A stretch of DNA of 32,000 nucleotides from Megasphaera elsdenii DSM 20460 (GTDB taxonomy: Bacteria; Bacillota; Negativicutes; Veillonellales; Megasphaeraceae). Below, one piece after another: positions 1 through 32,000 of this stretch. Location: assembly GCF_003010495.1 (NCBI RefSeq), contig NZ_CP027570.1, positions 900,001 to 932,000 of the forward strand, written 5' to 3'. Each line of letters opens with the position of its first letter. Positions within the stretch are counted from its first letter, which is position 1. Under the pieces are notes generated by a model that was not told the DNA's origin, ran no database searches, and was given only the letters and a program-made list of their open reading frames with translations. The translations under genes were made by a program, and so were the position numbers.

Positions 1-617
1 TGCGTGACCGCATCTGCGAAACCGGTACGGGCCTTCCGGCTATTTTGACGATTTTCTTCGGCGCCGCCTATGGCAGTGTCAATACGTATATCGCCATGAT
101 GGCTGCAGAAGCCCATATTGAAAATGCCGGTTTATTCTTCATCATCGGGACGCTGTTTGTCTTCATTTCCCGTCCCTTTGGCGGCCGTCTCCTCGATGCC
201 AAAGGCGCCTTTGCCGTCGTCATGCCCGGGTCAGTCTTGTATTTGATCGGGTTGTTGCTCATCATGGCCGCCCATTCGCTCATGGTCTTATTGGCAGCGT
301 CTGTCTTTTACGGCTTAGGTGCCGGCCTGCTGCTCCCGGCCCTGCTGACGTGGATCCTGAATATGGTCCGCCCGGAACGGCGCAGTTCCGCCAGCGCGAC
401 CTTCTATAATATGCTCGATATCGGTACCAGCACGGGCATCCTCGTCTTGGGCGTCATCGCCGGTATGGTAGGCTATCGCCACATGTACTGGAGTGTCACA
501 GCCCTTATGATTTGTTTTGCTGTCCTGTTCATGTTCTGTCATTATCGCTATGGCAGCGATGTCATGGCTAGTCAGAAAGTGGGAAAAGGAGCCGTCGCCG
601 ATATCCATAAAGATTGA
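1..617 (+). CDS. MFS-type transporter, C-terminal part (5' end outside window)
   Basis: The frame is open from nt 3 to TGA 615-617; the ORF track starts at 45 only because that is the first start codon. The product is a series of hydrophobic helices with MFS-like loops (RPFGGRLLD, VRPERR). Confidence 0.75.
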   Translation, partial: RDRICETGTGLPAILTIFFGAAYGSVNTYIAMMAAEAHIENAGLFFIIGTLFVFISRPFGGRLLDAKGAFAVVMPGSVLYLIGLLLIMAAHSLMVLLAASVFYGLGAGLLLPALLTWILNMVRPERRSSASATFYNMLDIGTSTGILVLGVIAGMVGYRHMYWSVTALMICFAVLFMFCHYRYGSDVMASQKVGKGAVADIHKD

Positions 618-628
618 GAGGTATCCTA

Positions 629-1063
629 ATGGACGTACGAGATCGGAAAGATGATGAATTGATACGACAATTATTCTGTACGACCCGGATTTTTTCCCGG
701 ACTTTGAACGGCTGTGTGGCCCCTTTAGGACTTCACAGCTCGGAATGGATGGTCCTGAACTTCATTCACTTGAATGACGGCATTGCCCAGGCCGATTTGA
801 TTCGTTATTTCAAGGTGGAAGCGGCGGCGATTACGCGCACGTTGAGCCGGCTGGAGAAGAAAGGCCTGATTAGCCGTCATCCTATGGAGAAAGGGCGGGG
901 TAAGTACATCGAATTGACCGAAGCCGGCCGGGACCTGTTTGCCAAAGCGGAACCTTTTGTAACGGCCCATCGGAGACAGGCCTTGCAGGGATTGTCAGCA
1001 ACGGAACGTCAGCAGCTATTGACGTTGTGTGCGAAAGTCCAAGCGGCTTTAGAGGCGGAATAG
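629..1063 (+). CDS. MarR-family winged-helix transcriptional regulator
   Basis: ORF 614..1063 with a MarR-like wHTH core (SEWMVLNFI...DLIRYFKVEAAAITRTLSRLEKKGLISR). I prefer ATG 629 (GAGAGG 7 nt upstream) to TTG 614. It abuts the MFS gene, a typical MarR/efflux pair. Confidence 0.85.
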   Translation: MDVRDRKDDELIRQLFCTTRIFSRTLNGCVAPLGLHSSEWMVLNFIHLNDGIAQADLIRYFKVEAAAITRTLSRLEKKGLISRHPMEKGRGKYIELTEAGRDLFAKAEPFVTAHRRQALQGLSATERQQLLTLCAKVQAALEAE

Positions 1064-1115
1064 TATATATTTTTATCATATAGAGGGTATACCTATACTG
1101 ATTTCCCATAGATAG

Positions 1116-1144
1116 CTTACAAATCATCGGCATATGCGTATAAT
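1116..1144 (+). promoter_or_regulatory. sigma70-type promoter candidate for the dehydrogenase gene
   Basis: CTTACA (1116-1121), 17-nt spacer, TATAAT (1139-1144), about 40 nt upstream of ATG 1185. Confidence 0.4.
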
Positions 1145-1184
1145 TAAATCAAGATATTACCTATGCTGAAAGGAGATTTTAAAA

Positions 1185-2132
1185 ATGAAAATTGTCTTGT
1201 TGGAATCGTTAGGTATCAGCCAGGAATTGCTTGATTCGTATGTAAAACCCTTGAAGGAAAAAGGCTATGAATTTGCTGCGTATGAACGCAATGATGACCC
1301 AGCCGTCCAGATTGAAGAAGCGAAGGACGCCGATATCCTCATCATCGCCAACATGCCCCTCAAAGCCGAAGTCATCAATGCCTGCCCGAACCTGAAGTAC
1401 ATCGACGTTGCCTTTACCGGTGTCGACCACGTCGCCCTGGATGCTGCCAAAGCCAAAGGCATCAAAGTCAGCAATGCATCGGGCTATTCGACGGTTGCCG
1501 TTGCTGAATTGACCATCGCCATGATGCTCGACTTGCTCCGCCGCGTTCCCCAGGTCGATGCGGCTTGCCGTGCTGGAGGCACGAAGGCCGGCCTTGTCGG
1601 CAACGAACTGGAAGGGAAGACAGTTGCCCTCGTCGGCACTGGCCACATCGGTCATCGCGTTGCCGAACTGGTCCATGCCTTTGGTGCTAAAGTCATCGCC
1701 TATAACGGCTTCTCTCATAAAGCCGATACGGAACTGATCAAATACTTGCCCATGAAAGAAATGATGGAACAGGCCGATATTGTCAGCCTCCATTGCCCGG
1801 TAACGGATAAATCGAAGGGCTTGATCAATAAAGAAACTTTGTCGTATATGAAACCGACAGCCTTCCTCATCAATGAAGCCCGTGGCCCTGTCGTCGTATC
1901 CCAGGACTTGGCCGATGCCTTGAACAGCGGTAAAATCGCCGGCGCCGGCATTGATGTCTTTGAAAACGAACCGCCTCTTGACACCAATCATCCGCTGCTT
2001 CACGCTAAGAATACCATCGTCACGCCGCACGTCGCCTTCGCTACGGCCGAATCCATGGCAAAACGCGCCGTCATTGTCTTTGACAATATTGACGCTTACT
2101 TAGCGGGTAACCAGAAAAACGTCATCCTCTAA
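1185..2132 (+). CDS. D-isomer-specific 2-hydroxyacid dehydrogenase (glycerate/hydroxypyruvate/phosphoglycerate dehydrogenase-like)
   Basis: NAD-binding motif GTGHIGHRVAELV and the family R/E/H residues (EARGP, VFENEPP, TPHVAF). AGGAG RBS before the ATG. Confidence 0.9.
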   Translation: MKIVLLESLGISQELLDSYVKPLKEKGYEFAAYERNDDPAVQIEEAKDADILIIANMPLKAEVINACPNLKYIDVAFTGVDHVALDAAKAKGIKVSNASGYSTVAVAELTIAMMLDLLRRVPQVDAACRAGGTKAGLVGNELEGKTVALVGTGHIGHRVAELVHAFGAKVIAYNGFSHKADTELIKYLPMKEMMEQADIVSLHCPVTDKSKGLINKETLSYMKPTAFLINEARGPVVVSQDLADALNSGKIAGAGIDVFENEPPLDTNHPLLHAKNTIVTPHVAFATAESMAKRAVIVFDNIDAYLAGNQKNVIL

Positions 2133-2148
2133 TTTCACACCTTTTTAC

Positions 2149-2183
2149 AAAGGGGCTGTCGCATTCAGCGATAAGCCCCTTTT
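2149..2183 (+). terminator. intrinsic terminator, diverged member of the recurrent GGGCTTGTCGC terminator family
   Basis: AAA-GGGGCTGTCGC-attca-GCGATAAGCCCC-TTTT, 17 nt after the stop at 2132. Confidence 0.7.
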
Positions 2184-2189
2184 GTGATT

Positions 2190-2303
2190 CGTTTGCCGAA
2201 AATTCTCGCAAATGCAAAAATACGCAATGTACAGGATTCAGGCGGGCCGCGGACTGCGTTTTTCATCACGGCAAACGAGCCACGACCCACGGCAAACGAC
2301 GTG
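2190..2303. repeat. CGTTTGCCG/CGGCAAACG heptamer-phased repeat (inverted relative to the copy at 27940-28018)
   Basis: CGTTTGCCG at 2190-2198; its complement CGGCAAACG at 2269-2277 and 2290-2298. Segment 2269-2303 reads CGGCAAA CGAGCCA CGACCCA CGGCAAA CGACGTG. The reverse complement of 2269-2300 matches 27940-27971 at 28 of 32 positions. Confidence 0.6.
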
Positions 2304-2379
2304 AAACAAGGAATTGCACATGTTGGCAGAAGCCTTCGTGCGGCAATCCCTTTTTGCGTTCAGTGTGAACGTTTTCAGT

Positions 2380-2400
2380 GTAGGGGCGCCCACGTGGGCA
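2380..2400 (+). repeat. truncated copy of the GTAGGGGC-GGGCGCCC hairpin module
   Basis: GTAGGGGCGCCCACGTGGGCA. The left half is identical to the copies at 13838 and 29353; the right half is degenerate. Confidence 0.5.
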
Positions 2401-2429
2401 ATGTCAGTAAGTTTAGGAAATTCATAAAT

Positions 2430-2462
2430 AAAAGACCGCCAGATACATGTGGCGGTCTTTTT
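2430..2462. terminator. orphan intrinsic terminator (no CDS upstream)
   Basis: AAAGACCGCC-agatacatgt-GGCGGTCTTT followed by TT, with an A-tract on the other side. It lies about 250 nt after the previous terminator. Confidence 0.55.
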
Positions 2463-2539
2463 GTATGTGATTTGCTGAGTGCTTTCATGCTTCTAGGACT
2501 CAGTTTGCGGCGCTGCCGCTAAGTACACTGGATTGTAAG

Positions 2540-2598
2540 GGCGCGGGAGCGCCTGAAAAGGCTCCCCTGTGAAGGGGAGCTGGCCGCCGTAGGCGGTC
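2540..2598 (+). repeat. three back-to-back GC-rich hairpins
   Basis: GGCGC-ggga-GCGCC (2540-2553); GCTCCCC-tgtgaa-GGGGAGC (2561-2580); GGCCGCC-gta-GGCGGTC (2582-2598). Confidence 0.6.
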
Positions 2599-2685
2599 TG
2601 AGGGGTTCTTCAGCAATCTTTTTCCTCTGAACTCCCTTGTAATAAGAGAAAAAACGTGTAAAACAGTAGTAAAGGGGGCGATTCT

Positions 2686-2886
2686 ATGGACATCATTGTT
2701 CAAGTCAAGAATTGCATTAAGGACGCGATATACCAAGTAAAAGCGAATATTTCTGTGTATTCCCGTCATTCAGGGATTGATTTTATACGCAAACGAAAGC
2801 TGACGCTTCCCGTCTTAATCCGCTTTTTGTTGTGCCTGGAATCCAATTCGTTAGGAAAAAGCCTGCTTACTTTTTATAGTGTGTAG
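2686..2886 (+). pseudogene. possible N-terminal remnant of a DDE (IS4-like) transposase
   Basis: 66-aa ORF with an RBS (AAAGGGGG). The segment DFIRKRKLTLPVLIRFLLCL resembles, from memory, the N-termini of IS4-like transposases. The ORF stops where the sequence turns AT-rich. Confidence 0.3.
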
Positions 2887-2891
2887 TTTTT

Positions 2892-2993
2892 ATTGGTTTA
2901 TCAGTTTACTTAATTAGTTTACATTACGTGATGTTTGAAATAAAAACATAGTTATTAAGCCAATTATATATATGTAAATCTAAATAAACCAAT
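2892..2993. repeat. AT-rich segment bounded by a 10-bp perfect inverted repeat
   Basis: ATTGGTTTAT (2892-2901) and ATAAACCAAT (2984-2993), extended imperfectly (...CAGTTTAC / GTAAATCT...). Confidence 0.4.
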
Positions 2994-2999
2994 TTACTG

Positions 3000-3023
3000 A
3001 CACTGGAAGCAGTGTTTTTTTTT
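3000..3023 (+). terminator. short hairpin + T9 (weak terminator candidate)
   Basis: ACACTG-gaag-CAGTGT followed by nine T (3015-3023). Confidence 0.35.
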
Positions 3024-3159
3024 CTTCTGAAAATATACAATTTGCGCCTGTTTTATCGCTTAAGCCCCGCCAGAAGACTCCCGCCTCTTAGGTGGGGATG
3101 AATGGCGGGGCTTGAGTGGGTTCAATGCCCGTAAAAAGCACAAAACTCTGTAATTCATC

Positions 3160-3188
3160 TTGAAAATCATCACTATTTCCCACATAAT
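3160..3188 (+). promoter_or_regulatory. promoter candidate for tnpB
   Basis: TTGAAA (3160-3165), 17-nt spacer, CATAAT (3183-3188). Confidence 0.4.
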
Positions 3189-3210
3189 AATCATATAATA
3201 AAAAAAGGAG

Positions 3211-4476
3211 GTGAAAAATGTGTATCTTACTCAATCAAATGTCATCAGAAATCTTTCCAAAGAAGACTATGCCATGCTGCGAGAGATGTGCCAATACAGC
3301 AATAACCTCTACAACGTGGCTCTCTACAACATCAGGCAATACTATTTCCAAGAGAAGAAGTTCTTGAAATACGAAGAAAATTACCATGTCTGCAAGGAAA
3401 ACGAAAACTACGGTCTGTTGCAGGCTGGCGTTTCTCAGCAGATATTGAAGGTGGCTGACCGCAGTTTCAAGTCATTCTTCAATCTCATAAAAAAGGCAAA
3501 ATCAGGAGAATATCGCTTCAAGGATATCAAAATGCCTCACTATCGGGAAAAGGGCGGCATGTTCAACCTGATTCTCTCCACGAACGCCATAAACGTAAAA
3601 GATGGATTCTTGACGATCCCCATGAGTCGGGGATTTTCTAAACGGCATGGCCGTAAGCCAATCAAAATCCCTTTCCCTGCGAGACTGAAAGAAAAAAGCA
3701 TCAAGGAAGTCCGTATCTGCCCCGTATATAATGGCAGATACTTCAAAATCCAGTATTGCTATCTTCAGGAGAAAGAACCTCAAGACGTTTCACCGGACAA
3801 TGTTCTTGCTATCGACATCGGTCTTGAAAATCTGGCAACTTGCGTGACCAACACCGGGACGGCGTTCATCATGGACGGGCGTAAACTTAAATCAATCAAC
3901 CAGTATTGGAACAAGCAGAAAGCCTACTATCAGGGGATTGCCGACAAACAAGGACAGAAGAAAACGCACAGGCTCTATGCCTTAGCAAGAAAACGTAACA
4001 ATCGGACACAGGACTACCTCCGCAAGGTTGCCCGCTATATCATCAACTACTGTATCGAACACCGTATCGGAACTATCGTCTGTGGTTATAACGGTGACTT
4101 TAAACGTAGTATCAACCTGGGTAGGATAACCAACCAACAGTTTACGCAAATCAGTTTCGGTAATCTGCGTGAAACACTGGAAGGACTTTGCGAGCGTTAC
4201 GGTATGCGATATATCGAACAGGAAGAATCTTACACTTCTCAAGCAAGTTGCTTGGATTTAGACGATATTCCTGTCTATCATCCGGAACAGCCGTATACTG
4301 GCACGTTTAGTGGGAAGCGTATCCACCGTGGCTTGTACCAGTTCGCCGATGGCAGGATGGCCAACGCGGATGTGAATGGAGCATACAACATACTCCGTAA
4401 AAGTAAGCAGAACTTCGATTTCGAGGGACTGTGTAAGGGGCTTTTGGACAGCCCTTTGAGAATAAGGATATCCTGA
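3211..4476 (+). CDS. tnpB: TnpB (OrfB_IS605 family) RNA-guided endonuclease-like protein
   Basis: RuvC-I motif AIDIGLENLAT, then YTSQ, then RuvC-III motif NADVNGAYNILRK. The N-terminal helix LYNVALYNIRQYYF is typical of the family. GTG 3211 overlaps the AGGAGG RBS, so GTG 3220 is better spaced and may be the true start. Confidence 0.9.
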   Translation: MKNVYLTQSNVIRNLSKEDYAMLREMCQYSNNLYNVALYNIRQYYFQEKKFLKYEENYHVCKENENYGLLQAGVSQQILKVADRSFKSFFNLIKKAKSGEYRFKDIKMPHYREKGGMFNLILSTNAINVKDGFLTIPMSRGFSKRHGRKPIKIPFPARLKEKSIKEVRICPVYNGRYFKIQYCYLQEKEPQDVSPDNVLAIDIGLENLATCVTNTGTAFIMDGRKLKSINQYWNKQKAYYQGIADKQGQKKTHRLYALARKRNNRTQDYLRKVARYIINYCIEHRIGTIVCGYNGDFKRSINLGRITNQQFTQISFGNLRETLEGLCERYGMRYIEQEESYTSQASCLDLDDIPVYHPEQPYTGTFSGKRIHRGLYQFADGRMANADVNGAYNILRKSKQNFDFEGLCKGLLDSPLRIRIS

Positions 4477-4570
4477 CAGCTAACTCCTTTGGGATAGGCT
4501 GTCAGGCATTAGTCCGTGTATCAAACTTCTCAAGAATCTCCCGCTTCTATAAGCGGGAGAGGTTCAAGTC
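4400..4570 (+). ncRNA. candidate omega/reRNA scaffold of the TnpB element (boundaries approximate)
   Basis: The position (tnpB 3' end to right end) is where TnpB guide RNAs are encoded. Perfect hairpins CCTGACAGC/GCTGTCAGG (4472-4480/4498-4506) and TCTCCCGCTT/AAGCGGGAGA (4537-4546/4551-4560). No expression data. Confidence 0.35.
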
Positions 4571-4571
4571 T

Positions 4572-5174
4572 TTGAAGCTTCCGCCAGGTACGGCTATGTC
4601 GGAACAGGAACTGTCGGGCATTTTGAATGTCAGCCGGACGCCGGTACGGGAAGCCTTTATCCGTTTGTCACAAAAGGGACTGCTCGAGATTTTACCGCAG
4701 CGCGGGACCTTCGTGTCCAAGATTCACACGGAACAGCTGGCAGAGTTCCGCTTTTTCCGGGTTACCTTGGAACGGGCCATTATAGAATTGGCCTGTCAGG
4801 CTTTTCCGGATCCGTGGCGGACGAAACTAGAATTTTGCATTTTCGAGCAGGGGAAATTCATTACCTCGAAAGATGCAGAAAACTTTTTCAAGAGTGACAA
4901 TACGTTGCACTCCCTGCTCTATGAAGGTTGCGGCAAGCCCCATATCTGGCAGATCGTCCAGGAATCAAACCTGGATTATGCTCGGGCCCGCGTCCTCAAC
5001 GTCAGCGATGCCGCTGAGCAGATGAACCTTCTTTATGAACAGCATAAAGGCATTGTCGGAGCCATCTTTGCCGGCAATACCGAAATGGCGCAACGCATCA
5101 TGACCGAACACATCAATAAGGTCATGGGCGACGTAGAAGTATTGAAAAAAGAATATCCAGAGTATTTCCAGTAA
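4572..5174 (+). CDS. GntR/FadR-family (FCD domain) transcriptional regulator, 5'-truncated at the IS right end (possible pseudogene)
   Basis: The product starts at KLPPGTAMSEQELSGILNVSRTPVREAFIRLSQKGLLEILPQRGTFV, which is wHTH helices 2-3 plus the wing. The roughly 20-25-aa first helix is missing. The C-terminal helical FCD-like domain is intact. TTG start, no strong SD. Confidence 0.75.
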   Translation: MKLPPGTAMSEQELSGILNVSRTPVREAFIRLSQKGLLEILPQRGTFVSKIHTEQLAEFRFFRVTLERAIIELACQAFPDPWRTKLEFCIFEQGKFITSKDAENFFKSDNTLHSLLYEGCGKPHIWQIVQESNLDYARARVLNVSDAAEQMNLLYEQHKGIVGAIFAGNTEMAQRIMTEHINKVMGDVEVLKKEYPEYFQ

Positions 5175-5180
5175 AGATAG

Positions 5181-5232
5181 TTTGTAGTACAGAGTTCACT
5201 AAAAACTACAAACTGCAAACTTAGTACTCAAA
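5181..5232 (+). repeat. heptamer-phased hairpin element, family 1, shortened copy A
   Basis: TTTGTAG TACAGAG ... ACTAAAA ACTACAA ACTGCAA ACTTAGT ACTCAAA. The right arm is nearly identical to copies B and C. Confidence 0.7.
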
Positions 5233-5264
5233 AAGGGCTTGTCGCATACGCGACAAGCCCTTTT
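5230..5264. terminator. bidirectional intrinsic terminator shared by the convergent gntR-like and lacI-like genes
   Basis: AAAAA-GGGCTTGTCGC-atac-GCGACAAGCCC-TTTT. The lacI-family stop lies at 5266-5268 on the other strand. Confidence 0.8.
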
Positions 5265-5265
5265 C

Positions 5266-6261
5266 TCACCTCCTGAAACTTTCCCGTTCTACGAGGTCGG
5301 CACTAAATTCGGTGCGGACTGGGACGGAATCCGGTTCTTTTCCGGTCAGTTCGGTGACGATATGGACGGCGGCATTGCACAGACTGGTCAGTTTGTTGTC
5401 CAGGCTGGTAATGGTCGGCGTGGCGCATTGGGCCAGGATGGAGTTATTGCAGCCGATGACCGGGATGGTTTTGCCGTGGCGCAAAGCGGCCCGTTGGGCA
5501 CCGATGGCGAAGATATCTTCTGAGGTGACGATGGCATCGAATGAGATGCCGCCTGCGACCAAGCGGTCGATGAGCACTTCTGTGTCATCCAGGGTACGTG
5601 GTATTTGCTGGATGAGTTCCGGCTTTTCCGTTAAGTTCAAATCCCGGATTCCCTGCCGGAAACCGTCGAGCTTATGGCGGCCGCTGTAGGTGAGGGAGTC
5701 GTAGATATAGAGGATGTCGTGGCAGTTTTTGGCAGCCAAGGCAGTAACGATCATTTTCATGCCTTCTTTTTCGTTACAGACGACGCTGTACATGTTGGGC
5801 TGATGGTAGTCGCTGTTGATGGTGATGACGGGAATCTGCCGGGCCGTGTCGCAGAGGAGACGGACGTCGGTTTCAGATGAAAAAGGCGTGCCAATAGTGA
5901 TGATGGCATCGACGTGTTTATCGGCCATGTCAGAGATGTATTTCCCGTTATGGCCCGTATCGCTGCCTGTATTGGAAAGCATGACATCGAAATGGTGTTT
6001 CCGCAGGCCGTCTTCCAGCAAGGATACGGCATGGGCATAGAAAATATCGGCCACATCGGTGCAAATGACGCCGACGATTTTCATGGAATCGAGGCCTAAG
6101 CCCCGGGCGAAGGGATTGGGCTTGTAACCCATTTCCTTCATAACTTGAAGGACTTTTGCCCGTGTCTTTTCGCTGACCCGTGTGCTGCCGTTGAGGACGC
6201 GAGAGACGGTGGCAATGGATACATTGCACTTCTGGGCGATGTCGTAAATGGTGATGTTCAT
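5266..6261 (-). CDS. LacI-family transcriptional regulator (likely hexuronate/KDG regulon repressor)
   Basis: N-terminal HTH MNITIYDIAQKCNVSIATVSRVLNG followed by a periplasmic-binding-protein-like sugar-binding fold. Divergent from uxaC. Confidence 0.9.
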   Translation of the reverse strand: MNITIYDIAQKCNVSIATVSRVLNGSTRVSEKTRAKVLQVMKEMGYKPNPFARGLGLDSMKIVGVICTDVADIFYAHAVSLLEDGLRKHHFDVMLSNTGSDTGHNGKYISDMADKHVDAIITIGTPFSSETDVRLLCDTARQIPVITINSDYHQPNMYSVVCNEKEGMKMIVTALAAKNCHDILYIYDSLTYSGRHKLDGFRQGIRDLNLTEKPELIQQIPRTLDDTEVLIDRLVAGGISFDAIVTSEDIFAIGAQRAALRHGKTIPVIGCNNSILAQCATPTITSLDNKLTSLCNAAVHIVTELTGKEPDSVPVRTEFSADLVERESFRR

Positions 6262-6302
6262 AGCAATCGTTCCTCTTTGTGTAAAAAATCTGTGTTGCTT
6301 AC

Positions 6303-6311
6303 ATTATAGCA
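6303..6311 (-). promoter_or_regulatory. extended -10 candidate for the lacI-family gene
   Basis: The minus strand reads TGCTATAAT, about 40 nt upstream of the start at 6261. Confidence 0.3.
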
Positions 6312-6352
6312 TACTTTTTTTCTGGATAAATGAGAAATCGCCACGATTTAAA

Positions 6353-6366
6353 TGTAAGCGCTTAAC
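6353..6366. promoter_or_regulatory. LacI-type operator candidate (imperfect)
   Basis: TGTAAGCGCTTAAC, close to the palindrome TGTAAGCGCTTACA. Confidence 0.35.
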
Positions 6367-6498
6367 CATTTGGAATAGAAAAATAGCAATATCTAGGCAC
6401 GAAAGGAATAGGAAGGTAAATTTTTAATTCATATTTATGAGCTAAAAGCATGAAAAACGGCTAATTTTTCAAAATTAATACATAAAAATCATATCATG

Positions 6499-6527
6499 TT
6501 GACACTTGAAACATGACATGGTATTCT
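6499..6527 (+). promoter_or_regulatory. promoter candidate of the uxa operon
   Basis: TTGACA (6499-6504), 17-nt spacer, TATTCT (6522-6527). Confidence 0.5.
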
Positions 6528-6542
6528 TTCGGTAAAGATAAG

Positions 6543-6556
6543 TGTAAGAGCTTACA
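6543..6556. promoter_or_regulatory. LacI-type operator candidate just downstream of the uxa promoter
   Basis: TGTAAG-AG-CTTACA with perfect inverted half-sites, 16 nt after the -10 element. Confidence 0.5.
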
Positions 6557-6615
6557 ATAAAAGTTGAGAATGACCGATGATATAACGGCCTTATATTTAG
6601 GAGGAGACGGACAAA

Positions 6616-8025
6616 ATGAAACAATTCATGGACAAAGACTTCTTATTGGATACGGCGACAGCCAAGCATTTATTCCACGACTATGCAGAACATATGCCGA
6701 TTATTGACTACCATTGCCATATTTCCCCGCAGGAAATCGCAGAAGATCACCACTTCCGCAGCATTACTGAAGTATGGCTCGGCGGTGACCATTATAAATG
6801 GCGCCTCATCCGTTCCAATGGGACACCGGAAGAAAAAGTTACCGGTACAGAATCGACAGACCTGGAAAAATTCGTCGAATATGCGAAAGCTCTTCCAAGA
6901 GCTATTGGCAATCCGCTCTATCATTGGAGTCATTTGGAATTGCAGCGCTATTTCGGCATTACCGAACCGTTGAGCGAAAAGAATGCTGAAGATATCTTCA
7001 ATCGCTGCAACGCCAAGCTGCAGGAAAAAGATATGGGCGTCCAGGGCTTGATTAAACAGTCCAACGTCAAAGTCATCTGCACGACAGACGACCCGGCAGA
7101 CGACCTGAAATGGCACCAGAAATTGAAGGATGAAAATACGTGCAGTGCCAAAGTCTATCCGGCTATGCGCCCGGACAAGCTGATGAACGTCGATAAAGCT
7201 GGGTATGCCGATTATATGGCCCGCCTCGGTCAGGCTGCGGGTGTTGAAATCAAGACCTTTGCCGATATCCGCAAAGCCATGGATAAGCGCATCGCCTTCT
7301 TTGAAGAAATGGGCTGCCGGGCTACGGACCATGCCCTGGAATATGTTTTCTGCCGTGAAGCCGATGAACAGACGGTCGATGCCATCATTGCCAAAGCTTT
7401 GAAGGGCGAAAGCATCAGCAAAGAAGAAACAGAAGCTTATAAGACGGCTGTCCTCACCTACCTGGCCGGTGAATATTACAAACGCGGCTGGGTCATGCAG
7501 CTTCACTTCGCCACCTTGCGCGACCTCAATTCGGAAATGTACCGCAAATTAGGGCCGGATACGGGTTTTGACAGCATCGCCGAAGGCAACTGCTGCAAAG
7601 GCCTCATCGCTTTCCTGGACCATCTTAACGAACTCCATATCCTGCCTAAGACGGTTCTCTACTCCGGGACGCCGAACGATAACGCCATGATCGGTACCAT
7701 TATCGGCGCTTTCCAGGGCCCTGAAGCCCGCGGCAAGATCCAGCAGGGCGCTGCCTGGTGGTTCAACGATACGAAACAGGGCATGATTGACCAGATGACC
7801 AGCATTGCCAACTTGTCCGTCTTCGGCAACATCCTGGGGATGCTGACCGATTCCCGTTCGTTCCTGTCCTATGCCCGCCATGAATATTATCGCCGTATCC
7901 TCTGCAACTGGATCGGTAATTTGGTAGAAAATGGCGAATATCCGAATGATGAAGAGGCACTTCGCCAGCTCGTCGAAGATATTTGCTATAACAACGTGGC
8001 TAATTACTTCCAGTTTCAGATGTAA
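6616..8025 (+). CDS. uxaC: glucuronate/galacturonate isomerase
   Basis: 469 aa. The N-terminus FMDKDFLLDTATAKHLFHDYAEHMPIIDYHCHISPQEIAED is characteristic of UxaC. GGAGGAG RBS. Confidence 0.95.
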   Translation: MKQFMDKDFLLDTATAKHLFHDYAEHMPIIDYHCHISPQEIAEDHHFRSITEVWLGGDHYKWRLIRSNGTPEEKVTGTESTDLEKFVEYAKALPRAIGNPLYHWSHLELQRYFGITEPLSEKNAEDIFNRCNAKLQEKDMGVQGLIKQSNVKVICTTDDPADDLKWHQKLKDENTCSAKVYPAMRPDKLMNVDKAGYADYMARLGQAAGVEIKTFADIRKAMDKRIAFFEEMGCRATDHALEYVFCREADEQTVDAIIAKALKGESISKEETEAYKTAVLTYLAGEYYKRGWVMQLHFATLRDLNSEMYRKLGPDTGFDSIAEGNCCKGLIAFLDHLNELHILPKTVLYSGTPNDNAMIGTIIGAFQGPEARGKIQQGAAWWFNDTKQGMIDQMTSIANLSVFGNILGMLTDSRSFLSYARHEYYRRILCNWIGNLVENGEYPNDEEALRQLVEDICYNNVANYFQFQM

Positions 8026-8040
8026 ACGGAGGTGTAAACG

Positions 8041-9498
8041 ATGAAAAATGTAAGTGAACTTTATCAAAAAACGCAGCATCCCGTGCGTATCCTGCAGTTC
8101 GGTGAAGGCAACTTCCTGCGTGCCTTCGTCGACTACGCCGTCGATGTAGCCAATGAAGAAAACGGTTTTGACGGCAGCGTAGCTGTCATCATGCCTCGTT
8201 CGGGCAAGACGGACCGCTTCTCCAAGCAGGATGACATTTACACGGTCTGCCTGCGCGGTCAGCAGGACGGCAAAGTTTACAAAGAAAACCGCGTCGTCAC
8301 TTCCGTCAAGACCGTCATCAGCGCCTGCGATGAATACGACGCCTTCATGGCTCTGGCCCATGAAGATTCGCTGGAATTCGTTGTCTCCAATACGACGGAA
8401 GCCGGCATCACGTTTGATGAAAAGGATGCCTTTACGGACTGCCCGCCGACGACTTTCCCGGCGAAACTGACGAAATTCCTCTATGAACGCTATACTTTCT
8501 ATAAAGGCGCAGCCGACAAAGGCCTGACCATGCTGCCGACAGAACTGAACGACAACAACGGCAAGCTCCTCAGAGACTGTGTAAACCAATATGTAAACAC
8601 GTGGAAATTGAACGAAGGCTTCAAGATCTGGCTGGACCAGCACTGCTCTTTCGTCGATACCCTCGTCGACCGCATTGTCGTCGGCTATCCGAAAGACTCG
8701 ATCGACGCCCTGCAGGCAGAACTCGGCTATGAAGACAACCTGCTTGACCAGGCTGAACCGTTCTCCCTCTGGGTCATCGGTGCCCCTGCCCTGGCTTCGC
8801 GCCTGCCCTTAAACTCAAGTAAATTCAATGTCGAATTTACGGACAGCATCCAGGCCTTCAAGGAACAGAAAGTCCGCATCCTCAACGGCGCTCATACGTC
8901 GATGGTCCTCGGTGCCTATCTGGCCGGCCTCGACTATGTCGGCCAGTGCATGGAAGACCCGATTATCCGCAAATCCCTGGACCAGACGGTCTTCGATGAA
9001 ATCGTACCGACCGTCCATCTGCCGAAAGAAAAGGCCGTCGCCTTTGCCAAGGCCGTCTATGAACGTTTTGAAAATCCCTTTGTCAAGCACGCCTTGCTTG
9101 CCATTTCCTTGAATTCTATTTCTAAATGGAAAGCCCGCGTCCTGCCGACCTTTAAGGACAGTCTGGCAGCGACGGGGAAACTGCCGAAATGGCTGACCTA
9201 TTCCTTTGCGGCTTTTCTGGCCTTCTATCGGACGACCCAGGCCGGAGAACATTGCCTCATCGGCTCGCGTCCGGGCAATACTTATGAAATCCATGATGAT
9301 GAAGACAAACTGGCCTTTGTCAAAGAACAGGCCGGCAAGGGCACGGCTGATTACGTCAAGGCTATTATGGCACGCAGTGACTGGTGGGGTGAAGACCTGT
9401 CGGCTATCGACGGTTTTGCCGATGCCGTTACGGCTCATTTGGACCGCATGGCTGAAATCGGCGTCAAGGCCCATATTGCCGAATTGACAAAGGAGTAA
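8041..9498 (+). CDS. uxaB: tagaturonate reductase (altronate oxidoreductase)
   Basis: The motifs ILQFGEGNFLRAFVDYAVD, FVVSNTTEAGI, PAKLTKFLYERY and STLVDRIV track E. coli UxaB as I recall it (mannitol dehydrogenase family). Confidence 0.95.
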   Translation: MKNVSELYQKTQHPVRILQFGEGNFLRAFVDYAVDVANEENGFDGSVAVIMPRSGKTDRFSKQDDIYTVCLRGQQDGKVYKENRVVTSVKTVISACDEYDAFMALAHEDSLEFVVSNTTEAGITFDEKDAFTDCPPTTFPAKLTKFLYERYTFYKGAADKGLTMLPTELNDNNGKLLRDCVNQYVNTWKLNEGFKIWLDQHCSFVDTLVDRIVVGYPKDSIDALQAELGYEDNLLDQAEPFSLWVIGAPALASRLPLNSSKFNVEFTDSIQAFKEQKVRILNGAHTSMVLGAYLAGLDYVGQCMEDPIIRKSLDQTVFDEIVPTVHLPKEKAVAFAKAVYERFENPFVKHALLAISLNSISKWKARVLPTFKDSLAATGKLPKWLTYSFAAFLAFYRTTQAGEHCLIGSRPGNTYEIHDDEDKLAFVKEQAGKGTADYVKAIMARSDWWGEDLSAIDGFADAVTAHLDRMAEIGVKAHIAELTKE

Positions 9499-9501
9499 AC
9501 G

Positions 9502-10992
9502 ATGAACGTATTCCAAATCCACCCTCATGATAATGTCGCCGTAGCTGTCGACGCCGTTGCCCAAGGCAGCGTCGTCACGGCAGGCGGCAAGACCTTTACG
9601 GTCTGCCAGGATATCCCGGCCGGGCATAAAGTGGCTTTGCAGCCCATTGCCAAAGGCGAAGACGTCATCAAGTACGGCTTCCCCATCGGGACGGCCAAAG
9701 TGGATATTCCTGTCGGCGCCTGGGTCCACACGCAGAATGTCCAAAGTAAACTCGGTGATTTACTTCACTATACCTACGAACCGGAAAAGGCGGATCGCTC
9801 TCCCTGGAAATGTGAAAAAAAATACGAATTTTTCGGCTATAAGAGGACAGATGGCAGTGCCGGCATCCGCAACGAAGTCTGGATCATCCCGACCGTCGGT
9901 TGTGTCAACAACATTGCCCGGGCCATTGAAACGGCTTCGCAAAACTATAAAACAGAAAATATCGATGGAATCTATGCCTATAGTCATCCCCACGGCTGCT
10001 CGCAATTAGGCGATGACCAGGTCCATACACAAAAGATACTAAGTGGCTTGATTCACAATCCCAATGCCGGCGCCGTCCTGGTCCTGAGCCTGGGCTGTGA
10101 AAACAACCAGGTCAGCTTGATGAAAGACGTCATCGGCGATTATGATCCGGACCGGGTCAAATTCCTGGTCTGCCAGGATGTGGAAGATGAAATCGAAGCC
10201 GGGACGGCCATTGTCAAGGAACTTTGCGCCTATGCCAGCCAGTTCCATCGCCAGCCCTGCGACGCTTCGCTGCTGACGATTGGCCTGAAGTGCGGCGGTT
10301 CCGATGGTTTTTCAGGCATTACCGCCAATCCCCTGGTCGGAGAGATTTCCAACCGCCTCATCGCAGCCGGCGGCACGTCGATTTTGACGGAAGTGCCGGA
10401 AATGTTCGGAGCCGAAACGCTGCTCATGAACCGGGCCCGCAACCAGGAAGTCTTTGATAAGACGGTGGGCCTCATCAATCACTTCAAAGAATATTTCATG
10501 AGTTACGGCGAAAAAATCAATGAAAATCCATCGCCAGGCAATAAGGCCGGCGGTATCACGACATTGGAAGATAAGTCCCTGGGCTGTGTTCAGAAAGGTG
10601 GCCGGGCTCTCGTCGAAGATGTCCTGGCCTATGGCGACAGGGCAACGAAGAAAGGCCTCAACCTGCTGCAGGCACCGGGGAACGATTTAGTCGCCTCCAA
10701 TGCCTTAGCCGCTGCCGGAGCCCATATGGTACTGTTTACGACGGGACGGGGCACGCCGTTTGCCTGCCCGGTACCGACGATCAAGATTTCCAGCAATAGC
10801 CACCTGGCCGGATTCAAGCGGAATTGGATCGATTTCAACGCCGGGACCATTGCTGAAGGGGAATCGCGGGAAGCCGCAGCGGACCGCCTTTTCCAATATA
10901 TCCTTGACGTAGCGTCAGGTCGTGTCCATGCGAAATCGGAAGCCTTGGACAAGCACGAACTGGCTATATTTAAAAACGGAGTTACTTTATAA
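9502..10992 (+). CDS. uxaA: altronate dehydratase
   Basis: 496 aa. An N-terminal SAF-like domain (HPHDNVAVAV...) followed by a UxaA/GarD-type C-terminal domain. The start is 4 nt after the uxaB stop. Confidence 0.95.
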   Translation: MNVFQIHPHDNVAVAVDAVAQGSVVTAGGKTFTVCQDIPAGHKVALQPIAKGEDVIKYGFPIGTAKVDIPVGAWVHTQNVQSKLGDLLHYTYEPEKADRSPWKCEKKYEFFGYKRTDGSAGIRNEVWIIPTVGCVNNIARAIETASQNYKTENIDGIYAYSHPHGCSQLGDDQVHTQKILSGLIHNPNAGAVLVLSLGCENNQVSLMKDVIGDYDPDRVKFLVCQDVEDEIEAGTAIVKELCAYASQFHRQPCDASLLTIGLKCGGSDGFSGITANPLVGEISNRLIAAGGTSILTEVPEMFGAETLLMNRARNQEVFDKTVGLINHFKEYFMSYGEKINENPSPGNKAGGITTLEDKSLGCVQKGGRALVEDVLAYGDRATKKGLNLLQAPGNDLVASNALAAAGAHMVLFTTGRGTPFACPVPTIKISSNSHLAGFKRNWIDFNAGTIAEGESREAAADRLFQYILDVASGRVHAKSEALDKHELAIFKNGVTL

Positions 10993-11004
10993 GGAGGGAG
11001 TGCA

Positions 11005-12438
11005 ATGAGCACACAAGAAGGGACGTTGCCGAACAAGAGCGTAACGACTGAAACGGCAGCTTCTAAGGAAGGCCATGTGAAATTATCATGGCGTGAAAAA
11101 ATCTGTTATGGTTTCGGTGACTTTGGCAACGGTTTCATGTTCGACTTAGGCCAGGCATATTTGACGAAATACTGGATCGACGTCTGCACCATTCCGGCAG
11201 CCGCCGTAGCCGGCATCTTCGCCTTTACGAAAATTTTCGATGCTTTCATGGATCCTATCGCCGGGTCCGTCATCGACGGCCGGAAGAATATCGGGCCCCG
11301 CGGCAAGTTCCGCCCGGTCATGATGGCTTCGGCTGTCATCCTGGCCATTTTGACGGTCATTACCTTTACCATGCCGGACTTGTCACCGACGGGTAAGATT
11401 CTCTTTGCCTATGGTGCCTATATGGCCTGGGGCCTCGTTTACTCGTTTACTAACATTCCATATTCGTCCCTGGCCAGCGTCATGACCCGCGATGTCGAAG
11501 AACGAAGTCAGATGGCGACGACTCGTCAGGCCGGTTCTATCGGGGCCCAGCTCATTACCGGCATGGCCTTCGTACCGGTCGTCCTCATGTTCGCATCGCC
11601 TCATGAAGGCTTCTTTGCCGCGTCTATCGTCATGTCCATCATCGGCGTCATCGGCTTTGCTATTTGCTATTTCAACTGCCATGAACATGTTCCGGTCAAG
11701 CGCAATACTCAGAATGAACAGAAAGCGAAATTCTCGGACTACATTAAACTCGTGTTTACTAATAAACCGCTTCTGTGCATCATTTTGATGACCTTGTTTA
11801 CTATTTCGGCCATGAATACGAATAACCAGATGATGATTTTCTTCTGCCAGTATAACTTGGGCCATATGGGTTTACAGCCGATTGTAAACGGTATCATGAT
11901 GGGCTGCTCCGTCGTCGGTATCCTGCTCATTCCCAAACTGGTCAAGATGTTCGGCAAGAAAAAGACGGCCATCGGCGGCCTGCTCATCGGCTGTGCTGCG
12001 GACCTCCTGAACTTCGTCATTCCGACCAATATTTACACTTTCATCATCTTGGTCACCATCGGCTACGTCGCCCTGGCTATTCCGAACGGCGTCACCTGGG
12101 CTTTCGTTTCTGACGTCATCGACTACAGCGAATGGCATAACGGCATCCGTAAAGAAGGCATTACCTATGCGGCTTTCAACTTCTCCCGTAAAATCGCACA
12201 GGCCCTGGCCGCTGTTGTAAGTTCGGGCATCCTGGTCCTGACGGGCTATGTCGCCAATGCCGTCCAGAGTGAAATGACGCTGATGGGCATCAAAGCCGCA
12301 ATGACCTTGTATCCTGGCGTTGCCCTGGGCATTGCCGCTATCATTCTCTATTTCTTCTATGGCCTGACCGACGATAAATTCAAAAAAATCGCCGATGATC
12401 TGAACCATGGTAAGTGGGAACACGGTACGATTGAATAA
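11005..12438 (+). CDS. glycoside-pentoside-hexuronide (GPH):cation symporter family transporter
   Basis: 12-TM protein with the GPH-type N-terminus KICYGFGDFGNGFMFDLGQAYLTKYWIDV. Sits inside the uxa operon. Confidence 0.85.
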   Translation: MSTQEGTLPNKSVTTETAASKEGHVKLSWREKICYGFGDFGNGFMFDLGQAYLTKYWIDVCTIPAAAVAGIFAFTKIFDAFMDPIAGSVIDGRKNIGPRGKFRPVMMASAVILAILTVITFTMPDLSPTGKILFAYGAYMAWGLVYSFTNIPYSSLASVMTRDVEERSQMATTRQAGSIGAQLITGMAFVPVVLMFASPHEGFFAASIVMSIIGVIGFAICYFNCHEHVPVKRNTQNEQKAKFSDYIKLVFTNKPLLCIILMTLFTISAMNTNNQMMIFFCQYNLGHMGLQPIVNGIMMGCSVVGILLIPKLVKMFGKKKTAIGGLLIGCAADLLNFVIPTNIYTFIILVTIGYVALAIPNGVTWAFVSDVIDYSEWHNGIRKEGITYAAFNFSRKIAQALAAVVSSGILVLTGYVANAVQSEMTLMGIKAAMTLYPGVALGIAAIILYFFYGLTDDKFKKIADDLNHGKWEHGTIE

Positions 12439-12450
12439 GGAGGCTTTGTC

Positions 12451-12885
12451 ATGAAAGATAACACCTGCGGTTATTGCGTCAAAGGCGAACCGCTTGCTAA
12501 ATTCGGTATTTACATCTGCGACTTATCGGTCAGTATGCTGGTCCTGTTCAAGGAACAGAGCCACCCCGGCCGCTGCATCGTCGCCTATAAGGACCATGTC
12601 AGTGAAATGACGGACTTGAGCGATGACGAACGCAATGCCTTTTTTGCCGACGTCGCCAAGGCTGCGAAAGCGATTCATCAGGCTTTCCATCCGAATAAGG
12701 TAAACTATGGTTCCTATGCTGATACGGGACATCATCTCCACGTTCATTTGGTGCCGAAATACAAAGATGATTTTGAATGGAACAGTACCTTTGTCATGAA
12801 CCCGGACCGCGTTTACTTGACAGACGCCGCCTATGAGGACATGATTGATAAAATAAAGGCACAATTGGAGGCAGACCATGAGTAA
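12451..12885 (+). CDS. HIT-family protein (histidine triad nucleotide hydrolase/transferase)
   Basis: Histidine triad GHHLHVHLVPKY and an N-terminal CGYC motif. Its stop overlaps the kdgK start by 8 nt. Confidence 0.85.
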   Translation: MKDNTCGYCVKGEPLAKFGIYICDLSVSMLVLFKEQSHPGRCIVAYKDHVSEMTDLSDDERNAFFADVAKAAKAIHQAFHPNKVNYGSYADTGHHLHVHLVPKYKDDFEWNSTFVMNPDRVYLTDAAYEDMIDKIKAQLEADHE

Positions 12886-13825
12886 AGTGCTTACAATCGG
12901 CGAGGCCATGGGCTTGCTGATTGCTGAAGAAATGGGGCCGCTGGAAGAAGTGGAACATTTTTCCCGCCATGTCTGCGGGGCAGAATTGAATTATGCCGTC
13001 GGTATGGCTCGTCTGGGCAACGATGTGTCGTATATTTCCAAGGTCGGCGTCGACCCTTTTGGGAAGTGCATCTGCAACTTCCTCAAGGCCAATGATATCC
13101 ATGACGATTATGTCTGGACCGATGACGACCATATGACGGGCTTCCAGATGAAGGAAAAGGTCCTGGAAGGGGACCCGAAGGTAGCCAATATCCGTAAACA
13201 TACGGCCTTTTCCCACTTCCAGCCGGCAGACCTCGCCGGTATCGACTGGACCGGCGTCGACCACCTGCACGTCACGGGGATTCCCCTGGCCCTGTCGGAA
13301 TCGTGCCGGGAAACGATTTATACGCTGATGATGCGGGCCCATAGCAAGGGCGTGCACATTTCCTTCGACCCGAACCTGCGGCCCATGCTCTGGAAATCCC
13401 AGGAAATCATGGCCCGCGTCATTAACGACGCCGCCCAGTATGCTGACATCGTCATGCCCGGCCTCAATGAAGGCCGGATCCTGACGGGGATGGAAGACGA
13501 AAAGGATATTGCCGGGTACTACTTGCTGCGCGGCGTCCAGACCGTTGTCATCAAGATGGGCGGCAGCCATGGGACGTATATCCGCACGGCCGACGGCCAG
13601 GAATACCGCGTGCCGAGTTATCACGTCGACCACATCGTCGACACCGTCGGTGCCGGTGACGGCTTTGCCGTCGGCTTCACCAGCGCCATCCTCGACGGAT
13701 TGAACCTGGAAGACGCTGCCCGCCGGGGTGCCGCCATCGGGGCCATGGCCATCCAGGTCGCCGGTGATAACGAAGGCTTGCCGACGAGAGAGAAGCTTGA
13801 AGCGTTCATGGATGCGCAGCACTAA
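12878..13825 (+). CDS. kdgK: 2-dehydro-3-deoxygluconokinase (PfkB family)
   Basis: PfkB signatures (GEAMGLL N-terminus; DTVGAGDGFAVGF near the C-terminus), in a KDG-pathway context. Confidence 0.9.
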   Translation: MSKVLTIGEAMGLLIAEEMGPLEEVEHFSRHVCGAELNYAVGMARLGNDVSYISKVGVDPFGKCICNFLKANDIHDDYVWTDDDHMTGFQMKEKVLEGDPKVANIRKHTAFSHFQPADLAGIDWTGVDHLHVTGIPLALSESCRETIYTLMMRAHSKGVHISFDPNLRPMLWKSQEIMARVINDAAQYADIVMPGLNEGRILTGMEDEKDIAGYYLLRGVQTVVIKMGGSHGTYIRTADGQEYRVPSYHVDHIVDTVGAGDGFAVGFTSAILDGLNLEDAARRGAAIGAMAIQVAGDNEGLPTREKLEAFMDAQH

Positions 13826-13837
13826 CCTGTTAAATGC

Positions 13838-13865
13838 GTAGGGGCGCCCATGTGGGGCGCCCGCC
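13838..13865 (+). repeat. GTAGGGGC-GGGCGCCC hairpin module (intercistronic copy)
   Basis: GTAGGGGCGCCC-atgtg-GGGCGCCCGCC. 8-bp GC stem GGGCGCCC/GGGCGCCC with no T-tract after it. Lies between kdgK and eda. Confidence 0.7.
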
Positions 13866-13894
13866 TGAAGTGTGTGAAAAAGGAGTTCTGAACA

Positions 13895-14533
13895 ATGGAT
13901 AAACTTGATGTTGTCAATAAAATTAAAGAAATCGGCATCGTTTCTGTCGTCCGCGGCAAGACCCCGGAAGAAGCGATGATGATGTCCGAAGCCTGCATCA
14001 AAGGCGGCGTCACGGCCATCGAACTGGCCTTCACGACGCCGCGGGCTCATGAAGTCATCGAAGCCCTTTCCAAGAAGTACGCCGACAACCCGGATGTCAT
14101 CATCGGTGCCGGCACGGTCCTCGATGCCATTACGGCCCGCATTGCCATCCTCGCCGGCGCCCAGTTCATCGTATCGCCGGCACTGGACGTGGAAACGATC
14201 AAGCTCTGCAACCGCTACCGCGTCGCCGTCATGCCGGGGACGACGACCCTCAACGGCGTCATTACGGCCTTGGAATACGGCGCTGACGTCGTCAAAATCT
14301 TCCCTGGGGAAATCCTGGGCATGAAAGCCATCAAGGCCATCCACGGCCCCCTGCCGCAGGCTCCGCTCATGCCGACAGGCGGTGTCAACGTCGAAAACGC
14401 CGGCGACTGGATCAAAGCCGGCTGCGTCGCCGTCGGTGCCGGCGGTGCCCTCACCGGTGGCGGCAAGACGGCTGATGAAATCACGGCTACGGCCAAAAAA
14501 TTCATCGCTGCTGTCCAAGCTGCTAGAAAGTAA
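13895..14533 (+). CDS. eda: KDPG / 4-hydroxy-2-oxoglutarate aldolase
   Basis: IELAFTTP, GAGTVL and VKIFPG (Schiff-base Lys context), plus PTGGV. 212 aa. Confidence 0.9.
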   Translation: MDKLDVVNKIKEIGIVSVVRGKTPEEAMMMSEACIKGGVTAIELAFTTPRAHEVIEALSKKYADNPDVIIGAGTVLDAITARIAILAGAQFIVSPALDVETIKLCNRYRVAVMPGTTTLNGVITALEYGADVVKIFPGEILGMKAIKAIHGPLPQAPLMPTGGVNVENAGDWIKAGCVAVGAGGALTGGGKTADEITATAKKFIAAVQAARK

Positions 14534-14550
14534 AAGTTTATAGTACGGAG

Positions 14551-14627
14551 CTTGTAGTTTGTAGAAGATGGCTTTAAGTTTAAAACCATTCACTAAAAAC
14601 TACAAACTGCAAACTTAATACTCAAAA
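14551..14627 (+). repeat. heptamer-phased hairpin element, family 1, copy B
   Basis: Eleven 7-nt words in one register: CTTGTAG TTTGTAG AAGATGG CTTTAAG TTTAAAA CCATTCA CTAAAAA CTACAAA CTGCAAA CTTAATA CTCAAAA. The arms are complementary. Confidence 0.75.
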
Positions 14628-14659
14628 AGGGCTTGTCGTCGTGCGACAAGCCCTTTTTT
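14624..14659 (+). terminator. intrinsic terminator of the uxa-kdgK-eda operon (recurrent stem)
   Basis: AAAAA-GGGCTTGTCG-tcgtg-CGACAAGCCC-TTTTTT. Confidence 0.8.
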
Positions 14660-14780
14660 ATCTGTTTACAACCAGAGGAAAATGTTTAAATGAAGAAAAT
14701 ACATAAAATAAAAATATGATAACTAAGCCAATGAAGGCATATTAAATGAAAATAAATTAGTTTAAAATAGTTCAACAAAA

Positions 14781-14793
14781 TACAAAATTTGTA
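14781..14793. promoter_or_regulatory. 13-bp palindrome just upstream of the -35 (candidate Rrf2 operator)
   Basis: TACAAA-a-TTTGTA, perfect inverted halves. Confidence 0.35.
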
Positions 14794-14797
14794 ACCG

Positions 14798-14826
14798 TTG
14801 ACTTTACAATTAAAATGTCGTATGAT
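14798..14826 (+). promoter_or_regulatory. promoter candidate of the Cys-protein/Rrf2/PAP2 operon
   Basis: TTGACT (14798-14803), 17-nt spacer, TATGAT (14821-14826). Confidence 0.5.
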
Positions 14827-14892
14827 AAGGATGTAATCAGGGTGATTCTATCCTGGATATTTTGATTCGTCTTTTATAGGAGGTTTTTTGAC

Positions 14893-15237
14893 ATGGATGC
14901 AAAAACAGTAGAATTTGTTACGACGAAAACTCACGATTTGATGGCAGCTCCCAGCTGCAACCCGGCTTTGAAAACAGCAGCTCAGGCTTGGCTCGACGCC
15001 GCTGATAAAGATGCTGCTACGCCGGCTTATGTCGAAGCTCTGAAACAGGGCGTTTCGACAATTGACGAACTCCTGGCTTTCGCGGCTTCGGAACATGCCG
15101 TACAGCTCATGGGGGCTGATGGAGCTAAACAGCTCTTGGCTCATGCTAAAGACATTCAGGCTAAAGGTGCTAAATTCTGTGATTGCCCGGCCTGCTCGGC
15201 TGACTTGGCTATCCTCCGCGAATTGAAAGCCCTTTAA
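14893..15237 (+). CDS. small helical protein with 4 Cys (PSC ... CDCPAC), function unknown
   Basis: 114-aa ORF with an AGGAGG RBS and host-like codon usage. Followed 12 nt later by the Rrf2 gene. Confidence 0.7.
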   Translation: MDAKTVEFVTTKTHDLMAAPSCNPALKTAAQAWLDAADKDAATPAYVEALKQGVSTIDELLAFAASEHAVQLMGADGAKQLLAHAKDIQAKGAKFCDCPACSADLAILRELKAL

Positions 15238-15249
15238 GGAGTCGTCCCT

Positions 15250-15690
15250 ATGCAGATTTCCAGTCGGTTTACCATGGCCGTCCATACCTTATTGTGCATC
15301 GACTTTTTTGGCAAGACCGAAAAAGTGACCAGTGATTTCATTGCAGGCAGTGTAGGCACCAATCCGGTCATCATCCGCAAACTGCTCATCCAGCTCAAGG
15401 CAGCTGGCTTGATCCAGGTAAAGCGCGGGACCGGGGGGACGGCCTTGGAAAAGCCTTTATCTGACATCAGTTTATATGATGTTTACCATGCCGTAGACTG
15501 TGTCGGCAATGACTCGCTCTTTCATTTTCATGAACATCCTTGTCCCCAGTGCCCTGTAGGCAAGACGATTCATGCCGGCCTGGATGACAGGCTTCATGAA
15601 ATACAGGATACCATGGAAGATAAGATGCGCAGCATTTCCCTGGCCGATGTGGCTGGGACGATGCACACGGCTTTTCAAAAAGAAGCTTGA
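15250..15690 (+). CDS. Rrf2-family transcriptional regulator
   Basis: Rrf2 wHTH N-terminus (MQISSRFTMAVHTLLCI ... IAGSVGTNPVIIRKLLIQLKAAGLIQVKRG) and a Cys cluster VDCVG...HPCPQC. Confidence 0.9.
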   Translation: MQISSRFTMAVHTLLCIDFFGKTEKVTSDFIAGSVGTNPVIIRKLLIQLKAAGLIQVKRGTGGTALEKPLSDISLYDVYHAVDCVGNDSLFHFHEHPCPQCPVGKTIHAGLDDRLHEIQDTMEDKMRSISLADVAGTMHTAFQKEA

Positions 15691-15714
15691 TTCTTCTATT
15701 AAGGAGAGACGACG

Positions 15715-16302
15715 ATGGTACGATCCATCTTTTTCTTCGCCCAATGGCTCATTGCCCGGCGCAGGACCTGGCTCCGTATCCTTACCTGGATTACCCGCTT
15801 CGGCTATTGGCTGTTCATCCTTTATGGCCTGCTTGAGTGGTTCCGGCCGCGGCCGATAGCGGAACAGATTAAACGTCGGAAGACTTTAGTTTACTGCCTG
15901 TTTTCCGTCATCCCGGGATCTTCCGTTTCCTGGGTCATCGGGAAAATCTGGCATCGCCCCCGGCCTTTCGCCTGCGGCGATGCAGCGGCGCTCGTGCCGC
16001 ATAAGGCCAACGCTTCCTTTCCCAGCAACCATTCCATGAACAGCCTGGCCATTTCCCTGATGCTCCTGGCCCGGCGCAATCCCTGGGGGCTGCCGGCCCT
16101 GGTCTGGACAGGCGTCCTGGCCTCGTCGCGGATACTCAGCGGGCTCCATTACGTCAGTGACGTCATCGGCGGCTTCTTCATCGGAGCTGCGGCCAGCCAT
16201 GTCGTTTACCACAGTAAACGCTGTTCACAACTGGCTGATCACATCCTTTACTATTGGCATGTCGGGACTGCCGTAGTAGAGACCTGGTGGCGGAAATGCT
16301 GA
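15715..16302 (+). CDS. PAP2-family phosphatase (undecaprenyl-diphosphatase/phosphatidic acid phosphatase type)
   Basis: The three PAP2 motifs: KIWHRPRP, PSNHS and SRILSGLHYVSDV. Membrane helices. Confidence 0.85.
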   Translation: MVRSIFFFAQWLIARRRTWLRILTWITRFGYWLFILYGLLEWFRPRPIAEQIKRRKTLVYCLFSVIPGSSVSWVIGKIWHRPRPFACGDAAALVPHKANASFPSNHSMNSLAISLMLLARRNPWGLPALVWTGVLASSRILSGLHYVSDVIGGFFIGAAASHVVYHSKRCSQLADHILYYWHVGTAVVETWWRKC

Positions 16303-16312
16303 TGGAACAGAG

Positions 16313-16389
16313 TTTGTAGTTTGCAGACGATGGCTTTAAATTTAAAAACATTCACTACAAACTAAAAACTGCAAACTTAATACTCAAAA
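16313..16389 (+). repeat. heptamer-phased hairpin element, family 1, copy C
   Basis: TTTGTAG TTTGCAG ACGATGG CTTTAAA TTTAAAA ACATTCA CTACAAA CTAAAAA CTGCAAA CTTAATA CTCAAAA. Differs from copy B by 7 substitutions and 1 indel when the terminator is included. Confidence 0.75.
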
Positions 16390-16421
16390 GGGCTTGTCGT
16401 CGTGCGACAAGCCCTTTTTTT
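16386..16421. terminator. bidirectional intrinsic terminator (PAP2 gene / LarA-like gene), recurrent stem
   Basis: AAAA-GGGCTTGTCG-tcgtg-CGACAAGCCC-TTTTTTT. The T-tract overlaps the stop codon of the minus-strand gene. Confidence 0.8.
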
Positions 16422-17718
16422 ACCACAGATTGTCTTCTTCGTTAAACTTCCATGTAAACGGTTCGGATGTGATTGTCATGTCCGGATCGTTTTTTATATC
16501 TTCTAAGCACGAGAGGGAACATTCGATGTCTTCCAGTTTCAGTGTATTCTTGATGCGGACGACTTTGGCCTGGTTCGGGTCGGTCAGGAAGGCATGGGCC
16601 ATGGCCATTTCAATGGCGTCTTTATCGCTGTTGCCGTATAAAGGTAGAAGGGCCATGCGGAAGGACTTGGCTGTAATGCAGTTGGTGTATGCCGAGGAGA
16701 AGTCCATCTTGTTTACGAAGCGGTAGCTGACGATGTCGGCCATGCCGCAGCCGGCGCCGTTGCCATGGGAAGCTTCGGTAATGTCCAGGATGACGATACG
16801 TTCAATATCCGGTGCCAAGGCGCGGAAGGCCGTTTCCTGGCTGAATCGTTCTGTCCGGCCTGTGATGTTTGGGTCCATGCCGGTACCGCTGATTTCCTTG
16901 CCGATTTCGTCGACGATGAGGACGTCGATGTGGGGCAGCTTCAGGCGCGGCATTTCCGCTTTGGCCATGGTCTGTAAGGCCGCATCGCGTTCAAAGAATT
17001 TATCGGTCGGGATGACTTCCAGGGCGGCGATGTCGTCACTGGGGCTCTGGACCATGCCGACCGAGAAAACGACGTTTACATGCTGCAAGAAGGCTTTTGA
17101 CACGCGTTCCAGGTTGGGGCCGAAGGAATCGTAGCCCCAGCCGTGGAAGGTCGAAGCGCCTTTGTGCTTGCCGCAGCCGATGCAGATCATCTTCAGCAAA
17201 CCCGATTCGTGTTTATATTTAAAGTGCGTATGCGGTTTAATCTTGTTGAACAGGATGATGCCGTCGGCTTCATAGGCATTCTTGTCACAGTATACGGGGA
17301 AGCCGTCTTCCAGTGTGGCCACTTCGACGACGTCCATCGTCGACAGGACGGGGACGCCTAAATAGTCTTCGTTGATGCCGAACTGGGCTAAGTGCTCTTT
17401 TTGGCCTTCGGCCGTGGCCCCGGCATGACTACCCATAGCCGGGAAGACAAAGGGCTTGGCACCCCAGGCTTTGAGCTGATCGCAAAGAGCTTTCATGATT
17501 TCCTTATAATGCGGGAGCCCACGGCTGCCGGCAGTGATGCCGATGCGCTTGCCTTTGAGGGCTTCTGTCGTTGCCGTATCCAAGGTCAGGAGCTGTTTTT
17601 TCAGGACGCCGACGGGATCGGCCAGATCTGTATGAGGGAATGATTGATGGACTTTGACCATCTGCGGGATGACGATGCCATCGGTCAGGGATTGTTTGTC
17701 GAGTTTGGGAAAGAACAA
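16420..17718 (-). CDS. LarA-like N-terminal-domain (DUF2088-type) protein; putative nickel-pincer-cofactor-dependent racemase/epimerase family (call tentative)
   Basis: 432 aa, TTG start with an AAGGAGG RBS 7 nt upstream. The motifs PAMGSHAGATAEGQ and IKPHTHFKYKHESGLLKMICIGCGKHKGASTFH resemble the LarA-like fold as I recall it. Confidence 0.6.
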   Translation of the reverse strand: MFFPKLDKQSLTDGIVIPQMVKVHQSFPHTDLADPVGVLKKQLLTLDTATTEALKGKRIGITAGSRGLPHYKEIMKALCDQLKAWGAKPFVFPAMGSHAGATAEGQKEHLAQFGINEDYLGVPVLSTMDVVEVATLEDGFPVYCDKNAYEADGIILFNKIKPHTHFKYKHESGLLKMICIGCGKHKGASTFHGWGYDSFGPNLERVSKAFLQHVNVVFSVGMVQSPSDDIAALEVIPTDKFFERDAALQTMAKAEMPRLKLPHIDVLIVDEIGKEISGTGMDPNITGRTERFSQETAFRALAPDIERIVILDITEASHGNGAGCGMADIVSYRFVNKMDFSSAYTNCITAKSFRMALLPLYGNSDKDAIEMAMAHAFLTDPNQAKVVRIKNTLKLEDIECSLSCLEDIKNDPDMTITSEPFTWKFNEEDNLW

Positions 17719-17806
17719 AGAAAAGACCTCCTTTTAACGTGTAATCATAGGATTAATCTACGAGATACCCCTATTATACGCTGATATGGCAAAAGAAGAA
17801 ATATGC

Positions 17807-17855
17807 AAAAAAAGCCCTCGTGCCACAAAATGTATTGTGCACGAGGACTTTTTTT
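17807..17855 (-). terminator. intrinsic terminator of the OPT transporter gene
   Basis: CCTCGTGC (17816-17823) pairs with GCACGAGG (17839-17846), flanked by A7 and T7 tracts. Confidence 0.7.
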
Positions 17856-17905
17856 GAGGATTTTGTCGAAATTTTAATGAAATTCTAATCTAAGCGGTAG
17901 ATTTC

Positions 17906-19996
17906 CTACTTGCTTTCAGCATCTTCCGGGCTGAACTTGGTGATGAAGATGTGGCGGACGAAGATGACGATCATAGCGATGAAGCAGAGCAGGCCGAGGA
18001 TGTCTGCCGTAGACTGGAAGTCTTTGCCGACCAGGGCCAGCGGATTTTCGCTGCCGCCAGAGGTGACGGAGACGACGATGAGCAAGGCGATGATGACGCC
18101 CATGAGGCTTTCGCCGACGATGAGGCCCGAAGCAAAGAGGACGCCGCGATGGTTGCAGGCTTCTACGTCTTCTTCTTCGTGGCCAGGGCTGCGGCGGGCA
18201 GCGCGGGCCTTCAAGGACTTATGGATGAAGTAACCCATGACCGAACCGATGACCAGAGGGATTTCCAAGGTCGGCGGCAGGTAAATGCCCATGCCGACGG
18301 CCAGTGGCGGCAGAGCCAGGGATTTCGTGTTTTTCGTCAAAATGAGGTCGATGATGATGGCGGCGATACCGACACCGACACCGAAGAGGATATAGTTCCA
18401 GTCGAGGCTGGCACTGAAGATACCTTGGGCGATGGTCGTCATCAAGGTTGCCTGCGGAGCTGCCAGGGCCTGGGTCGGATCCATGCCGGCACGGGGAAGG
18501 GCGCCGGTGAAGCCATAGGCCTGATAGAGCAGGTTCAGGACCGGAGCGATGGCAAAGGAGCCGATGATCGAGCCCAGGATGAGGGCGACCTGCTGTTTCC
18601 ACGGTGTAGCGCCAACAATATAACCTGTTTTTAAGTCCTGCAGGTTATCGTTGGAAATGGAAGCGATGCTGACGATGACGCTGGTAATGAAGATGGCGAA
18701 GGCTGTCGCGAACTGCGTTCCTTCCAGTGTGGCGAAGACGCCGGCCGAAGAGCCGATACCGAGGACGACCAGGGACGAAATGATGATGCCCAGGATGCCG
18801 ATACCGGAAATCGGGCTGGCCGACGTGCCGATGAGGCCTGCCATGTAGCCGCAAGCAGCGGCTACGAAGAAGCCCATGAGGATGGCGACGAGGATGCCGA
18901 CGACGATGAACATAATCGTTACCGACAGGGAAAGGCCGGCATTGCTGACAAAGGCATAGAACGTGATGAAGAGGCCGATGAGGATGGCCAGGAAGACCAG
19001 GCTGACCGATTTCGGCGACATGTCGATGTCCGTATGATGGAGAGCCTTCTTTTCTTCTGTGTCATTAGCGCGCAGGGCGTTGATGGACATCTTGATACCG
19101 TCGACGACCGGTTTGGCCAGGCGAATCAAGGTCCAGACGGCGGCGATACCGATGCAGCCGGCGCCGATGAAGCGGACTTTCTGCGCCCAAATGGCATTGG
19201 CAAAAGCTGCTGCAGACTGACCATCAGCCGGGATAAGCGTCGATGTCAGATAGGGGACGAAGATGTACCAGGCCAGGAGCGTACCGACTAAGATAGCCAT
19301 GCCGCTGGCGATGCCGATAAGATAGCCTGCACCGAGGAGGGCCGTCGAGAAACCTAACGGAATCCTTGTGACAGCCGAGCCGATGCTGAACCAATAGCTG
19401 AACTCGGAAGAAACGACGTGGAAGCCGTTGGCACAAAGGCTGAAGAGGCCGGCCAGGGCCGTGCCGCCGACGATATCTTTCATGCCCGTTTCTTTTTTGC
19501 TCGTGTCTTCACCGGCTGCTTCTTCTCGGCGGATTTCACTGCCGACTTTCAGGATTTCAGCAGCCGCCCGGCCTTCCGGATAGGGCAGGTCGCTGTTGAC
19601 GACCATAGCCCGGCGCAGGGGAATGGTGAACAAGACGCCGAGAGAACCGCCGCAGGCGCAGAGCAGCAAGGTCTGCCAGAAGGGGAAGCCCTGCCAGTAG
19701 CCGAGCATGAGCAGGCCCGGCAGGATGAAGATGATTGCAGATAAAGTGCCGGCAGCAGAAGCCTGCGTCTGTACCATATTGTTTTCCAGGATGTTGGAAT
19801 GTTTGAACATGCGCAGGATTGCCATGGAGATGACTGCAGCCGGGATGGACGACGAGAACGTCAAGCCGACTTTTAAGCCCAGGTATACGTTGGAAGCCGT
19901 AAAGATAACGGTGATCAGGGCGCCGAGGATCATACCGCGGGCCGTCAATTCCGGCATACTTGGGTAGTTCACAGTCAAGTTTGATTGTGGTTTCAT
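17906..19996 (-). CDS. OPT-family oligopeptide transporter
   Basis: Polytopic protein of about 696 aa with OPT-like composition. The ORF track starts at TTG 20011, but ATG 19996 has GGAGG 7 nt upstream and is preferred. Confidence 0.9.
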   Translation of the reverse strand: MKPQSNLTVNYPSMPELTARGMILGALITVIFTASNVYLGLKVGLTFSSSIPAAVISMAILRMFKHSNILENNMVQTQASAAGTLSAIIFILPGLLMLGYWQGFPFWQTLLLCACGGSLGVLFTIPLRRAMVVNSDLPYPEGRAAAEILKVGSEIRREEAAGEDTSKKETGMKDIVGGTALAGLFSLCANGFHVVSSEFSYWFSIGSAVTRIPLGFSTALLGAGYLIGIASGMAILVGTLLAWYIFVPYLTSTLIPADGQSAAAFANAIWAQKVRFIGAGCIGIAAVWTLIRLAKPVVDGIKMSINALRANDTEEKKALHHTDIDMSPKSVSLVFLAILIGLFITFYAFVSNAGLSLSVTIMFIVVGILVAILMGFFVAAACGYMAGLIGTSASPISGIGILGIIISSLVVLGIGSSAGVFATLEGTQFATAFAIFITSVIVSIASISNDNLQDLKTGYIVGATPWKQQVALILGSIIGSFAIAPVLNLLYQAYGFTGALPRAGMDPTQALAAPQATLMTTIAQGIFSASLDWNYILFGVGVGIAAIIIDLILTKNTKSLALPPLAVGMGIYLPPTLEIPLVIGSVMGYFIHKSLKARAARRSPGHEEEDVEACNHRGVLFASGLIVGESLMGVIIALLIVVSVTSGGSENPLALVGKDFQSTADILGLLCFIAMIVIFVRHIFITKFSPEDAESK

Positions 19997-20186
19997 AAGA
20001 AAACCTCCCAAATAAAAATTTAAGCGTACTAAAACGTACTACTTCATTGATAATTCTATTATACTCAATTTTTTTTAATTCGTCATATGCCGAATTGTAC
20101 ACTACAGGCGGAAAATGGGCTGTATAATTACTTTTTTGCAAGTAAAAGTATACATATGAGGATAGTAGCCCCGAAGGCCTCGTCCG

Positions 20187-20195
20187 TGGTATAAT
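20187..20195 (+). promoter_or_regulatory. extended -10 promoter candidate for pepD
   Basis: TGgTATAAT, about 55 nt upstream of ATG 20251. Confidence 0.35.
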
Positions 20196-20250
20196 AAATA
20201 AACGATTAAGTAATCAATCGCAGATACTTTTTGAAGGGAGCGTTTGTCAT

Positions 20251-21705
20251 ATGAACGATCAAGAAATCATTGAAGGAGTCATCCATGAATTTGCAGGACT
20301 GGCCAAGCACCCGCGTCCGTCCCACCACGAAAAAGGCGTTAGCGACTACATCGTCAGCCGCCTCCATGAATTGGGCGTAACCGATGTTACACAGGACGAA
20401 GTATATAACGTCATCGCCAATGTCCCCGCCAGCAAGGGCTGCGAAAACTGGCCGCTTACGGTCCTCCAGGGCCATATGGATATGGTCTGCGTCGCCAAAC
20501 CCGGCGTCGACTTCGACCCCTTGACCAGTGAAATCAAACTGGTCCGTGAAGGCAATATCCTCCATGCCGATGGGACCAGCCTCGGTGCCGATGACGGCAT
20601 TGCTGTCGCTTTGTCGCTGTACCTCATCCAGCAGGATATCCAGCATGGCCCGCTGCGTCTCATCTTCACCGTCGATGAAGAAACGGGCATGACCGGGGCC
20701 ACTCACTTGGACCCGAAATACGTCCAGGATGTACAGTACATCATCAACTGCGACTCGGAATATATGGATGTCCTCTGCGTCGGTTCGGCCGGCAGCGTCC
20801 ATACGCATTTCAGCCGTCCTCTCCATTGGCAGGCTGCCAAAGGTAAACAGGCGTTTACTATTACGGCGAAAGACTTTGCCGGCGGCCATTCCGGGGAAAC
20901 CATCAATGACGGCAAGAGCAACGCCATCAAAGCTCTGAGCCTGGCTCTCCGCCGCGTCGCTCAGGCCGGCGTATCCTATGTCCTGGCCTCCATCAGCGGC
21001 GGCGTCGCAGCCAATGCCATTCCGTCGGAAGCATCGGCTGTCATCGTTGTCGACGATGTAAACGCCGGCGAAACGATTAAACAGGTTGTCGGTGAAGAAC
21101 AGGCTGAAATCGCCGAAGTGTACGGCGAAGTCGAAAAGAACGCCCATTTCCTCGTCGAAAGCACCGACGTACCGGCTCAGACCTTCTCGGCTGACGATAC
21201 AAAGAACCTGGTCAGCCTGCTGAACATCCTTCATTGCGGCGTCTTCGCCATGAACCAGATGCTGCCGAAACTGCCGGATTTGTCGGCCAATATCGGCACC
21301 ATCCGTACGGAAGACGACCATGTCGCTATTCAGTACTTCCCCCGTGCTTCGGCCGATGCCCGCCTGCGTGAACTGATGACAACCCTGCCCGTTTACGCTG
21401 AGTTGACAGGCTGTGACATCGAACTGGCTTCGCCGGAACCGGCATGGACAGAAAATCCGCATAGCAAACTCGTTCCCCTCGTTGCCGACGTTTACAAAGA
21501 AGAAGCCGGCAAAGAAGCCCGCATCGAAGCCATGCACGGCGGCCTGGAAACGGGGTACTTCTTCGCTATGAATCCGAAACTGGATATCATCTCCGTAGGG
21601 CCGACGACACACGACATCCACAGCGCCGACGAATCGGTCGAACTCGATACGGTAGCTCTCCTGACCCGCATCGTCGCCAAGACCTTGGGGAAATTAAATA
21701 ATTAG
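20251..21705 (+). CDS. pepD: aminoacyl-histidine (Xaa-His) dipeptidase, M20 family
   Basis: 484 aa. PepD-type N-terminus (EFAGLAKHPRPSHHEKGVSDYI... LQGHMDMVC) and ends consistent with the M20C family. Confidence 0.9.
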   Translation: MNDQEIIEGVIHEFAGLAKHPRPSHHEKGVSDYIVSRLHELGVTDVTQDEVYNVIANVPASKGCENWPLTVLQGHMDMVCVAKPGVDFDPLTSEIKLVREGNILHADGTSLGADDGIAVALSLYLIQQDIQHGPLRLIFTVDEETGMTGATHLDPKYVQDVQYIINCDSEYMDVLCVGSAGSVHTHFSRPLHWQAAKGKQAFTITAKDFAGGHSGETINDGKSNAIKALSLALRRVAQAGVSYVLASISGGVAANAIPSEASAVIVVDDVNAGETIKQVVGEEQAEIAEVYGEVEKNAHFLVESTDVPAQTFSADDTKNLVSLLNILHCGVFAMNQMLPKLPDLSANIGTIRTEDDHVAIQYFPRASADARLRELMTTLPVYAELTGCDIELASPEPAWTENPHSKLVPLVADVYKEEAGKEARIEAMHGGLETGYFFAMNPKLDIISVGPTTHDIHSADESVELDTVALLTRIVAKTLGKLNN

Positions 21706-21778
21706 TGGCTCGTGATTCGTGGCTCGTAGTTCGTAGGGGCTCACTAACCCCTAACCCCTAACCACTAGCCACTTAAAA
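21702..21778 (+). repeat. heptamer-phased hairpin element, family 2 (starts inside the pepD stop codon)
   Basis: TTAGTGG CTCGTGA TTCGTGG CTCGTAG TTCGTAG GGGCTCA CTAACCC CTAACCC CTAACCA CTAGCCA CTTAAAA. AGTGGCT (21704-10) pairs with AGCCACT (21767-73), and TAGGGG pairs with CCCCTA. Confidence 0.75.
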
Positions 21779-21808
21779 CGGCTTGTCGCATATGCGACAA
21801 GCCGTTTT
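21775..21808 (+). terminator. intrinsic terminator of pepD (variant of the recurrent stem)
   Basis: AAAA-CGGCTTGTCGCAT/ATGCGACAAGCCG-TTTT, a perfect 26-nt palindrome. Confidence 0.8.
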
Positions 21809-21874
21809 GTTGTTTTTGCAACAGTTTTATTCGGATATTTTTGCTATAGTATAGGGGAACAAAGGGGGAGTACG

Positions 21875-22132
21875 ATGGAAAAAACGCATATTGATCAACT
21901 GATTACACCTGATTATTTTAATCGGAAAGAATGTGAAGGCTGCGGCTGCTGTGTCAGCATCTGTCCTTATCATGCTTTATCCATGGAGCTTTGTGCCGAC
22001 GGTGTCCGGCGGCCCCGCGTCGATATGAGCAAGTGCCTGCGCTGTAACCGCTGTATGGATGCCTGTGAAATCTACAAGTGTTATTACATTCCCCAGAAAA
22101 AACATGAGCATATCGGGAGGTCTTCATTATGA
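21875..22132 (+). CDS. 2x[4Fe-4S] ferredoxin-type protein
   Basis: CEGCGCCVSICP and CLRCNRCMDACE (two CxxCxxCxxxC motifs). The stop overlaps the next start (ATGA). Confidence 0.85.
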   Translation: MEKTHIDQLITPDYFNRKECEGCGCCVSICPYHALSMELCADGVRRPRVDMSKCLRCNRCMDACEIYKCYYIPQKKHEHIGRSSL

Positions 22133-22830
22133 AATACTCGTTGAATCCACACATCTTTGTCTTTGGCAAGACCATCAACAAGCCGAAGATTTCTATTTCT
22201 TTCTTATCTTACCTGCTTCGGGGCAAACAGAATATCCTCATCGATACGGTTCCCGACAGAGCCGCCGAAGCCTATATCCAGGATATCGAAAGCGTCCTGC
22301 CTGTCAGCCAGATCGATGCCCTGATCCTCAACCACTCTGAAGAAGATCACAGCGGCGCCCTGCAGGCCGTCTTGGACCGTCACCCCAACCTGCCCGTATA
22401 CTGCACGCCGGCTACGAAAGAACGCCTCCAGGAAAAATATCCGTCAGCTGATTTCCGCGTCGTCCAGCACGGTGAAAGCCTGACCTTAGGCGACTATACG
22501 TTCCAGTTCATCCACACGCCGGGCCTCCACTGGCCGGACAATATGGTCACCTGGCTGGCTTCAGAAGGCATCCTCTTCTCGAACGACCTCTTCGGCCAGT
22601 ATTTGGCAGAAGAAACGCCTGTCGACGAAGGCTATACGAAAGAAGCCATTCTCAAAGGAGCAGAACCGTATTTTGAAAAGGTTTTTGCACCGGCTTCGAC
22701 TGAAGATAAGGCCATCATCGCCGATATCGCCGCCATGCCGATCCAGACAGTCGCAACCGGCCATGGTCTCATCTTGCAGAACCAATGGCCGGCTGTCCGT
22801 GAATTTTATGTTTCAAAGGTGCTCAAATAA
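22129..22830 (+). CDS. flavodiiron-protein-like metallo-beta-lactamase domain protein lacking the flavodoxin domain
   Basis: NHSEEDHSGAL (HxExDH), HTPGLHWPDNM, SNDLFGQY and ATGHGLI match the di-iron ligand motifs of flavodiiron proteins. The ORF ends about 23 aa after the last ligand. Confidence 0.8.
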   Translation: MKYSLNPHIFVFGKTINKPKISISFLSYLLRGKQNILIDTVPDRAAEAYIQDIESVLPVSQIDALILNHSEEDHSGALQAVLDRHPNLPVYCTPATKERLQEKYPSADFRVVQHGESLTLGDYTFQFIHTPGLHWPDNMVTWLASEGILFSNDLFGQYLAEETPVDEGYTKEAILKGAEPYFEKVFAPASTEDKAIIADIAAMPIQTVATGHGLILQNQWPAVREFYVSKVLK

Positions 22831-23436
22831 ATATTTCGTATCGTAACTGAGGTCCATGTACTGCGCAATCGTTTCGTCGTCGAACCCGTATTCTTCCGAT
22901 TTATGTGTCAGATTCCCCCATTTAATCTGCATTTTCTTCTTGGAAGTCAACGGTTCTTCGTATTCGATGCGCAGTTCTTGTGCTTCTTGGGAATGGTCCT
23001 GGACTTTGACGAACAAGCCCTTGTCGAAGGTCAGCTCATAGACTTTCCGGAAGGCATGAGGGAGCTGGAAGCCGAAGGGGACGAAATATTTATCGATGAA
23101 ACTGTTGGCGATGAGGATGGAGCCGCTATAGTCCATGACGTGATTGAGCTCATATTTCAGATCCCCTGCCGGCGAATGGAAGGGGACGGGATGGATGCCG
23201 TCGATGGCCGGTGGTTCCATGCCGTTGTTGTTGGTCAGTAATTTATGGAGAGTCAGCATCTTTTCATCGTTGAAACCGAAAATCGCCGTATAACCGCGCA
23301 GGCAGGCTTCATTGTACATGATGGGGTGAAGGCCAAATTCTTCGATATTAAAAAATTCGTCTACGTCTTCGATGGCGACGATGCTGAATTTATAGGTGGC
23401 GAAATCAAAGCCGTCAAAAAATTGAGCGCGCATCAT
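22813..23436 (-). CDS. hypothetical cytosolic protein, no recognisable domain
   Basis: 207-aa ORF with host-like codon usage. A GGAGG RBS overlaps the xpt stop (TAAGGAGGACATGATG), so the second ATG (23433) may be the start. Its 3' end overlaps the convergent MBL gene by 18 nt. Confidence 0.75.
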   Translation of the reverse strand: MMRAQFFDGFDFATYKFSIVAIEDVDEFFNIEEFGLHPIMYNEACLRGYTAIFGFNDEKMLTLHKLLTNNNGMEPPAIDGIHPVPFHSPAGDLKYELNHVMDYSGSILIANSFIDKYFVPFGFQLPHAFRKVYELTFDKGLFVKVQDHSQEAQELRIEYEEPLTSKKKMQIKWGNLTHKSEEYGFDDETIAQYMDLSYDTKYLFEHL

Positions 23437-23443
23437 GTCCTCC

Positions 23444-24028
23444 TTACTCGACGAAGACGGGTTTATTATTTTCGAAACGGGCGATGCGGGCCAGGGATTC
23501 GACGCGGAAGCCGGCGTCTTCCAAGGTCTTGCGGCCGCTTTGGAAGGTCTTTTCGACGACGATGCCGATGCCGGCGACGGTACAACCGGCTTGAGCGACG
23601 ATGTCCGTCAGGCCGACAGCCGCTGCGCCGCTGGCCAGGAAATCATCGATGATGAGGACCGATTCGCCGGCGTGGAGATAGGCCTTGCTGATCGTAGCCG
23701 TGTATTCTTCTTCTTTGGTGTACGAATAAATCTTAGCCGTATACTGTTCCCCTTTGGTGAGCAGGGATTTTTTCTTGCGGGCAAAGACGATGGGCAGGTT
23801 GTTCAGGGCCAGGGAAGCGGCATAAGCCACAGCGATGCCCGAAGATTCGATAGTGACGATGCGGTCGATGTGTACGTCTTTGAAACGGCGGGCGAACTCC
23901 TGACCGACGTGATTGATGAGGGCCGTATCGATTTGCTGGTTCAAAAAGTTATCAATCTTTAAAATTCGGTTGTCGATGACCAGGCCATCCTGTAAAATTC
24001 GCTGTTTCAATTCTTCCATTACTTCCAT
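23444..24028 (-). CDS. xpt: xanthine phosphoribosyltransferase
   Basis: Collinear with B. subtilis Xpt as I recall it (ELKQRILQDGLVIDNRILKIDNFLNQQID; PRPP motif VLIIDDFLASG). The alternative start at ATG 24019 aligns with the Bsu start. Confidence 0.9.
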   Translation of the reverse strand: MEVMEELKQRILQDGLVIDNRILKIDNFLNQQIDTALINHVGQEFARRFKDVHIDRIVTIESSGIAVAYAASLALNNLPIVFARKKKSLLTKGEQYTAKIYSYTKEEEYTATISKAYLHAGESVLIIDDFLASGAAAVGLTDIVAQAGCTVAGIGIVVEKTFQSGRKTLEDAGFRVESLARIARFENNKPVFVE

Positions 24029-24077
24029 GTCCTCCCTGTGATGAAAAATGGTAAACTTTGTCTACTATAATAGTACT

Positions 24078-24106
24078 AGTCTAATACGATTTTATAGGCA
24101 AGTCAA
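24078..24106 (-). promoter_or_regulatory. promoter candidate for xpt
   Basis: The minus strand reads TTGACT, 17-nt spacer, TAGACT. The leader is short. Confidence 0.4.
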
Positions 24107-24118
24107 TAAAATTCTAAG

Positions 24119-24147
24119 TTTACTTATGGTTTTAAAACAGGTATACT
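24119..24147 (+). promoter_or_regulatory. promoter candidate for purL
   Basis: TTTACT (24119-24124), 17-nt spacer, TATACT (24142-24147). Confidence 0.45.
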
Positions 24148-24193
24148 AAGGTTGTCTAATGATAAGTTATCTATCTTTGAGGGAGGTCATGAC

Positions 24194-27100
24194 ATGCAGT
24201 CTATCCGACGTTTGTATGTTGCCAAGAAAGGTGTTTTTGCTGATGAAGCAAAACGATTGCTCACTGATTTACAGGAAAACCTGTTGATTAAAGGGTTGAC
24301 CGATATTCACATTTTCCATCGCTATGACGTATCCGGTCTCGATGATGCGGCTTTTGAAGCGGCTAAAAATATGATTTTCTCTGAACCGCCTGTCGATGCC
24401 GTATACGATGAATTACCGGCTGGCAAGGACGATACGGTCCTGGCCGTTGAATATCTGCCTGGCCAGTATGATCAGCGCGCCGATTCGGCTATGCAGTGCC
24501 TGCAGATGCTGACCATGAAGAACGACAGCCTCGTCCGCACGGCACAGGTCCTCGTCCTGTCGGGCAACTTATCCGCTGATGACGTCGCTGCAATCAAACA
24601 TTATTGCATCAACCCCGTCGAAGCCCGCGAAGCTTCGCTGGATCCCGTTTCGACTCTGGAAATGCCTTGGGAAAAACCGGCTGACGTTCCCGTCATCGAC
24701 GGTTTTGACGCCATGGACGACGCTGCTCTGAAAGAATTGTCGGCGCACATGGGCCTGGCTATGAGCTTCGACGATTTGAAATTCGTCCAGGCCTACTTCC
24801 GGGATGAAGAAAAACGAAATCCGACGGTTACAGAAATCCGCGTCATCGATACGTACTGGTCGGACCACTGCCGTCACACGACGTTCATGACCGAACTCAC
24901 TGATGTTTCCTTTGAAGATGGCACCTTCACGGCGCCTATCCAGCGCGCTTATGAATCGTATAAGACGACCCGGGAAAAATTGAACCGCAAGAAACCGCAG
25001 ACCCTCATGGATATGGCGACCATTGCCGTCAAAGAACTGAAAGCGGCCGGCAAGCTCGACAATCTCGACGAATCGGAAGAAATCAACGCCTGCACCATCA
25101 TCATCCCTGTCGATGTCGATGGCGTCGAAGAAGAATGGCTCCTCCTCTTCAAAAATGAAACCCATAACCACCCGACGGAAATCGAACCGTTCGGTGGTGC
25201 GGCTACCTGCCTGGGCGGCTGTATCCGCGATCCCTTGAGCGGCCGTTCCTATGTCTATCAGGCTATGCGCGTCACCGGTGCCGGCGACCCGCGCCAGTCG
25301 GTCAAAGATACGCTCGTCGGCAAACTGCCTCAGCGCAAACTGACGACAGGCGCTGCCAAGGGCTACAGCTCCTATGGCAACCAGATCGGCCTGGCTACGG
25401 GCGAAGTCAAGGAATATTACAACCCCGGCTTCATCGCCAAACGTATGGAAATCGGCGCTGTCCTCGGCGCTGCACCGCGCAATAATGTCGTCCGTGAAGA
25501 ACCGCTTCCTGGCGATATCATCATCCTCCTCGGCGGCAAGACCGGCCGCGACGGCTGCGGCGGTGCTACGGGTTCGTCCAAGAAGCACACCGTCGAATCC
25601 CTGGAAACCTGCGGCGCCGAAGTCCAGAAGGGCAATGCCCTGACGGAACGCAAGATCCAGCGCCTCTTCCGCCGCCATGAAGTTACGGTCCTCATCAAAC
25701 GCTGCAACGACTTCGGTGCCGGCGGTGTCTCCGTCGCTATCGGTGAATTGACGGACGGCCTGGACATCAATCTCGACAAAGTCCCGAAGAAGTACGAAGG
25801 CCTGGACGGTACGGAACTGGCTATTTCCGAATCGCAGGAACGTATGGCCGTCGTCGTCGCTCCGGAACACGTCGATGAATTTATGAAATACGCAGCTGAA
25901 GAAAACCTGGAAGCGACGATCGTCGCCGTCGCTACCGATACGAAACGCCTGGTCATGCATTGGCGCGACCAGAACGTCGTCAATATTACCCGCGCTTTCC
26001 TCGATACCAACGGCGTCACCCAGCATCGCAAAGCCGTCGTCGTCGCTCCGGAAGATAAAGATTTCTTCAAAGCGCCGGAAGTCAAAGACGTCGCCAAGAC
26101 CTGGCTCGATACGATGGGTACCTTGAATATCGCCTCGGAACAGGGCCTGGCTGAACGCTTCGACAGCACCATCGGTGCCCGCACGGTCCTCATGCCCTTT
26201 GGCGGCAAGTACCAGAAGACACCTGTCGAAGGCATGGTTGCCAAGATTCCCGTGGAACACGGCAACACGACGACAGCCAGCATCTTTACGCACGGCTATG
26301 ATCCGGACCTGGCTATTTGGAGCCCCTTCCACGGTGCCCTCTATGCCGTCATCCAGTCCATTGCCAAACTCGTTGCCCTCGGCGGCGACCGCAAGAAAGT
26401 CTACCTGACCATGCAGGAATTTTTCCAGAGCCTGGGCACGAATGAAAAAGCCTGGGGCCAGCCGGTCAGCGCCCTCCTCGGTGCTTTCACGGCCCAGCAG
26501 GTCATGGAAGTCGCTGCTATCGGCGGGAAAGACAGCATGAGCGGTACCTTTGAAAACCTCACCGTTCCGCCGACGCTCGTTTCTTTCGCCATTGCACCGG
26601 AACATACGGAAAATATCATCTCGCCGGAATTTAAAGCTGCCGATGACGCAGTCCTCCTCTTCGACCTGCCTCGTGACGGCGAAGAAATGCCGGACTTCGA
26701 TACCTTCAAAGCCCATTGCGATTTCCTCCATCAGGCTGTCCTCGATGGCAAAGTCAAAGCGATGCATGCTGTCGGTCAGGGCGGTATCGCAGCGGCTGTG
26801 GCTCAGATGGCCTTCGGCAATGGCATCGGCTTCGCTGTCGACAAGGCCTTTGCTGCACAGGAACTGTTCAATCTCCGCTATGGTTCGATCCTCGTCGAAA
26901 CCGACGCCGCTACGGCTGCTGCATGGGCTGGACGGGATCACGTCTCCCTCGTCGGCAAGACGACGGCTGCTGCCGATGTGACTGTCGACGGCGTGACGAT
27001 TTCCCTGAAAGACCTCCAGAACGCTTGGGAAAAACCGCTCAGCCACGTCTTCCCCATCAAGAGCGAAAGCGGCACAGGCGATGCCGAACTGCCCTTATTC

Positions 27101-27937
27101 ACGACGTATGGTCCGCGCCGCAGCGAAGCTTTCGGTACTCCGCGGGTCTTCATCCCCGTCTGCCCGGGTACGAACTGCGAATACGATTCGGCTGCTGCCT
27201 TTGAACGGGCCGGCGCTACGACGGATGTCATGGTACTGCGCAACAACACGCCGCAGGATCTGGCAGAATCCATCGATGAAATGGCCAAACGCATTGCCAA
27301 GGCACAGATCATCATGTTCCCCGGCGGTTTCAGTGCCGGTGACGAACCGGAAGGCTCGGGCAAGTTCATTGCCACCTTGTTCCGCAACCCCGTCCTGTCG
27401 GAAGCTCTGGAAACGCTGCTCTATCAGCGCGATGGCCTGGCTCTCGGCATCTGCAACGGCTTCCAGGCTCTGATTAAACTGGGCCTCCTGCCGTATGGCC
27501 ATGTACAGCCTTTGAAGGCTGACAGCCCGACTTTGACGTACAACACCATTGGCCGCCATCTGTCGCGCATGGTCGAAACGAAAGTCGTCTCCGTCATGAG
27601 CCCGTGGTTCAGCGGCTGCAAGGCCGGTGACGTCCATACCGTGGCTATCTCCCACGGCGAAGGTCGTTTCGTGGCTACGCCGGAACAGATCCGTGAATTG
27701 GCTGCCAAAGGCCAGATTGCGACACAGTACGTCGACCTCTCTGGCAAAGCTACCTATGATAGCGAATACAACCCGAACCAGTCCGTCCTGGCTGTCGAAG
27801 GCATTACCAGTCCCGATGGGCGCGTCCTCGGTAAGATGGCACACACAGAACGCTTCAGCGCTGAAGACGTCTTCCAGAACATTGCTGGCAACAAACTCCA
27901 GCCGATCTTCAAATCGGGCGTCGAATATTTTAAGTAA
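24194..27937 (+). CDS. purL: phosphoribosylformylglycinamidine (FGAM) synthase, single-chain large form
   Basis: About 1247 aa with an N-terminal domain, an AIR-synthase-like duplication and a C-terminal class I glutamine amidotransferase domain (GICNGFQAL, HGEGRF). The ORF track starts at TTG 24152, but ATG 24194 has GGGAGG 7 nt upstream. Confidence 0.95.
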   Translation: MQSIRRLYVAKKGVFADEAKRLLTDLQENLLIKGLTDIHIFHRYDVSGLDDAAFEAAKNMIFSEPPVDAVYDELPAGKDDTVLAVEYLPGQYDQRADSAMQCLQMLTMKNDSLVRTAQVLVLSGNLSADDVAAIKHYCINPVEAREASLDPVSTLEMPWEKPADVPVIDGFDAMDDAALKELSAHMGLAMSFDDLKFVQAYFRDEEKRNPTVTEIRVIDTYWSDHCRHTTFMTELTDVSFEDGTFTAPIQRAYESYKTTREKLNRKKPQTLMDMATIAVKELKAAGKLDNLDESEEINACTIIIPVDVDGVEEEWLLLFKNETHNHPTEIEPFGGAATCLGGCIRDPLSGRSYVYQAMRVTGAGDPRQSVKDTLVGKLPQRKLTTGAAKGYSSYGNQIGLATGEVKEYYNPGFIAKRMEIGAVLGAAPRNNVVREEPLPGDIIILLGGKTGRDGCGGATGSSKKHTVESLETCGAEVQKGNALTERKIQRLFRRHEVTVLIKRCNDFGAGGVSVAIGELTDGLDINLDKVPKKYEGLDGTELAISESQERMAVVVAPEHVDEFMKYAAEENLEATIVAVATDTKRLVMHWRDQNVVNITRAFLDTNGVTQHRKAVVVAPEDKDFFKAPEVKDVAKTWLDTMGTLNIASEQGLAERFDSTIGARTVLMPFGGKYQKTPVEGMVAKIPVEHGNTTTASIFTHGYDPDLAIWSPFHGALYAVIQSIAKLVALGGDRKKVYLTMQEFFQSLGTNEKAWGQPVSALLGAFTAQQVMEVAAIGGKDSMSGTFENLTVPPTLVSFAIAPEHTENIISPEFKAADDAVLLFDLPRDGEEMPDFDTFKAHCDFLHQAVLDGKVKAMHAVGQGGIAAAVAQMAFGNGIGFAVDKAFAAQELFNLRYGSILVETDAATAAAWAGRDHVSLVGKTTAAADVTVDGVTISLKDLQNAWEKPLSHVFPIKSESGTGDAELPLFTTYGPRRSEAFGTPRVFIPVCPGTNCEYDSAAAFERAGATTDVMVLRNNTPQDLAESIDEMAKRIAKAQIIMFPGGFSAGDEPEGSGKFIATLFRNPVLSEALETLLYQRDGLALGICNGFQALIKLGLLPYGHVQPLKADSPTLTYNTIGRHLSRMVETKVVSVMSPWFSGCKAGDVHTVAISHGEGRFVATPEQIRELAAKGQIATQYVDLSGKATYDSEYNPNQSVLAVEGITSPDGRVLGKMAHTERFSAEDVFQNIAGNKLQPIFKSGVEYFK

Positions 27938-27941
27938 AAGC

Positions 27942-28018
27942 CGTTTGCCGTGGGTCGTTCATCGTTTGCCGTTGAATGCGTGAATTTTTCGGCAAACGCC
28001 AAACGCCAAACGAACCAC
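27942..28018 (+). repeat. heptamer-phased hairpin element, family 3
   Basis: CGTTTGC CGTGGGT CGTTCAT CGTTTGC CGTTGAA TGCGTGA ATTTTTC GGCAAAC GCCAAAC GCCAAAC GAACCAC. CGTTTGCCG (27963-71) pairs with CGGCAAACG (27990-98). Confidence 0.7.
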
Positions 28019-28052
28019 AAAAGTGATGCTGCGGAAGCAGCATCACTTTTTT
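28019..28052 (+). terminator. intrinsic terminator of purL
   Basis: AAAAGTGATGCTGC-ggaa-GCAGCATCACTTTT followed by TT. Confidence 0.8.
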
Positions 28053-28053
28053 C

Positions 28054-28082
28054 TTGCTTTTCTCCGCCACTTATGATATACT
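28054..28082 (+). promoter_or_regulatory. promoter candidate of rpsF-ssb-rpsR
   Basis: TTGCTT (28054-28059), 17-nt spacer, TATACT (28077-28082). Confidence 0.5.
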
Positions 28083-28157
28083 TAACAAGCTTGAACTGTG
28101 TCAAGCTCCTAACCCTTCTGCGGGAAGGGTCATATGTCCAAAAGAGGAGGTGATTTC
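28083..28157 (+). promoter_or_regulatory. structured 5' leader of rpsF (possible S6:S18 autoregulatory leader)
   Basis: Two hairpins: AGCTTGA/TCAAGCT (28088-94/28101-07) and ACCCTTC/GAAGGGT (28112-18/28124-30), immediately before the RBS. Confidence 0.35.
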
Positions 28158-28442
28158 GTGAACAAGTACGAAGTCATGTTTATTGCAAAACCGCTCGAAG
28201 AAGCTGAAGTAGATCCGATCGTTGAATTGGTATCCAACCTTCTCACCAAGAACGGCTGCACTATCGAAAAAGTAGATCGCTGGGGTAAACGTCATCTCGC
28301 ATACCCTGTTAAAAAACAGGCTGATGGCTACTACGTTTTGATCAACTTTGAAGGCGAACCTGACGTCATCAAAGAAATCGACCGTGTCATCAAGATCCAC
28401 GATACTATTCTGAAACACTTGATCGTCAAGATCGACGAATAA
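28158..28442 (+). CDS. rpsF: 30S ribosomal protein S6
   Basis: NKYEVMFIAKP...RWGKRHLAYPV. GTG 28158 has GAGGAGG 7 nt upstream; the ORF track starts at 28134. Confidence 0.95.
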   Translation: MNKYEVMFIAKPLEEAEVDPIVELVSNLLTKNGCTIEKVDRWGKRHLAYPVKKQADGYYVLINFEGEPDVIKEIDRVIKIHDTILKHLIVKIDE

Positions 28443-28458
28443 CCGGAGGCGCAAAGGT

Positions 28459-28899
28459 ATGAATTCAGTCCAATTATTAGGGAATTTGGCTCGTGACCCG
28501 GAAATCCGTTTTACGAAGACCGGACGGGCAGTCGCTATGTTTACCGTCGCCTGCACGCGGTCGTATATTCCGGCCGGCAGTTCAGAACCGCGGGAGTTAA
28601 CTGATTTTATTCCTTGTGTTGCTTGGGGTAATTTGGCGGAAAACTGTGGCAATAACTTGTCCAAAGGCAGCCGTGTATTCGTCCAGGGCCGTATCTCCGT
28701 TCGTTCTTATGAAACGCAGGATGGCCAGAAACGCTACCGCACGGAAGTTGTATGCGACTTCGTTGCCCAGACAATGGGATCAGAACACCAGCAGGCTGCT
28801 CCGGCACCGCGTGCTAGTGCGCCGCAGCCGAAACCGGCTGCACCGGGAACCGGCTTTGACAGCATGGGTTCCAGCACAGACGAAGAAATCCCATTCTAA
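28459..28899 (+). CDS. ssb: single-stranded DNA-binding protein
   Basis: OB-fold N-terminus (MNSVQLLGNLARDPEIRFTKTG), a Pro/Ala/Gln-rich linker and the acidic tip DEEIPF. Confidence 0.95.
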   Translation: MNSVQLLGNLARDPEIRFTKTGRAVAMFTVACTRSYIPAGSSEPRELTDFIPCVAWGNLAENCGNNLSKGSRVFVQGRISVRSYETQDGQKRYRTEVVCDFVAQTMGSEHQQAAPAPRASAPQPKPAAPGTGFDSMGSSTDEEIPF

Positions 28900-28944
28900 A
28901 AGGTCAGACACACCCCTTCTAATTCTTGAAGGAGGAAACTATAC

Positions 28945-29175
28945 ATGAGAAGAGATCGCTCGAGAAAACCGAGAAGAAAAGTATGCAGCTTCTGCGTAGA
29001 TCATGCTGAACAGATCGATTACAAAGACGTTGCAAAACTTCGCCGTTTCACAACAGAACGCGGTAAAATCTTGCCGCGCCGCATTTCCGGCGTTTGCGCT
29101 AAACATCAGCGTAAACTGACTGTTGCCATCAAACGCGCACGTGCTATCGCACTCTTGCCGTATACGGCTGAATAA
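28945..29175 (+). CDS. rpsR: 30S ribosomal protein S18
   Basis: RRKVCSFC...IDYKD...[35 protein letters not shown]. Confidence 0.95.
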
Positions 29176-29176
29176 T

Positions 29177-29212
29177 AAAAAAGGGCTTGTCGCATGACGA
29201 CAAGCCCTTTTT
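29177..29212. terminator. bidirectional intrinsic terminator after rpsR (recurrent stem)
   Basis: AAAAAA-GGGCTTGTCG-catga-CGACAAGCCC-TTTTT. Confidence 0.8.
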
Positions 29213-29299
29213 AAGTTTTAAGTTGAAAGTTTGATGTGGAGGGGACAAAATTTAAAAGCCATCGCCTCAAACGTCATACATCAAACCTCAAACATTTAA
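29213..29299 (-). repeat. heptamer-phased hairpin element, family 1, copy D (opposite orientation, diverged arms)
   Basis: AAGTTTT AAGTTGA AAGTTTG ATGTGGA ... AAACGTC ATACATC AAACCTC AAACATT. The core AAATTTAAAAGCCATC is the reverse complement of the B/C core. AGTTTGATGT (29228-37) pairs with ACATCAAACC (29278-87). Confidence 0.7.
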
Positions 29300-29300
29300 G

Positions 29301-29352
29301 AAAAAGGGACCTCGCATTATGGTATAAACCTTCGTGTGACGTCCCTTTTTTT
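29301..29352. terminator. second terminator-like hairpin
   Basis: AAAAA-GGGACCTCGC...GTGACGTCCC-TTTTTTT. 10-bp stem with one mismatch and one G:U pair; 20-nt loop. Confidence 0.55.
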
Positions 29353-29378
29353 GTAGGGGCGCCACGTGGGGCGCCCGC
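29353..29378 (+). repeat. GTAGGGGC-GGCGCC hairpin module
   Basis: GTAGGGGCGCCACGTGGGGCGCCCGC, near-identical to 13838-13865. Confidence 0.7.
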
Positions 29379-29435
29379 ACCGGAATATGTACGATTTCCC
29401 TGTCAGGGTGCTAGGCGAATCATACAAAGGCCCAA

Positions 29436-29465
29436 CGGGCCGCCCTTTGGGACGGCCCCTACGAA
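29436..29465 (-). repeat. GTAGGGGC hairpin module, variant, minus strand
   Basis: The minus strand reads TTCGTAGGGGCCGTCCCAAAGGGCGGCCCG. It has the same TTCGTAGGGGC junction as 21730-21740. Confidence 0.6.
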
Positions 29466-29486
29466 CAGCTGTCAGCTGACTGCTGA

Positions 29487-29556
29487 CCACGAGCCACGAA
29501 CCACGAACCACTAATCACGAGCCACTAACCACTAACTACTAACCACGAACCACTAA
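29487..29556 (-). repeat. tandem array of ten 7-nt units (family 2) overlapping the guaD 3' end
   Basis: Plus strand: CCACGAG CCACGAA CCACGAA CCACTAA TCACGAG CCACTAA CCACTAA CTACTAA CCACGAA CCACTAA. The minus strand reads TTAGTGG/TTCGTGG-type units. Confidence 0.8.
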
Positions 29557-30795
29557 CTCCCCATCTACATAGCGGGCGATGATGTTGCGGTCGTCGCCGT
29601 CGTAGATGAATTGCTGGAGCTTTTCGAAGGGCGTCCGTTCCAGGCCTTCCATGTCGTCCATGTGGATGACCAAGGCGTCAAAGGCATAGCCCGTTTCAAA
29701 GCTGCCTGTCCGGCCGTAGAAGCGGCCCGGTCCTTTGGTGGCCAAGTACAGGCCTTCACCGATGGTGAGGGCTTTTTCTGTATCGTGCTGCAGGGCATGG
29801 AGCTTCGATATTTCGATGGTCAGGGCAATCTGTTTGTTCATGGCCGGTGTATGGCCGGCGGCGACGTCGCTGGCAATGGTGCAGGTCAAGCCTTGTTCCA
29901 GGTTGCGCCGCAAAGGCATGATGCCGCTGGTCAGGTTAGCATTGGACTGAGCGCAATGGGCCAAGTAAACGCCTTTATTGCCAAGTAAACTTTTTTCTTT
30001 GTCAGACAGATAGATGGCATGGGCCATGATCGTCTTATCTTGCCGCAAGAGGCCGAAAGCGTCGTAAACGTCAGTATACGACGGCAGGTCCGGATGGAGT
30101 TCTTTGACCCAGGCGACTTCATTCCGATTTTCCGACAGATGGGACTGGACGGGCAAGTCGTACTTTTCACAGAGACGCCCAAGGCCGGTCATCAGTTTTT
30201 CCGTTGTCGACGGGACGAAGCGCGGCGTGGCGATGAAGCGGACGCGGTGCAGTTCCTCCTGGCAGCGGACGGTCAATTCTTCCGTGTCGGCCAGGGACTG
30301 GTCTGTATCTTCTAAAAGATAATCCGGTGCATTGCGGTCCATGTTTACTTTGCCGATATAGGCCTTGAAGCCCATGGTTTCTGCCAGTTCCATGAGCTGC
30401 CATGTCGCCTCTTTATGGATGGTCGCAAAGGCAGAGAAACACAAGGTCCCTTCGGCTTTGAGCCGTTCCAGGAACGCTGTGTAAACGCGGCGGGCAAAGA
30501 CAGGGTCGGCAAATTTCCCTTCAGCCGGGAAGGTGTAGTGCTCCAGCCAGGGCAGGAGTTCTTCATCGAAGCCGAGGCCGCGGTTGATATACTGCGGGGC
30601 ATGGATGTGCAAGTCGACAAAGGCCGGGATGATGATGTCCTGGCCGTAGTCAATGACTTTTTCCGCCCCCGCCGATTCGGGCAGGGACGTCGTGAAGCCC
30701 GTTACGATGCCGTTTTCGATATGGGCATATTGATTTTCGCGGATCGTCAATTCCGTCCGCGACGGCGTATAGAGAAAATTTCCTTTAAGGAACAT
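29539..30795 (-). CDS. guaD: guanine deaminase (amidohydrolase superfamily)
   Basis: VDLHIHAPQY, GKVNMDRNAPDYLLEDT, SHLSENRNEVAWVKELHP and a C-terminus ...RYVDGELV track E. coli GuaD as I recall it. Confidence 0.85.
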   Translation of the reverse strand: MFLKGNFLYTPSRTELTIRENQYAHIENGIVTGFTTSLPESAGAEKVIDYGQDIIIPAFVDLHIHAPQYINRGLGFDEELLPWLEHYTFPAEGKFADPVFARRVYTAFLERLKAEGTLCFSAFATIHKEATWQLMELAETMGFKAYIGKVNMDRNAPDYLLEDTDQSLADTEELTVRCQEELHRVRFIATPRFVPSTTEKLMTGLGRLCEKYDLPVQSHLSENRNEVAWVKELHPDLPSYTDVYDAFGLLRQDKTIMAHAIYLSDKEKSLLGNKGVYLAHCAQSNANLTSGIMPLRRNLEQGLTCTIASDVAAGHTPAMNKQIALTIEISKLHALQHDTEKALTIGEGLYLATKGPGRFYGRTGSFETGYAFDALVIHMDDMEGLERTPFEKLQQFIYDGDDRNIIARYVDGELVVRG

Positions 30796-30819
30796 GTAAA
30801 CGTCACCTTCTTTTTATGT

Positions 30820-31716
30820 TTACGCAGGTACGTAAACGGATAGGAATGAGGGCAGTACTTTGATTTCCAAGGGGAAGTCCGGTCCTTCGTCACCATCCAT
30901 ATTGGTGGAAAGATGGCTGTTATCCAACAGTTCGATGCGGACCTGGTCCATGGTCTTTAAGGTCATCAATTCAGACGTCAGGGGCTGGCCGGCTAAAAAT
31001 TCCGGGATGACCTTGATGAGGTCCAGGTAGTTGAAATCCTTGAAGATGCCCAGCCATATCTTTCCATCGTCGACGCGGGCCTGCGGGGCCAGGTTGCGGA
31101 AACTGCCGACGGAACTGGTCAGCATGGCGACGATGAGGGGGGAGCGGTGGACCGTCGATCCTTGGGCCGTCGTAATCTTGAATAACGATGTCTGGTGGGC
31201 CTGCATGGCCTTGATGCCGGTCAGGAAATAAGCCAGCGGACCGAGACGTGTCTTCTGTTCAATCGATACGTGGCCGACGGCATCGGGCATGATACCGGCA
31301 GCAATGGTGTTTACGAAGTAGCGGTCATTGGCCTTGGCAATGTCGACTTTGACGGTCTTGCAATGCTGTAGCATGGCGATGGCTGCTTCTGGATGAAGGG
31401 GGATGTTCAAGGCCCGGGCCAGGTCGTTGATTGTACCCAAGGGGATGAAGCCGAAATGGATCGTGCTGTGGTCCTGGGCCTGAGCCAGGCCGTTGATTGT
31501 TTCATTCAGCGTCCCGTCACCGCCCATGGAAAATACCGAGTCAAAACCAGTCAGGGCGGCTTCTTTGGCCCATTCCGTCGCATCGCCGGCTTTCTGCGTT
31601 TCCCGCAATTCGACTTCATCGAACATCGTTTCCAGCTGTCGCCTTAAATTATCCTTGTGATATTTCGCCCGTTCACGCCCTGCTGTAGGGTTGACGATTA
31701 ACATACACCGTTTCAA
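30820..31716 (-). CDS. diacylglycerol/lipid kinase family protein (YegS/BmrU type)
   Basis: MLIVNPTAGRE N-terminus and the GGDGTLNE motif. Lies 24 nt upstream of guaD on the same strand. Confidence 0.85.
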   Translation of the reverse strand: MKRCMLIVNPTAGRERAKYHKDNLRRQLETMFDEVELRETQKAGDATEWAKEAALTGFDSVFSMGGDGTLNETINGLAQAQDHSTIHFGFIPLGTINDLARALNIPLHPEAAIAMLQHCKTVKVDIAKANDRYFVNTIAAGIMPDAVGHVSIEQKTRLGPLAYFLTGIKAMQAHQTSLFKITTAQGSTVHRSPLIVAMLTSSVGSFRNLAPQARVDDGKIWLGIFKDFNYLDLIKVIPEFLAGQPLTSELMTLKTMDQVRIELLDNSHLSTNMDGDEGPDFPLEIKVLPSFLSVYVPA

Positions 31717-31880
31717 CTTGCTCTACTCCTTACTTGTAAATTAGTCCTTGAAATGACTGATTATTACTATTATAGCGGTAAAAAAGTCGTTCGTGAAGGT
31801 GTAAACAAGGATTTCTCTGATTTTCGTCGAACTCTTTCTATAAAGGTTTCCTTGGCATTTTTAGAAAAGGGGAGGATGAA

Positions 31881-32000
31881 ATGAATTTTGATGCATCTGT
31901 GTATCCTTATGAATCTCATCGGGAAGTCGTCTATGGCCGCAGGGGCATGGTCTGTACATCTCAGACCTTAGCTTCCCAGGCCGGACTGGATATGCTGAAA
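31881..32000 (+). CDS. gamma-glutamyltransferase family protein, N-terminal 40 codons (3' end outside window)
   Basis: ATG 31881 follows a GGGGAGG RBS. The product MNFDASVYPYESHREVVYGRRGMVCTSQTLASQAGLDMLK matches the GGT N-terminal pattern (...GMVxTSQxLASQAGxxxL). It is absent from the ORF track because it is truncated. Confidence 0.6.
   Translation, partial: MNFDASVYPYESHREVVYGRRGMVCTSQTLASQAGLDMLK

Follow-up and report, generated by a model that had tools for sequence, protein, structure and literature searches.

The KHG/KDPG aldolase gene (eda) ends at position 14533 of the window, by which we mean the whole 32,000-nt stretch of Megasphaera elsdenii DSM 20460 DNA analyzed here, and it is directly followed by a hairpin written in 7-nt words and joined to a terminator. 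HE576794, the M. elsdenii DSM 20460 chromosome, encodes an identical Eda protein, as do many gut and rumen assemblies. The question raised by this locus is whether the hairpin is an RNA structure maintained by selection, as the original prediction proposed from differences between the arms of four copies, or part of a mobile terminator cassette of the MITE or REP kind, which was the last of its alternatives. Dispersal, mosaic arms, and turnover favor that last alternative, and we suggest that the module at 14534-14659 is probably one copy of a high-copy, REP/BIME-like mosaic, that is, of a dispersed terminator cassette.

The module after eda and related units in the window

The element had been assigned a start at 14551, where the left arm begins. 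It starts at 14534, directly past the eda stop codon, and can be divided as follows (arm classes are given below):

14534-14659, plus strand: module B, right after the eda stop codon (14531-14533)
14534..14550, plus strand: 5' leader, AAGTTTATAGTACGGAG, fitting the conserved upstream part of the family, 'TTTATAGT(TTGTAGT)ACGGAG'
14551..14564, plus strand: left arm, class LA1, CTTGTAG TTTGTAG, made of G/T-rich words with GTAG at the end
14565..14592, plus strand: core, AAGATGGCTTTAAGTTTAAAACCATTCA, an A+T-rich palindrome of the TTTAAATTTAAA type
14593..14627, plus strand: right arm, class RA2, CTAAAAA CTACAAA CTGCAAA CTTAATA CTCAAAA, G-poor and with all words CT-headed
14624..14659, plus strand: predicted bidirectional intrinsic terminator, composed of A5, GGGCTTGTCG, loop TCGTG, CGACAAGCCC, and T6

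The RNA fold of module B reaches -48.1 kcal/mol (z -7.7), with the arm hairpin coming first and the terminator hairpin after it. Copies A to D of the original prediction were all found where it had placed them, and each folds into an arm hairpin followed by an intrinsic terminator, the latter being a G+C-rich hairpin of 15-16 bp with a T-run (-40.9, -40.6, and -44.8 kcal/mol for modules C, A, and D). The z-scores of these folds range from -5 to -8.5, and none of 200 shuffles was equally stable. The four copies are thus real, but the window holds more, made of other words and placed at three or four additional operon ends, namely modules E and F, array G, and a variant at 2150-2300:

2150..2300, plus strand: terminator variant (GGGGCTGTCGCATTCAGCGATAAGCCCC) after the 2-hydroxyacid dehydrogenase gene
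5175..5264, plus strand: module A, internally deleted, without the second left arm and the core, containing RA2 and a terminator with loop CATACG; between the convergent genes of a GntR-family regulator (end at 5174) and a LacI-family regulator
16303..16421, plus strand: module C, LA1-core-RA2 and the terminator of B; between the convergent PAP2 phosphatase gene (end at 16302) and nickel-pincer isomerase (LarA-like) gene
21701..21809, plus strand: module E, after the M20 dipeptidase gene (pepD)
27940..28050, plus strand: module F, after purL; CGTTTGC-type words, a loop, GCAAACG/CCAAACG words, and an unrelated terminator (GTGATGCTGC...GCAGCATCAC)
29177..29299, minus strand: module D, arm classes LA2/RA3 (TTTGAGG TTTGATG ... 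CATCAAA CTTTCAA) and the family terminator, shared with rpsR
29301..29352, minus strand: long-stem terminator-like hairpin (GGGAC..CACGAAGGTTT.T.CCAT.ATGCGAG..GTCCC and a T-run)
29467..29561, minus strand: array G, 14 tandem heptamers (TTAGTGG/TTCGTGG/CTCGTGG...), from the guaD stop codon into a REP head (TTCGTAG joined to GGGCC)

Modules B and C differ by seven substitutions, as had been counted before, and by one base each in the A-run and the T-run rather than by a single indel; the substitutions make the stem weaker, which argues against the selected arm structure that had been proposed. The core of module D is GATGGCTTTTAAATTT, this core and the arms being as originally described. The S6, SSB, and S18 genes lie upstream of D, and the guanine deaminase gene (guaD) is on the minus strand, with its end at 29539. 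In module E, the left words TTAGTGG CTCGTGA TTCGTGG CTCGTAG TTCGTAG are followed by a GGGG..CCCC mini-hairpin, and the right words CTAACCC CTAACCC CTAACCA CTAGCCA, which correspond to the complement of the left-arm words in rotated form, by the terminator CGGCTTGTCGCATATGCGACAAGCCG. The variant at 2150-2300 continues into G-rich words and CGGCAAA/CGAGCCA words, complementary to the left arm of F.

The long-stem hairpin precedes the heptamer module in full-length family members. A small ORF inside it (ATGATGGCAGAA...) was considered and rejected, the window copy not being conserved (ATG GTA TAA). Altogether, units of this kind stand at 6 or 7 of about 9 operon ends in the window and at none of 3 divergent promoter regions. 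There is only one transposase-like gene in the window, encoding an IS605-type TnpB.

Dispersal of the family

Copies beyond the window, on which the idea of a repeat depended, do exist. A metagenome scan with the RA2 word returned at least 125 matches in at least 118 stretches, with at least 45 distinct flanking contexts, and at least 54 unique full-length LA1-core-RA2 modules are present among the matches listed. When the terminator pattern GGCTTGTCG-N4-8-CGACAAGCC was scanned for in one genome per species, at least 120 stretches were found; 35 of the 120 stretches listed come from at least 5 Megasphaera species, often several per contig. Elsewhere, the pattern appears as single matches in unrelated phyla, and only in Megasphaera does it occur repeatedly in one genome, both among the matches listed. 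In 266 kb of Megasphaera DNA, we found 45 family terminators. The family is spread over dozens of unrelated loci, with arms, core, and terminator in different combinations. In our searches, the repeat was found only in M. elsdenii and close relatives, this taxonomic range and the copy numbers being lower bounds. Comparison of B with plasmid and phage collections by blastn gave no match.

Arm classes, base pairing, and the terminator

The core is the most conserved part of the module over all arm classes in the alignment of family copies. In alignment A1, which comprises 20 core-containing modules, the conserved features are the left word GTTTG.AG, the core TT.AA.TTT, and a right arm with C or CT recurring every 7 nt. 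The remainder of the arms can be sorted into discrete classes, three left and three right:

LA1, left arm: TTTGTAG, pairs with RA2
LA2, left arm: TTTGATG, pairs with RA3
LA3, left arm: TTAGTGG, pairs with RA1
RA1, right arm: CTAACNN/CTAGCCA, pairs with LA3
RA2, right arm: CTACAAA/CTGCAAA, pairs with LA1
RA3, right arm: CATCAAA/CTTCAAA, pairs with LA2

Modules B and C combine LA1 with RA2, and module D combines LA2 with RA3. Other species most often have LA1+RA1, whose arms are unable to pair and which accounts for 10 of the 20 modules in A1; one copy of LA2+RA1 is likewise non-pairing. The hairpin part of the non-pairing types folds at -9 to -15 kcal/mol, whereas matched types reach -17 to -49 kcal/mol. 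The original prediction had read the arms of B (TTTGTAG/CTACAAA) and D (TTTGATG/CATCAAA) as compensatory changes, and these as the signature of a selected RNA structure. B and D belong, however, to two arm-cassette classes, and since D pairs other heptamer columns than B, the difference between them is not positional covariation. Half of the relatives are non-pairing, and across A1 the structure of B is paired in 61.6% of the cells vs 60.6% in shuffles, which also speaks against selection on the arms.

Alignment A3 is composed of 47 of the 54 unique LA1-core-RA2 modules. With its right arm partly fixed by the search word, which leaves less power for arm covariation, none of the 16 pairs of the arm helix is changed on both sides (8 invariant, 4 one-sided, 4 only broken; 92% of cells paired), and the changes in the left arm simply break pairs. 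The core helix has 2 of 9 pairs changed on both sides (80.5% of cells paired), and the terminator helix 8 of 16 (94%). Covariation among the B-type copies was therefore seen where the prediction had not placed it, in the terminator and not in the arms. The score for the whole structure was reached by none of 500 shuffles, a signal that is due to the double-sided changes of the terminator, whose stems in A3 include GGGCTTGTCG, GAGGCTGTC, GGCGCTGTC, GAGACTGTC, AGAGCTATCG, and GGGGATGCCG. Judging from these alignments, the terminator hairpin is under structural selection, and the arm hairpin appears to be without compensatory evolution, although palindromic modules recur.

The G+C-rich hairpin has the features of an intrinsic terminator, with stems of 15-16 bp including A/U extensions, loops of 3-6 nt, and T-runs from T5 to T7, and its pairing is kept through compensatory change among the 47 copies. 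The top hits of a terminator scan are these hairpins, located after eda, PAP2, gntR, rpsR/guaD, and pepD. The cassette presumably acts as an operon-end terminator.

Turnover at orthologous sites

Presence/absence polymorphism, which the prediction had offered as a further check, was observed at several orthologous sites. Locus L032 carries the full module, and at L086 only 'CTACGAACCACTTAAAAG' stands before the same terminator. Between L022 and L053, the flanks are about 99% identical and the segment between two terminators is entirely different, being a (CCCCTAR)n array in one and a B-type hairpin in the other, with the terminator loop inverted (CACGA vs TCGTG). In L142, from a relative with 95% Eda identity, the terminator at the B site is identical and the palindromic module is a different one (CTAGTGG CTAGTGA TTAGTGG TTAGTGG, core, CTAACCA CTAACTG CTAGCCA CTAACAA), folding at -65.8 kcal/mol (z -8.9). 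At its A site, the arms are unable to pair (z -0.9), and its C site is without a hairpin. In L137 (GuaD 91%), the guaD-rpsR spacer contains G-type words and two REPs, without the D module.

The orthologous B site of the sister species has a wholly different arm pair that is again perfectly pairing, an observation that favors the structural reading of the original prediction and is also expected from selection on a hairpin. Since the arms at this site are different and pair nevertheless, palindromy is a recurrent property of the modules, exchanged as a unit.

More distant loci with the same gene order, L144 (86% Eda) and L139 (81% GuaD), have their own plain, unrelated terminator at every operon end examined, and in their 20.6 kb and 13.3 kb, respectively, no lag-7 arrays, GTAGGGG heads, or family terminators were found. 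In the Veillonella locus L145, there are simple unrelated terminators and one weak lag-7 stretch, with no REP heads and no family terminators. These results cover 13-21 kb of syntenic or neighboring DNA per outgroup locus (L144, L139, L145), the GuaD outgroups being restricted to the 91%, 81%, and 70% hits, since other homologues below 80% were Lachnospiraceae- or Flavonifractor-like and were left out. Because the distant syntenic relatives have plain terminators without the repeats, the system is probably young and confined to a sub-clade among the relatives sampled, where older terminators would have been replaced.

Heptamer phasing and changes in length

Segments of 28 nt whose lag-7 self-identity is 71% or more cover 135 positions of the window, vs 0-21 at lags 5, 6, and 8-11, and all of them are within intergenic modules. 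The 266 kb of Megasphaera DNA contain 71 lag-7 arrays, all intergenic, vs 0-11 at lags 4, 5, 8, 10, and 11. The 7-nt periodicity that had been noticed in module B is thus far above that of other lags in both data sets. On the other hand, the single register reported for all 11 words would occur by accident about once in 7 times, and it is not general, E being rotated.

Both flanks could be examined for 43 terminators. In 31 of these, a G-poor CT-phased array stands on one side only and reads into the hairpin, and the opposite polarity was found in none (31:0, reached by 0.08% of shuffles). With respect to the genes, both gene-array-terminator and gene-terminator-array orders occur.

Comparison of strains places the length changes in E and G, both of which are heptanucleotide VNTRs, with tandem 7-nt units whose copy number varies between strains. 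Module E in eight strains contains (CCCTAAC)1-4 and (CACTAGC)1-3, giving spacers of 164/171/185/199 nt. The guaD-rpsR spacer in nine strains measures 363/370/384/398 nt, all changes being whole words or word pairs inside G. Modules B, C, and D are phased and yet without length change in 8-9 strains, D being unchanged in 9. The B-type paralogues have right arms of 32 nt (40 copies), 33 nt (8 copies), or 25 nt (4 copies) and left arms of 21 nt (20 copies) or 14 nt (6 copies). The heptamer is the unit of change in the arrays.

Other roles for the words were considered and set aside. A function of TTAGTGG/CTCGTGG as Chi sites was rejected, G-rich arrays being present on both strands within 8 kb (E on plus, G on minus). 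The provision of stops in all three frames of both strands, by CTAA/CTAG every 7 nt, is true of the CTAR-type arms and fails in B and C (CTACAAA, CTGCAAA), and it was taken as a by-product. As for Rho utilization, suggested by a C/A-rich, G-poor arm, we know of no link between 7-nt spacing and Rho.

GTAG-tagged REPs in the same spacers

The module spacers also contain GTAG-tagged REPs, with the architecture GTAG, GGGNNNNCC, loop, GGNNNNCCC. Those of the window are:

13838..13864, plus strand: GTAG-tagged REP between kdgK and eda
29353..29376, plus strand: GTAG-tagged REP (GTAG GGGCGCC ACGTG GGGCGCCC)
29434..29462, minus strand: GTAG-tagged REP (GTAG GGGCCGTCCC AAA GGGCGGCCC)

There are 39 GTAG-REPs in the 266 kb of Megasphaera DNA, and about one quarter have an array in front, whose last word supplies the GTAG (...TTCGTGG TTCGTAG joined to GGGCC). 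In some metagenomic copies (L150, L181, L192), an inverted REP (...CCCCTAC) runs straight into RA2 words. The REP variant GGGCTTGCACGTGGCAAGCCC has its outer stem and center in common with the terminator GGGCTTG-TCG-CACGTG-CGA-CAAGCCC, and one terminator copy is found directly after GTAG (L065:4372), a place usually occupied by AAAAA. The arm hairpin of B is not itself a GTAG-REP, being A+T-rich and 77 nt long, and the terminator hairpin usually has AAAAA and not GTAG. As in a BIME-like mosaic, three left and three right arm classes, the core, two terminator types, and REPs are combined in varied ways and orders.

The TnpAREP of E. coli requires GTAG and the REP, cuts single strands between C and T, also inside CTAC, and is able to assemble tandem BIMEs by strand transfer (PMC3333891). 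Given its need for GTAG and its cutting between C and T, the CT-headed words may have originated from a Y1 transposase, an idea that can be tested. A tblastn search of about 300 kb of sampled loci with approximate IS200 TnpA and E. coli RayT queries returned only noise and is uninformative.

Origin of the module

We suggest that the unit is composed of a G/T-rich left arm, an A+T-rich palindromic core, and a G-poor right arm of CT-headed 7-nt words, and that this heptamer module is joined, always in the same polarity, to a G+C-rich hairpin between A- and T-runs, a putative bidirectional intrinsic terminator whose stem resembles the GTAG-tagged REPs of the same genomes. The hairpin part may be REPIN/BIME-like repeat DNA that moves together with the terminator, be it by recombination, by gene conversion, or by single-strand transposition, and heptamer units that are duplicated and deleted may account for the 7-nt phasing. 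A possible contribution of the arm hairpin is an mRNA-stabilizing stem at the 3' end, and it probably does not work as a sequence-specific riboregulator.

It is rather unlikely, in our view, that the arm hairpin is a selected RNA element of the 3' UTR, either a stem blocking exonucleases or a periodic platform on which a HutP-, TRAP-, or Csp-like protein modulates the terminator. The hairpins are very stable (z -5 to -9), the core is conserved, the polarity is strict with CT every 7 nt, and in two species the same site has different arm pairs that both pair, all of which would be in agreement with such an element. However, half of the aligned relatives have arms that do not pair, the 47 copies have no double-sided change in the arm helix, the hairpin is missing at the C site of L142 and D from the guaD-rpsR spacer of L137, and the copies, numbering dozens to hundreds, stand either way round with respect to the nearest gene end, often as gene-terminator-array. 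The HutP-type antiterminator of the original prediction is not supported and meets the same difficulties of position and copy number. UAG at 7-nt spacing upstream of a terminator, as in the HutP site of the Bacillus hut operon, is found in B only, and UAG is not conserved (two in B, one in C, none in D), whereas HutP binds two clusters of three NAG (UAG) triplets, spaced by 4 nt, in the 5' leader of one operon; the Megasphaera modules, present in many copies at 3' ends and in either orientation, have 0-2 UAG.

The arrays could also have been made and moved by a REP-associated Y1 (HUH) transposase, which would recognize GTAG hairpins, cut between C and T, add or remove words by strand transfer between CT sites 7 nt apart, and so spread the cassettes. 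Several features point to it: abundant GTAG-REPs abut arrays with GTAG in the last word, the right-arm words are CT-headed and often start with CTAC, which is complementary to GTAG, RA2 words follow inverted REPs without a gap, and TnpAREP of E. coli offers a precedent for the need of GTAG and REP, the cuts, and the assembly of BIMEs. We still find this origin unlikely, since slippage alone accounts for the changes of +/-7 nt in near-perfect arrays, three quarters of the REPs are without an array, and the polarity of arrays toward terminators differs from that toward REP heads; a RAYT gene was not seen in the sampled DNA, a weak test with approximate queries. A classical MITE, with terminal inverted repeats and mobilized in trans by a DDE transposase, would be compatible with arms resembling inverted repeats, a size of about 80-200 bp, and many copies that differ in presence or absence at orthologous sites. 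But the arms vary in length and have an internal periodicity, they are unrelated in many copies and inverted in only a part of them, the units are always against the terminator hairpin in one polarity, and the sole transposase-like gene of the window is a TnpB of IS605 type; an informal look at the flanks viewed revealed no target-site duplication. This makes a MITE very improbable. We give equally little credit to an independent growth of microsatellites at each terminator, by polymerase slippage only and with no dispersal of cassettes. Among long simple repeats, heptanucleotide ones are the most frequent in many prokaryotes, often just downstream of ORFs (PMC4679880, PMC4692102), and strains do differ here by +/-7 nt, but slippage leaves unexplained at least 54 unique, nearly identical 90-nt modules at unrelated loci, the conservation of a non-repetitive core, and the replacement of a whole module between flanks about 99% identical (L022/L053). 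Slippage only is contradicted for the B/C/D-type modules, and pure arrays, G for example, could still be explained by it.

Against the dispersed REP/BIME-like cassette that we prefer, one can argue that a further function may lie behind the strict polarity, the invariance of the CT phase, and the conservation of the core. As a speculation with a rather low probability, Megasphaera might have a REP-type system in which a Y1 (HUH) or other single-strand activity writes and erases CT-headed words beside hairpins, hypervariable cassettes replacing the ancestral terminators of the clade, or else the CT-phased, G-poor array might serve as a periodic landing pad on which a protein binding single-stranded nucleic acid tunes termination across the genome. 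If the preferred reading is right, most operon ends in M. elsdenii and close relatives would be set by exchangeable repeat cassettes and not by locus-specific terminators. Repeat DNA would then have replaced terminators in a natural setting, a case that can be dated by means of syntenic relatives without the system, and the CT phasing beside GTAG-REPs would give a handle on the diversification of REP/BIME mosaics and on the commonness of intergenic heptanucleotide repeats.

Relation to known repeats

The closest likeness is with the REP/BIME/REPIN elements of Enterobacteria, Pseudomonas, and Stenotrophomonas, associated with RAYT transposases, which are high-copy extragenic palindromes at 3' ends, form mosaics of few building blocks, and can act as terminators or mRNA stabilizers. 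True GTAG-REPs occur in the same spacers as the modules, and the family terminator stem is similar to one REP variant. In contrast to those elements, the Megasphaera arm hairpin is A+T-rich, about 77 nt long, and made of 7-nt words, its G+C hairpin with A- and T-runs is a canonical intrinsic terminator by its features, and its host is a Negativicute. The survey paper on GTAG-REPs makes no mention of Firmicutes or Megasphaera.

Pneumococcal BOX and Neisseria Correia elements are modular, with a variable number of internal subunits, stable hairpins, and intergenic location, and they act on transcript ends, all of which recalls the Megasphaera module. To our knowledge, there is no sequence similarity between them, and the BOX/Correia subunit is of tens of nt, vs 7 nt in Megasphaera. 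A terminal inverted repeat or duplication signature, another difference from BOX/Correia, was not found in the module with the flanks viewed.

Degenerate heptamer arrays just downstream of ORFs are found in intergenic regions of Xanthomonas, (GGGAATC)n/(GGGANTN)n, and Nostoc, GGGGAYT, and TAACTGA repeats in Beggiatoaceae and cyanobacteria (PMC4692102, PMC4679880). As in these simple repeats, the 7-nt unit in Megasphaera has fixed and free positions, is near-exclusively intergenic and close to the end of the upstream ORF, and varies in length between relatives. Unlike them, the words (YTNGNNG / CTNNNNN) are inverted around a conserved core and lead into a terminator with one polarity, and a whole unit of 90-200 nt is dispersed.

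In Rfam, there was no hit at the gathering threshold; the only one with E below 1 was MicC (33.6 bits vs a threshold of 90, E 0.21), over the terminator. The literature searched on Megasphaera repeats, terminators, heptamers, and REPs held nothing relevant. The REP/BIME-like kind is known, and the heptamer-phased module fused to a terminator in Megasphaera is a variant of which we found no prior description.

From a practical point of view, the arrays can be used as strain-typing markers, and the cassettes are compact predicted bidirectional terminators for a bacterium used in studies of the rumen and gut. Short-read assemblies are broken by these repeats, with contigs starting or stopping inside the module (e.g., L010, L032, L038, L238).

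GTAG-tagged REPs and long-stem hairpins

The G+C palindromes found beside the heptamer modules are members of a bona fide GTAG-tagged REP family, with 39 copies in Megasphaera (loci L010-L127). They consist of GTAG and a 9-bp G+C stem, with ACGTG, AAA or TGTNAA as the loop. Literature searches turned up no earlier account of REPs for this genus. The window contains three copies, besides a second conserved hairpin:

13838-13864, plus strand: GTAG-tagged REP, within the kdgK-eda operon spacer
29353-29376, plus strand: GTAG-tagged REP
29434-29462, minus strand: GTAG-tagged REP
29301-29352 and about 2310-2365: second hairpin, about 50 nt

The second hairpin, GGGGCTGTCGCA-CGAAGGTTTCTGCCATCA-TGCGAGACCCC followed by a T-run, is present in many loci (e.g. 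L062, L065, L082, L092, L110) and looks like the family terminator with a longer stem. Since it precedes the heptamer module in most cases, full-length units have two predicted terminators in tandem.

Variation and matches of the family terminator

Otherwise identical terminator copies can have the loop CACGA or its reverse complement TCGTG (L022:6650-6672 vs L053:1942-1964), and copies of module C, which follows the PAP2 gene, differ in L004 and L148 only by the loop, TCGTG vs CATATG or ATATG. This suggests hairpin inversion or gene conversion between copies. The matches to the terminator pattern in Bacteroidota (L016, L018, L029, L035, L039, L116, L126) are chance matches. They lie directly 3' of short ORFs with TGGTGGTGG (Trp-Trp-Trp) and 5' of apparent tryptophan-synthesis genes, and look like trp leader-peptide attenuators with the common stem GGCTTGTCG...CGACAAGCC.

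Heptamer arrays

M. elsdenii strains differ in heptamer number by steps of 7 or 14 nt (L001-L007, L129-L136), and these variable arrays could serve as VNTR typing markers. The stretches concerned in the window are:

21743-21775: strain-variable heptamers
29467-29561: strain-variable heptamers

At L044:6591-6684, a module of the LA2-core-RA3 type forms an almost perfect palindrome of 80 nt (-48.7 kcal/mol). It has no adjoining family terminator, so the hairpin module is able to stand alone. Telomere-like TTAGGGG/CTAGGGG arrays of at least 10 units were observed in L022:6556-6647, L065:569-645, L068:4353-4466 and L077:1-29, and their G-rich strand could form G-quadruplexes.

Neighboring genes

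What lies upstream of the GntR-family gene depends on the strain: an IS605-type TnpB, a different OrfB-like gene or an additional gene for an aldolase. In the window it is:

3211-4476, plus strand: IS605-type TnpB with OrfB_IS605 and Cas12f1-like TNB domains; no TnpA lies next to it

In L144, a relative with 86% Eda identity and the same gene order, the end of eda recurs twice in the 1.2-kb spacer 3' of the gene (10640-11835). Both copies are partial and degraded, both have a terminator of their own, and they are probably remnants of tandem duplication.
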